In this document: piece after piece, positions 1 to 13,420 of the stretch
Position numbering within the stretch: the first letter of the stretch is position 1
How the letters are laid out: the number at the start of each line of letters is the position of its first letter
Virus record (IMG/VR): IMGVR_UViG_2913177423_000002
Length of the DNA stretch: 13,420 nucleotides
Source of the DNA: a virus
Lineage: Duplodnaviria > Heunggongvirae > Uroviricota > Caudoviricetes
Direction: 5' to 3' (one strand)
Notes under the pieces: generated by a model
What the model was told of the DNA's origin: nothing
The model's database searches: none
The model's input: only the letters and a program-made list of their open reading frames with translations
Position numbers and translations under genes: made by a program

Positions 1-278
1 TGATTTTGTGATCCACTACACGCAGCCGCTTACGCCCAGCAGAAACATCAGCACGTAGACTTTCGATAGTCGCGTTAGCATCAGCAAGTTCCTTTGTATA
101 TCTGGCATCGAGTTCAGCTACATCACGTTGACGCTTCTGCATATCAGAGATGATAGATGTGGCTTTATCGCGCTGGTCTTTGTAGGCGATGGCGTTATCA
201 CGGTAATGATTAACAGCCCATGACAGGCAGACGATGATGCAGATAACCAGAGCGGAGATAATCGCGGTTAACCGACTC
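1..278 (-). CDS. Rz: i-spanin Rz, N-terminal part (ORF runs off the window start)
   Basis: ATG at 278-276; translation [39 protein letters not shown]... gives a short N-terminus, one transmembrane segment, then a charged coiled-coil-like region. Lies directly downstream of the endolysin. Resembles lambda Rz from memory. Confidence 0.8.
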
Positions 279-368
279 ATGACATCAACACCCCAACGGC
301 CAGAAACCACGGCCACGCATCGTTGCCATTAAATGCGAGCAACGCTGCCATGAAAAAGCAAATCATGC

Positions 369-866
369 TCATTGCTGCCCCCACAAACAGACTTCACGCT
401 CAATCTCACGACGAGTCATCAGCCCTTTCCATTGCTTACCGCCAGCGTATGTCCAGCGACGTAGCTGGTCACATGCGCCTTTGATATCGCCCTGGTTTAT
501 TTTGTGAAGAAGCGTCGATGTTCTGAAATTGCCAGCACCCACGTTGTAGACGAACGAGTAAAGAGCGCCGCGCGTTGTTTCCGGTATATCGACTTTGATG
601 TACGGGTTAATTTGTCTGGCGACCGTGGCAAGGTCTTTATTCAGGAGGGCTTTGCATTCTGCTTCGGTATACGTTTTACCGGGAATGATGTCTTTTCCTG
701 TATGCCCGTAACATACAGTCCATACACCAACTATGTCTTTGTAAGGATTATGTCTCACACCTTCCAGACCATCGTCACCACTCGGACCAGTGATGAGCAC
801 AGACGCTATGGCAACAGCCCCACCACCAATAGCAGCTGCAACAGCCTTGCGTAATGATGGCGACAT
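369..866 (-). CDS. R: SAR endolysin (phage lysozyme R, phage-21 type)
   Basis: 165 aa ORF from track. N-terminal Gly/Ala-rich hydrophobic signal-anchor-release segment ([20 protein letters not shown]) followed by a lysozyme-like domain. Its ATG overlaps the holin stop (ATGA at 864-868). Confidence 0.9.
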
Positions 867-1081
867 TATTCACCTCTCGCAGCCTTACGCTTATCTTCTT
901 TAATCTTGAAATAAAGGTTTGTCAGGTACGTCAGCAGGCCAAATACCAGACTACCCAGCACACCTATTGCCGCCCACTGTGATGGCGTGACTTTATCGAG
1001 CAACTGTAAAAACCAGTAGCCAGCACTGCCTGCAGAGGTGCCATAGGCGACACCTGTTGTTAACTTATCCATTGATTTCAT
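866..1081 (-). CDS. S: Class II pinholin S (S21-like) with dual start motif
   Basis: 71 aa, begins MKSMDK (Met1 and Met4, the antiholin/holin dual-start arrangement), two hydrophobic segments, charged C-terminus. RBS-like GAGGAT upstream. Closely resembles phage 21 S as I recall it. Confidence 0.9.
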
Positions 1082-1302
1082 ATCCTCACCCCGATGTACA
1101 CGGATGGTGCAATATGTTTGAAAAGATCGGAGTCTACGGGTTAGTTTTTACAGCAAACGTTGTTCTCAACGACGCTCAAAAAACAGAAAATAAAAATAAT
1201 GTGGTTAAATATTTTAAAAGAAAAACCATCTATTAAATAATAATGCGGGATATATTTTTCTATTTAGTGTAATGTATACGGCCATTTATACAGGAAAAGC
1301 CT

Positions 1303-1473
1303 ATGTCAGAACGTAAAGACTCAAAATCACGCCGTAATTATCTCGTAAAATGTTCCTGCCCAAACTGTACCCAAGAATCAGAACACAGTTTTTCTAGAGT
1401 ACAAAAAGGTGCCCTTTTGATCTGCCCTCATTGCAACAAAGTATTCCAAACAAATCTTAAAGCTGTTGCCTGA
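1303..1473 (+). CDS. Small putative zinc-ribbon protein (56 aa), opposite strand to the late genes
   Basis: ATG at 1303 preceded by AGGAAAAG; translation MSERKDSKSRRNYLVKCSCPNCTQESEHSFSRVQKGALLICPHCNKVFQTNLKAVA has two CxxC pairs (CPNC, CPHC). Below the size cut-off of the ORF track. A hairpin terminator follows. Confidence 0.45.
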   Translation: MSERKDSKSRRNYLVKCSCPNCTQESEHSFSRVQKGALLICPHCNKVFQTNLKAVA

Positions 1474-1532
1474 GTGTTTTGATTACTTACAAAGAGTTTT
1501 TATATTTTAATAATATATTTAAATCAGATAAT

Positions 1533-1556
1533 AAAAAACCCGCCTGCGCGGGTTTG
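1533..1556. terminator. Bidirectional rho-independent terminator (after cspB-like gene on minus, after zinc-ribbon ORF on plus)
   Basis: Stem cccgc/gcggg (1539-1552) flanked by an A-run (1533-1538) and T-run; read on the minus strand the hairpin is followed by six T. Confidence 0.6.
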
Positions 1557-1754
1557 AGATTGTGGTGCTTTTTGTGGTAGTTACCCACTTACGCACTTTG
1601 TATTGCTATGCCAGCAGTTAGCTTCTACTGTAAAACTATTCATGCAGCAAACCTGCACTTCACCACAAAATGGGATTCAATACCCACAACTCTATCTGCA
1701 TCTCTACTCAGGCATCAGCCTTCTTCGTTATCGTATACAGACAAGCTATGAATT

Positions 1755-1970
1755 TTAATCAGTAATAATGACATTTGCTGCTGCAGGACCTTTAGCACCA
1801 CTCTCTACAGAGAAGGTAACCTTTTGGCCTTCAAATAAGGTTCGATAATTATCATTCTGAATTGCAGAAAAATGCACAAACACATCTTTACTACCATCAA
1901 CAGGAGAAATAAAGCCAAAACCTTTATCAGCGTTAAACCATTTTACTAAACCAGTCATTTTATTTGACAT
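1755..1970 (-). CDS. cspB: Cold-shock protein, CspA family (CspB-like)
   Basis: 71 aa [38 protein letters not shown]...; RNP1 motif KGFGFI and RNP2-like VFVHF of the cold-shock domain. Confidence 0.93.
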
Positions 1971-2165
1971 TCTACATTCCTTAACTTGAGCCTTTCGGCA
2001 TAAATGATTTGTATAACAGAAACGACTTCGTACTTAATTGGAGAGACTCAAAGAAGGAATAAGTGAATAACACCTGAAATGAGAACTGCTTTAGTAAACT
2101 ACTTCGTATATCGTCTGTTCTTCAAACCGACGCAGCCATTAACGCATAGTTGTACACTTGGAAGC
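1971..2165 (-). promoter_or_regulatory. cspA-type promoter and long 5' UTR with cold-box-like element for the cspB-like gene
   Basis: About 155 nt between putative start and ATG. Minus strand reads GTTAAT...GGTTTGAAGAACAGACG (compare cspA CTTAAT...ACGGTTTGACGTACAGAC from memory) and contains GCCGAAAGGC near the start codon as in the cspA leader. Confidence 0.5.
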
Positions 2166-2212
2166 AATGTTTATTTTAGACATCCAGCCACCTCCCCATT
2201 TAAAACACAAAA

Positions 2213-2235
2213 ACCCGCTCATTAGCGGGTTTTCT
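2213..2235. terminator. Rho-independent terminator downstream of Q (tR'-like), hairpin usable on both strands
   Basis: Stem cccgct/agcggg (2213-2229) with T-runs on both sides; on the minus strand it lies about 40 nt after the predicted late transcript start. Confidence 0.65.
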
Positions 2236-2263
2236 ACTTTTTCTCAACACCGGACATACAAAG

Positions 2264-2307
2264 CCCATCGTTGAGAAAATCCTATCCATATTTTTTGAAA
2301 AATGCAA
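2264..2307 (-). promoter_or_regulatory. PR'-like late promoter with qut-like initial transcribed region
   Basis: Minus strand: -35 TTGCAT (2307-2302), 17 bp spacer, -10 TAGGAT (2284-2279), then TTTCTCAACGATGGG, which matches the lambda PR' start region ACTCAACGATGGG (recalled). Sits between the Q stop and the terminator. Confidence 0.55.
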
Positions 2308-2338
2308 GCATCATGTCGATATCTTCGGCGAAAATTAT

Positions 2339-3091
2339 TTATCTTGTCACCTTTCTCAACTGTGCTTCTGCATATGCTTCTTCCTGCCAGCACTTTGTAA
2401 CCAGTTTATCAATAACATCAGCATACCCCTTGTACCACTGATAATCCGTCAGGTCCGGTACCAGTTTCTGGACATGATGCCGCGCCAGTGTGGTTGGTAA
2501 ACGGCTAAACCGGTTTCCATTGCAACGCCCACAAATCTTATAAACAGGCGTGCCATGAAGCCGGGTCCTTTTTTCATCCAGGACAATACCTTTACCCTTA
2601 CACCCTCTGCACGCTGTGCTGACTTCTCCCTTACCATGACAATGCTGACATAGTTCCTTCACCCACTCTTCCTTGATAACGGATTCCCCGCTTCTGGAAT
2701 GTTTCACCACTTCGCGCAATACATTATGAAATCCCGTACCAGCACAATGCTCACAGCGAGCCTTACTTGCCGCAGACCTGGAATAATCAGCAAAGGCAAA
2801 ATTCACGAGGTAAGGAATAATCTGTAACCGTGTTTCTGCACTCAATTTATTCAATGTCGGGTTATCCAGTGCCATCGCGTAATTGAGCAGACCTTCAATC
2901 GCAAACTGAGGGTCCTGAACACCAACTTTTGCCAGGAATAAGGCAAACCCAAGCGGTGCTTTCGACTGCACCATCCCCTGCGCAGCCATCACATCCGTAA
3001 TTGATAAACCACCTGAGTCTGTCGCCGGTGCGTCATCGCTCAATTTTGGAGATTTTGGGGAGTAATATTTTGGTAAGGCCTCAAGATTCAT
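2339..3091 (-). CDS. quuQ: Late antiterminator Q (QuuQ/YdfT-like, 250 aa) with four CxxC motifs
   Basis: Track ORF 2339-3121 begins at TTG; the ATG at 3091 has a GGAGAG RBS and gives MNLEALPKYY... Position just upstream of the late promoter and lysis genes; CEHCAGTG, CQHCHGKG, CRGCKGKG and CGRCNG motifs. Matches my recollection of K-12 Qin QuuQ. Confidence 0.85.
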   Translation of the reverse strand: MNLEALPKYYSPKSPKLSDDAPATDSGGLSITDVMAAQGMVQSKAPLGFALFLAKVGVQDPQFAIEGLLNYAMALDNPTLNKLSAETRLQIIPYLVNFAFADYSRSAASKARCEHCAGTGFHNVLREVVKHSRSGESVIKEEWVKELCQHCHGKGEVSTACRGCKGKGIVLDEKRTRLHGTPVYKICGRCNGNRFSRLPTTLARHHVQKLVPDLTDYQWYKGYADVIDKLVTKCWQEEAYAEAQLRKVTR

Positions 3092-3307
3092 TCTCGCTCT
3101 CCATTTACACCAGCACGCCAATTGGCAGCAAAAAACAATAAAACGGCATCAACCGATCGTTATCTCTGGCTTCATACAATTGTCTCTGCCAGTGTTTTGG
3201 CGTAATTCTTCAGTATCCGGTAATCGGTCAAAACAGAACCGGGAAACGATATAAGCGCAGGCGCCCCCAGCGGTAGCGAAGGAGTTCTGCCATATATGAC
3301 TCACACA

Positions 3308-3670
3308 TCATTCATCCCCCAGTTCGGTGATGATCAGTTCCAGCTTTCCACCCTTGGTAACGGGCATTTTCACAACGCGATAATCAACGACCTGAGCATC
3401 ATCCAGCCAGAAACCTGCTTTGGTGAGTGCGTCAAAAGCTGCTTTTTGCAGATTATCCAGGTCACGGCGACGGCGATCCGGCATGTGGCACTCAATACGG
3501 ATTTTCACTGGCATAGCCAGACCGATATCCAGCATGGAGCCTTTGATGATTCGGGCGACGTTATCGCGGTATACCTGCCCCTCTGCGCTGATGTGCGTGC
3601 GCCCGCGATTATGGCGGTAGTAGCGGTTATTGCTCGGCGGCCAGGGTAGTGTGATGTAGTAAGTATTCAC
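3308..3670 (-). CDS. rusA: Holliday junction resolvase RusA
   Basis: GTG start at 3670 overlapping the upstream stop (GTGA); translation ...[36 protein letters not shown]...[21 protein letters not shown]... is the RusA family signature. The track ORF extends further upstream in frame but that part overlaps ybcO. Confidence 0.9.
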
Positions 3671-3957
3671 GCCTTGATTACCCCCTCTTTCAGCCAGATA
3701 ACCTGCGTTCTCGCCATATCTTCCAGCGCGCATTCTTTTGCATACTCAGCATCGACAAAATGTGTGCGGCGGTCGATTTCGTCGTGACAGGCAGAACATG
3801 CAATGGTGGCAATCAGGTCTGGCGGTTTGATACCGGTACCGCACAATCCAGCCAGCCGGATATGTGCCAGTACAGACGTTTCAGGATTGCCATTACATAC
3901 GCCAGGGATTCTTACCTGGCATTCCCGACCACGCGCTGCTTTTCTCAAATCAGCCAT
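3667..3957 (-). CDS. ybcO: YbcO-like Cys-rich protein (putative nuclease, DLP12 nin-region family)
   Basis: ATG at 3957 with AGGAGG RBS; [42 protein letters not shown]... 96 aa; start overlaps the ninE stop. Confidence 0.85.
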
Positions 3958-4120
3958 GATTCCTCCTTGCTGCCAGTCGCAACCATTTTTTATCAACCAG
4001 GCTGGCGGTATATCCGAGCAGTGTTGGTATTTCGGATGGTTTCAGCTCAGGCTTACGCTTACGACGATTTGGTACTCTGTAGATGTGTCCGCTCATGACA
4101 CGAATAAGCGGTGTAGCCAT
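3950..4120 (-). CDS. ninE: NinE-like small protein (56 aa)
   Basis: Not in ORF track (short). ATG at 4120 overlaps the ybcN stop (TAATG); translation [56 protein letters not shown]; its stop overlaps the ybcO start. Confidence 0.8.
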   Translation of the reverse strand: MATPLIRVMSGHIYRVPNRRKRKPELKPSEIPTLLGYTASLVDKKWLRLAARRNHG

Positions 4121-4575
4121 TACGCCTCCTGCTTGTCGCGCAGCAGCTGGAACTCGCAGCTCTGCGGAATAGTCAGGTGGCAGCCAATATTCATCGCCCA
4201 GGCTTCAACCTTACACAGGAAGACATACATCTCTCCGGTATCAAGATCGGAGGTATGGCGTAACGACTGGATCGTAGTGATTTCGCCGGTTACGACATCA
4301 ACCAGGTCCTTGGTTTCATAACCGAGGTATGTGTGTTTGAGTGCATCTTTTACCCATACTGCAGTAGCGAACGTTTTACCCCTGCTGATGAGGTACTCAC
4401 TGATTTCGCTGTACCACATGTGGCTGAGTGCATTCTGGGAAAGACTGCGTCTCTCGCGCCACGGTTTAAGCACCATGCGAAAGCATTTGCCATCCTCCAG
4501 ATAAGGCTGGATCTGCTGACCGATAGCGGTGAAGTTGCCGCGATGTAATTTGATGCCGTCTTGTGGGAGGTTCAC
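4120..4575 (-). CDS. ybcN: YbcN-like protein (DLP12 nin-region family)
   Basis: 151 aa ORF, GTG start at 4575 with GGAGGTGA RBS; first gene of the coupled ybcN-ninE-ybcO-rusA block. Confidence 0.85.
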
Positions 4576-5086
4576 GCTTCACCTCCGCAGAGGTCAAACG
4601 TTGGATGCAAAAAATCGCAGGTGCATTTCTGCATCTGTGAAGGGAGAAGAGAGTTTAGATTGTGTGTGCGCATAAACGTCCCCGTTTAGCGCAGAAGTCA
4701 CCGGAGGTGTTCAGGCTCCGATGACATGATTATGGCGAGTTGATTATGGAAAATCAATTGAAGATGAAATTCAACAATGCCCCATGGTGCTATGGCGCTC
4801 AATTAATTATATAACTTCAGAGAAAACTGATAACCCATTGATGATGACATTAGCTCAGACTAAGAAGACTGACAACGGGGACGAACATGAACAGCAACGC
4901 CTGACATAGGTAAATCTCAAAAGCGAATCATATAATCCTTACCCCATCACTCAGAGACATCGCATAATAACATTCATACCACTATATAACCTCCAAATAA
5001 CAACAACAATTCATTGGTTGCATTAATATCAGCGTGTTCCGTTGTTCAGGAATAAAACTTTTTATTTAACAAACAAAGAGAGTTCA

Positions 5087-5764
5087 ATGATGAGCAAAAT
5101 TACAGGCGTGTTAGTTGATAGCCATATCTATGATATTAAAAATGATATGGAGAGTGGTTACTGTTTCCCTAACAGTTTGTTCCCAGGAGCAACCTTCAAG
5201 ATGGTCATTGATAATGACCCTATTAATAATGACAAGGTAAAATGGACCTGTAGCACTAATGCAGACAATAATGTTCTGGCGGTTAGCCAGGATGGCACAG
5301 TAACTTTTCCGGGCGTAGATGAAAAGTGCGTTGGGAAGATTTTTGTCATTTTCGCCACTGATAAATCAACAAACAAATCTGCCGGCATCTATGTTTTTAT
5401 TGTGAAGCGTTTTTTCAAATACAGCATTGAACTTTATAACTCAGTTAAAGATATTTTACCGTGGATTGAAAACATGAACGGGAATTTTCCTGAGGCACGT
5501 GACATCTATAGTTACGATTATGATAACTATAGTGGACCGCATATTATCAATCGAGAAGTTAACGCAGGGCTTTACCAGGAATGGGGCACGTTATCTAATA
5601 GTGGATGGGACGCAAGTTGTGAGCTTGAGGGTATTTGTAGCATTTACGCTTTTGATAAAGACAATAATACTTATTATTGCCTGCGTGATTATGGAGAAAT
5701 AGAGTGTATTGATCGTTTTTGCGTCGCTCAGGCAGTTGCATCCTACGGAGAATCCATCGACTGA
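5087..5764 (+). CDS. Orphan hypothetical protein (about 226 aa) in an AT-rich island; possible Ig-like N-terminal region plus Cys-containing C-terminal domain
   Basis: Track ORF 5042-5764 starts at TTG; ATGATG at 5087 with AAAGAGAG RBS is the likely start. Opposite strand to all neighbours, AT-rich codon usage, own terminator downstream. Segment KVKWTCSTNADNNVLAVSQDGTVTFPGV...GKIFVIFAT resembles bacterial Ig-like (Big_2-type) domains (weak, from pattern only). Confidence 0.6.
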   Translation: MMSKITGVLVDSHIYDIKNDMESGYCFPNSLFPGATFKMVIDNDPINNDKVKWTCSTNADNNVLAVSQDGTVTFPGVDEKCVGKIFVIFATDKSTNKSAGIYVFIVKRFFKYSIELYNSVKDILPWIENMNGNFPEARDIYSYDYDNYSGPHIINREVNAGLYQEWGTLSNSGWDASCELEGICSIYAFDKDNNTYYCLRDYGEIECIDRFCVAQAVASYGESID

Positions 5765-5840
5765 TTGTGTTTTTTTCAACTATCATTTGCATTATTACAG
5801 CGTAAAGATTCACTGAAATTATAAAATTTAACTTGCGCAA

Positions 5841-5872
5841 AACCACCCGTTCAGCGGGTGGTTCTCATTTTT
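5841..5872 (+). terminator. Rho-independent terminator of the island gene
   Basis: Perfect 9 bp stem aaccacccg/cgggtggtt (5841-5863) with 5 nt loop, followed by a T-run 5868-5872. Confidence 0.7.
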
Positions 5873-6044
5873 ATCCACTATGTATATGAAGCTTAAAAAA
5901 AATAAACGGACTTAAGCGCTCCTTTTTATATTGCTACAAACAATTAATTCTCGACACCTAATAACTAAAGCCCCGCCCCCATATACCGCCAATACCCGTT
6001 TCATAACAAAATGCTGGTGACATTTCTCACCGGAAACTTTATTG

Positions 6045-6650
6045 CTACTGCTCAGAACGCAAATGCGGCAATACTCGGCTCCACTTATCATCCTGCCACG
6101 GCTGGAATCTTACATGTGCCGTTTCTCTGGCAAGGATTTCGCGCGCCTTATGTAGTATCTGGGGATATTCTTGCTCAATAGAAGTAAAGCGACCGGCTTC
6201 GCGATGCTCCGCAACCTGAAGAAGTGGAGTAACATTCTGGCAGGCGGTTAACATCACATCCCCTGCTCGCCATAACCAGGCGAGTGTGCAAAGTTCGTTA
6301 TCAGTGAATTGTTTTGTGATTGGGGATTGTTGAACTTCTCGATCGAGAATATCCAGAACCCAGCGGCGGAATTCTTTGGCTACAGGAGTGCGGGCGAACA
6401 TAGCGATCAAATGGGCACCACGGAGGGAGAAAATGCGTATTGTTTTCTGGTAGTTCCCTGAGACACTCAAATTGAGGGTCTCAGTCATATCTGCCCTAAA
6501 TTCATCGGAATTTCGATCGTAGATCTGAGTTACGGCATCAGATTTTTTATATCCGAGAGCTTGAGCAATCTCAACGGCAGTAAGCCAGATACTGTTGTTG
6601 TGTTTAACAGGATGGAATTTTGTTTGATGAAAGACTAGTTGTGTGCTCAT
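6045..6650 (-). CDS. Bro-N/KilA-N-like domain protein (antirepressor/Roi-like)
   Basis: 201 aa; N-terminal region LVFHQTKFHPVKHNNSIWLTAVEIAQALGYKKSDAV resembles the Bro-N DNA-binding domain pattern. Family assignment from pattern memory only. Confidence 0.6.
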   Translation of the reverse strand: MSTQLVFHQTKFHPVKHNNSIWLTAVEIAQALGYKKSDAVTQIYDRNSDEFRADMTETLNLSVSGNYQKTIRIFSLRGAHLIAMFARTPVAKEFRRWVLDILDREVQQSPITKQFTDNELCTLAWLWRAGDVMLTACQNVTPLLQVAEHREAGRFTSIEQEYPQILHKAREILARETAHVRFQPWQDDKWSRVLPHLRSEQ

Positions 6651-6807
6651 GATGATTACCTATAAATCAAGTTAACCACCACCGCTGACGCCAATCAGTT
6701 TGGTGGTGAGACATGTAGGGTTGGCGTAACCGGGGTAATCAACCGGCCCGACCGAAGTCGGCCCTACACGCCCCACCATAATTCAGATGTGCGTATGCTT
6801 ACGACAA

Positions 6808-6830
6808 TAAAAAACACGCTCGCGGCGTGT
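6808..6830 (-). terminator. Rho-independent terminator downstream of the ninB-like gene
   Basis: Stem acacgc/gcgtgt (6814-6830) with 5 nt loop; on the minus strand it is followed by TTTTTT (plus-strand A-run 6808-6813). Confidence 0.5.
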
Positions 6831-6925
6831 AGTAGTCGCGATTACCTTATCCGGGACGCCAATCCCGTGTGCCGATTTTGCGGCAACGCACAGAATATAG
6901 CGCCAGATATTAGTTATCGTCAACC

Positions 6926-7414
6926 TCACTGATTTCCTCCCCCCGCCGCATAAACAAATAAAACCCGCTTCATCGCGGCACTCTGGCGACACTCCTTGAA
7001 AATCAGATTCGTGCTCACCTTTCCTTCCCGTTCTTCCCTGGTAGCGAACCGGTAATACACCGTTCGCCAGACCTTACCATCAATGACTAAGATTCCTGCC
7101 CGCGCCATTTTAGCCGCAGCCTGATTTATGCTGGTTACTGTTGCGCCTGTTACCTCAGCAACGTCCTGCTGCTTTAATGCTGCTGTAAAAACGCACTTCC
7201 AGCTTTCTGCATCCAGCCAGCGACCATGCCATTCAACCTGACGAGAGACGTCACCAAGGCAAGCCCAAAGCTTTCGATTCTGGTCTAAGCTGCGGTTGCG
7301 TTCCTGAATGGTTACTACGATTGGTTTGGTTGGGTCTGGAAGGATTTGCTGTACTGCGTGAATAGCGTTTTGCTGATGTGCTGGAGATCGAATTTCAAAG
7401 GTTAGCTTTTTCAT
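6926..7414 (-). CDS. ninB: NinB (Orf) family recombination protein, N-terminal half conserved, C-terminal half divergent
   Basis: ATG at 7414 with GGGGGAGAGGGA RBS; MKKLTFEIRSPAHQQNAIHAVQQILPDPTKPIVVTIQERNRSLDQNRKLWACLGDVSRQVEWHGRWLDAESWKCVFTAALKQQDV matches lambda NinB as I recall it, then the sequence diverges. The track start at 7432 is a TTG inside the RBS. Confidence 0.7.
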   Translation of the reverse strand: MKKLTFEIRSPAHQQNAIHAVQQILPDPTKPIVVTIQERNRSLDQNRKLWACLGDVSRQVEWHGRWLDAESWKCVFTAALKQQDVAEVTGATVTSINQAAAKMARAGILVIDGKVWRTVYYRFATREEREGKVSTNLIFKECRQSAAMKRVLFVYAAGGGNQ

Positions 7415-7431
7415 GACTTCCCTCTCCCCCA

Positions 7432-7462
7432 AATAAAAAGGCCTGCGATTACCAGCAGACCT
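7432..7462 (-). terminator. Possible tR2-like terminator between helicase and ninB
   Basis: Imperfect hairpin aggcctgc/gcagacct (one mismatch) followed on the minus strand by TTTTTATTT. Confidence 0.35.
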
Positions 7463-7487
7463 GTTATTAGCTCAGTGATGTAGATGG

Positions 7488-8864
7488 TCATACGTCAGCC
7501 CCTTGTGCATATCGTCTGCCACGCGCAGCAGGTGCATTTGATGCTGTGCAAATCTGTCTGGCTTCATCCTGGTCACATGCAACAAAGTGTCCGTTACAGA
7601 ACCGCTGGTAAACCGTACCAAGTGAGCCAAAACGGTTTTTCGTCACGATGATTTCAGCAAATGGCGCGGCGCTACTGTTCTCGTCATATACCGCTTCCCG
7701 ATAGAGCATGATGATTGAGTCTGCGTCCTGCTCAATGCTTCCTGAATCACGCAAATCTGCGTTTGTCGGGCGTTTGTTTGGTCGCTTCTCAACATCGCGT
7801 GAAAGCTGACTTAGGGAGATAACAGGCGTTTTCAGGTCTTTCGCCATCGCCTTAAGGCTTCCTGAGATGTGAGCAATTGCGAGGTCGTTGCGGTCTGCTT
7901 TCGGCTTCTCAATCAGGCCAAGATAATCCGCCATGATGAGTGACAGGTTTGGATTTTCCTGTTTGTGTCGTTCTGCGATTGAGCGAATTTCTTCGACAGA
8001 TAACCGCGAGGCATCGACTACCCATACATCCAAATCTGCAAGCTGACTCATGCCGTTAGCAACGCGCGCCCAGCCTTCGTCATCCATCGATGCAGGATTT
8101 CGCAGCACGCTAACCGACATCCTCCCGGCGTTGGCAATGCTTCGCTCTGCAATCTGCAATGCGCTCATTTCCATCGAGAAAATCAATACTCCGCGCCGGA
8201 CGTCAGAACCAGGAATAACGCGGCTTGCAACGCCTTCGGCAATCTTCAGCGCCAGTTCGGTTTTCCCCATACCAGGACGAGCGGCGATAATCACCAGGTC
8301 TTCCGCGTTCATCCCTCCGGTGATGGCGTCAAGTTCTTCGATTCCGGTCTTCAGGGTATCTGACTCTTCTCCGTTCCTCAGACGCCTGTCAAGCGTGTCA
8401 GTGTAGTCAGTGATGATTTCCCCTAACCGTACAGGTTTAACCTCGTCACGGGGCTTTCTGATGGCTGAGAGCCGTTTTACAAGTTCATCCATCGCCTGAC
8501 TCGATGCGTCGATGGTTCCGCTTTGGATTGGTTCACGCATTTCATCCATGATTTCCAGCACCAGACGGCGGTGATAGTTATCCGCGACCATTCCGGCATA
8601 TCCCTTCAGGTTTGCGGCACTCGGGCAGTTTTTGCTGGTCATCAGGATTGACGTGAAATGCTCCTCTCCGCACGCCTCGGCAACCATCAGCGCGTCGATT
8701 AGGTTTCTGTTTCTCGCCTGCTTGCGGATAACCTCGAAGGCTTTCCGGTAGAGCGGAATTGAAAACGCTTCCGGCTCCAGCGTTGCCAGAACGTCGCTGG
8801 CGGTTGGTGTTAATCCACCAATCAGCAGGCCACCGATAACGCTCGCTTCGATATCCTGTTTCAT
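7488..8864 (-). CDS. Replicative DNA helicase, DnaB family (P22 gene 12-like)
   Basis: 458 aa with Walker A ARPGMGKT and DnaB-like C-terminal motifs; start overlaps the stop of the upstream initiator gene. Confidence 0.92.
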
Positions 8865-9682
8865 GCAATCCCCCTGTCTGCAAACTTCCCTTCCCGTACT
8901 CCCGTTAACGAGTCTTCCCTCAGCAGGTAATCAAAATCGGCCGTCCAGCCCGTGTCGTTGTCTCCGAAGTAAAACGGCTTGGCCTGATGCACAAACGCCC
9001 TGACATACGCTCTGAAACCGTCCACGTTTGGCGTTTTCAGTTGCGGGATGATTTTCTTCAGGCGACGTTTGCGTTTCTCGTTGACCGCAACAGCGTGTGG
9101 CAGTCTGTCACCGACTTCGGTGTTGTAGGCGTTCAGGAAGGATTCGTAGTCGATTCGTTCTGCCTTGCGACGTTCAGGTTTAACCTGCCCATCGCCGCCC
9201 CCGTTAGGGGGTAAGGGGGTATTTGTATTTATTGTCTTTTGTATATTGTCTTTTGTGTTTAGCTGACTTGGCTTATACCCATTAGCCGACTTGGCTAATG
9301 TTTTATTAGCTGTTTTAGCTAATGTTAAGCTGTCCTGGCTAATCCACTGAGAAACCACCTTGTTCACTCCGATTTTCACGCCATCAGCAATGAGGAATTT
9401 ACGCTCAATAAGCTGGCGCTTGGCAGCGCAAACATGAGTGTGATGAATACCTGTCATGGCTGCTATCTGCGTGTTTGTGAGTCGATCCATCGGCTTATTG
9501 AATCCGTATGTCTTGCGCATGATAGCGAGCATCACCTTCAACTGCCGGACGGTTAAATCAGCCATCAGCAGACTGTCGGTAATCTCGTTAGCAACGCGCA
9601 TGAAACCATCTTCGGTATCTGCCACGCGATGCTCCACGACCTCCAGTTGAGGCCTGTAATCAGCTAACTTAACGACGCCCAT
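8861..9682 (-). CDS. Replication initiator, lambda O / P22 gene 18 family
   Basis: 273 aa; N-terminal [38 protein letters not shown] matches the lambda O motif ADLTKRQFKVLLAILRKTYGWNKPMD (recalled). Iterons lie inside the gene; AGGAG RBS. Confidence 0.85.
9220..9345. repeat. Origin of replication: four iterons plus adjacent AT-rich segment, inside the initiator gene
   Basis: Direct repeats of an approximately 18 bp unit at 9260-9277, 9283-9300, 9307-9324 and 9328-9345 (AGCTGACTTGGCTTAT, AGCCGACTTGGCTAAT, AGCTGTTTTAGCTAAT, AGCTGTCCTGGCTAAT), start-to-start spacing 23, 24 and 20-21 bp; adjacent AT-rich tract with TATTGTCTTTTGT repeated (9220-9260). Confidence 0.7.
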
Positions 9683-9830
9683 GTTTCACTCCTGCTTTGG
9701 CTAGTCTGTAAACACCAACAAGGCGCTCTGCGAACGCCCTGTTATTTGCTGCGGCTACCACTAATCCCTCAGGTGAATCAGGGTGTCGAATCTCTTCTTT
9801 TTCCTGGTATTTCTTACGACGTTTTGTCAT
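9669..9830 (-). CDS. Small basic hypothetical protein (53 aa) between cII and the initiator gene
   Basis: ATG at 9830 with AGGAG RBS; [53 protein letters not shown]; overlaps the initiator start by 14 nt. No family recognised. Confidence 0.35.
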   Translation of the reverse strand: MTKRRKKYQEKEEIRHPDSPEGLVVAAANNRAFAERLVGVYRLAKAGVKHGRR

Positions 9831-9839
9831 AATTACTCC

Positions 9840-9908
9840 TGTGGATTGAGCCAGTCTTTCTACATCAGGCCTCAAAACTGTTGCAGCAGTCTTGAGGCTT
9901 TTCTTTTG
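9840..9908 (+). ncRNA. oop-like antisense RNA candidate (antisense to the 3' end of cII)
   Basis: Strong plus-strand terminator: stem 9869-9880 / 9887-9898 with one mismatch, loop TTGCAG, then TTTTCTTTT (9899-9907). Possible -10 CATAAT at 9828-9833. Geometry matches lambda oop. The start point is inferred, not seen. Confidence 0.45.
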
Positions 9909-10143
9909 TCAGCACCATGGCTACTTTCTTTGCCAGCTCTGCTAATTCCTCGTCTTCAACACCCCACTCCAGCACAGCCAGAAGCATGGCCATCTTTGGG
10001 ATAAAGCTGTCTTTCCATCGCGAAATTTGCGATTCATTAATCCCTAATGCATCAGCAACCTTTCGCTGACCACGTACAGCAATTCGATTTAGGATATTGC
10101 TTGTGATTGCATTCGCTTTCTTGCGAGTACTTGTAAGTTGCAT
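9865..10143 (-). CDS. cII: CII-like transcriptional activator (P22 C1 analogue)
   Basis: ATG at 10143 with AAGGAAA RBS (track ORF extends in frame upstream to 10230). ...GINESQISRWKDSFIPKMAMLLAVLEWGVEDEE matches the lambda CII helix-turn-helix and tetramerisation region VDKSQISRWKRDWIPKFSMLLAVLEWGV (recalled). Confidence 0.88.
   Translation of the reverse strand: MQLTSTRKKANAITSNILNRIAVRGQRKVADALGINESQISRWKDSFIPKMAMLLAVLEWGVEDEELAELAKKVAMVLTKEKPQDCCNSFEA
10097..10110 (+). promoter_or_regulatory. TTGC-N6-TTGC motif: candidate CII-binding site of a PRE-like establishment promoter
   Basis: Exact TTGCttgtgaTTGC on the plus strand inside the 5' part of cII, oriented toward cro and the repressor gene, as in lambda PRE. 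Confidence 0.5.
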
Positions 10144-10202
10144 ATGTAAGTATTTCCTTAACAAATAAGAAGTTATACGCACCAACTGATGCGCGTTGTA
10201 TT

Positions 10203-10244
10203 CCCGCATTTCGGCGGGAATGAGGACCATGACTGTTAAAGAGC
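10203..10244 (-). promoter_or_regulatory. nutR-like site (boxA GCTCTTTAA plus boxB hairpin)
   Basis: Minus strand reads TGCTCTTTAACA, a 14 nt spacer, then TCCCGCCGAAATGCGGGAA (5 bp stem, purine-rich loop). An identical boxA and boxB pair occurs downstream of PL. Located between cro and cII. Confidence 0.7.
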
Positions 10245-10251
10245 AATTTGC

Positions 10252-10437
10252 TTATGCCGCTTTGCGGTAAGCGCTTTCTTGATACTTCAGGGCGCCAGCT
10301 GTAACGACTTCCAGTCGATAGGCGTCTTTCTCTGGGATGACTTCCTTCCACTGAGAGACTGCTGCATCGCTAATGCCTAACGCTTTAGCTACCGCACGCT
10401 GGGTTCCGAAGTGGTCGATAACATCTTTCTTGTACAT
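10252..10437 (-). CDS. cro: Cro repressor (P22 Cro-like)
   Basis: 61 aa MYKKDVIDHFGTQRAVAKALGISDAAVSQWK... with helix-turn-helix; divergent from the repressor gene across the operator region; GGAG RBS. Confidence 0.9.
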   Translation of the reverse strand: MYKKDVIDHFGTQRAVAKALGISDAAVSQWKEVIPEKDAYRLEVVTAGALKYQESAYRKAA

Positions 10438-10451
10438 AGACTCGCTCCGAA

Positions 10452-10517
10452 ATTAAAGAACACTTAAATTATCTATCAAAGGAATCTTAAGTCAAGTTTA
10501 TTTAAGATGTCTTAACT
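10452..10517. promoter_or_regulatory. OR operator triplet with divergent PR and PRM
   Basis: Three 18 bp sites fitting ANTNAAGNNNNCTTNANT: 10452-10469 ATTAAAGAACACTTAAAT, 10475-10492 ATCAAAGGAATCTTAAGT, 10500-10517 ATTTAAGATGTCTTAACT. PR on minus: -35 TTGACT (10495-10490), 16 bp spacer, -10 GATAAT (10473-10468). The repressor ATG abuts the last operator, so the PRM transcript is near-leaderless. Confidence 0.75.
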
Positions 10518-11168
10518 ATGAATACACAACTGATGGGTGAGCGTATTCGCGCTCGCAGAAAAGAACTCAAGATTAGGCAGGCTGCCCTTGGCAAGATGGT
10601 TGGCGTGTCTAATGTTGCTATTTCCCAATGGGAGCGTTCTGAAACTGAGCCCAATGGCGAAAACCTATTGGCCTTAGCCAAGGCTTTGCAGTGCTCCCCT
10701 GATTACTTGTTGAAAGGAGAAGATAGTCTTTCAAACATTGCCTATCACAGCAGGCATGATCCAAGAGGTTCGTATCCTCTAATTAGTTGGGTAAGCGCAG
10801 GATGTTGGATGGAAGCTGTAGAGCCATATCATAAGCGTGCAATAGATAACTGGTACGATACAACCGTAGATTGTTCAGAAGATTCGTTTTGGCTGGACGT
10901 AAAGGGTGATTCGATGACGGCTCCAGCCGGTCTTAGCATCCCGGAAGGGATGATAATACTAGTCGATCCTGAAGTAGAACCTCGTAATGGGAAGCTGGTA
11001 GTGGCAAAGCTCGAAGGAGAAAACGAGGCAACTTTCAAGAAGTTAGTTATTGATGCTGGCAGAAGGTTTCTAAAACCACTTAACCCACAATATCCGATGA
11101 TTGAGATCAACGGGAACTGCAAAATCATCGGTGTAGTTGTCGATGCAAAAATAGCAAACCTTCCATAA
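10518..11168 (+). CDS. c2: Prophage repressor, P22 C2 type (HTH plus S24 LexA-like autocleavage domain)
   Basis: 216 aa; N-terminal helix-turn-helix (QAALGKMVGVSNVAISQWERSE), Ala-Gly cleavage site and GDSM serine motif with downstream lysine. Near-identical to P22 C2 as I recall it. Confidence 0.95.
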   Translation: MNTQLMGERIRARRKELKIRQAALGKMVGVSNVAISQWERSETEPNGENLLALAKALQCSPDYLLKGEDSLSNIAYHSRHDPRGSYPLISWVSAGCWMEAVEPYHKRAIDNWYDTTVDCSEDSFWLDVKGDSMTAPAGLSIPEGMIILVDPEVEPRNGKLVVAKLEGENEATFKKLVIDAGRRFLKPLNPQYPMIEINGNCKIIGVVVDAKIANLP

Positions 11169-11190
11169 GGGGCATTCGCCCCTTTTTTCT
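11167..11190 (+). terminator. Rho-independent terminator after the repressor gene
   Basis: Stem ggggc/gcccc (11169-11182), loop ATTC, then TTTTTT (11183-11188). Confidence 0.7.
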
Positions 11191-11231
11191 TTCCTTTAAA
11201 AATCAAAGCAAAACTTAAACTTCGCAATAAA

Positions 11232-11285
11232 ATTTAAGTTTTCTTCAAAAATACCCTTGACCACCAATTAAAGAAATCTTAAATT
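11232..11285 (+). promoter_or_regulatory. OL operators and PL promoter
   Basis: Operator-consensus sites at 11232-11249 (ATTTAAGTTTTCTTCAAA) and 11267-11284 (ATTAAAGAAATCTTAAAT); -35 TTGACC (11257-11262), 17 bp spacer, -10 TAAATT (11280-11285) overlapping the second operator. Confidence 0.6.
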
Positions 11286-11331
11286 TAAGTCATCAGCAGG
11301 ACGCTGGTAGCCAAACGGAACAGATTGGCAG

Positions 11332-11371
11332 GCTCTTTAACATTGATGGGATTGTCCCGCCGAAATGCGGG
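11332..11371 (+). promoter_or_regulatory. nutL-like site (boxA GCTCTTTAA plus boxB hairpin)
   Basis: GGCTCTTTAACA (boxA 11332-11340), spacer, CCCGCCGAAATGCGGG (boxB 11356-11371); boxA and boxB are identical to the nutR copy. Confidence 0.7.
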
Positions 11372-11394
11372 AACCAAAGAGTAGTTGGCTTTGG

Positions 11395-11460
11395 GGTGAC
11401 GTAAAGTGCAGCCGCGCAACAGCATCAGGGAGTTAACCTCCCTCCCCCAGTTACGTCACC
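11395..11460 (+). promoter_or_regulatory. Structured N-leader element (long-range inverted repeat enclosing a hairpin); possible RNase III-type processing or translational control site
   Basis: GGTGACGTAA (11395-11404) pairs with TTACGTCACC (11451-11460); inner hairpin GGGAG-TTAAC-CTCCC (11428-11442); ends 16 nt before the N-like RBS GGAGG. Confidence 0.4.
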
Positions 11461-11486
11461 GCTAAAGTCAATCATCGGAGGTCAAC

Positions 11487-11792
11487 ATGACAGTAGTCAT
11501 TACATATCTGGCTGACGATAACGCCAGAAATCGCCGCAGAGCACGCAGACAGGCTCAACGTGAACAGGCAATGAAAGAACAGAGACTGGCGCGAAAGATT
11601 GCGCTAAAACTCTCTGGTTGCGTCAGAGCAGACAAAGCAGCATCACTTGGCAGCCTTCTCTGCAAGAAAGTAGATGAAGTCGAGAAAAAAAATAGGAGGG
11701 TTTACTACAAGGATTTAAACCCATTAGGAAACAAGATACATGCAGTTCAAAGAATAAGATTGTATAGTAAACCACCGTACGGTGCTTATTGA
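11487..11792 (+). CDS. N: N-like transcription antiterminator with arginine-rich motif
   Basis: 101 aa; N-terminal ARM NARNRRRARRQAQREQ resembles lambda N QTRRRERRAEKQAQ; first gene after PL and nutL; GGAGG RBS. Confidence 0.75.
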   Translation: MTVVITYLADDNARNRRRARRQAQREQAMKEQRLARKIALKLSGCVRADKAASLGSLLCKKVDEVEKKNRRVYYKDLNPLGNKIHAVQRIRLYSKPPYGAY

Positions 11793-11794
11793 GT

Positions 11795-12133
11795 ATGCTT
11801 ATGGTGAAAAAGACTATCTATGTTAACCCTAACTGCGGACAAAACAGGAAAGTATTTGATAGAGGTCTTACACCTCAAGACAGAAGGAGAATAACGAGAT
11901 GGGAAAAGAGAATGGCATATGCATTAGAAAACGGTGTAACACCTGGATTTAATGCTATAGATGACGGTCCGGAATATAAGATTAATGAAGACCCAATGGA
12001 CAAAGTTGACAAAGCATTAGCAACACCATTTCCTCGAGATGTAGAAAAAATTGCAGATGAAAAATATGAGGATGTAATGCACAGAGTTGTTAACCACGCT
12101 CACCAACGAAATCCAAATAAAAAATGGTCATAG
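11795..12133 (+). CDS. Hypothetical early-left protein (about 112 aa)
   Basis: Track ORF 11789-12133 (TTG); ATG at 11795 is more likely, immediately after the N-like stop. No family recognised. Confidence 0.5.
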   Translation: MLMVKKTIYVNPNCGQNRKVFDRGLTPQDRRRITRWEKRMAYALENGVTPGFNAIDDGPEYKINEDPMDKVDKALATPFPRDVEKIADEKYEDVMHRVVNHAHQRNPNKKWS

Positions 12134-12156
12134 CCCACTTCGGTGGGTTTATTATT
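12134..12156 (+). terminator. Terminator-like hairpin with UUCG tetraloop (tL1-like)
   Basis: cccac-TTCG-gtggg (12134-12147) followed by TTTATTATT. Confidence 0.5.
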
Positions 12157-12266
12157 GTCCGAACTAACCGAATTTATTACAGCAAGCCACGCAGTGAAAT
12201 GGGTGTAACTTGTGTTGGTCGCCAGAAAATGAAATTAGGCAGCAAACCACTTATTTAAGGTGAGAT

Positions 12267-12353
12267 ATGGAAGAAGAATTTGAAGAGTTCGAAGAGCATC
12301 CGCAGGATGTGATGGAGCAATACCAGGACTATCCGTATGACTACGACTATTGA
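12267..12353 (+). CDS. Very acidic 28 aa peptide (Glu/Asp/Tyr-rich)
   Basis: ATG at 12267 preceded by AAGGTGAG; MEEEFEEFEEHPQDVMEQYQDYPYDYDY. Below the ORF-track cut-off; overlaps the next ORF start by 17 nt. Confidence 0.35.
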   Translation: MEEEFEEFEEHPQDVMEQYQDYPYDYDY

Positions 12354-12537
12354 TAAAAATCAATGGTGTGGACAATTCAAACGATGCAATGGATGCAAGC
12401 TGCAATCGGAATGCATGGTTAAGCCTGAAGAAATGTTTCCTGTAATGGAAGATGGGAAATATGTCGATAAATGGGCAATACGAACGACGGCAATGATTGC
12501 CAGAGAACTTGGTAAACAGAATAACAATGCTGCCTGA
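12337..12537 (+). CDS. Small Cys-containing hypothetical protein (66 aa)
   Basis: Track ORF; CGQFKRCNGCKLQSEC cluster near the N-terminus. No family recognised. Confidence 0.45.
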   Translation: MTTTIDKNQWCGQFKRCNGCKLQSECMVKPEEMFPVMEDGKYVDKWAIRTTAMIARELGKQNNNAA

Positions 12538-12673
12538 TGGTGGCCTTTATTTTTGGCATAAACAACAGAATAAACACAGCACTGTGTATTCATTCCAACG
12601 AGTGAATACACGGAGCAATGTCGCTCGTAACTAAACAGGAGCCGACTTGTTCTGATTATTGGAAATCTTCTTT

Positions 12674-12699
12674 GCCCTCCAGTGTGAGGGCGATTTTTT
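12674..12699 (+). terminator. Rho-independent terminator
   Basis: Stem gccctc/gagggc (12674-12691), loop CAGTGT, then TTTTTT (12694-12699). Confidence 0.6.
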
Positions 12700-12719
12700 A
12701 TCTATGAGGATATGAATAG

Positions 12720-13088
12720 ATGTCAAACATCAAAAAATACATCATTGATTACGACTGGAAAGCATCAATAGAAATTGAAATCGACCATGACGTAATGACA
12801 GAGGAAAAACTTCACCAGATTAATAATTTCTGGTCAGACTCTGAATACCGACTCAATAAACACGGCGCTGTATTAAATGCTGTATTAATCATGCTGGCGC
12901 AACATGCTCTGCTTATAGCAATTTCGAAAGACTTAAATGCATATGGTGTTGTTTGTGAGTTCGACTGGGATGATGGAAATGGTCAGGAAGGATGGCCTCC
13001 AATGGATGGTAGTGAAGGAATAAGAATTACCGATATCGATACATCAGGAATATTTGATTCAGATGATATGACTATCAAAGCCGCCTGA
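12720..13088 (+). CDS. Acidic hypothetical protein (122 aa)
   Basis: Track ORF with GAGGA RBS; C-terminal third rich in Asp/Glu/Gly (WDDGNGQEGWPPMDGSEGIRITDIDTSGIFDSDDM). No family recognised. Confidence 0.6.
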   Translation: MSNIKKYIIDYDWKASIEIEIDHDVMTEEKLHQINNFWSDSEYRLNKHGAVLNAVLIMLAQHALLIAISKDLNAYGVVCEFDWDDGNGQEGWPPMDGSEGIRITDIDTSGIFDSDDMTIKAA

Positions 13089-13163
13089 GCGCGGCTTTAC
13101 CGCATACCAATAATGCTTCACCAGAGGCATTTTCGTTATGCAATCAAATATAAGGAGTTACCC

Positions 13164-13298
13164 ATGATGCACTTTCAGCTCGCGGGTAGCGGCGTCATGT
13201 CCGCTTTCTACCCGCACGAATCTGAATTATCACGCCGAGTTAAACAATTAATCAGAGCAGCAAAGAAACAACTGGAGGCGTTATGCGCAATGAAATAG
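13164..13298 (+). CDS. cIII: CIII-like protein (44 aa, putative FtsH inhibitor)
   Basis: ATGATG at 13164 with AAGGAG RBS (track ORF begins earlier at 13113). QLAGSGV...HESELSRRVKQLIRAAKKQLEAL parallels lambda CIII AIAGWPVAGCPSESLLERITRKLRDGWKRLIDIL (recalled): same AG motif and amphipathic helix. Confidence 0.65.
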   Translation: MMHFQLAGSGVMSAFYPHESELSRRVKQLIRAAKKQLEALCAMK

Positions 13299-13420
13299 CC
13301 ATCAATCACCAGATGCTTCGTGCAGCACAAAACAAAGCAGTAATAGCCCGATTTATTGGTGATTCAAAAATGTGGCTTGAAGCAAATAAAGCGATGAAAT
13401 GTAGTGGCATAGTAAATTTG
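13283..13420 (+). CDS. kil: Kil-like protein, N-terminal part (ORF continues past the window end)
   Basis: ATG at 13283 with GGAGG RBS; MRNEIAINHQMLRAAQNKAVIARFIGDSKMWLEANKAMK; the segment IARFIGDSKMWLEA resembles lambda Kil IATFIGDEKMFREA (recalled). Confidence 0.55.
   Translation, partial: MRNEIAINHQMLRAAQNKAVIARFIGDSKMWLEANKAMKCSGIVNL

Follow-up and report, generated by a model that had tools for sequence, protein, structure and literature searches.

The cold-shock gene between Q and the holin of a Qin-type lambdoid prophage segment: cspB with a cspA-type leader as a very probable self-contained moron

What is a cold-shock gene doing among the late genes of a lambdoid prophage, by which signals would it be expressed, and does it serve the host or the phage? 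The window, that is the whole stretch of 13,420 nucleotides analyzed here (IMG/VR record IMGVR_UViG_2913177423_000002), carries the late genes of its lambdoid prophage segment on the minus strand, and a first-pass annotation made from the letters alone had placed at 1755-2165 a CspA-family gene with its own cspA-type leader, embedded in the late operon between Q and the holin. The family assignment and the long leader were borne out (PF00313, 1.1e-31; RF01766, 155.9 bits), but the gene had not been recognized as cspB itself, a long-known gene of Qin-type prophages. The cspB gene, its leader and its location in lambdoid prophages are already known; together with the cold box and the thermosensing function of the long leader, they have been studied for decades. 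A modest residual interest attaches to a possible Q-driven late transcription of phage csp genes and to a possible benefit for the phage at low temperature.

The coding sequence lies on the minus strand at 1755..1970 and specifies 71 amino acids. The product consists of one cold-shock domain in about 70 residues, the size and domain content of the CspA family (Pfam CSD PF00313 at residues 5-68, E = 1.1e-31, 108.9 bits, cutoff 27), and in an alignment with CspA, CspB, CspG, and CspI the motifs RNP1 (KGFGFI) and RNP2 (VFVHF) were both intact. It shares 70 of its 71 residues (99%) with K-12 CspB, the sole difference being V55 in the window and I55 in K-12, and was 79%, 76%, 69%, and 43% identical to the paralogues CspA, CspG, CspI, and CspF, respectively. 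The NCBIfam model of the CspA subfamily was passed (143.3 bits, cutoff 130), the CspG equivalog was failed (134.4 bits, cutoff 144), and the PDB entry of CspA, 2l15, was matched at 1e-34. Near-identity to K-12 CspB was found together with the conserved neighborhood of Q, cspB, ynfU, and holin; judged by sequence, the window gene is cspB, the E. coli CspA paralogue of Qin-type lambdoid prophages.

From the UP-like stretch through the terminator, the window DNA is collinear with K-12 cspB (b1557) in the cryptic prophage Qin, where the genes follow in the same order: ydfT (Q), cspB, ynfU, and essQ (holin). The two loci share the promoter architecture, the 3′ UTR, the terminator, the antisense gene ynfU, a lambda-family Q with PR′ and tR′, and a holin of the P21 type. 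A further copy, 99.8% identical and annotated as cspB, is found in the blood isolate SF-468, in an apparently complete lambdoid prophage with the same gene order. Unlike the window, K-12 has about 650 bp inserted between tR′ and the cspB promoter, a segment whose genes cspF and ynfS face the other way, an extra 82 bp in the cspB 3′ UTR, and a promoter spacer of 17 nt, compared to 18 nt in the window.

The module is common. At least 80% of the region 1200-2400 of the window was present in 1,604 of 5,426 complete E. coli genomes (about 30%), the module was found in the phage genome records 2H10, Tritos, HannyBb, PhiR63_1, and PhiR42_1, and a close CspB was encoded on 549 IMG/VR contigs. Among the best 80 of these 549 viral loci, cspB was preceded by Q on its own strand in 74, followed by a holin on its own strand in 76, and accompanied by ynfU in 76. 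The closest stretch within this set of the best 80 was the IMG/VR locus L010, with 99.4% identity over window positions 366-4971. Taken as a whole, the window is mosaic: at most 48% of it was covered by any complete E. coli genome and at most 33% by any phage record.

The predicted 5′ UTR of about 161 nt (1971..2131, minus strand) was delimited by covariance model, alignment, and motif searches. Its length follows from alignment to the K-12 cspB and cspA leaders and from the roughly 160 nt published for the 5′ UTR of K-12 cspB, which contains a cold box and implies an independent transcription start (PMC6719143). The Rfam cspA thermoregulator model RF01766 matched at 2131..1739 over its full length (model positions 1-428; E = 2.5e-41, 155.9 bits with the gathering score at 78). 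Since this model also spans the coding region, the leader at 2131..1971 was searched separately, and it matched model positions 1-151 with 25.8 bits (E = 4.5e-5). The cold-box-like element claimed earlier was located near the 5′ end as TGAAGAACAGACG at 2124..2112, the sole match in the window even at two mismatches (0.27 expected from shuffled sequences), and the second claimed element, the upstream box GCCGAAAGGC, was located at 1999..1990 as the one exact match in the window (0.01 in shuffles). The upstream box precedes the Shine-Dalgarno sequence AAGGAA at 1982..1977. As in RF01766 members, the predicted UTR of about 160 nt has a cold box at its 5′ end and an upstream box ahead of the Shine-Dalgarno sequence.

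The alignment of the leader to those of its relatives, which the first-pass annotation had proposed as a check, showed differences from K-12 cspB at 2 of 161 positions and a sequence closer to cspG than to cspA, a relationship also reported in PMC13271884. Likeness to cspA mRNA extends over the long 5′ UTR, the cold box near the 5′ end, GCCGAAAGGC before the Shine-Dalgarno sequence, the AT-rich UP-like region, the promoter with its extended -10, and a stretch resembling a downstream box in codons 5-11; cspA belongs to the core chromosome, whereas cspB of the window is prophage cargo. In 77 of the best 80 of the 549 IMG/VR loci, the leader differed at zero to three of its 161 nt, which points to selection.

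The minimum-energy fold of the leader with 90 nt of coding sequence was one long hairpin, in which the Shine-Dalgarno sequence and the AUG pair with leader nucleotides 63-78 (pairing probabilities of 0.97 and 0.90, respectively). This predicted fold matches the form published for the K-12 cspB, cspG, and cspI leaders at 37°C, a large stem-loop of UTR and start of the coding sequence that hides the ribosome-binding site and the AUG; in the cold, these leaders switch to a register-shifted form, as probed experimentally (PMC13271884). The folding energy of the window leader was no better than that of shuffled sequence (z = -0.21), and equilibrium folding gave the closed form at 37, 25, 15, and 10°C with no switch, a type of calculation that cannot test a thermosensor set kinetically or co-transcriptionally. 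The thermosensor step is therefore based on homology and on the published probing.

Upstream of the cassette, the late antiterminator Q of 250 amino acids is encoded at 2339..3091 on the minus strand (Pfam Antiterm PF03589, 4.2e-53); its start was taken as the ATG at 3091, whereas the mechanical open reading frame call begins at a TTG at 3121. It belongs to the lambda-Q family with the CXXCXGXG zinc-finger insert, matched lambda-Q chains in PDB (7ubm, 3.5e-38; 4mo1, 3.2e-25), and was 97% identical to K-12 YdfT; the SF-468 copy is annotated as antitermination protein. The putative late promoter PR′ with its pause element was assigned purely by homology at 2264..2307 (minus strand), with a -35 TTGCAT at 2307..2302, a 17-nt spacer, a -10 TAGGAT at 2284..2279, and a probable start at about 2271. 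The lambda-type promoter-proximal pause element CTCAACGATGGG at 2275..2264 was identical in the alignment of lambda, K-12 Qin, and the window. A tR′-like intrinsic terminator was predicted at 2202..2234 (minus strand), its hairpin at 2234..2209 having an 11-bp stem with five G-C pairs and a 4-nt loop, followed by a T-rich tail; it is conserved in K-12 Qin and would stop late transcription after about 70 nt, leaving a short leader RNA. Between 800 and 3200, the terminator scan returned 10 sites, compared to 2.0 in shuffles.

The putative cspB promoter, assigned by homology at 2132..2178 (minus strand), comprises an AT-rich UP-like stretch at 2178..2168, a -35 TTGCTT at 2167..2162, an 18-nt spacer with TG at 2146..2145, and a -10 GTTAAT at 2143..2138. 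In the alignment with the promoters of K-12 cspB, cspA, cspG, and cspI, the bases TTGC in the -35 hexamer and TTAAT in the -10 hexamer were invariant. [quoted passage not shown] Downstream of the coding sequence, a 3′ UTR of about 200 nt (1536..1754, minus strand) aligns with the K-12 cspB 3′ region and ends in an intrinsic terminator at 1555..1536, an 8-bp stem followed by TTTATTAT, predicted by the terminator scan. The span originally proposed, 1755-2165, thus takes in the whole of leader and coding sequence and the greater part of the promoter, and leaves out the UP-like stretch at 2178..2168, the 3′ UTR, and the terminator.

Further along the late strand lies the P21-type S holin (866..1081, minus strand; Pfam Phage_holin_2_1, 2e-35), with which the lysis genes begin and the cargo slot ends, followed by a lysozyme gene (866..369, minus strand; Pfam, 8.5e-48). 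The claimed position on the late strand between the tR′-like terminator and S was confirmed, with the hairpin at 2234..2209 upstream and the holin at 1081..866 downstream. Between cspB and the holin, on the plus strand at 1303..1473, is ynfU, encoding a 56-residue zinc-ribbon protein (Pfam YnfU PF23499, 2.5e-31; NCBIfam YnfU family, 79.8 bits, cutoff 36), which is convergent with cspB, antisense to the late transcript, and in the same position in K-12 Qin and SF-468. Late read-through would yield RNA antisense to ynfU.

Several features expected of a lambdoid moron were found in this cassette. It is situated in the slot between PR′/tR′ and the holin on the late strand, and terminators stand on both sides of it. 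A terminator of its own is predicted at 1555..1536, and a promoter of its own is placed by homology alone and uncalled by the scan. The G+C content is 34-38% across about 1000-2400, compared to 46-53% in the flanks, and cspF is variably present among otherwise near-identical modules. In lambda, no csp gene is annotated in the same slot. The cspB cassette is thus very probably a self-contained moron with promoter, leader, coding sequence, and terminator between Q/PR′/tR′ and the holin.

The comparison with toxin cargo made by the first-pass annotation also stands, as Stx phages carry stx in this slot, from Q/tR′ to S and on the same strand as cspB here. Further likenesses to stx are a putative regulated promoter of its own, probable exposure to Q-dependent late read-through, and atypical base composition (PMC8065619). 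The product of stx is a secreted toxin, whereas CspB is an intracellular RNA chaperone, and unlike in stx, the leader thermosensor would probably uncouple the output of CspB from late transcription.

Identity, anatomy, synteny, and prevalence of the cassette come from the present analysis, and cold induction, the leader switch, and Rho attenuation come from the literature on the K-12 orthologue. After a cold shift, K-12 cspB mRNA rises about 100-fold and the protein appears de novo (PMC3704898). Transcription of cspA, cspB, and cspG is cut short at 37°C by Rho, which binds within their leaders (PMC12360218, with reference to Delaleau 2024). Expression of K-12 cspB, cspF, and cspI is highest in long-term stationary phase, and loss of cspB or cspI lowers competitive survival (PMC7406224). 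We infer that the cassette in a lysogen would behave as in K-12, which includes promoter activity of the window copy; late transcription across the cassette and any effect on the phage are likewise inferred.

In a lysogen, the cspA-like sigma-70 promoter would give an mRNA with a leader of about 161 nt. At 37°C, the long leader hairpin would bury the ribosome-binding site and the start codon and expose the transcript to Rho and to degradation; once the temperature drops, the leader would refold, the cspB mRNA would be stabilized and translated, and CspB, an RNA and single-stranded DNA chaperone, would help the host to resume gene expression in the cold. A role in cold-dependent host fitness, as suggested earlier, would be consistent with the literature on the CspA family. 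In lytic growth, Q-modified polymerase from PR′ would pass tR′, the cspB cassette, its terminator, and the antisense ynfU on its way to the lysis genes. Because this polymerase must cross the cassette to reach the lysis genes, cspB would be co-transcribed with the late operon, like stx, and the leader would probably still limit translation of the read-through RNA at 37°C. No report of Q-dependent read-through of cspB was found in the literature searched, nor anything that speaks for or against an effect of CspB on late read-through, the other role proposed earlier. It is highly likely, in our judgment, that cspB is a moron of Qin-type prophages that is cold-induced in the lysogen and also co-transcribed late.

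The late-strand position raises the alternative that CspB, made from the late transcript or in the cold, serves the phage instead of, or besides, the host. As an RNA chaperone or antiterminator, it would aid the read-through or the translation of the long late mRNA and so adjust, at low temperature, when the cell lyses or how large the burst is; we consider this alternative unlikely. Retention of cspB in sequenced phage genomes, beyond cryptic prophages, and the finding that as many as three csp genes surround the lysis genes in Qin-type phages speak in its favor, whereas the slot is without a csp gene in lambda and many other lambdoid phages, and no phage-side function or phenotype of prophage csp genes was found in the literature searched. 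The cassette does follow directly after tR′ on the late strand, but Q-modified polymerase already ignores terminators, intrinsic as well as Rho-dependent, and there is no obvious need for a CspB helper. CspA-family proteins can antiterminate transcription by melting hairpins (PMC4956666), and yet the leader, to judge from its predicted fold, should hold CspB translation low at 37°C even on a read-through transcript. Slightly less likely again are the routes by which this might come about, namely that Q-modified polymerase bypasses the Rho attenuator of the leader and gives lytic CspB, or that CspB made beforehand in cold-stressed lysogens melts the late mRNA. Were CspB functional for the phage, Qin-type phages could complete lysis at the low temperatures met outside the host.

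It is very improbable that cspB of the window lacks a promoter of its own and is expressed only along with the late genes, or that it is a non-functional relic in a prophage undergoing decay. The 18-nt promoter spacer, which could weaken transcription relative to the 17 nt of K-12, the silence of the promoter scan, the mosaic window, intact in no complete E. coli genome, and its chimeric-looking NinB would suit these readings. Against them, tR′ separates PR′ from cspB, the same spacer recurs in five loci, promoter, leader, open reading frame, and terminator are intact and near-identical to the expressed and cold-induced K-12 cspB, and the conservation of the leader (77 of the best 80 loci with zero to three changes per 161 nt) points to selection. 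That the cold-shock-domain protein is an anti-phage defense effector like those of type V or Se72 retrons, suggested by the generic domain matches to PADLOC CSD_V (1e-15) and the NCBIfam retron Se72 effector (55.5 bits), is effectively refuted, since the latter score misses its cutoff of 82 and falls well short of the 143.3 bits of the CspA subfamily, no reverse transcriptase family was matched among the open reading frames scanned in the window, and 70 of 71 residues are those of the housekeeping-type chaperone CspB.

Within the preferred reading of cspB as a cold-induced moron, the absence of cspF, the absence of the 82 bp in the 3′ UTR, and the spacer length are minor allelic differences. 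Most copies have the cspF/ynfS segment; it was missing in 6 of the best 80 of the 549 viral loci, a minority variant to which the window belongs, and also in the four genomes matching at 99% identity or more. An 18-nt promoter spacer was present in 5 of the same best 80 loci, including the cspF-less loci closest to the window. The cspF-less variant with the 18-nt spacer is a natural allele that can be compared with the K-12 form. In K-12 (L001, 5060-6495), the cspF/ynfS segment has ATGGGG-like short repeats at both junctions, and the window (1480-2345) has a single copy of the ATGGGG-like repeat, AAATGGGGAGGTGG; a single copy against two K-12 junctions suggests insertion or deletion between short repeats. 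The 82-bp insert in the K-12 cspB 3′ UTR holds a strong Shine-Dalgarno sequence and a tiny open reading frame.

Of the nine csp paralogues of E. coli, three (cspB, cspF, and cspI) are carried by phages as cargo grouped about the lysis genes. In the phages 2H10 (L085, 188-400) and Tritos (L088, 47-458), further csp genes were observed just downstream of Rz, as in K-12 Qin, and comprise cspI/cspG-like genes and a small "cold-shock protein"; with cspB upstream, csp genes thus stand on either side of the lysis cassette. The position downstream of Rz lies beyond the end of the window. An unannotated CspA-family gene was also observed at 2489-2800 (minus strand) in the 108-kb phage Cyrano (L086, OV696614.1), between a polymerase gene and a hicAB pair; its DNA was 78% identical to window positions 1767-2148, including part of the leader. 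Cyrano encodes DNA polymerase III alpha and T4-like UvsY and gp32.

Further features were noted elsewhere in the window. A low-G+C island (36-38%) at about 4700-6000, on the strand opposite to the nin genes, contains a 240-residue open reading frame (5042-5764, plus strand) with no Pfam match above cutoff (weak Invasin_D4, 0.0048) and no PADLOC match, and this island may be a second moron. The C4 antisense RNA (6783..6699, minus strand; Rfam, 74.2 bits) and the isrK Hfq-binding RNA (6885..6809, minus strand; Rfam, 61.2 bits) are found just upstream of an open reading frame of 201 residues (6045-6650, minus strand) for a Bro-N/P22_AR_C antirepressor, an arrangement that looks like a P1/P7-style c4-ant immunity module, similar to Gifsy isrK, inserted in the lambdoid nin region. 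The adjacent open reading frame of 168 residues (6926-7432, minus strand) matches NinB only at residues 9-112 (profile positions 2-110 of 131) and continues into unrelated sequence with a weak HTH_Crp_2 match; the sequence looks like a NinB that is either chimeric or truncated and adjoins the isrK/C4 insertion.

Follow-up and report, generated by a model that had tools for sequence, protein, structure and literature searches.

A moron cassette in the nin region of a lambdoid prophage encodes a stand-alone invasin/intimin-type adhesion module that lacks an export signal

The morons of lambdoid phages, such as bor and lom of lambda and emrE, ybcL and ybcM of DLP12, are AT-rich single genes or small sets of genes that lie between conserved phage genes and encode exported or membrane proteins. 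Receptor binding by inverse autotransporters is performed by distal adhesion modules, which are the integrin-binding D4-D5 superdomain in Yersinia invasin (PDB 1CWV) and the Tir-binding D2-D3 module in intimin of EPEC and EHEC (PDB 1F00/1F02). To our knowledge, all characterized proteins with the invasin/intimin tip fold act outside the cell. The 13,420-nucleotide stretch of viral DNA analyzed here (the window) contains a cassette that resembles the lambdoid morons in its setting and base composition and in being followed by a dedicated terminator; a dedicated promoter is presumed. Unlike the known lambdoid morons, it encodes a protein without an export signal that belongs to a different, uncharacterized family, which is related to the adhesin tips.

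The first-pass annotation had described positions 4576-6044 as an AT-rich island containing a single plus-strand gene and about 460 bp of non-coding leader. The base composition was borne out, with a GC content of 0.389 for 4576-6044 and 0.377 for 4758-6000, compared with 0.519 and 0.490 in the flanks (3308-4575 and 6045-7432, respectively). The borders were misplaced, however. Homology to other phages ends on the left at 4757 and homology to other prophages restarts on the right at ∼6000, which places the variable insert at ∼4758-6000 (GC 0.38 versus 0.49-0.52 in the flanks), with a sharper mobile cassette of ∼1 kb and a single plus-strand gene inside it (∼4944-5945). The left 182 nt (4576-4757) are part of a conserved ylcH/orf33 module outside the island, present at 90-98% identity in 2,852 of 5,426 complete E. 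coli genomes; no match in these genomes or in 50,697 phage records extended past this left edge. The supposed 460-bp leader is therefore this module plus a 186-nt spacer (4758-4943) plus ∼143 nt (4944-5086), of which only the last moves with the gene. The features of the region are as follows.

4120-4575, minus strand: ybcN-like gene, 151 aa; left flank, outside the island (NCBIfam PRK09741, 276 bits; PHROG 72, NinB/Orf-like).
4572-4673, minus strand: orf33/ylcH-like gene, 33 codons; part of the conserved ylcH-ybcN module, within the claimed leader.
4680-4757, minus strand: putative promoter and regulator-binding region of orf33-ybcN; mosaic junction that borders the insert on the left.
4758-4943, no strand: spacer of 186 nt, found in prophage copies only, with a minus-strand promoter-like site (4833→4806).
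4944-5086, plus strand: conserved 5′ region of the cassette, including the RBS and a putative promoter of its own.
5087-5764, plus strand: coding sequence, 225 aa, or 224 aa if counted from the conserved ATG (5090); Ig-like domain at ∼aa 1-112 and C-type-lectin-like domain at ∼aa 113-225.
5841-5873, plus strand: intrinsic terminator of the cargo gene, a hairpin with a T-rich tail.
5874-5945, no strand: 3′ tail of the cassette, common to copies at other loci.
6000-6044, minus strand: DNA 3′ of the antirepressor gene, containing a hairpin (6014-6033); E. coli prophage homology restarts here.
6045-6650, minus strand: Bro-N/P22AR_C antirepressor-like gene, 201 aa; right flank (Pfam Bro-N, 1.9e-13; P22_AR_C, 1.7e-15).

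Homologues of the 4120-4575 gene in E. coli prophages carry the ybcN annotation, and the counterpart of 4572-4673 is annotated as orf33 in the phage 82 record X92588 and as ylcH in K-12 DLP12. Positions 4680-4757, which include a promoter-like TTGATT-17-CATAAT at 4757→4729, correspond to features of X92588 labeled -35, -10 and “possible regulator-binding site”. The spacer is common to L001, L015 and L017 and partly to L016, is missing from the chromosomal copies L005, L012 and L024, and holds the promoter-like site TTATCA-16-TATAAT (10/12 matches). The left homology edge of the cassette is sharp, at CCAC(T/C)ACTCAGAG, in copies from four different loci, and homology at the 3′ end stops at 5945 for L005 and L006 and at ∼5895 for L024. 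A search for terminal repeats of the window cassette gave only short, chance-level repeats, and an Rfam scan of 4400-6300 gave only a chance-level match (E 0.46).

The only long plus-strand open reading frame in the segment, listed as 5042-5764, contains ATG codons at 5087 and 5090, of which that at 5090 alone is kept in all relatives. The RBS (AAAGAGAG, 5075-5082) is likewise conserved, in agreement with the earlier description of a plus-strand gene with its own RBS. The proposed hairpin terminator was also confirmed; it comprises a 10-bp stem with 6 GC pairs and a 3-nt loop (5841-5863) followed by the tail CTCATTTTTA to 5873, has a fold energy of -16.5 kcal/mol (z = -3.18), and is kept in L015, L005 and L012. 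A sigma-70 scan of the plus strand from 4758 to 5086 revealed no match of at least 9/12. The cargo gene runs against the PR/nin operon, antisense to lytic transcription from PR, and is therefore presumably transcribed independently in the lysogen.

All neighbors lie on the minus strand, as first reported, and are lambdoid nin-region genes: the ybcN-like gene, YbcO, RusA and Q on the left, and the Bro-N/P22AR_C antirepressor gene and NinB on the right. Comparison with related prophages, which had been proposed as a check, revealed the same flanks (ylcH-ybcN and the P22AR antirepressor) in L009, L010 and L011 enclosing different cargo, namely a HEPN protein with a hypothetical protein, a 169-aa hypothetical protein, or small hypothetical proteins. 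The equivalent stretch of K-12 DLP12, upstream of ylcH-ybcN, is occupied by emrE, ybcK, ybcL and ybcM, and in cryptic clades the cargo gene survives beside emrE. Since the segment is not conserved at this position across related prophages, the moron interpretation, for which such conservation had been named beforehand as a refuting observation, survives. The variable slot, the factor-independent terminator, the distinct base composition and the recurrence of the cassette at unrelated sites support the assignment of 4758-6000 as a moron in a cargo slot just upstream of ylcH-ybcN in a nin region of the DLP12/phage-82 type.

The family is tiny and confined to Escherichia, mostly the cryptic clades; among 1.84 billion representative proteins it amounts to just a few clusters at 50% identity. 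It was not found by tblastn in 50,697 phage and 72,556 plasmid records, and the cargo gene was not found in 5,426 complete E. coli genomes. Intact alleles number more than 20 (218-233 aa, 43-98% identity), all of them beginning at the same point, the domain boundary. The gene, its upstream region and the terminator recur as a discrete, mobile cassette at the following locations.

Nin slot: the window, L001-3, L015, L017 and L033-40.
Decayed DLP12 site, ybcH-[gene]-emrE: copies in E. ruysiae, E. whittamii and a cryptic clade that retain the antirepressor 3′ end.
yedF-fliE locus.
Genomic island: one copy, with toxin-antitoxin genes, an omptin and adhesins as neighbors.
Small Rop plasmids.
Near xis/int.

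Up to three paralogs occur per prophage, with two or three divergent alleles in one prophage. One subfamily, a divergent paralog, is flanked by perfect 34-bp inverted repeats, which are not present in the window, and occurs in both orientations. An IS6-type origin of this repeat was suspected for the overlapped ORF remnants and was dropped for want of Pfam support. The idea of a silent cassette that exchanges an adhesin C terminus by inversion was rejected, as the Ig-repeat neighbor in L030 is divergent from the gene rather than tail-to-tail and the neighbors are unrelated to each other. Vertical retention of orthologs in a prophage remnant was observed across species (L005, L012, L023 and L025); as a counterpoint to a defense role, such retention would sooner be expected of a domesticated host function than of defense genes, which turn over quickly.

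No family had initially been recognized for the protein, a view overturned by profile and structure comparisons, the latter having been suggested at the outset. On this basis, the product is a stand-alone distal adhesion module of the inverse autotransporter type, in which an Ig domain packs on a C-type-lectin-like domain, equivalent to invasin D4-D5 and intimin D2-D3. A family profile matched invasin with an E value of 8e-7, and the motifs FPxxxFxGAxF and R..N..L..EWG are common to both. The Pfam Invasin_D4 match was sub-threshold for the window protein, was later borne out by the profile and structure, and reached 35 bits in a paralog. The window protein begins exactly at the D4 boundary, and a Pfam scan of its 225 residues revealed Invasin_D4 only, with no IAT_beta barrel and no Big_1/Invasin_D3 stalk. 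Identity is ∼20% to invasin D4-D5, where homology is detectable, and ∼10% to intimin D2-D3. In contrast to invasin, the window protein has no signal peptide, LysM, beta-barrel translocator or D1-D3 stalk, both D5 disulfide cysteines are replaced, and, if the protein is cytoplasmic as predicted, integrin binding is not expected. In contrast to intimin, the disulfide is lost, there is no surface anchor or LEE linkage, and the carrier genomes have no known Tir-like partner. A literature search found no description of such a protein.

Several observations bear on the location of the protein. No signal peptide was found in any family member, and in-frame stop codons lie 1-33 codons upstream of the gene in 11 loci. 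The maximal 12-residue Kyte-Doolittle mean of the signal-less members is 0.7-1.5, with no hydrophobic N-terminal stretch, compared with 2.0-2.7 in four full-length adhesin relatives and 1.4-2.4 in three signal-bearing stand-alone relatives, one of which (P0042, 1.38) overlaps the signal-less range. The two cysteines of the lectin-domain disulfide, which links the helix to the C-terminal strand, are both replaced in 8/8 signal-less proteins and present in 11/11 relatives that are either secreted proteins or C-terminal modules or fragments of adhesins. Cysteine counts across the alleles range from 2 to 8, are often odd and are not conserved. A search for further signal-less relatives of P0036 returned P0036 alone. 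With the export signal and the disulfide both missing, the product is probably a variable binding protein inside the cell, and a cytoplasmic location is the likelier one on this sequence evidence. Absence of a Sec signal is compatible with non-classical release.

An extracellular role is nonetheless the alternative that survives best, albeit as an unlikely one. According to this explanation, the product is a soluble adhesin or lectin that is released upon lysis or quasi-lysis by the carrying element, through a phage holin-endolysin or a colicin-type lysis protein, and binds a ligand on a host-cell or bacterial surface as a colonization or virulence factor. The only characterized proteins of the fold are extracellular receptor binders (invasin with integrin, intimin with Tir), inducible prophages are among the carriers, as is a small plasmid resembling a bacteriocin plasmid, and the neighbors of the island copy include an omptin, an inverse autotransporter of 2,639 aa and a classical autotransporter. 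The high cysteine number of some alleles (up to 8) would also suit an extracellular protein, and immune or receptor pressure could account for hypervariability. However, the signal peptide is absent from every allele, the canonical cysteines retained in every secreted or adhesin-module relative compared are lost, and the remaining cysteines are odd in number and not conserved. Release upon lysis also fits poorly with a gene antisense to the lytic PR transcript and with purifying selection at chromosomal sites that have no lysis genes nearby.

A partnership with the adjoining Bro-N/P22AR antirepressor-like gene, the pair modulating induction or inter-phage repression, is less probable again. 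The two genes are convergent neighbors in every nin-slot copy, and the antirepressor gene is duplicated along with the cassette in some prophages, with L038 and L040 containing tandem duplicates of window ∼4605-6925 as one ∼2.3-kb unit. Chromosomal copies also derive from the gene-antirepressor arrangement, L012 and L023 retaining a piece of the antirepressor 3′ flank up to window 6086. Against a partnership, the gene stands alone and intact in L005 and L012 after deletion of the antirepressor gene, with a dN/dS of 0.22, and no antirepressor gene lies beside the copies on plasmids, in the island or near int.

There is very little to recommend a role on the virion, either in decoration or as an accessory receptor-binding protein. 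Phage particles often display Ig-like domains, and the viral structural matches were BIG2/Ig decoration and tail proteins, but these matches, from the BFVD viral structures, covered the Ig half alone with a TM-score of ∼0.25. Moreover, the gene maps to the early region, is opposite in strand to the lytic transcripts and is kept in prophage remnants, plasmids and islands without structural genes.

Overall dN/dS values of 0.2-0.5 indicate purifying selection, which acts on both the Ig domain and the lectin core. The notion of a non-functional relic, a 3′ fragment of a decayed invasin/intimin-type adhesin gene hitch-hiking on mobile DNA, is favored by the exact correspondence of the ORF to the C-terminal module of long adhesins and the existence of truncated copies (P0017, P0022, P0023, L028 and L029), but is largely refuted by the selection data (dN/dS 0.22-0.48, 0.09-0.29 in the N domain, with dS up to ∼1.7). 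The common start of the intact alleles and the conserved RBS and terminator also speak against it.

Three patches of the lectin domain (∼aa 145-155, 175-185 and 198-213) are hypervariable among alleles. In most comparisons of copies on different elements the patch dN/dS was 1.0-2.1 (lowest, 0.51), values biased upward because the patches were chosen afterwards from the same alignment; orthologous chromosomal copies gave 0.27. One variable patch is common to P0011 and P0014 on different backbones, which points to segment shuffling. A lectin-type fold, carriage by phage and variability in the C-terminal part of the domain are also seen in the variable proteins of diversity-generating retroelements (DGRs), such as Mtd of Bordetella phage. 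Unlike in those systems, variation in the present family lies between alleles and paralogs and is not made in situ. No reverse transcriptase was found among the scanned neighboring ORFs, all of which are ordinary lambdoid early or nin genes, and the absence of a template repeat (direct repeats in 4700-6150 do not exceed 27 nt) led to the rejection of a DGR.

The preferred interpretation, to which we give a probability of roughly 40% as a whole, is that of a moron cassette carrying an intracellular variable binder for conflict with phages or toxins. The anatomy, fold, mobility and selection pattern described above are established, and the cytoplasmic location is probable. An adhesin tip module would have been re-tooled for the cytoplasm, with the signal peptide, beta-barrel and canonical disulfide gone. 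The product would then be a stoichiometric binding protein, the variable patches of the lectin domain setting ligand specificity. Its ligand would be a variable intracellular target, such as an imported toxin or some protein of a phage entering the cell, and binding would confer exclusion or immunity on the lysogen without an enzymatic domain. No model in PHROGs, PADLOC-DB v2 (no family at E ≤ 1) or NCBIfam matches the protein, and the argument for a defense role is consequently one of context and evolutionary pattern; taken separately, a role in conflict or immunity is speculative and must be regarded as doubtful. More tentative still is the suggestion that the fold has been recruited for antibody-like recognition inside the cell, the patches of each allele neutralizing a different invader protein, whether phage component or imported toxin. 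The same suggestion, equally tentative, would make the ∼1-kb cassette a new class of single-gene, non-enzymatic prophage immunity of which prophages stack two or three specificities.

Orphan immunity genes of colicin, CDI and T6SS systems and the prophage exclusion genes sieB and ren offer a parallel to such an intracellular binder. They also encode small non-enzymatic proteins, for which the cytoplasmic site predicted here has a counterpart, and are scattered as divergent single genes, in multiple copies per genome, on prophages, plasmids and islands. By analogy, variation is highest in the patches that would contact a target. Unlike those genes, the window gene has no adjoining cognate toxin gene, and its product has no sequence or fold relation to the known proteins. 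The resemblance may indicate a possible way of working, not membership.

Whereas morons of the nin region are commonplace, this cargo is unusual in belonging to an uncharacterized, Escherichia-only family. It shows that the tip with which invasin and intimin bind their receptors can also occur as a protein on its own, with neither export signal nor disulfide. The fixed copy beside emrE in E. ruysiae, E. whittamii and the cryptic clades represents a phage cargo gene that has outlived its prophage and is tractable for knockout. Should the protein be cytoplasmic and work through binding, the adhesin fold would gain a new use, and the cassette would be a small immunity or exclusion module of allele-specific action, absent from current defense catalogues.

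The AT-rich island in the nin region sits in a stretch of lambdoid prophage that covers the early-right, nin and lysis genes, with the PR operon on the minus strand. The window as a whole is mosaic, its parts being known from E. coli phages and prophages. The gene order is as follows.

10518-11168, plus strand: cI
8861-9682: O
7488-8864: DnaB-type helicase, between O and NinB
6926-7432, minus strand: NinB, right of the antirepressor
6045-6650: Bro-N/P22AR_C antirepressor, right flank of the island
4572-4673, minus strand: orf33/ylcH (33 codons), part of the conserved module on the left
4120-4575: ybcN-like gene, left of the island, followed by YbcO and RusA
2339-3121: Q, after RusA, with the lysis genes beyond

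An IMG/VR prophage contig (L035) is 99.9% identical to window 3420-11761, and the cryptic-clade isolate Escherichia sp. E1V33 is 99.3% identical to window 4401-6700. The 168-aa ORF at 6926-7432 aligns with NinB at aa 9-112 and with phrog_142, a Ren-like exclusion family, at aa 88-163, and may represent either two overlapping genes or a fused one; a near-identical locus (L001) has a 162-aa NinB called at this spot. A second AT-rich stretch (1050-2250, GC 0.33-0.39), between Q and holin, contains ORFs of 56 aa (1303-1473, plus strand) and 71 aa (1755-1970, minus strand), where L001 names YnfU-like and cold-shock (CSD) ORFs, and looks like another cargo region.

The island has a GC content of 0.38-0.39 versus 0.49-0.52 in the flanking genes and holds one long plus-strand ORF, the cargo gene, as the first-pass annotation had it. 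The ribosome-binding site and perfect hairpin terminator that it ascribed to this gene were also borne out: the RBS AAAGAGAG is at 5075-5082, with ATGs at 5087 and 5090 (only 5090 being kept across relatives), and the terminator at 5841-5873, kept in four relatives, forms a perfect 10-bp stem (-16.5 kcal/mol, z = -3.2). The proposed borders, 4576-6044, had to be redrawn. The left 182 nt (4576-4757) are a conserved module, present in 2,852 of 5,426 complete E. coli genomes and containing a putative promoter and regulator site as annotated in phage 82, and on the right the match to other prophages restarts at ~6000, within the antirepressor's 3' flank; the insert is therefore ~4758-6000. Within it, the part also present at unrelated loci has a sharp left edge at ~4944 and runs to ~5895-5945, and only ~143 nt of upstream sequence, rather than the ~460-bp leader first described, moves with the gene. 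It is a self-contained, mobile, single-gene cassette.

Composition, terminator and orientation fit the original reading of the island as a moron (independently transcribed cargo), and prophages with the same flanks fill the slot with different cargo: a HEPN protein with a hypothetical protein, a 169-aa hypothetical protein, or small hypothetical proteins. The renD-ylcH stretch of K-12 DLP12 holds emrE, ybcK, ybcL and ybcM. Megablast and sensitive blastn of the insert without its flanks gave no match in the 5,426 complete E. coli genomes, and tblastn of the cargo protein gave none among 50,697 phage and 72,556 plasmid records. The block upstream of the gene is conserved, and a scan of the upstream sequence returned no plus-strand sigma-70-like site at threshold. 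The cargo gene fits a moron in all but its promoter, the one weak point.

No family had been recognized for the protein initially, but profile and structure searches match it to invasin D4-D5 and intimin D2-D3. Pfam gave a sub-threshold match to Invasin_D4, which scored above the curated cut-off in a 44%-identical paralog, and a profile from 22 family members matched Yersinia invasin (1CWV residues 304-394, E = 8e-7). The AlphaFold2 model from the 22-member alignment was confident (pLDDT 86.5, pTM 0.85) and retrieved 1cwv (E 7e-12) and 1f00 (E 1.7e-6) in Foldseek. Because these results agree, the cargo protein is a free-standing 225-aa Ig + C-type-lectin-like adhesion superdomain, starting exactly at the D4 boundary, with invasin D4-D5 and intimin D2-D3 as its counterparts. 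It has a binding-module fold without a catalytic domain, is homologous to the invasin/intimin tip and, like that tip, probably works as a binding module. Unlike the inverse-autotransporter family, however, it has no signal peptide, barrel, stalk or disulfide, and it is therefore not to be filed as an adhesin. It matched none of the catalogued defence families, and literature searches returned no description of it.

A hydrophobic N terminus was absent in 22/22 family members, and in-frame stops 1-33 codons upstream of the gene in 11 loci leave no room for a hidden signal peptide. Cysteines were aligned across the family, C-terminal modules of long inverse autotransporters and stand-alone relatives with signal peptides, the relatives having come from an exhaustive profile search. 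The canonical lectin-domain disulfide, from the “WC” of the first helix to the “V-x-C” of the last strand, is kept in all 11 relatives that are either secreted proteins or C-terminal modules or fragments of adhesins, whereas both cysteines are replaced in all eight signal-less proteins, including the very distant singletons P0036 and P0039. Cysteine counts within the family range from 2 to 8 and are often odd. This correlation of signal with cysteines, the best evidence although short of proof, suggests that the cargo protein folds in a reducing compartment and remains there. P0036 (221 aa, L030 4985-5650), a singleton among 5.8 billion clusters, is again encoded a few kb from an emrE-type gene and adjoins the gene for a 651-aa secreted Ig-repeat protein.

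The family is very small: among 1.84 billion 50%-identity representatives, P0015 and P0025 were the only full-length members, other close matches being fragments and the remainder adhesin C termini. The 5.8 billion 90%-identity clusters yielded 24 members, every organism-named one Escherichia, and among 185,579 species-representative genomes only Escherichia sp. E1V33 (four copies), E. ruysiae (one) and E. whittamii (three) carried the gene. Judged by its substitutions, the ORF is a real gene: dN/dS is 0.22-0.48 over the whole length and falls to 0.09-0.29 in the Ig domain, with dS up to ~1.7. On a conserved scaffold, the lectin domain has three variable patches (~aa 145-155, 175-185 and 198-213; column entropy 2-3.5 bits), followed by an invariant C terminus, AQAVA-x-YG. 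Patch dN/dS was 1.0-2.1 in most between-element copy comparisons (lowest 0.51), values above 1 being indicative only because the patches were picked afterwards from the same data, and was 0.27 between orthologous chromosomal copies. The proteins P0011 and P0014 have one variable patch in common but differ in the rest of their backbones, probably through shuffling of segments. This pattern of selection suggests a functional gene whose product has a variable surface.

The gene occupies the nin slot beside the antirepressor in several different prophages, one labelled E. coli. In E. ruysiae, E. whittamii and another cryptic clade it lies in the order ybcH-[gene]-emrE-folD (L005, gene at 8001-8678; L006, L012, L023 and L025), which against the K-12 map is a DLP12-type prophage stripped to two cargo genes. 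Nothing is left there of the sfm operon, fimZ, argU or the remaining prophage, so the two cargo genes outlived the phage; the antirepressor 3' end is retained, up to window 6086, and these copies therefore derive from the prophage arrangement. Between L005 and L012, dS is 0.29 and dN/dS 0.22, and this vertical retention argues for a host benefit from the cargo gene. Further copies are found at the chromosomal yedF-fliE site and in an integrase-bounded island that also carries three toxin-antitoxin pairs, an omptin and two autotransporters, one classical and one inverse (2,639 aa). At yedF-fliE in Escherichia sp. E2748 (L016), the gene (8305-8982, minus strand) is convergent with a 225-aa ORF without a Pfam match; the E. 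whittamii site (L024) lacks this ORF and two glycine-zipper/DUF5384 genes. A 52% allele is carried by Rop/ColE1-type plasmids of ~6.5 kb (L018-L021, e.g. L020 4393-6570, minus strand) in Escherichia sp. E2562 and relatives. Its neighbours are a 725-731-aa protein with a GH19-like (muramidase/chitinase) motif near the C terminus, a DUF4087 protein and two small ORFs, and this plasmid gene group may be an undescribed bacteriocin-immunity set.

Prophages of the same type have, near xis/int and outside the window, a 42-44% paralog enclosed by a pair of perfect 34-bp inverted repeats, TGCTGACTTTCCACCGTTAACGCGACACAACCTT (L027 1272-1305 and 2259-2292). The repeat also occurs in loci L031 and L041-L047, with one copy in L029, and overlaps the ends of short ORF remnants (“...LLTFHR*”). 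Because both orientations occur between identical flanks (L043 vs L027), the paralog is in a segment that either inverts or moves as a cassette bounded by the inverted repeats. In some IMG/VR prophages the window ~4605-6925 unit (part of orf33, cassette and antirepressor) is duplicated in tandem, as in L038 (343-1017 and 2802-3476) and L040 (3538-4215 and 6001-6633), with two different nin-slot alleles per prophage (99% and 84%, or 98% and 82%). On the prophage contig comprising L040 and L044, the int-side paralog brings the number of copies to three, the maximum per prophage. Several divergent alleles occur per genome and per prophage.

The cargo protein would remain in the cytoplasm and bind its ligand stoichiometrically; the variable patches would set which ligand is bound, and the ligand itself would vary. 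A conflict function, whether against other phages (exclusion) or against an imported toxin (immunity), is the most economical reading, and we give it a tentative probability of about 30%. Its strongest rival, a soluble adhesin or lectin released by lysis, has the adhesion fold in its favor and the replaced disulfide cysteines against it, and is the less likely of the two. A non-functional relic is essentially excluded by the dN/dS values. An ordinary genomic device, the moron, here bears an unusual derivative of a well-known fold.

Follow-up and report, generated by a model that had tools for sequence, protein, structure and literature searches.

A rare, mobile prophage gene that very probably encodes a free-standing receptor-binding tip of the invasin/intimin type

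Introduction

Inverse autotransporters (IATs) possess a 12-stranded N-terminal beta-barrel translocator, which is diagnostic for these proteins (PMC4943183). The receptor-binding tip of two of them consists of an Ig-like domain packed against a C-type lectin-like domain (CTLD), named D4-D5 in invasin and D2-D3 in intimin; invasin binds beta1-integrins and intimin binds Tir (PMC6714894, PMC4943183). Invasin (InvA of Yersinia pseudotuberculosis, 1CWV) has a signal peptide, a beta-barrel, and domains D1-D3 and is located on the cell surface. Intimin (EaeA of EPEC and EHEC; D2-D3, 1F00/1F02) is anchored to the surface as a type Ve adhesin; its receptor, Tir, is translocated. In addition, separate barrel-less polypeptides that resemble IAT passengers have been described, such as ZirS/ZirU, SinI, and Rat-like proteins (PMC4943183). 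Of these, ZirS, ZirU, and SinI are encoded directly after an IAT. Another known group of variable proteins, the Mtd-type variable proteins of DGRs, contains a CTLD with variation near the C-terminus, is encoded by phage-borne genes, and needs no export signal.

In this study, we analyzed a stretch of 13,420 nucleotides from a Caudoviricetes virus record (IMGVR_UViG_2913177423_000002), here called the window. One of its genes, at positions 5090-5764, very probably encodes a free-standing two-domain receptor-binding tip of invasin/intimin-type inverse autotransporters, which lacks the parts needed for export. The protein shares the D4-D5 tip with invasin at the fold level, but comprises about 225 residues in total and has none of the other invasin parts or its surface location; unlike intimin, it is unanchored. 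It represents the terminal D4-D5 tip, whereas ZirS/ZirU/SinI-type proteins contain stalk-type Big domains, and its family is linked to an IAT in one context only, and loosely. The resemblance to Mtd-type proteins is also partial: variation in the family includes indels, is seen between lineages, and does not arise by adenine mutagenesis, and the gene lies outside the tail module. In its architecture, the protein is a new variety of an established module, which is both rare and mobile. In the literature, we found no paper that mentions PF21764/Invasin_D4 and none that describes a D4-D5 protein without a signal peptide.

Results

A single plus-strand gene in the nin region of a lambdoid prophage

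The window spans the region from immunity to lysis of a lambdoid prophage (Table 1); nearly all of its genes lie on the minus strand, and the cI-like repressor gene on the plus strand. The gene studied here is the sole sizeable plus-strand gene of the nin region. Running antisense to the early-right operon, it is flanked by the NinB/YbcN-like gene and the Bro-N/P22_AR_C antirepressor-like gene; its neighbours make up no defence island. An initial annotation of this DNA had called the product an orphan island protein, and the 'island' character agrees with the low GC content of the gene (0.39 vs 0.456 for the whole window), its strand opposite to the flanking genes, and its own terminator.

The plus-strand open reading frame 5087-5764, which codes for 225 residues, is a real gene. 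A search of 5.8 billion proteins identified 24 homologous clusters, nearly all of 222-225 residues and with 43-98% identity, and their members are named only 'hypothetical protein' in every source that gives a name. The homologues start with M(M)SKITG. In an alignment of 22 sequences, Met2 is invariant and Met1 is frequently missing, and in one locus the first ATG is replaced by AAG. Since the Shine-Dalgarno-like element AAAGAGAG (5075-5082, 7 nt ahead of ATG 5090) is also better spaced for the second codon, ATG 5090 is the likelier start. An alternative TTG codon at 5042 would yield a protein of 240 residues; this extension was rejected, because homologues begin at the ATG pair and the 15 added residues are non-hydrophobic.

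The conserved region upstream of the gene presumably contains a promoter and a 5' UTR; the promoter is only presumed, as a consensus scan identified no strong sigma-70 site upstream on the plus strand. The intrinsic terminator falls within the portion of the cassette that is conserved between loci. An sRNA partner inside the cassette was set aside, as Rfam models had no match in the interval 4576-6044.

Table 1. Positions of the gene, its domains and variable segments, the cassette, and the surrounding prophage genes in the window.
Feature	Position	Strand	Basis or remarks
Cold-shock gene, holin, lysozyme	369-866		
NinE, YbcO, RusA, antiterminator Q	2339-3121		
NinB/YbcN-like gene	4120-4575		
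Mobile cassette, ~1 kb (upstream region, gene, terminator)	4949-5945	+	blastn of window 4000-6700 vs fetched loci
Upstream region, AT-rich, conserved (presumed promoter and 5' UTR)	4949-5086	+	Conserved blocks in 8-copy DNA alignment
Coding sequence (stop included)	5090-5764	+	224 aa from ATG 5090; 225 aa from ATG 5087
Ig-like domain, Invasin_D4 type (residues 1-107)	5087-5407	+	Profile, AlphaFold2 model, dN/dS
CTLD, invasin D5/intimin D3 type (residues 108-225)	5408-5761	+	
HV1 (residues 146-155)	5522-5551	+	Column entropy; pLDDT 65; loop before REVN...EWG motif; indels between members
HV2 (residues 175-185)	5609-5641	+	Entropy at least 2 bits at 175-181, 183, and 185; pLDDT 64
HV3 (residues 198-213)	5678-5725	+	Entropy; sliding dN/dS 1.07-1.12; beta-hairpins before last strand
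Strong intrinsic terminator (also placed at 5841-5863)	5841-5873	+	10-bp stem with 6 GC pairs, then T-run
Bro-N/P22_AR_C antirepressor-like gene	6045-6650		
NinB	6926-7432		
Replication initiator and DnaB-type helicase	7488-8864		
cI-like repressor	10518-11168	+	
cro- and cII-like genes		-	Minus-strand set of the window

Both halves of the protein form one known module

The initial annotation had divided the protein into an Ig-like N-terminal region of the Big_2 type and a C-terminal domain defined by its cysteines. Profile and structure both confirmed a beta-rich, Ig-like N-terminal region. The residue numbers given for it exceed the true ones by about 8 (FKMVID begins at residue 37). The assignment to Big_2 (PF02368) did not hold, as this family had no Pfam match even at E<=10. 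The sole match at this threshold was Invasin_D4 (PF21764), with 17.9 bits and E=0.0044, which does not reach the gathering threshold of 27 bits. PF21764 is listed for most family members in a precomputed table, mostly as a weak or faint match where graded. In BFVD, phage proteins annotated as BIG2 matched as a generic Ig fold only (query-normalised TM-score <=0.3).

A profile of the family had one match in the PDB, Yersinia invasin 1CWV (E=7.9e-7). Family residues 4-107 align to residues 304-394 of the 1CWV chain, which belong to D4, and the alignment starts exactly at the first strand of this domain. An AlphaFold2 model built on the family alignment reached a pLDDT of 86.5 and a pTM of 0.85, with pLDDT values of 82-96 across the Ig-like domain. 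Foldseek comparison with the PDB returned invasin 1cwv (E=6.9e-12, 232 aligned columns) and intimin 1f00 (E=1.7e-6); sequence identity between intimin and the window protein is only 10-11%. Furthermore, when 1.84 billion representative proteins were searched exhaustively with an HMM, only 50 matched. In the long matches, the aligned part is formed by the last 150-190 residues, reaching profile position 175-192, and Pfam identifies these proteins as true inverse autotransporters with IAT_beta, Big_1, Invasin_D3, and Invasin_D4 domains.

Taken together, the profile, structure, and HMM matches show that the entire protein, including both halves, is homologous to the D4-D5 tip of invasin and the D2-D3 tip of intimin, and it has the composition of the Ig and CTLD receptor-binding tip of inverse autotransporters. 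This structural reassignment is solid. The C-terminal half is therefore a CTLD homologous to invasin D5 and intimin D3, and the earlier treatment of the two halves as separate units missed that both form one known module. The searches thus recovered an Ig fold, and they revealed no known structural phage protein or characterized family to which the whole protein would belong instead. NCBIfam models gave no match.

The Ca2+- and sugar-binding motifs of carbohydrate-binding C-type lectins (EPN or QPD, plus WND) are absent by direct reading of the sequence. The ligands of invasin and intimin are proteins, not sugars. In the profile alignment, the window protein has a 6-residue insertion in the loop that matches the Asp811 loop of invasin (numbering derived from the alignment). 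The protein is acidic (pI 4.46, net charge -14), with the charge mainly in the lectin-like half. The idea of a DNA mimic was discarded, because such acidity is unremarkable in this fold family (pI 4.45 in the relative P0037).

Loss of export features and of a conserved cysteine pair

Signal peptide, LysM domain, beta-barrel, and Big_1 stalk are all missing from the window protein. The IAT_beta barrel (PF11924) had no Pfam match at E<=10, and true IAT relatives score this model at E values of 1e-91 to 1e-98; moreover, a protein of only 225 residues offers no room for a beta-barrel. Pfam also detected no Big_1 or Invasin_D3 stalk repeats. The absence of a signal peptide, as originally proposed, was corroborated by hydropathy and by the model. 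Neither a hydrophobic N-terminus nor a transmembrane segment is present, the highest Kyte-Doolittle mean over 19 residues being 1.08. Over 12 residues, the maximum is 1.20 in the window protein vs 2.0-2.5 in the signal-bearing relatives P0052, P0031, and P0037, and only 1.38 in P0042, which also bears a signal. In the AlphaFold2 model, Ig strand A begins at residue 5, so that there is no space for a leader.

The window protein contains eight cysteines, five of which are located in the C-terminal half (residues 178, 184, 198, 207, and 212), as had been noted before. However, these cysteines do not characterize the family. In the 22-sequence alignment, C81 alone is invariant and C184 almost invariant, and the counts range from 1 to 8 across the family members counted, with none in the distant relative P0036. 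Being variable across the family, the cysteines of the C-terminal half define no domain. A cysteine-rich, metal-binding, or disulfide domain was rejected for the same lack of conservation.

A different cysteine pattern distinguishes the family from its exported relatives. We aligned the family with six autotransporter tips, the relatives P0042, P0052, and P0037, the fragments P0046 and P0054, and the signal-less proteins P0036 and P0039. Cysteines at two aligned positions are kept in all six autotransporter tips, in the three relatives, and in both fragments, and both are missing from the window family, P0036, and P0039. The two sites are located in helix alpha-1 and in a C-terminal xVxCxRxL motif, where the family has I/V and AQAVAxYG. 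By analogy with invasin and intimin, the pair probably forms the disulfide of the CTLD. It probably corresponds to the Cys907-Cys982 disulfide of invasin D5, although the alignment does not include invasin itself.

Short Enterobacterales D4-D5 proteins (P0042, P0052, P0037, the tandem protein P0031, and the product of L021 6223-7392), identified with the family profile, share the same module and the lack of a barrel with the window family. They have signal peptides and the cysteine pair and are therefore presumably periplasmic or secreted, whereas the window family has neither feature. The coincidence of a missing export signal with a missing cysteine pair provides the strongest evidence in this analysis for folding and retention of the protein in the cytoplasm, and we infer a cytoplasmic location. 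A cytoplasmic sensor or effector had been considered in the initial annotation. A binding role in this compartment is plausible, and more so given the loss of the cysteine pair found in exported relatives.

A constant Ig domain and a variable lectin-like face

Within the CTLD, invariant framework motifs (REVNAGLYQEWG at 156-167, SGW, and AQAVAxYG at 214-221) alternate with three hypervariable segments, HV1-3, which coincide with the lowest pLDDT values of the model. The placement of these loops on the CTLD is based on secondary structure and motif position only. HV2 is the loop that follows the EWG/SGW motif, at the position of the CTLD 'long loop', which is the ligand-binding one, and HV3 is the most variable part of the protein.

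Nei-Gojobori estimates from nine intact copies of the DNA show strong purifying selection on the Ig domain (dN/dS 0.10-0.28), and the framework of the CTLD has values mostly of 0.3-0.6. For the pooled HV segments, unsaturated pairs gave dN/dS values of 1.15-2.35, an inflated estimate, as the segments were picked after viewing the alignment. A sliding window, which needs no prior choice of segments, gave dN/dS values of 0.06-0.29 over residues 1-119, a rise from about residue 120, and values of 0.7-1.1 over residues 144-223. In the lectin-like half, relaxed constraint, and not positive selection, could account for part of the dN/dS value near 1. Overall, the pattern is suggestive of a constant Ig domain combined with a diversifying lectin-like face.

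The 13.4 kb window contains no template repeat of the 3' part of the gene, and no reverse transcriptase was found among its open reading frames; the gene was therefore rejected as a DGR target.

The gene is part of a self-contained mobile cassette

Comparison of the loci delimits a cassette of about 1 kb, whose DNA is 79-84% identical in unrelated chromosomal settings. The loci L001, L010, L011, L012, and L017 match the window from about 4949 (L017 from 4700) to 5895-5945, and in L010 and L012 homology extends to about 6085. We consider it highly probable that the cassette is self-contained cargo (a 'moron') with its own Shine-Dalgarno site and terminator.

L003 and L004 carry the gene at the nin position seen in the window; they are different lambdoid prophages, with DnaB-type replication genes in one and those of the lambda O/P type in the other. 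The L001 copy, whose protein cluster contains 78 sequences, belongs to a decayed prophage remnant that adjoins emrE between ybcH and folD, and the L017 copy lies in an islet between yedF and fliE. L007 and L013 represent an island that carries an integrase, an autotransporter, and the modules TacAT, HipBA, and Fic/Phd. The L014 copy adjoins a lambda-type integrase gene (int), and a truncated copy is found in a like position in L016. Finally, L018-L020 are copies on Rop-type plasmids of 6.5-8.9 kb.

Very few members make up the family, which is nearly restricted to cryptic lineages of Escherichia and often present as several paralogs in one genome. The sources that have a name are cryptic-clade Escherichia, E. 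ruysiae, E. whittamii, and a few E. coli drafts. Escherichia sp. E1V33 has four copies with 98%, 63% (frameshifted), 44%, and 43% identity to the window protein, and three copies are present in the genome of E. whittamii. Among 5,426 complete E. coli genomes, the cassette had no match even in a distant blastn mode; the flank 4602-4757 matches 2,852 records of complete E. coli genomes. Likewise, the family had no match among the 72,556 plasmids of PLSDB.

Discussion

Our tentative reading, to which we assign somewhat less than an even chance, is that the gene encodes a cytoplasmic cargo protein that works by binding only, directs its hypervariable loops against a ligand from mobile elements, and has an exclusion- or immunity-type role. 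Such a protein would stay in the cytoplasm and act through binding alone. The conserved Ig domain would serve as a constant scaffold or as a constant surface for a partner, and the hypervariable loops HV1-3 of the CTLD would recognize a fast-changing protein ligand. This ligand may be part of rival mobile elements, for example a protein of an incoming phage or a toxin that is injected, and the protein would thereby be a single-gene exclusion or immunity-type determinant. We infer binding through the variable loops, the class of the ligand, and a benefit to the host. A ligand from competing mobile elements appears the most likely one, because the gene is carried singly on prophages, remnants, islands, and plasmids, remains intact after decay of the phage, and is present as divergent paralogs within genomes. 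Lacking an effector domain, the protein could do no more than block or titrate such a ligand. A search of PADLOC-DB v2 gave no match at E<=10 to known or candidate defence proteins; a role in defence thus has no support from homology, which speaks against membership in a known defence family but not against work in defence.

A more far-reaching and rather unlikely version would be that an adhesin head has been turned into an intracellular hypervariable recognition protein, which would found a new single-gene class of exclusion or immunity determinants, with the diversifying loops setting specificity by tracking proteins of rival phages or injected toxins, and the sets of paralogs acting as a small repertoire. 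The architecture suggests that the Ig and lectin-like module may be reusable inside the cell, as DGRs reuse the C-type lectin fold. If the ligand is a phage or toxin component, the family would add a binding-only class to the cargo genes of prophages, and it would also supply a small natural scaffold in which three loops tolerate change.

Among the alternatives to a cytoplasmic binder of mobile-element components, the one that survives best, while still unlikely, is that the protein builds up in the cytoplasm until prophage lysis or a holin/endolysin-type route releases it, and then acts as a soluble ligand that blocks or bridges receptors of host cells or bacteria. The host prophage has holin and lysozyme genes that could provide this route. 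Counter to the cytoplasmic reading, every characterized relative of the D4-D5 module acts extracellularly, on integrin or Tir (PMC6714894, PMC4943183; structures 1CWV, 1F02), and the surface with which intimin binds Tir varies considerably among subtypes (PMC4943183). However, with respect to the lytic early-right operon the gene is antisense, and it is intact and under purifying selection in remnants without lysis genes (L001, L010, and L017) and on small plasmids. In addition, the family has lost the cysteine pair of all aligned exported relatives. If the protein were nevertheless released and bound host receptors, it would be a new soluble adhesin-like factor of the little-studied cryptic Escherichia.

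Export by a dedicated system is very unlikely. The protein would then be a substrate of two-partner secretion, as an IAT passenger like ZirS/ZirU or SinI, or a cargo of a T3SS or T6SS. Barrel-less relatives of IAT passengers with domains of the Ig superfamily do exist, and ZirT serves for the secretion of ZirS and ZirU (PMC4943183); moreover, an inverse autotransporter of 2,639 residues is encoded 6.4 kb from the gene copy in the island L007. The genes for ZirS, ZirU, and SinI, however, lie directly downstream of their own IAT (PMC4943183), whereas the L007 autotransporter is on the other strand, with seven unrelated genes between. A tblastn search with three IAT barrels against 25 sources, which include the window and several duplicates, located a barrel within 8-10 kb only in L007 and L008, which represent the same island, and in the absence of a linked barrel gene a two-partner IAT substrate was rejected. 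Passage of the inner membrane would also need a Sec signal, which the protein lacks, and since residues 5-10 already form an Ig beta-strand, there is no disordered N-terminal signal of the T3SS type.

We rank below this, and regard as very doubtful, an accessory role in the virion, in which the Ig domain would attach to a capsid or tail component that is itself conserved, with the hypervariable CTLD as an auxiliary receptor-binding tip, in the manner of Mtd or of Ig-like decoration proteins. A constant N-terminal domain followed by a hypervariable CTLD is the layout of Mtd-type binders, virion proteins need neither a signal peptide nor a disulfide, and Ig-like domains are common on phage particles. 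The position of the gene argues against this role, as it is located in the nin region on the strand opposite to lytic transcription and has its own terminator. Furthermore, PHROGs contained no match at E<=1, BFVD no two-domain match, and 50,697 phage genomes no tblastn match to the family. Purifying selection also persists where structural genes are absent, including on plasmids and islands, and the template repeat of a DGR is missing.

The least tenable reading is that an invasin-like adhesin gene has decayed to a relic without function, of which the 3' end keeps an open frame by chance: it would account for the exact correspondence to the last two domains of inverse autotransporters and for the clear pseudogenes among the copies (a stop at codon 166 in L012, a frameshift in L015, and the truncation in L016), but a recent fragment is at odds with the best match to a full-length autotransporter being only E=2.5e-21, and a dead one is ruled out by open frames of conserved length and start in more than 20 clusters at 43-98% identity, a conserved Shine-Dalgarno site and terminator, indels that are in-frame only, invariant motifs in the variable half, dN/dS values of 0.06-0.3 in the N-terminal domain, the many independent mobile contexts that carry the gene, and purifying selection between the prophage-remnant copies L001 and L010 (dN/dS 0.13-0.27).

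Insertion edge and prophage neighborhood of the cassette

The cassette (window 4949-5945), which carries the family gene, adjoins a stretch with a very different distribution. The non-coding or small-ORF segment just 5' of it (window 4602-4757) has matches in 2,852 E. coli records, with identities of 90-99% and the annotation "hypothetical protein", whereas the cassette itself has no match in the 5,426 complete E. coli genomes searched. This contrast marks the edge of the insertion relative to common E. coli prophages.

The convergent neighbor of the cassette is a putative regulatory module, in which Rfam places a C4 antisense RNA and the Hfq-binding sRNA isrK immediately 5' of a Bro-N/P22_AR_C antirepressor-like gene (Table). 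Together, these elements look like a P1/P7-type c4-ant control module within a lambdoid nin region, and they resemble the isrK region of Gifsy-1. The cassette and this module are flanked by two NinB-family genes of the same prophage. The gene at 6926-7432 matches NinB strongly (E=9e-35), and its product is extended at the C-terminus by a segment with weak similarity to a Crp-type HTH; the gene at 4120-4575 is a weak, YbcN-like match (E=3e-4, under the cutoff).

Elsewhere in the window, a full-length cspA-type thermoregulator and a cold-shock-domain gene are located between antiterminator Q and the holin. The cold-shock gene, which lies in the late-promoter region, is apparently a second piece of cargo.

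Coordinates of features in the window and at loci with family copies or relatives
Feature	Location	Strand	Remarks
cspA-type thermoregulator 5' UTR, full-length	within window 1739-2131	-	Rfam, 156 bits
Cold-shock-domain gene, 71 aa	window 1755-1970 (CDS)	-	inside interval 1739-2131
NinB-family gene	window 4120-4575	-
Antirepressor-like gene	window 6045-6650	-
C4 antisense RNA	window 6699-6783	-	Rfam, 74 bits
isrK sRNA	window 6809-6885	-	Rfam, 61 bits
NinB-family gene	window 6926-7432	-
Decayed copy, E. whittamii	L012 8001-8498		premature stop after codon 165
Decayed copy, Escherichia sp. E1V33	L015 8001-8637		frameshift
Decayed copy, N-domain only	L016 8001-8396		adjoins truncated integrase
Second 225-aa ORF, yedF-fliE islet	L017 9305-9982	-	convergent to family gene
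Barrel-less protein	L021 2298-4253	-
P0036, signal-less D4-D5 relative	L021 4985-5650	+	between the barrel-less proteins
Barrel-less protein	L021 6223-7392	-

Family copies and relatives at other loci

Three copies of the family gene are in decay (L012, L015, and L016), which indicates that family copies turn over within genomes. The islet copy is accompanied by a second ORF of the same length, which is unrelated in sequence to the family gene, has no match in a Pfam search, and ends C-terminally in a hydrophobic, TM-like segment; the shared length of 225 aa appears coincidental.

Three small Rop-type plasmids of Escherichia sp. (L018, 8.9 kb; L019; L020) contain the family member P0021 (52% identity), with a basic 81-aa ORF 5' of the family gene. 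The same plasmids encode a protein of 731 aa that weakly matches Glyco_hydro_19 (lysozyme/chitinase-like); a DUF4087 gene and two small ORFs come after it. As a guess, this set of genes could encode a muramidase-type bacteriocin and its immunity protein.

On a metagenome-derived enterobacterial contig (L021), P0036 and its two barrel-less neighbors form a cluster of soluble invasin-tip proteins. Each of these neighbors, one of 651 aa and one of about 356-389 aa, carries a signal peptide and a lectin-like C-terminus bearing the Cys pair. An emrE-like gene lies close to this cluster.

Divergence of the two domain halves

Window 5087-5761 was compared with the family copies of L011, L007 (island), and L018 (plasmid). 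The lectin-like half shows less synonymous divergence (dS) than the Ig half (0.30 and 0.66, respectively, against L011; 0.76 and 1.76 against L007), and its non-synonymous divergence (dN) is several-fold above that of the Ig half. This pattern may stem from recombination, from separate histories of the two halves, or from a bias of the estimator where dN is high.

Follow-up and report, generated by a model that had tools for sequence, protein, structure and literature searches.

The stretch of DNA analysed here (the window: 13,420 nt of a Caudoviricetes virus, IMG/VR record IMGVR_UViG_2913177423_000002) contains what is, with a probability of roughly 0.87, the core of the early control region of a lambdoid Escherichia coli prophage with a standard N/nut antitermination system of HK620 specificity. 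The module is an ordinary lambdoid N/nut system of the HK620 type, joined to a phage 21/P22-type immunity region by routine mosaic recombination. Its exact nut sequences are already known, having been annotated in GenBank since 2001. Binding of the arginine-rich motif (ARM) of N to boxB, dependence on Nus factors and read-through of terminators are predicted from sequence. The features of the region are collected in Table 1.

Table 1. Features of the early regulatory region (positions are those of the window).
Feature	Position	Strand	Basis and remarks
cII/C1-type activator gene, downstream of nutR	9865..10146	-	Pfam Phage_CII, E = 2e-44
nutR boxB hairpin AUUCCCGC-CGAAAU-GCGGGAAU	10200..10221	-	8 bp stem, 6-nt loop; identical to hairpin in annotated HK620 nutR
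nutR boxA GCTCTTTAACA	10234..10244	-	exact; identical to annotated phage 21 boxA-R and to boxA within HK620 nutR
cro, 61 aa, P22/phage 21 type	10252..10437	-	Pfam P22_Cro, E = 8.7e-28
PR-like promoter TTGACT-16-GATAAT	10468..10495	-	promoter scan 10/12; drives cro, nutR, cII
Prophage repressor, 216 aa, imm21/P22 C2 type	10518..11168	+	Pfam HTH_3 and Peptidase_S24
Terminator-like hairpin after repressor gene	11167-11184		terminator scan
PL-like promoter TTGACC-17-TAAATT	11257..11285	+	promoter scan; overlaps operator-like repeats D2, D3, I4, I6
nutL boxA GCTCTTTAACA	11332..11342	+	exact; identical to annotated phage 21 boxA-L
nutL boxB hairpin UCCCGC-CGAAAU-GCGGGA	11355..11372	+	6 bp stem, 6-nt loop
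Long helix in N leader, nutL to N ribosome-binding site	11384..11470	+	inverted repeat I7
N antiterminator, 101 aa	11487..11792	+	PHROG 271 'anti-termination protein N-like', E = 1.7e-29
N ARM, residues 12-29	11520-11573	+
nun promoter in N 3' end	-35 11740-11745, -10 11763-11768		homology to annotated phage O276 nun promoter
nun, 110 aa, HK022-type transcription-arrest exclusion factor (predicted)	11801..12133	+	PHROG 5632, E = 1e-64
Terminator-like hairpin after nun	12132-12149		terminator scan
Orphan remnant, phage 21-type N C-terminus (IYYSKPRSEMGVTCVGRQKMKLGSKPLI*)	12166..12258	+	displaced by nun cassette

The two nut sites occupy the canonical positions, nutR between cro and cII and nutL between PL and N, and each reads 5'-boxA-12 nt-boxB-3' on its own transcript. 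Allowing up to three mismatches, the boxB 19-mer TCCCGCCGAAATGCGGGAA occurs exactly twice in the window, at 10201-10219 (-) and 11355-11373 (+), where 0.01 matches are expected by chance and two were seen in none of 200 shuffles. The boxA 11-mer GCTCTTTAACA, which is of the NusB/NusE-binding type as judged by its identity to the annotated phage 21 boxAs, and which probably matches the rrn boxA consensus, likewise has exactly two mismatch-free occurrences (chance expectation 0.01; 0/200 shuffles); at two mismatches its count is not significant, but both actual sites are exact. The boxA and boxB pairs lie in mirror orientation on either side of the cro/repressor pair, and a repeat search separately lists the two motifs as inverted repeats around the immunity genes (I2, I5). 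A short, stable boxB hairpin is present at both sites. At nutL it folds at -10.5 kcal/mol (6 bp, z -2.7) and at nutR at -12.5 kcal/mol (8 bp, z -4.0), each with the 6-nt loop CGAAAU. A pairing of boxA with a downstream AAAGAG in the nutL fold was dropped (z -1.1, not significant). When the whole window was searched against Rfam (E <= 1), no family fell on the nut sites, the matches elsewhere being to the cspA thermoregulator, C4 antisense RNA and isrK.

The original prediction of a matched nutR/nutL pair is thus borne out: the motifs are exact, paired and non-random, and the hairpins fold as predicted. The identity holds for boxA and boxB but not for the rest of the sites. The spacers are unlike, TTGATGGGATTG at nutL against GTCATGGTCCTC at nutR, the nutR stem is 2 bp longer than that of nutL, and the interval 10203-11371 first assigned to the pair misses 2 nt of each hairpin. 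That boxB differs from that of lambda was also correctly seen, the loop being CGAAAU rather than the lambda pentaloop GAAAA/GAAGA.

Between the two sites lies an immunity region that had been described as P22-type. There is a resemblance, with 93.1% identity of the repressor to P22 C2 and 95.1% of Cro to P22 Cro; imm21 is the more exact assignment, as phage 21 cI matches the repressor at 98.6% identity and phage 21 Cro its counterpart here at 96.7%, with 91% DNA identity to phage 21 across window positions 10232-11349. The PR-like promoter corresponds in position to the annotated phage 21 PR/OR region, and the PL-like promoter is collinear with the annotated phage 21 pL/OL.

The N open reading frame is intact, with a GGAGG 7 nt upstream of the ATG providing a good ribosome-binding site. 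Residues 1-64 are of the HK620 type, with 92-97% identity (tblastn) to N of HK620, HK140, mEp213 and HK630, and 39 of the first 40 residues (97.5%) are identical to those of HK620 N. Residues 65-101 form an alternative C-terminus that accompanies the nun cassette. Pfam and NCBIfam hold no model for N or Nun, PHROGs alone recognising both, and a PDB sequence search with N found no relative, the top match being spurious (E = 0.35). The motif picked out in the original prediction, ARNRRRARRQAQ, corresponds to residues 13-24; it had been considered close to that of lambda N, a likeness that proves weak. In ungapped register the ARM shares 7 of 21 positions with lambda, 6 of 21 with P22 and 5 of 21 with phi21, and the overlap is the shared generic A-x-x-R-x-x-x-R-R core only. 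The 'QAQ' of the ARM is three residues out of register with that of lambda, and Ala stands at the position of lambda Trp18. Compared along its full length, the protein is 49% identical to N of phage 21 and 30% to that of lambda, and P22 gp24 reaches 24%. Upstream of the gene, the leader contains a long helix (Table 1), the fold of 11296-11500 reaching -73 kcal/mol (z -3.3), and this structure may have a function.

HK620 (GenBank AF335538, 2001) provides the closest counterpart of both nut sites. Its annotated 42-nt nutL is identical to window positions 11331-11372, 45 of the 46 nt of its annotated nutR match, and it carries boxB CCCGC-CGAAAU-GCGGG at both. Homology to HK620 falls in two blocks, 9821-10244 (cII to nutR, 93% identity by blastn) and 11285-11678. 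HK620 differs in having a 434/L-like cI immunity, with about 1.63 kb between the boxAs compared with 1.09 kb here, and an N that ends in a P22/H-19B-type C-terminus (…YAAGYRKSKQLTAR), with no nun. The suggestion of a new hybrid specificity therefore fails, since the ARM, like nutL and nutR, is that of HK620 and the combination already exists in the P22-like coliphages CUS-3, N7, IME10, JEP4 and Gally. These phages have an imm21-like repressor and cro between the boxAs, together with HK620-type boxBs and ARM, and are about 92% identical in DNA over 87-93% of window positions 10100-11800. They differ in lacking the nun cassette and in having an N with a phage 21-type C-terminus, because of which full-length N identity is about 75%.

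Phage 21 shares the immunity region and an identical boxA, and its N is collinear without indels, with the middle region LARKIALKLSGCVRADKAASLGS conserved. Its boxB loop is likewise of 6 nt, and the stem is of 7 bp. However, its ARM is GTAKSRYKARRAELIAERR, its boxB loop is CUAACC and its stems are different; homology to phage 21 breaks off within each nut site, in the interval from boxA to boxB. The complementary case is mEp235, which shares the immunity type (the matching DNA is 90% identical), boxA, N C-terminus and nun, but has the phi21 ARM and phi21 boxBs at both sites. Lambda has the same overall architecture, an RRR-x-RR motif and a GAAA within the loop, but a pentaloop on a U-A closing pair, a 5-bp stem and a different boxA (CGCTCTTA), and its Trp18, Lys14 and Gln15 are not conserved here. 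Neither the loop nor the ARM is of the lambda, P22 gp24 or phage 21 specificity; the ARM sequence and the boxB at both sites are those of the HK620 group.

The ARM and boxBs co-vary strictly across a swappable immunity cassette. Among 83 loci with both nut sites, 29 combine the HK620-type ARM with CGAAAT at both and 54 the phi21-type ARM with CTAAYM at both, although, as the many IMG/VR loci are near-identical prophages, few independent events are represented (three immunity clusters for the HK620 type). No mixed case was found among the 83, even within shared immunity types, and two immunity clusters, one of them including mEp235, each contain both ARM types. HK620-type loci have exactly one nut site per strand, save one single-match contig, and the ARM present here, MTVVITYLADDNARNRRRARRQAQREQAM, recurs at about 37 other loci. 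All 58 HK620-type sites examined have the same boxB core, which makes compensatory base-pair covariation within the type impossible to see.

The immunity module is bracketed by the hairpins, which are perfect inverted copies of each other over 19 nt, and the mosaic joints directly adjoin them, features that might also be expected if they were intrinsic terminators, protein operators or recombination boundary sequences rather than sites of N action. Such a role is most improbable: neither hairpin is followed by a U-tract or called by the terminator scan, boxA always precedes at a fixed spacing, the joints fall in boxA or the spacer, outside the hairpin, and the hairpins co-vary with the ARM of N and not with the repressor type.

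How the HK620-type ARM recognises its boxB is a separate matter. The closest boxB is that of P22 nutR, with core CCGCC-GACAA-CGCGG compared with CCGCC-GAAA-UGCGG here; one C of the loop is lost and one C is replaced by U. P22 gp24 also shares the core N-A-K/R-x-R-R-x-x-R-R and begins MTVITY, where N here begins MTVVITY. In P22, however, the pentaloop GACAA has an extruded third base, which is impossible in a loop one base shorter, and the rest of N is unrelated. The loop of P22 nutR, too, has been reported to be closed by a pyrimidine-pyrimidine mismatch, 6C-12C (PMC6023938). These similarities, along with the RRR-x-RR motif shared with lambda, could be explained if the loop were a GAAA tetraloop of the GNRA class closed by a C.U mismatch, adopting the GNRA-like fold of lambda and P22 without an extruded base. 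The N/nut system would be the same, but its ARM/boxB pair would not be a separate specificity and could show cross-reaction with the N proteins of lambda or P22 and perhaps with Nun. We regard this as rather unlikely, given the Ala at the Trp18 position and the match of only 6-7 of 21 ARM positions to lambda or P22. ViennaRNA moreover predicts a plain hexaloop, although this is because the program cannot score a C.U pair.

A further argument comes from Nun. The Nun ARM targets lambda boxB, and full-length nun stands beside a lambda-type boxB in 0 of 77 nun loci; the CGAAAU boxB thus seemingly escapes a binder of lambda boxB, with about three loci only combining HK620-type specificity and nun. 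Tentatively, and with the odds somewhat against it, the HK620-type pair may represent a fourth mode of N-boxB recognition, in which a C.U-closed GAAA tetraloop with no extruded base is bound by an ARM lacking an aromatic or hydrophobic loop-stacking residue. Such a pair would be orthogonal to the N proteins of lambda, P22 and phi21 and to Nun, and this orthogonality would permit Nun to be produced beside the phage's own N.

A nun moron is inserted within the 3' end of N. The encoded Nun is identical to HK022 Nun at 101 of 110 residues, its differences including S25P, R26Q, A32T, I38M and K43E; as in HK022 Nun, it is about 110 aa long, its ARM lies close to the N-terminus and it ends in an intact HxxxHQRNPNKKWS tail. 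Beyond the cassette, window positions 12166-13140 are 97% identical to phage 21 (blastn), with homology resuming inside the 3' end of the phage 21 N gene. The insertion has deprived this N of a C-terminus of the phage 21/lambda type. In lambda, the C-terminal region of N contacts RNA polymerase. With residues 65-101 unrelated to that tail, and the original tail orphaned downstream, N might be crippled, in which case the nut sites would be intact but antitermination would be weak at best and the prophage would be defective. The exact full-length arrangement is rare, two IMG/VR contigs and, at 99.4%, two of the 5,426 E. coli genomes having it, and this would fit such a loss. Nevertheless, this is improbable. 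The reading frame and its ribosome-binding site are well preserved, and the same C-terminus is found in more than 45 IMG/VR loci and in the plaque-forming isolates mEp235, mEpX1 and Kapi1, where it is joined to the phi21 ARM. Moreover, three unrelated types of N C-terminus are swapped freely on the common scaffold, and phage L and P22 gp24 have been reported to be interchangeable though their C-termini are unrelated (PMC8022706).

For a functional N of HK620 specificity, the following sequence of events can be proposed. Once repression is lifted, PL (about 11257-11285, +) and PR (about 10495-10468, -) would fire divergently, each early transcript carrying a nut RNA composed of boxA GCUCUUUAACA, a 12-nt spacer and the boxB hairpin with loop CGAAAU. 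N would be translated from the PL transcript, and its N-terminal ARM, NARNRRRARRQAQREQAM, is predicted to bind boxB on the nascent RNA, while boxA would recruit NusB/NusE. RNA-tethered N, together with NusA and NusG, would then render RNA polymerase resistant to downstream terminators: tR1 ahead of cII/O/P on one side, and the hairpins after nun and further left on the other. Terminator-like sites were found downstream of the nut sites by the terminator scan. Specificity would reside in the ARM-boxB pair, inherited as one unit split by the immunity region, and the two conserved boxAs may have served as the recombination joints through which the imm21 cassette was swapped in.

Of 5,426 complete E. 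coli genomes, 359 or more contain the segment with nutL and the ARM. In RefSeq (annotated by PGAP for nearly all), the features under the nutL-to-ARM match are labelled only 'hypothetical protein', so that annotation of the N region could be improved. A scan of GTDB species representatives for boxA-gap-boxB found three contigs only, one from an Escherichia sp. and two from metagenome-assembled genomes labelled Bacillales and Segatella, the latter two being probably mis-binned coliphage DNA.

The value of the region as a discovery is small, since this is a textbook system, annotated to the exact sequence as early as 2001 and common among E. coli prophages. The ARM-boxB pairing was nonetheless rightly singled out as worth defining: in the open-access literature searched, no experimental work on the HK620-type ARM-boxB contact was found, and the pair is apparently without a biochemical or structural description there. 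The comparative loci amount to a clean natural swap experiment, with its joints at boxA. The HK620-type pair could join those of lambda, P22 and phi21 in the toolkit of orthogonal peptide-RNA pairs and, if it does represent a fourth recognition mode, would provide a new orthogonal pair for peptide-RNA tethering.

The window is an E. coli prophage, and its positions 10100-12300 are 99.4% identical to E. coli strains CUVM3 and CPww7. The gene layout is that of lambda, P22 and phage 21: nutR is flanked by cro and cII, and nutL follows PL and precedes N (Table). N lies 3' of nutL and has the ribosome-binding site GGAGG; to the left of cII are an O-like and a DnaB-like gene (ORFs, Pfam). The motifs named in the original prediction are indeed present, while the interpretation placed on them is borne out only in part. 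boxA (GCTCTTTAACA, exact matches) and boxB (TCCCGCCGAAATGCGGGAA, even at 3 mismatches) each occur twice, against a chance expectation of 0.01 for either, and a repeat search recovers both as inverted repeats (I2 and I5) on either side of the immunity genes. On the RNA, both sites are ordered 5'-boxA, 12-nt spacer, hairpin. The predicted folds have a 6 bp stem at nutL (-10.5 kcal/mol, z -2.7) and an 8 bp stem at nutR (-12.5 kcal/mol, z -4.0), each with the loop CGAAAU. As the spacers differ, identity between the sites is limited to boxA and boxB. Downstream of nutL and ahead of the ribosome-binding site of N, the N leader contains a long helix at 11384-11470 (fold z -3.3) with a 15-nt inverted repeat, GGGGTGACGTAA / TTACGTCACC, reminiscent of the lambda N leader, which is processed by RNase III.

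Table. Features of the immunity, nut and nun region
Feature	Position	Strand	Evidence
cII	9865-10146	-	Pfam Phage_CII, E = 2e-44
nutR boxB	10201-10219	-	motif match
nutR boxA	10234-10244	-	motif match
cro	10252-10437	-	Pfam P22_Cro, E = 8.7e-28
PR-like promoter	10495-10468	-	promoter-like site
LexA-type repressor	10518-11168	+	ORF and Pfam
PL-like promoter	11257-11285	+	promoter-like site
nutL boxA	11332-11342	+	motif match
nutL boxB	11355-11373	+	motif match
N, 101 aa	11487-11792	+	PHROG 271 'anti-termination protein N-like', E = 1.7e-29
nun	11801-12133		PHROG 5632, E = 1e-64; 101/110 identical to HK022 Nun
Terminator-like hairpin 3' of nun	12132-12149		terminator scan
Orphaned phage 21-type N tail, displaced	12166-12258		downstream of nun cassette

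Residues 1-64 of N are 92-97% identical to HK620, HK140, mEp213, HK630 and ECP1 N (megablast and tblastn, phage genomes), and the first 40 aa share 97.5% identity with HK620 N. The HK620 GenBank record carries the annotations 'nutL; putative N-utilization leftward' and 'nutR'; this nutL (42 nt) is identical to window 11331-11372, and its nutR differs from that of the window at the first base alone. The immunity genes had been described as P22-type and do resemble those of P22 (repressor 93.1%, Cro 95.1%); phage 21 is closer, however (98.6% and 96.7%), and by sequence identity they are of phage 21 type. The same arrangement of imm21-like genes with an HK620 N is found in CUS-3, N7, IME10, JEP4 and Gally (~92% identity), and the nutL+ARM segment is present in 359 of 5,426 complete E. 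coli genomes (coverage at least 80%). Given the HK620 annotation, the phage relatives and this prevalence, both module and combination are known: the element is an N/nut system of HK620 type within an imm21-like mosaic, and the proposed hybrid specificity is not a novelty. No publication on the HK620-type ARM-boxB pair was found in the open-access library searched. Exact HK620-type nut sites also occur on two short GTDB contigs (L091, L092) binned into 'Bacillales bacterium' and 'Segatella copri' MAGs; both contigs are almost certainly DNA of Escherichia prophages that was assigned to the wrong bin.

Nor is the ARM particularly close to that of lambda N, as had been suggested. In a common ungapped register it is identical to lambda at 7/21 positions, to P22 at 6/21 and to phi21 at 5/21, the matches being essentially the shared core A-x-x-R-x-x-x-R-R; the 'QAQ' of the window ARM is 3 residues off register with that of lambda, and the Trp18 position is Ala. 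Phage 21 N is collinear with the window protein throughout (49% identity), compared with 30% for lambda N and 24% for P22 N. Two changes alone separate the window boxB core, CCGCC-GAAA-UGCGG, from the P22 nutR core, CCGCC-GACAA-CGCGG: the window lacks the loop C and has U in place of one C. In the P22 and lambda complexes, the loop C is reportedly the base extruded from a GNRA-like fold; thus the window hairpin may fold as a simple GNRA tetraloop closed by a C.U mismatch. The closing mismatch of P22 nutR is pyrimidine-pyrimidine as well (PMC6023938).

ARM and both hairpins were classified in 80 IMG/VR loci encoding N relatives and in reference phages. Among the 83 loci having both nut sites, many of them near-identical prophages representing few independent events, 29 combine an HK620 ARM with CGAAAT at both nuts, 54 a phi21 ARM with CTAAYM at both, and none is mixed. 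This co-inheritance is evidence that ARM and boxB form a cognate pair. Within the HK620 type the boxB core shows no variation and hence no compensatory changes. Both ARM types occur within each of two immunity clusters; mEp235 shares immunity type, boxA, N C-terminus and nun with the window, but has a phi21 ARM and phi21 boxBs at both sites. The mechanism would be standard N antitermination, with binding, Nus dependence and read-through expected from homology and anatomy.

Phage 21 homology spans 10232-11349 (megablast), both ends falling between boxA and boxB, while HK620 homology covers 9821-10244 (cII to nutR) and 11285-11678 (nutL to N residue 64). These limits divide the specificity unit into two pieces, the nutR boxB and the nutL boxB with the ARM. 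As read from the alignments, the pieces flank a swappable immunity cassette, with the shared boxA sequences as joints.

A segment absent from phage 21 and CUS-3 (11685-12165) holds an alternative N C-terminus, nun and a terminator-like hairpin. This nun 'moron' (promoter, nun, terminator) sits inside the 3' end of N, where the nun promoter annotated in phage O276/HK022 also maps, and the N C-terminus becomes …YYKDLNPLGNKIHAVQRIRLYSKPPYGAY. An HK620-type ARM joined to the nun-associated tail is rare, occurring in 2 complete E. coli genomes and 2 IMG/VR contigs. Five of the 9 residues that distinguish window Nun from HK022 Nun lie in the RNA-binding ARM region (S25P, R26Q, A32T, I38M, K43E), whereas in mEp235, where Nun neighbours a phi21-type N, the HK022 residues are retained at these five positions. 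Drift could account for the changes, as could adaptation to a resident boxB that contains GAAA.

Elsewhere in the window, an Rfam cspA thermoregulator 5' UTR (1739-2131, minus strand; 155.9 bits) precedes a 71-aa ORF (1755-1970, minus strand) that is probably a gene of the cold-shock type, giving this part of the late region the look of a cold-shock moron. In the nin region, at 6699-6900 (minus strand), Rfam matches to C4 antisense RNA (74 bits) and isrK (61 bits), with a c4 a1/b1 target-like site, lie upstream of a 201-aa ORF (6045-6650). The arrangement resembles an antirepressor cassette of P1/Gifsy type under antisense control.

The Nun C-terminal tail blocks RNA polymerase. In lambda-type N/boxB loci (L164 2206-3087; also L165-L168), a 293-aa ORF of unassigned function, without a Pfam match, ends in this tail (…NPVNHAHQRNPNKKWS) after an unrelated N-terminal body. 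Its family is probably PHROG 12139 (unknown function), a profile of 289 positions, given that residues 84-110 of window Nun match the end of this profile. The ORF may encode a different exclusion protein that has taken over the arrest tail of Nun. In HK022 (L088 1740-1917), an unannotated remnant of the alternative N C-terminus, …VVRKNRSIYCKDSNPLGNKIHAVQKIKLYSKLPYGAYW, lies just after putL and before nun, which suggests descent from an N+Nun phage whose N front half and nut sites were exchanged for put. Among 77 nun loci, 59 have a phi21-type ARM (in 56 of these, both nut sites have phi21 boxBs), 5 have put, 2 an HK620-type N/nut and none a lambda-type boxB. Such a distribution is in line with what would be expected if any phage carrying Nun needs a boxB of its own that escapes it.

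What the first reader, a model, noticed from the sequence alone, without database searches (positions are those of the whole stretch)
11795..13088. Block of small unknown genes between N and cIII (candidate anti-defense or host-takeover genes)
Four ORFs of unrecognised family lie in the PL operon between the N-like gene and cIII: 11795-12133, the 28 aa acidic peptide 12267-12353, the Cys-rich 12337-12537, and the acidic 12720-13088. This is where lambdoid phages carry ral, abc, gam-type anti-nuclease and anti-restriction functions. Two of the products are strongly acidic, as DNA-mimic inhibitors are.
Basis: partly seen in the sequence, partly recalled or inferred. Interest (0 to 1): 0.55.

Follow-up and report, generated by a model that had tools for sequence, protein, structure and literature searches.

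The report
Known lambda/HK022 early-left genes: nun, orf28, ral, ea10
The four "unknown" small genes are near-identical copies of long-catalogued lambdoid phage genes: HK022 nun (blocks phage lambda), lambda orf28, lambda ral (anti-restriction) and lambda ea10, so the block is ordinary, although what orf28 and ea10 do is unknown even in lambda.

Summary
The claim that they belong to unrecognised families is wrong.

- **11795-12133** is nun, the HK022 transcription-arrest and lambda-exclusion factor. It is 92% identical to HK022 Nun, matches PDB 6ALG at E 1.6e-66, and keeps every C-terminal RNAP-contact residue.
- **12267-12353** is lambda orf28, 28/28 identical.
- **12337-12537** is lambda Ral (98%; Pfam PF11058, 160 bits).
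- **12720-13088** is lambda Ea10 (98%; DUF2528).

- A 30-codon relic of a phage 21/lambda-type N gene at 12166-12258.
- A nun promoter and a hairpin after nun, which give nun the layout of a self-contained cassette.
- The lambda sRNA PreS/LPR1 with terminator tL2a. Window 12579-12703 is 125/125 identical to lambda.

The N-plus-nun layout is already annotated in phage mEp235 and occurs in E. coli prophages. Only Ral is a demonstrated anti-defence function. Nun is a prophage exclusion (defence) factor. orf28 and Ea10 are conserved coding genes that are non-essential in lambda and have no known function. Novelty: already known. Interest: low.

The parts
11332..11372 (+). nutL of this phage: boxA GCTCTTTAAC (11332-11341) and an 18-nt boxB hairpin TCCCGCCGAAATGCGGGA (11355-11372). 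An identical boxA/boxB pair (nutR) lies on the - strand at 10244-10235 and 10219-10202.
   Evidence: The exact 18-mer occurs twice (0.01 expected). No lambda-type boxB is found within 3 mismatches.
11487..11792 (+). N-like antitermination gene (101 aa) with a complete but diverged N C-terminus.
   Evidence: phrog_271, E 1.7e-29. Alignment with phage 21, mEp235 and lambda N.
11740..11768 (+). nun promoter inside the 3' end of the N-like gene: -35 ATGCAG (11740-11745), 17-nt spacer, -10 TATAGT (11763-11768).
   Evidence: It is positionally homologous to the 'nun gene promoter' -35/-10 annotated in phage O276 (HK022-derived; ATGCAG / TACAGT). Sequence conservation only; activity was not tested.
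11795..12133 (+). nun: HK022-type transcription-arrest and lambda-exclusion factor (112-aa annotated form; the mature 109-aa numbering starts at VKK).
   Evidence: phrog_5632, E 2.6e-66. 92% identity to O276/HK022 Nun. PDB 6ALG chain N, E 1.6e-66, and 1HJI ARM peptide. Family alignment.
12132..12149 (+). Hairpin directly after the nun stop codon (CCCAC-TTCG-GTGGG), a likely terminator or 3' end of the nun cassette.
   Evidence: Terminator-like hit. The HK022/O276 copy has CCCGC-TCAG-GCGGG, one compensatory pair change.
12166..12258 (+). Relic of the last 30 codons of a phage 21/lambda-type N gene (NRIYYSKPRSEMGVTCVGRQKMKLGSKPLI). It lies within the mechanical 44-aa ORF 12124-12258.
   Evidence: phrog_271 positions 139-170 of 176, E 1.7e-12. 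DNA homology to phage 21 starts here. Protein alignment.
12267..12353 (+). orf28: a 28-aa acidic micro-ORF whose last 17 nt overlap the start of ral.
   Evidence: 28/28 identical to lambda orf28. phrog_16060, E 7e-19. Open in 80/80 ral loci and in P22-like phages.
12337..12537 (+). ral: restriction-alleviation protein (66 aa, 4 Cys).
   Evidence: Pfam PF11058, 160 bits against a cut-off of 25. 65/66 identical to lambda and phage 21 Ral.
12613..12700 (+). Region corresponding to the lambda Hfq-dependent sRNA PreS/LPR1 (~88 nt), ending in terminator tL2a (stem 12672-12693 plus a T run). The 5' end is inferred from the published length.
   Evidence: Window 12579-12703 is 125/125 identical to lambda 33921-34045. 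Terminator scan. LPR1 is described as lying between ral and ea10 and ending at tL2a (bioRxiv 10.1101/2024.10.31.621285). No Rfam family matches.
12720..13088 (+). ea10: DUF2528 protein (122 aa, pI 4.3), function unknown.
   Evidence: Pfam PF10800, 156 bits against a cut-off of 22. 98% identical to lambda Ea10. 117 homologues, nearly all carrying DUF2528. AF2 model with pLDDT 95.
13164..13298 (+). cIII (44 aa from the internal ATG; the mechanical ORF starts at 13113).
   Evidence: Pfam PF08134, E 4.6e-30, on residues 19-55 of the 61-aa ORF. A 135-nt CIII is annotated in mEp235 and E. coli BR1220.

Best explanation
This is the ordinary accessory segment of the PL (early-left) operon of a mosaic lambdoid prophage of Escherichia, assembled from modules already known in HK022, phage 21/lambda and mEp235.

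(1) nun is a promoter-gene-hairpin cassette. [quoted passage not shown] Its C-terminal segment wedges into RNA polymerase and blocks translocation, so the prophage excludes lambda. The phage's own N works on a different boxB, so the phage is presumably spared.

(2) A 30-codon relic of a second N gene marks the recombination joint.

(3) orf28 is a conserved acidic 28-codon ORF that overlaps the ral start. It is probably translated. I favour a role coupled to ral expression or function, but this is inference.

(4) Ral, by homology, speeds de novo methylation by type IA restriction-modification enzymes (EcoKI family) through HsdM, protecting unmodified phage DNA.

(5) The ral-ea10 spacer encodes the sRNA PreS/LPR1 ending at tL2a. 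In lambda this sRNA raises dnaN translation and aids phage replication.

(6) ea10 encodes a well-folded acidic DUF2528 protein of unknown, non-essential function.

Gene identities are shown here. All activities are inferred from the near-identical characterised genes.
For: Identities: Nun; orf28 100%; Ral 98%; Ea10 98%.

DNA: window 12250-13120 aligns with lambda and phage 21 with only scattered mismatches, and 125/125 nt are identical across tL2a/PreS.

Nun functional residues: the C-terminal 22 residues (YEDVMHRVVNHAHQRNPNKKWS) are identical to HK022 and contain H93, R94, N97, H98, H100, R102, K106, K107 and W108, the residues probed in PMC5386594. The ARM core DRRRI-RWEKR--Y is retained.

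nun cassette: promoter hexamers are conserved relative to the O276 annotation, and the hairpin after nun shows a compensatory change.

The same layout exists elsewhere: annotated N plus Nun in mEp235; E. coli BR1220; nun lies at the same distance upstream of ral in 9 of 80 IMG/VR ral loci.

Own nut sites differ from lambda boxB.

Literature: Nun mechanism (PMC4124055, PMC5386594); Ral mechanism (PMC12707154); ral conditionally essential when a type I R-M system is present, and ea10 and orf28 non-essential (PMC10695390); PreS (bioRxiv 10.1101/2024.10.31.621285).
Against: No activity was tested. The Nun copy has 9 substitutions relative to HK022, 8 of them within the N-terminal 42 residues (mature numbering). 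S24P and A31T, inside the RNA-binding helix, are not seen in the 15 other family members aligned, so boxB specificity or affinity could differ. The nun promoter is weak by consensus and was not picked up by the generic promoter scan. The functions of orf28 and Ea10 are unknown, so 'ordinary' refers to their identity, not to an understood mechanism.
Confidence: 0.93

Rival explanations
1. One reading: the block consists of novel, unclassified anti-defence or host-takeover genes, with the acidic products acting as DNA mimics.
For: The position in the PL operon is right. Ral really is anti-restriction. orf28 and Ea10 are acidic, conserved and have no assigned function. There are no PADLOC hits, so they are not known defence genes.
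Confidence: 0.05
2. The nun copy is a retargeted or weakened allele. Substitutions in the arginine-rich motif (S24P, R25Q, A31T, I37M, K42E) change which boxB it binds, so it excludes a different set of lambdoid phages than HK022 Nun does, or none.
For: 8 of the 9 differences from HK022 Nun fall within the N-terminal 42 residues (mature numbering), while the RNAP-binding C-terminus is unchanged. S24P and A31T are unique among the 16 aligned family members. The same allele recurs at 99.4-99.9% in three other records, so it is maintained.
Against: R25Q, I37M and K42E also occur in other family members. The core DRRR-I-RWEK-Y39 is intact. Nine substitutions are too few to show selection. BoxB is dispensable for Nun arrest when Nun is in excess (PMC4124055).
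Confidence: 0.15
3. orf28 is not a functional peptide. It is a translated leader (or merely a conserved RNA/DNA element) whose only role is to control ral translation through the 17-nt overlap.
For: The orf28 stop overlaps the ral start (ATG at 12337, TGA at 12351-12353). DNA in orf28 is more conserved than in the body of ral between lambda-type and P22-type phages, which suggests constraints beyond the peptide.
Against: The changes seen in SF3 and phage 25 (P22-type) are all synonymous, and the frame and length are kept in all 84 further loci examined beyond the window's own. That pattern also fits selection on the peptide. ral has its own AGGA 8 nt upstream of its ATG, and a ribosome-binding site is annotated at that position in phage 21.
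Confidence: 0.3

Closest known systems
HK022 Nun (PDB 6ALG, 1HJI; phrog_5632)
   Same: Full-length homology at 92% identity. Same length, same arginine-rich motif core, identical C-terminal RNAP-binding segment including K106, K107 and W108. Same upstream promoter hexamers and a downstream hairpin.
   Different: Nine substitutions, clustered in the N-terminal third (S24P, R25Q, A31T and others). Here nun follows a complete N-like gene with its own nut sites, whereas HK022 has no N and uses put RNAs (O276 annotation). The N-plus-nun layout itself is already annotated in mEp235.
Lambda Ral (Pfam PF11058, phrog_1055)
   Same: 65/66 residues identical. Same four cysteines. Same position after N and orf28, with the same overlapping orf28.
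   Different: One C-terminal substitution (K64N). No sieB gene lies between N and orf28/ral, as in phage 21.
Lambda Ea10 (DUF2528, PF10800, phrog_646)
   Same: 98% identical, 122 aa. Same position between tL2a and cIII.
   Different: Three substitutions relative to lambda. The legacy annotation as 'ssDNA-binding protein' is not supported by the model: a three-stranded sheet plus four helices, no match to an SSB or OB fold, and pI 4.3.
Lambda orf28 (lambdap47, phrog_16060)
   Same: 28/28 identical, with the same overlap with ral.
   Different: None at the protein level. Two synonymous DNA differences from lambda.
Lambda sRNA PreS/LPR1 and terminator tL2a
   Same: 125 nt identical to lambda across the sRNA and terminator. 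Same position between ral and ea10.
   Different: None detected. Expression was not tested.
Phage mEp235 early-left region (JQ182731)
   Same: The order N-like gene, nun, then the relic of an N 3' end is the same and is annotated.
   Different: mEp235 N has the phage 21-type arginine-rich motif, and the window's N has a different one. mEp235 has a 207-aa hypothetical gene where this window has orf28-ral-PreS-ea10.

Membership tests
Nun transcription-arrest/exclusion factor (HK022 type) | Full-length sequence homology to HK022 Nun | tested here: met
   92% identity over 112 aa. PDB 6ALG_N E 1.6e-66 over residues 4-112. phrog_5632 E 2.6e-66, covering 112/112 profile positions.
Nun transcription-arrest/exclusion factor (HK022 type) | N-terminal arginine-rich motif that binds boxB (residues ~20-44, with the stacking aromatic Y39) | tested here: met
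   DRGLTPQDRRRITRWEKRMAYALENG aligns with the 1HJI peptide (E 2.7e-8). RRR, RWEK and Y39 are kept. S24P, R25Q, A31T, I37M and K42E differ. RNA binding was not tested.
Nun transcription-arrest/exclusion factor (HK022 type) | C-terminal RNAP-contact residues H93, R94, N97, H98, H100, R102, K106, K107, W108 | tested here: met
   The C-terminal segment is identical to HK022. The residue list comes from PMC5386594.
Nun transcription-arrest/exclusion factor (HK022 type) | Nun-dependent exclusion of lambda / arrest at lambda nut-containing transcripts | not testable with these tools
   Needs lysogen plating or in vitro transcription.
Ral antirestriction protein (PF11058) | Pfam score above the gathering threshold, full-length match | tested here: met
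   160.2 bits against a cut-off of 25, covering 66/66 profile positions. 98% identical to lambda Ral.
Ral antirestriction protein (PF11058) | Alleviates type IA (EcoKI/EcoB) restriction by enhancing modification | not testable with these tools
   The mechanism is from the literature only (PMC12707154, PMC10695390).
Ea10 / DUF2528 (PF10800) | Pfam score above the gathering threshold, full-length match | tested here: met
   156.2 bits against a cut-off of 22, covering 104/104 profile positions. 98% identical to lambda Ea10.
Lambda orf28 (phrog_16060) | 28-codon acidic ORF overlapping the ral start, conserved as an open frame | tested here: met
   28/28 identity. Open in 80/80 IMG/VR ral loci and in 4 P22-like phages.
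PreS/LPR1 sRNA of lambda | Sequence between ral and ea10 ending in the GC-rich hairpin and U-tail of tL2a | tested here: met
   125/125 nt identical to lambda 33921-34045. Terminator hairpin at 12672-12693. Description.
PreS/LPR1 sRNA of lambda | Hfq-bound ~88/68-nt transcript that up-regulates dnaN | not testable with these tools
   Experimental property reported for lambda only.
   [not shown]

The most novel reading that the evidence does not exclude
The two acidic products with no known function even in lambda, the 28-aa orf28 peptide that overlaps ral and the DUF2528 protein Ea10, are inhibitors of a host defence or host-takeover factors. For example, orf28 could act together with Ral on restriction-modification enzymes.
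Probability: 0.15. Interest if true: 0.5.

Novelty: already known. Interest (0 to 1): 0.1.

Why it matters
It matters little for discovery. The block is a textbook piece of lambdoid phage genomes, and its parts are catalogued in PHROGs, Pfam and, for Nun, the PDB. There are two practical points. First, automatic annotation (PGAP) labels Nun, orf28's neighbours and cIII as 'hypothetical protein', so such blocks look unknown when they are not. Second, orf28 and Ea10 are widespread, strongly conserved, non-essential lambda genes that still lack a function, which makes them reasonable low-cost candidates for anti-defence screens.

Tried and rejected
- **Rfam, E <= 1, on 11100-13420:** no family, so PreS is not in Rfam.
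- **NCBIfam and PADLOC:** no hits for any of the four proteins.
- **PDB sequence search for Ea10 and Ral:** nothing.
- **Fold searches with a confident Ea10 model:**
  - Foldseek against PDB gave no hit with E < 2.
  - BFVD gave only one uncharacterised viral protein.
  - The HflC resemblance is tempting because cIII next door inhibits FtsH, but it is too weak to use.
- **afdb50 fold library:** unavailable.
- **Literature searches for ea10, DUF2528 and orf28:** no functional study found.
- **The search for related loci with a Ral alignment:** returned only 98-100% lambda-type copies. It did not widen the diversity available for a codon-level test of orf28, so I relied on four P22-like phages instead.
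- **Rejected idea, nun splitting an N gene:** the upstream N-like gene has its own complete, diverged C-terminus. The cassette is therefore flanked by two N 3' ends rather than interrupting one gene.

Full report
**Context.** The window is the early region of a mosaic lambdoid prophage.
- On the - strand lie cro, cII, an O-like initiator, a DnaB-like helicase, ninB, an antirepressor, RusA, Q, a cold-shock gene, holin and endolysin.
- On the + strand lie a P22-c2-type repressor (10518-11168: Peptidase_S24 plus HTH) and then the PL operon.
- Two public records are nearly identical. An IMG/VR contig is 99.93% identical over window 3420-13420. A contig of Escherichia sp. E1V33 is 99.91% identical over 9853-13147. 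The host is therefore Escherichia.

**Observation.** The four ORFs are at the stated coordinates, lie between an N-like gene (11487-11792, phrog_271) and cIII (Pfam PF08134), and two products are acidic (pI 4.05 and 4.31).

**Identity of the ORFs.** None of the four is of an unrecognised family.

| Coordinates | Gene | Evidence |
|---|---|---|
| 11795-12133 | nun | phrog_5632 'Nun-like transcription termination factor', E 2.6e-66; 92% identical to the HK022 Nun carried by phage O276; matches Nun in PDB 6ALG (E 1.6e-66) and the Nun ARM peptide of 1HJI |
| 12267-12353 | lambda orf28 | 28/28 identical |
| 12337-12537 | lambda Ral | 65/66 identical; Pfam PF11058, 160 bits against a cut-off of 25 |
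| 12720-13088 | lambda Ea10 | 98% identical; DUF2528/PF10800, 156 bits against a cut-off of 22 |

At the DNA level, window 12250-13120 aligns with lambda and phage 21 with only scattered mismatches.

- **A relic of a second N gene.** Between nun and orf28 lies a relic of the last 30 codons of a phage 21/lambda-type N gene (12166-12258). It reads NRIYYSKPRSEMGVTCVGRQKMKLGSKPLI and hits the C-terminal part of the N profile. The upstream N-like gene has its own complete, diverged C-terminus.
- **nun looks like a self-contained cassette.**
  - About 100 nt upstream of nun, which is the 3' end of the N-like gene, is shared with HK022/O276. It contains the hexamers annotated there as the nun promoter: -35 ATGCAG at 11740-11745 and -10 TATAGT at 11763-11768.
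  - A hairpin directly follows the nun stop (12132-12149). It differs from the HK022 copy by a compensatory pair.
  - nun is thus flanked by two N 3' ends, a plausible substrate for its movement by homeologous recombination. That last step is inference.
- **The ral-ea10 spacer is not empty.** Window 12579-12703 is 125/125 identical to lambda 33921-34045. This stretch carries terminator tL2a (hairpin 12672-12693) and the Hfq-dependent sRNA LPR1/PreS. A 2024 preprint places that sRNA between ral and ea10, ending at tL2a, and reports that it enhances dnaN translation and lambda replication.
- **The phage has its own nut sites.** There is a boxA GCTCTTTAAC plus an identical 18-nt boxB at nutL (11332-11372) and at nutR (10244-10202, - strand). 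No lambda-type boxB is present within 3 mismatches.

**How the parts most likely work (inferred from the characterised orthologues).**
- **Nun.** Its arginine-rich motif binds boxB of lambda nut RNA, competing with N. Its C-terminal segment blocks RNA polymerase translocation, so the lysogen excludes lambda (PMC4124055; PMC5386594).
  - In the window's copy the C-terminal 22 residues are identical to HK022 and include H93, R94, N97, H98, H100, R102, K106, K107 and W108.
  - The ARM core (RRR, RWEK, Y39) is kept.
  - Eight of the nine substitutions lie within the N-terminal 42 residues (mature numbering). S24P and A31T are unique among 16 aligned family members, whereas R25Q, I37M and K42E occur in others.
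  - A change of boxB specificity therefore cannot be excluded (rival explanation, about 0.15).
  - That the phage's own boxB differs from lambda's explains how nun can coexist with an N system.
- **Ral.** It accelerates first-strand methylation by type IA restriction-modification enzymes through HsdM (PMC12707154). It is conditionally essential for lambda on hosts with an active type I system (PMC10695390).
- **orf28 and ea10.** Both are non-essential in lambda, and no functional study was found.

- **orf28** is an open 28-codon frame in 80 of 80 lambda-type ral loci from IMG/VR (6 peptide variants, 13 DNA variants).
  - It is also open in four P22-like Salmonella phages. There Ral differs at about 12 of 66 residues, while orf28 differs at 0 to 5 of 28.
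  - The differences in SF3 and phage 25 are all synonymous.
  - orf28 is therefore a conserved, probably translated ORF. Whether the peptide or only its translation matters is open.
- **Ea10** has 117 homologues, nearly all carrying DUF2528 and mostly from Enterobacterales, down to 38% identity.
  - AlphaFold gives a confident model: pLDDT 95, a three-stranded sheet and four helices.
  - Only one uncharacterised viral protein matches in BFVD.
  - The legacy label 'ssDNA-binding protein' has no support from the fold or the charge. A DNA-mimic role is not supported either.

**Distribution.**
- Parts of the 2-kb query window 11400-13420, which contains the block, match 2296 of 5426 complete E. 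coli genomes.
- The order N-like, nun, ral, DUF2528, cIII, kil occurs in E. coli BR1220, where PGAP calls Nun a 'hypothetical protein'.
- Phage mEp235 has N plus Nun annotated.
- nun sits at the same distance upstream of ral in 9 of 80 ral loci, and the PreS region is present in 74-75 of 80.

**Verdict.** The block is a known combination of known genes: one exclusion factor (Nun), one anti-restriction protein (Ral), one sRNA (PreS) and two conserved genes of unknown function (orf28, Ea10). Novelty: already known. Interest: low (0.1). The only residual opening is the unknown function of orf28 and Ea10, which is a general lambda question and not specific to this window.

Noticed in passing
window 12613-12700 (exact identity to lambda over 12579-12703): The ral-ea10 spacer carries the lambda sRNA PreS/LPR1 and terminator tL2a, 125/125 nt identical to lambda. 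Rfam has no model for it.
   Followed up: yes
window 12166-12258: A relic of the last 30 codons of a phage 21/lambda-type N gene lies downstream of nun. The intact N-like gene upstream has a diverged C-terminus, so nun is flanked by two N 3' ends. The ~100 nt upstream of nun in HK022/O276 is itself homologous to an N 3' end.
   Followed up: partly
window 12132-12149: The hairpin right after the nun stop codon differs from the HK022 copy by a compensatory pair (CCCAC/GTGGG versus CCCGC/GCGGG), which suggests a conserved terminator or RNA 3' end for the nun cassette.
   Followed up: partly
window 11355-11372 (+) and 10219-10202 (-): Identical 18-nt boxB hairpins (TCCCGCCGAAATGCGGGA) lie about 13-15 nt downstream of boxA (GCTCTTTAAC) at nutL and nutR. 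The loop reads as a GAAA tetraloop closed by a C-U mismatch, unlike lambda's GAAAA/GAAGA pentaloop. Whether the resident Nun can bind it is unknown.
   Followed up: partly
window 5042-5764 (+), low-GC island ~4600-6000: A 240-aa ORF (TTG start) lies on the strand opposite to the PR operon, between ninB and an antirepressor gene, at GC 0.36-0.41. It has no PHROG, Pfam (above cut-off) or PADLOC match. It looks like a moron of unknown function.
   Followed up: partly
window 6926-7432 (-): One 168-aa ORF matches NinB/Orf over residues 5-106 and a Ren-like exclusion protein over residues 88-163. A second complete ninB-like gene lies at 4120-4575 (-). This may be a recombinant fusion or a truncated ninB joined to ren.
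   Followed up: no
window 1755-1970 (-), low-GC region 1100-2300: A cold-shock protein gene (phrog_729) sits between the Q antiterminator gene and the holin gene, where lambdoid prophages often carry cargo downstream of Q.
   Followed up: no
[not shown]
   Followed up: partly
L011 (E. coli BR1220) 1793-2112: In this related prophage two extra small ORFs (44 and 61 aa) are inserted between ral and the DUF2528 gene, so the ral-ea10 spacer is a mosaic hot spot.
   Followed up: no

Follow-up and report, generated by a model that had tools for sequence, protein, structure and literature searches.

The question raised by this locus is whether a very short and very acidic open reading frame that runs into the start of ral is a gene with a protein product of its own or a stretch that serves its neighbor in some other way. 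The original prediction described a 28-codon acidic ORF with its own ribosome-binding site in the window (the whole 13,420-nt stretch of DNA analyzed here), and it offered several readings of it, from a DNA-mimic-like peptide to a non-translated leader. Direct reading of 12257-12353 bears out the ORF and its ribosome-binding site, which are the following two features:

12257-12264, plus strand: Shine-Dalgarno sequence AAGGTGAG of orf28, seen by direct reading and ending 2 nt 5' of the ATG
12267-12353, plus strand: orf28, a 28-codon gene for the acidic peptide MEEEFEEFEEHPQDVMEQYQDYPYDYDY, with its ATG at 12267 and its TGA at 12351-12353

The enrichment in Glu, Asp and Tyr is real as well, and the fraction, which had been put at about half, needs correcting upward to 17 of 28 residues (61%; 8 Glu, 4 Asp and 5 Tyr). 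Twelve of the residues are acidic and none is Lys or Arg. The length of 28 codons alone is not significant, given that 38 ORFs of 20 aa or more reach into 11500-13420; orf28 is raised above chance by being conserved in other phages. The feature itself is already known, because the instance in the window is the catalogued orf28 of lambda; the original prediction identified neither it nor its neighbor ral. The two products are 100% identical (J02459 complement 34271..34357), the lambda one being entered as lambdap47, a "hypothetical protein", in NC_001416 and as AAA96576.1 in GenBank. The peptide also matches PHROG 16060, a 28-position family, over its entire length (hmmscan E-value of 7.1e-19, 69 bits, residues 1-28 on profile positions 1-28). 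No temperate phage has been studied more than lambda, and yet its orf28 has so far been catalogued only as a hypothetical ORF. PGAP leaves it out of the RefSeq E. coli prophage record that we examined, it is also missing from the curated phage 21 and P22 records examined, and our full-text literature searches found no functional study of it. As far as these searches go, three points described below appear to be new, namely the evidence that the protein is under selection, how widely the family occurs and its ties to both Ral and Lar.

The window holds the immunity and early-left region of a lambdoid phage and is oriented along the pL transcript. Read in that direction, the genes and boundaries around orf28 are:

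10518-11168: cI-like repressor, first in the order
11487-11792: N-like antiterminator, after the cI-like repressor
11789-12133: Nun-like ORF, after the N-like antiterminator
12132-12149, plus strand: terminator-like hairpin with a T-rich tail, the 5' boundary of the orf28-ral module
12337-12537, plus strand: ral, restriction-alleviation gene of 66 aa (PF11058 at 9e-48; phrog_1055 at 3.9e-49)
12529-12544, plus strand: terminator-like hairpin with a T run, directly after ral, the 3' boundary of the module
12720-13088: ea10/DUF2528, beyond ral and the terminator-like site at 12529-12544

The gene at 12337-12537 carries the annotation ral in lambda, 21 and P22, among other phages. In the window, as in lambda, orf28 sits in the early leftward operon after N and overlaps the start of ral. 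The two phages share the same peptide, the same position between the N region and ral and the same 17-nt overlap with ral, but they differ in the upstream neighbor, which is the Nun-like ORF with its terminator-like hairpin in the window and sieB in lambda. Similarity to lambda starts only about 25 nt 5' of the orf28 ATG. A 621-nt segment around orf28 matches 2253 of 5426 complete E. coli genomes.

Selection on the orf28 reading frame

To judge the reading frame we relied on ral loci that had been gathered through similarity of the Ral protein or of the DNA, so that the orf28 peptide played no part in their choice. Among 80 viral contigs ranked by similarity to a divergent Ral, 78 loci could be assessed and 74 of these carry an intact orf28-like ORF that overlaps the ral start. 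The remaining four have a disrupted orf28, two through nonsense mutations and two through a 46-nt deletion, which means that Ral can persist without it. The Ral- and DNA-selected set comprises 50 distinct coding sequences and 36 distinct full-length peptides, counts that overstate the number of independent events because many of the sequences are closely related. Further loci (L117-L136 and L217-L279) were found with DNA patterns that fix several residues, and for that reason they were left out of the selection statistics.

Over codons 2-22, the portion that lies 5' of the ral AUG, the variable sites of the 50 distinct sequences fall on codon positions 1, 2 and 3 in the numbers 5, 5 and 20 (chi-square p of 5.5e-4), and the aggregated pN/pS of the 50 coding sequences is 0.175. 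Insertions and deletions are in frame throughout, being 6 or 9 nt long; the Kluyvera copy lacks 9 nt and 6 nt. E7, F8, H11, P12, D14, Y19 and Y22 are unchanged despite varying third positions and M16 is invariant too, while Asp and Glu interchange freely at the acidic positions. The core motif of the family can be written as [DE]-F-x-[ED]-H-P-x-D-x-M-x-x-Y-Q-D-Y-P. Of 36 distinct upstream segments of 20 nt, nearly all have a Shine-Dalgarno-like element at a distance of 1-7 nt from the start, and it is retained even where the surrounding upstream sequence is unrelated. Its duplex energies range from -4.8 to -11.4 kcal/mol and are weaker (-2.7) in the P22/ST64T type. On this comparative evidence the orf28 frame is selected for its protein product, from which we infer that it is translated. 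The suggestion of a non-translated leader is therefore not supported, since orf28 is a real, conserved coding sequence under purifying selection.

One may ask if the conservation could instead come from something other than a gene, either an RNA or DNA element, with the palindrome as the site of a regulator, or the antisense ORF at 12235-12405 on the minus strand. The 161-nt region does fold better than its shuffles (z of -2.1), and two antisense frames are open across orf28 in nearly all sequences. Against this, the three-base periodicity of the variation fits the orf28 frame only. The third positions of orf28 are the second positions of the antisense ORF, which puts the periodicity in the wrong phase for that candidate and led us to reject it, and the sole antisense frame that shares the third positions of orf28 has stop codons in 51 of 51 sequences. 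The inverted repeat, for its part, is conserved no further than the ral codons require. We consider an origin of the conservation outside the orf28 protein to be extremely improbable.

The junction with ral and the interrupted repeat

The 3' end of orf28 overlaps the next ORF, as had been noted, and three features of this junction need to be considered together:

12325-12328, plus strand: ral Shine-Dalgarno AGGA, 8 nt before the ral ATG and within orf28 codons 20-21
12341-12371, plus strand: predicted RNA hairpin, with an inner stem of 12346-12354 paired to 12359-12367, an AAAA loop and an outer stem of 12341-12344 paired to 12368-12371
12349-12364, no strand assigned: inverted repeat ATTGAT/ATCAAT with 6-bp arms and an AAAA spacer, the 16-mer ATTGATAAAAATCAAT, which forms the apex of the hairpin

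With the ral ATG at 12337 and the orf28 stop at 12351-12353, the two genes have 17 nt in common. A ribosome-binding site is annotated at the same ral position in phage 21 and in lambda imm434. The orf28 stop comes 14 nt after the ral AUG, and across the ral loci examined the two genes share 17, 11 or 8 nt. The upstream stop thus comes just after the downstream start and the ral Shine-Dalgarno lies inside orf28, an arrangement through which translation of orf28 could couple to that of ral, as the original prediction had envisaged. In loci of this type, ribosomes finishing orf28 would melt the hairpin over ral codons 2-12, and those terminating on orf28, 14 nt past the ral AUG, could reinitiate and so boost ral translation.

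The repeat fared less well. It had been called a perfect 16 bp palindrome, but the reverse complement of ATTGATAAAAATCAAT is ATTGATTTTTATCAAT and the AAAA spacer is not symmetric; a perfect 16-bp palindrome is found nowhere in the window. Repeats with 6-bp arms and a 4-nt spacer occur 9 times in the window, where shuffles have 3.5 +/- 2.0, and with spacers of 0-6 nt there are 43; the interrupted repeat at 12349-12364 belongs to a class that is common by chance. It lies wholly within ral codons 5-10 and is not conserved beyond what these codons dictate: a synonymous change in ral, AAT to AAC, breaks it and is not compensated. When its conservation was checked, the apical pairs turned out not to form in 6, 17 and 8 of the 42 distinct sequences compared. 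A protein-binding DNA site, which was one of the functions proposed for it, is not supported, because these apical pairs are the least conserved ones and because divergent ral loci that carry the peptide lack a comparable hairpin (-0.4 to -6.4 kcal/mol).

As RNA, the predicted hairpin has 9-13 bp and contains the orf28 stop codon together with ral codons 2-12 (ral +5 to +35), leaving the Shine-Dalgarno and the AUG of ral free. Its calculated dG is -8.5 kcal/mol for 24 nt (z of -8.0) and -12.5 for 33 nt, which ranks it 201 of 13387 33-nt windows in this sequence and makes it notable without being exceptional. Across 42 distinct gap-free homologues 87.6% of the pair cells are paired, and both sides have changed in 4 of 14 pairs, for example U-A to U-G to C-G at columns 23/36. 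Covariation is scored at 0.099, compared to 0.085 in shuffles, and 2 of the 500 shuffles reach the observed score. There is hardly any variation in the six central pairs, since two overlapping reading frames and the Trp codon fix them. The conservation of the hairpin is moderate and fits translational coupling at most, and within the Escherichia/Salmonella clade the RNA may play a modest part in coupling or stability.

These observations bear on the main rival of a trans-acting peptide, which is a purely cis-acting leader ORF. Here the translation of orf28 would matter only for the control of ral and the peptide would have no function in trans. Such a leader could work by termination and reinitiation with melting of the hairpin, or by the pausing or destabilizing of ribosomes through the acidic N-terminus MEEEFEEFEEHP. 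The positions of the orf28 stop and of the ral Shine-Dalgarno would suit a leader, as would a hairpin that spans ral +5 to +35. Two loci with the 46-nt deletion (L169 and L177) are without the acidic half and yet keep a Shine-Dalgarno-like GAGGA, an ATG and 13 codons through the ral start. For the second route, PMC11282234 reports that acidic residues in the first 30 codons pause ribosomes and that mgtA is regulated in this way via MgtL. What a leader would not account for is the invariance of the non-acidic residues F8, H11, P12, M16, Y19 and Y22 (pN/pS of 0.18) or the divergent ral loci that retain the peptide and are missing the hairpin. A further difficulty is that the peptide gene also occurs 3' of lar or alone, followed by a terminator, with nothing to regulate. 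We think it unlikely, on balance, that control of ral is all that orf28 does.

Spread of the family and its genomic contexts

Peptides of this family are 24-28 residues long and are conserved in temperate phages and prophage-like contigs of Escherichia, Salmonella, Shigella, Providencia and Kluyvera, as well as in unassigned contigs. Wherever a locus was read in detail, and in every annotated phage examined, the gene follows N at a short distance within the early leftward operon. Further homologues were recovered with degenerate DNA patterns derived from the conserved motif. The hits were true family members in 20 of 20 cases in a first scan, in 63 of 63 in a second scan (IMG/VR viral contigs) and in 17 of 20 in a metagenome collection. 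A scan of a genome collection returned mostly lambda DNA contaminating unrelated assemblies, and its informative hits were those in Providencia and Kluyvera only. A DNA pattern that barred V and D from position 15 had zero matches.

Three arrangements were seen. In the first, which accounts for 45 of the 63 viral contigs, the stop codon of the peptide gene lies 17 nt (sometimes 11 or 8) inside ral, and this extends to very divergent Ral proteins (L129 and L227). In the second, found in nine viral contigs, ral is absent and the peptide gene lies immediately 3' of a gene of the Lar family of restriction-alleviation proteins (PF14354 at 30.4 bits with a cutoff of 28.6; phrog_599 at 5.9e-11). The GTG start of the peptide and its Shine-Dalgarno GGAGGTGA overlap the lar stop codon in these loci. 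A second, distant Lar clade also adjoins the peptide motif (L255, L271 and L278), and there the motif is the C-terminus of a 56-aa Cys/His-rich ORF, as it is in protein P0042. The lar-peptide module was essentially absent when E. coli genomes and GenBank phages were searched for it. In the third arrangement, represented by seven viral and three metagenomic contigs, the peptide gene is alone, with neither ral nor lar, and in those contigs whose downstream sequence was read its stop is directly followed by a terminator-like hairpin.

The ral-lacking loci give additional insight. The hairpin directly 3' of the peptide gene in them consists of GGCTGCCTGATGGCGGCC and a T run and is closely similar to the one after ral. 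Four of these loci (L123, L125, L136 and L264) look like clean losses of ral with the peptide kept, because the hairpin that follows the peptide is the one normally found after ral. In phage ECP1, ral is internally deleted and orf28 is intact, and another annotated anti-restriction gene, phrog_14587, follows. As a terminator directly follows the peptide gene in both stand-alone and lar-type loci, a regulated downstream gene is not always present. That the gene occurs with ral, with lar or alone makes a pure leader ORF and non-coding roles unlikely.

At the protein level, an exhaustive profile search of 1.84 billion representative proteins returned only 27 entries, all of at most 70 aa and all with the motif at the C-terminus. 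None of these 27 is a multi-domain fusion, save the 56-aa Cys/His-rich variant. Given so few database entries, the family is a narrow, phage-specific micro-protein that is usually missed by gene callers. A search with a 41-aa stop-to-stop extension of orf28 gave only 34 tiny or artefactual entries. We also looked at a possible frameshift fusion of orf28 to Ral and rejected it, as the fused proteins (P0013, P0014 and P0022) are isolated truncated or aberrant entries that are most simply sequencing or assembly errors.

The contexts could suggest that the peptide is a dedicated partner of Ral and Lar, that is, a cofactor, chaperone or inhibitor of these small zinc-finger-like proteins that would be made in fixed proportion to them through the overlapping genes. 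The peptide gene has stop/start overlaps with the genes of both, and the 56-aa variant fuses the motif to a Cys/His-rich N-terminal segment in two divergent members (L255 and P0042). In addition, one study reported that ral cloned alone gave little or no relief of EcoKI restriction (PMC9410887), but the weak effect of Ral alone in that work has other possible explanations. The stand-alone copies, which have no ral or lar within 1.5 kb, and the retention of orf28 in ECP1 after the loss of ral are harder to reconcile with a dedicated partner, and we regard such a role as quite doubtful.

Possible roles and comparison with known systems

The explanation we favor, and hold to be rather probable as a whole, is that orf28 is a genuine gene for an acidic peptide with an early role in trans tied to anti-restriction, and that its translation is in addition coupled to ral. 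The early trans-acting role linked to anti-restriction is no more than our best inference. The peptide would be one of the earliest products of the pL transcript under N antitermination, and its action in trans would probably consist in binding a partner protein through a disordered segment of acidic and aromatic residues. The role would probably be linked to the evasion of type I restriction. The adjacency to the Ral and Lar genes may, however, reflect only a shared early slot after N and not a shared function. The sole functional datum that we found on orf28 is a plaque result, in which CRISPRi knock-down had no effect on plaques when the host lacked type I restriction (PMC10695390).

A more specific version of this, which we offer as a tentative possibility, is that these peptides are unrecognized anti-restriction factors of 24-28 aa that work with, or are required by, Ral and Lar. 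If true, orf28 would bind, for instance, subunits of the type I enzyme or the zinc-finger-like modules of Ral and Lar, and it would be a missing component in the switching of EcoKI to de novo methylation by Ral. We did not find a structure of Ral in the PDB.

The acidity of the peptide invites the alternative of a miniature DNA mimic, which would block the DNA-binding site of a type I enzyme or of another defence protein in the manner of Ocr and ArdA. With 12 of 28 residues acidic, none basic, and a probable early expression beside anti-restriction genes, this is a natural thought. Searches of Pfam, NCBIfam and the PDB at permissive thresholds gave no match to orf28, so homology to a known mimic family was not found. 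The known mimics are folded, whereas the AlphaFold2 model of the 41-aa extended orf28 (from 16 sequences) is disordered, with no regular structure predicted, a mean pLDDT of 62.5 and a pTM of 0.17, values to be read with the caveat that short peptides and shallow alignments model poorly. The fixed positions are mainly aromatic or hydrophobic plus His-Pro, and the acidic ones interchange. The conservation pattern looks, judging by the alignment, more like that of a protein-binding motif than of a mimic of the phosphate backbone, and we rate a DNA mimic as improbable. A mimic of the SSB tail was also considered and rejected, since the C-terminal residues vary (YDY, YDF, YDH, YED, YEN and YDN).

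The gene matters for several reasons. orf28 encodes a protein under selection and is found in most prophages that carry ral, and overlapping frames tie it to two non-homologous families of restriction-alleviation proteins. It therefore offers a cheap and concrete experiment on the means by which Ral and Lar relieve type I restriction. It is also an example of how gene callers overlook proteins of fewer than 30 residues. If the peptide were a mere coupling leader, the result would be an ordinary one.

Looking at known systems can help to place orf28, with the limit that Ocr/ArdA, Stp and MgtL are offered as analogies and not as functional classes to which it is assigned. In PMC11282234, the MgtL-type, EttA-dependent leaders are recognized by a cluster of Asp and Glu with an occasional Pro within the first 30 codons. 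orf28 has 8 acidic residues in its first 14 (MEEEFEEFEEHPQD), an acidic cluster of this kind, and it shares with these leaders the acidic run, the intervening proline and the position as a short ORF before a regulated gene. It is unlike them in its invariant non-acidic residues and in having copies with nothing downstream to regulate. The coupled, overlapping gene pairs of phage operons are a second likeness, as in these too the Shine-Dalgarno and AUG of the downstream gene lie inside the upstream ORF, which stops a few codons past that start. Coupling alone, though, leaves the protein-level conservation of orf28 and the lar-first order unexplained.

The anti-restriction proteins Ocr (T7 gp0.3) and ArdA are folded dimers of more than 100 residues. 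They counter type I restriction (PMC9410887). Strong acidity and, probably, early phage or plasmid expression are what orf28 has in common with them, and it differs in having 28 residues, no detectable homology and no predicted fold. In size the closer case is Stp of T4, a 26-residue peptide that inactivates a type I restriction enzyme. Stp is basic, and it is not known to be related to orf28 in sequence or to be gene-coupled to Ral or Lar. It nevertheless provides a precedent for a phage peptide of fewer than 30 residues that acts on type I restriction-modification.

Disrupted and variant forms of the orf28 region

Two of the compared ral loci (L169 and L177, about 1120-1180) carry a disrupted copy of orf28, the 28-codon acidic-peptide gene, in which a 46-nt deletion bounded by two GAGG repeats has removed the SD and codons 1-14. 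The junction recreates an SD-like GAGGA followed by an ATG, giving a 13-codon remnant, MNKYQDYPYDYDY, whose reading frame still runs across the ral start. In phage ECP1 (L115, 628-1220) it is orf28 that is intact, and annotated, while an internal deletion has reduced ral to an 18-codon remnant; another annotated anti-restriction gene lies downstream (phrog_14587 match, 2.2e-48).

A longer form of the peptide adjoins a gene of the Lar restriction-alleviation family:

L255 13075-13245, reverse-complement strand: 56-aa orf28-motif variant (also in L271, L278 and the database protein P0042)

Its gene is 3' of the Lar-like gene with an ATGA overlap, and the product has a Cys/His-rich segment (H-x-C-x2-C ... 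H-x-C), with the orf28 motif forming the C-terminus. The Cys/His pattern is common to two divergent members.

Lambda DNA and labels in the collections

Lambda-identical ral/orf28 DNA was found in the genome collection on short or low-coverage contigs (L005-L020, L022, L024, L025 and L027) that are assigned to organisms with no relation to its hosts, among them Nocardioides, Paenibacillus, Bradyrhizobium, Shewanella and Vibrio, and this is most simply explained as contamination of the assemblies with lambda DNA. Separately, the product labels of the lambda record in the phage collection (L001, J02459) are off by one gene, so that the orf28 CDS is named 'ral' and a cIII-sized CDS is named 'kil'.

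Other sites and genes of the window

The following sites lie elsewhere in the window:

6337, 11278 and 11773: perfect 12-bp palindromes
12529-12544: terminator-like site after ral
12672-12693: second terminator-like site

Between the two terminator-like sites, at ~12581-12614, is a predicted RNA hairpin with a dG of -18.8 kcal/mol, which no other 33-nt hairpin in the window matches in stability. The palindrome at 11278 may be an operator, since it falls within the promoter-like site (11257-11285) that separates the repressor gene from the N-like one. Profile comparison of the 11487-12133 region matched an N-like antiterminator gene (phrog_271, 1.7e-29) and, directly after it and with overlapping ends, a gene for a Nun-like transcription-termination factor (phrog_5632, 2.6e-66). 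A gene of the N type and one of the Nun type thus share a single pL operon in this phage.

Follow-up and report, generated by a model that had tools for sequence, protein, structure and literature searches.

Maps of bacteriophage lambda have shown the gene ea10, its place in the PL operon and the terminator upstream of it since the early 1980s, and lambda tL2 is known as a multi-terminator region. The original GenBank record of lambda (J02459) labels the gene 'ea10 (ssb;122)'. This label is the source of the name 'ssb', which has spread to phage 21, phage 434, Stx phages, BcepMu gp03 and the gene table of the yeast two-hybrid paper on lambda, while the homologous genes in hundreds of lambdoid and Stx phage records are named 'Ea10', 'ssb' or 'ssDNA binding protein'.

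Ea10 is among the few abundant lambda early proteins without an assigned function. It is documented as 'abundantly produced' from PL, at one time it had been confused with Kil, and lambda strains carrying (sieB-ea10)<>cat are viable (PMC3961180). Lambda 366 and its derivative 1390, which have IS10 inside ea10, are viable as well (PMC2327257), and the gene was scored non-essential in lambda by CRISPRi (PMC10695390). In a yeast two-hybrid map of lambda, Ea10 appears in only one interaction. Our search of the literature for ea10, DUF2528 and lambdap45 has found no functional study, despite 40 years of annotation, and no report of measured ssDNA binding by Ea10.

The region just upstream of the gene has been characterized more closely. 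Between ral and ea10, lambda encodes LPR1, an Hfq-bound sRNA of ~88 nt whose 3' end is the terminator tL2a; this sRNA raises the expression of host dnaN and supports phage replication, while the role of ea10 itself, according to the same preprint, 'is not fully understood' (bioRxiv 10.1101/2024.10.31.621285).

In this work, we have analysed a stretch of 13,420 nucleotides from a virus of the Caudoviricetes (IMG/VR record IMGVR_UViG_2913177423_000002), hereafter the window. An initial annotation, made from the letters alone, had described an unrecognised acidic protein of 122 residues in it, with a terminator and leader of its own and possibly an inhibitory activity against a host nuclease or defence protein. 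We have compared this gene, its surroundings and its protein family with lambda and other temperate elements.

Results

Identity of the gene and organization of the operon

The 122-residue ORF is present on the plus strand at the place described, with the C-terminal sequence that had been quoted, and it lies upstream of cIII as proposed (Table 1). Its product has the same length as lambda Ea10 (NP_040621 / UniProt P68658, 122 aa) and is identical to it at 119 of the 122 residues (98%), the three substitutions being S50A, S70K and N84D. DUF2528 (PF10800) is matched over its full length (profile positions 1-104 of 104) with 156.2 bits against a curated cut-off of 22 (E=4e-46), and phrog_646 is matched over positions 1-122 of 122 (E=8e-70). 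Both signatures of the family, the EIDHD motif at residues 20-24 and the EGWPxMDGSxGI loop at 90-101, are found in the protein, and the gene order ral - tL2a - ea10 - cIII - kil is that of lambda and phage 21. Near-identity and synteny together make it practically certain that the ORF is the orthologue of lambda ea10 in the corresponding regulatory context. The protein is thus not unrecognised. Searches of NCBIfam and PADLOC profiles with the protein gave 0 matches, no characterised homologue of unrelated function was found, and expression is on record for the lambda counterpart, as cited above.

Table 1. Features of the PL operon around ea10 in the window.
Feature	Coordinates	Strand	Evidence or remarks
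PL-like sigma-70 promoter, TTGACC-17-TAAATT	11257..11285	+	Consensus scan, 9/12 match
nutL-like site	11332..11371	+	boxA-like GCTCTTTAACA 11332-11342; boxB-like hairpin CCCGC-CGAAAT-GCGGG 11356-11371; read from sequence
N-like antiterminator gene, 101 aa, arginine-rich N-terminus	11487..11792	+	phrog_271 E=1.7e-29
Nun-like transcription-termination/exclusion factor gene, 114 aa, full length	11789..12133	+	phrog_5632 E=2.6e-66
ral (restriction alleviation), upstream neighbour	12337..12537	+	Pfam Ral PF11058 E=9e-48, full length
Putative LPR1 equivalent, ~88 nt, ending in tL2a	12612..12699	+	88/88 nt identical to lambda
Intrinsic terminator tL2a	12672..12699	+	8-bp G+C-rich stem 12672-12693, 6-nt loop, T6 at 12694-12699
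Shine-Dalgarno sequence GAGGA	12706..12710	+	9 nt 5' of ATG
ea10 coding sequence	12720..13088	+	ATG start, 122 aa plus stop, DUF2528 family
Terminator-like hairpin between ea10 and cIII, AATGCTTCACCAGAGGCATT + T-rich tail	13112..13141	+	Scan: 8 pairs, 3 G-C
cIII, 44 aa, HK022/P22-type, downstream neighbour	13164..13298	+	Pfam cIII PF08134 E=5e-30; phrog_550

The ea10 segment of the window is 99.6% identical to phage mEpX2. No single phage record spans at least 80% of the window, in which the early genes of a mosaic lambdoid phage lie together with its immunity region.

The promoter listed in Table 1 is inferred to be PL from its position just downstream of a cI-like repressor gene (10518-11168). 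We take the segment that follows it to be a nut site, by its likeness to the boxA consensus and the boxB stem-loops of lambdoid nut sites, and the phage 21 record annotates boxA-L/nutL at the equivalent position. The N-like and Nun-like genes overlap by 4 nt and are arranged in tandem in one PL operon. In HK022, Nun sits at the position of N, and to our knowledge HK022 is without N; a phage with both genes in tandem in one PL operon would be unusual. Lambda itself differs here, as it has N-sieB-orf28 where the window has the N-like and Nun-like pair. Downstream of ea10, cIII has its own ribosome-binding site (AAGGAG, 13152-13157), and the start of kil overlaps the end of cIII at ~13283; the mEpX2 record has a cIII CDS and Kil at equivalent positions. 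The cIII product is also unlike that of lambda, which is 54 aa long.

Apart from tL2a, three terminator-like hairpins were found on the plus strand: one after the Nun-like gene (12132-12149), one overlapping the stop codon of ral (12529-12544), and the one in the ea10-cIII spacer (13112-13131 without its T-rich tail), which presumably lies where lambda has tL2b. These hairpins along the PL operon fit a multi-terminator tL2 region. The terminator scan gave 4 sites compared with 1.9 +/- 1.3 in shuffled sequences, a number that is not significant alone.

The terminator and leader of ea10

The strong terminator that had been noticed at 12674-12699 is indeed a hairpin followed by six T, base-for-base the same as in lambda, with a stem core of GCCCTC (12674-12679) and GAGGGC (12686-12691) and a folding energy of -12.7 kcal/mol. 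The identity with lambda comprises the whole 88 nt up to the T-run, at the same position between ral and ea10, and no difference was detected; the 5' end of the window LPR1 is assumed here from the length reported for lambda. These 88 nt fold stably (-30 kcal/mol, z=-2.9). The entire spacer between ral and ea10 has 99% identity with lambda and phage 21, with the hairpin and the T-run invariant among them, and the phage 21 record annotates a terminator and a ribosome-binding site at equivalent positions. The hairpin before ea10 can be equated with lambda tL2a, and it would at the same time form the 3' end of LPR1, the Hfq-dependent sRNA; that this sRNA is expressed, binds Hfq and regulates dnaN has been shown in lambda itself, to which the likeness of the window is one of sequence. 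A scan of 11200-13420 matched no Rfam family, which means that LPR1 is not in Rfam 15.

The GAGGA ribosome-binding site had been correctly recognised as well, while the leader of 28 nt depends on how it is counted: it is ~28 nt from the 3' arm of the stem and 20 nt from the last T of the T-run to the ATG. We have also considered an independent promoter for ea10 and rejected it, because the promoter scan found no promoter-like site between tL2a and the ATG. In 11200-13420 as a whole, the promoter-like sites are PL and a minus-strand match at chance level (2 found, 5.3 expected).

Among 91 lambdoid loci, an LPR1-like sequence of at least 70 nt sits 20-21 nt upstream of ea10 in 89, while ral is found in just 48. 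LPR1 is more tightly linked to ea10 than ral is, which suggests that the sRNA and the gene have been inherited, and perhaps selected, together. On the other hand, the homologues in Mu-like elements (see below) adjoin or overlap the preceding gene, and there is therefore no room for a terminator. The terminator and leader that had been assigned to the gene itself, as a possible sign of separate regulation, are thus real as a hairpin, but this hairpin is tL2a, the 3' end of LPR1, which Mu-like homologues lack: tL2a is a terminator internal to the PL operon of lambdoid phages, and ea10 does not have it as a regulatory device of its own.

By analogy with lambda, unmodified RNA polymerase starting from PL would halt at tL2a and release the LPR1 precursor, while polymerase modified at nutL by the N-like protein would pass it. 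In this scheme, ea10 would belong to the delayed-early genes: it would share a transcript with cIII, kil and the recombination genes, while its translation would start from a GAGGA site of its own. As an N-like gene and a nutL-like site are located upstream, the lambda scheme is the most economical reading; transcription would most likely reach ea10 by antitermination, as expected of an ordinary delayed-early gene of PL. A point against N read-through of tL2a is that the same phage also encodes a Nun-like terminator factor.

The structural model of Ea10

Ea10 of the window is a protein of 13.8 kDa with a pI of 4.31 and a net charge of -14 (9 K/R, 23 D/E). Its C-terminal third (residues 82-122), which had been described as rich in Asp, Glu and Gly, does contain 11 D/E and 6 G with 2 K/R (net -9), and the N-terminal third is also acidic (net -5).

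We have built an AlphaFold2 model from an alignment of 52 homologues, which are 36-95% identical to the window protein. The model has a mean pLDDT of 95.1 and a pTM of 0.86, with no disordered segment. The predicted order of elements is a beta-hairpin (strands 4-11 and 15-22), four helices (28-37, 41-48, 51-70 and 74-79), a long loop containing the conserved EGWPxMDGSxGI sequence, and a third strand (101-107). Ea10 is thereby predicted to be a fully folded single-domain alpha/beta protein. Its acidic C-terminal third, modelled at pLDDT 87-96, is predicted to be folded as well and not a disordered tail. We have considered whether the central, hydrophobic helix 51-70 could be a transmembrane segment, and this was rejected: most members of the family have K57, R61 or E62, and the helix is modelled inside a confidently folded compact domain.

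In a Foldseek comparison of the model with the PDB, no relative was found (best E=1.8), and nothing resembled Ocr, ArdA, Gam, Abc2 or anti-defence folds, that is, the model has no likeness to a known anti-restriction or anti-RecBCD fold. Against the viral models of BFVD, a single match was obtained, an unnamed viral protein with 23% identity. Sequence and profile searches against all PDB chains gave 0 matches at E<=10, and a search of Pfam at E<=5 with 52 members for a hidden superfamily link returned noise only (V-ATPase_H_C, Homeobox_KN). Judged from the model, Ea10 would have an orphan alpha/beta fold among the PDB and BFVD searches.

The DUF2528 family and its distribution

A full HMM scan yielded 576 clusters of DUF2528 proteins at 50% identity. 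Nearly all members are stand-alone proteins of 115-135 aa. The longer ones (152-217 aa) were searched for domain fusions, and they contain DUF2528 only, with no second or enzymatic domain; their extensions are therefore uninformative or mis-called starts. The acidity is a property of the whole family. In the first alignment of 52 members, the pI ranges from 4.05 to 4.79, and in a deeper alignment of 128 sequences with 24-70% identity, 99% of the sampled members have a pI <5.5.

The best-conserved positions in the 128-sequence alignment are D22, F37, W38, R44, E90, G91, D96, G97, S98 and G100. Within the Asp/Glu/Gly-rich stretch singled out by the initial annotation, the DWDDG part (DWDDGNG, residues 83-87) is a subfamily-specific insertion, gapped in ~60% of the deep-family members. 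Nowhere is the family better conserved than in the adjacent EGWPxMDGSxGI loop.

Among 17 divergent genome loci classified by BLAST markers, 7 are Mu-like and 3 are lambdoid; further neighbourhoods include a phage-186-type CII region, a P4-like primase element and a locus adjoining DUF3164. In Mu-like prophages, the homologue is located just after the MuA/MuB genes and before GemA and Mor, with Mu Gam adjacent or close by, and its junctions are often tight, with the MuB stop abutting the DUF2528 start or the Mu Gam stop overlapping it. DUF2528 homologues with 27-53% identity are in fact standard in the 'semi-essential' early region of Mu-like transposable prophages, and their carriers include elements of Salmonella, Serratia, Citrobacter, Oceanobacter and Pseudoalteromonas, the Burkholderia phage BcepMu (gp03), and deltaproteobacterial MAGs. 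In the literature searched, we have not found a description that connects a lambda PL gene with Mu-like phages in this way. As the relatives occur in several types of element, ea10 can be regarded as a mobile accessory gene, carried in the early operons of several temperate elements that are unrelated to each other.

In addition, copies of ea10 with 96-98% identity were seen in assemblies labelled Enterococcus, Bradyrhizobium, Paenibacillus, Kitasatospora, Pseudoxanthomonas, Shewanella, Neobacillus and others. These copies are on tiny or ~48.4-48.5 kb contigs, mostly with ~1x coverage where it is stated, and they are almost certainly contamination with lambda control or ladder DNA and not real prophages.

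Discussion

As a discovery, the present result is minor: ea10, the terminator before it and their location in the PL operon are already known, and the second function of this terminator, as part of the sRNA LPR1, was described in 2024. What the analyses have added concerns the protein. They provide a confident model of an orphan fold, a set of conserved and probably surface-clustered residues (D22, R44, E90, D96 and S98), a case against the 'ssb' label, and a family of 576 clusters common to several unrelated temperate architectures, where it is always in the early host-takeover operon. Taken together, these make a targeted search for the host partner worthwhile.

In the reading that we favour, with rather less than an even chance of being right, the abundant Ea10 would bind a host protein stoichiometrically, through its acidic surface. 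The target would be a conserved proteobacterial protein, most plausibly one for nucleic-acid handling or for defence, and the candidate interface would consist of D22, R44, E90, D96 and S98, whose clustering in three dimensions is deduced from the order of secondary structures. Binding would condition the cell for early phage DNA metabolism. Such a host target would explain why elements of all four kinds (lambdoid, Mu-like, 186-like and P4-like) have ea10 in an early operon, and also why the gene is not needed on laboratory K-12.

The inhibitor of a host nuclease or defence protein that had been suggested from position and charge is a plausible idea in this respect, and it fits the conserved acidity, the abundance, the dispensability and the early accessory operons beside Gam-type genes. 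The known DNA mimics, such as T7 Ocr, ArdA and lambda Gam, are likewise small, very acidic, early, abundant and non-essential in permissive laboratory hosts, and they are encoded beside other anti-host genes. However, they have no fold or sequence similarity to Ea10; the mimics are elongated, helical, DNA-shaped dimers, while Ea10 is modelled as a compact globular alpha/beta domain. That the predicted fold matches no known DNA mimic, anti-restriction or anti-RecBCD protein has to be counted against a host binder. Acidity and a place in an early operon are generic, being common to many phage proteins of unrelated roles, and the conserved Asp, Glu, Ser and Arg would suit a small enzyme or a metal site equally well. 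We put forward only tentatively, and a little more cautiously than the binding of a host protein as such, the more specific proposal that Ea10/DUF2528 is an unclassified fold serving as an abundant, acidic, nucleic-acid-mimicking inhibitor of a conserved proteobacterial protein of DNA metabolism or defence, and that it has passed horizontally from one early operon to another among the four kinds of element. If this were true, a 40-year-old 'ssb' annotation in the best-studied phage would be wrong.

Instead of a host protein, Ea10 might act on the phage's own machinery. It could serve the early proteins of replication, recombination or transposition as a chaperone, or modulate them, and products of neighbouring genes such as Kil, CIII or Gam would be further candidates. 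The gene is always co-directional, and often translationally coupled, with early replication or transposition genes, as the junctions with MuB and Mu Gam illustrate, and the lambdoid linkage of LPR1 and ea10, tighter than that of ral, points in the same direction. Yet no early protein is evidently present in all of the lambdoid, Mu-like, 186-like and P4-like elements, which have only functional analogues in common; even lambda Gam and Mu Gam are unrelated families. A conserved host target accounts for the distribution more simply, and the loss of ea10 has no phenotype in lambda growth. We consider an action on phage proteins rather doubtful.

Somewhat less probable again, and unlikely in our view, is a small enzyme or a binder of a metal or ligand, with D22, R44, E90, D96 and S98 as its site, which for example sequesters or degrades a signalling nucleotide. 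That the most conserved polar positions in the 128-sequence alignment are Asp, Glu, Ser and Arg would agree with this, as would their location, at the end of strand 2 and in the Gly-rich EGWPxMDGSxG loop before strand 3, and small phage 'sponge' proteins are similar in size. Nevertheless, there is no structural or sequence match to a known enzyme or nucleotide sponge, the best Foldseek match to Acb4 (E=3.4, TM 0.15) being noise. H23, the histidine of the EIDHD motif, is only 55% conserved in the deep family, and the high abundance of Ea10 suits a stoichiometric role better than a catalytic one.

The legacy label would make Ea10 an ssDNA-binding protein that coats ssDNA in Red recombination or replication. 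It has in its favour the wording of the original lambda record, copied to phage 21, 434, Stx phages and BcepMu gp03, and the fact that ea10 shares its operon with gam, bet and exo. The properties of the protein argue in the opposite direction: neither an OB-fold domain, nor a match to an SSB family HMM, nor a basic or aromatic DNA-binding surface was found, the protein having the strongly negative charge given above and its family being acidic almost throughout. Because no OB fold or basic surface was found, the label is unsupported, and we regard ssDNA binding as very improbable. Least credible is a SPFH/Band-7-like domain acting with cIII on the FtsH-HflKC axis, thereby tuning CII stability and the choice between lysis and lysogeny, which we judge unlikely. 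None of the 52 family members has a Band_7 match at E<=5, and the N-terminus (MSNIKKYIIDYDWK) is hydrophilic, with no membrane anchor.

One further feature of the C-terminus may be mentioned. Residues 112-122 (13055-13088) include F-D-S-D-D-M, for which the family consensus is F-D-x-D-D-[MF], and this segment is loosely like the acidic tip of E. coli SSB (...DFDDDIPF). The segment is ~45-55% conserved and is not at the extreme C-terminus, and the likeness is probably a coincidence. If Ea10 does compete for the pockets that bind the SSB tail, a link to the old 'ssb' label would be possible.

Finally, the comparison with mEpX2 has brought out some differences in annotation. Its record (PV340544, 2025) has a minus-strand 'hypothetical protein' (2209-2478 in the locus numbered L002 here) where the window has the plus-strand ral, and it names cIII 'hypothetical protein / repressor'. 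As the ral ORF of the window is a perfect full-length match to Pfam Ral, ral appears to have been mis-called in the mEpX2 record.
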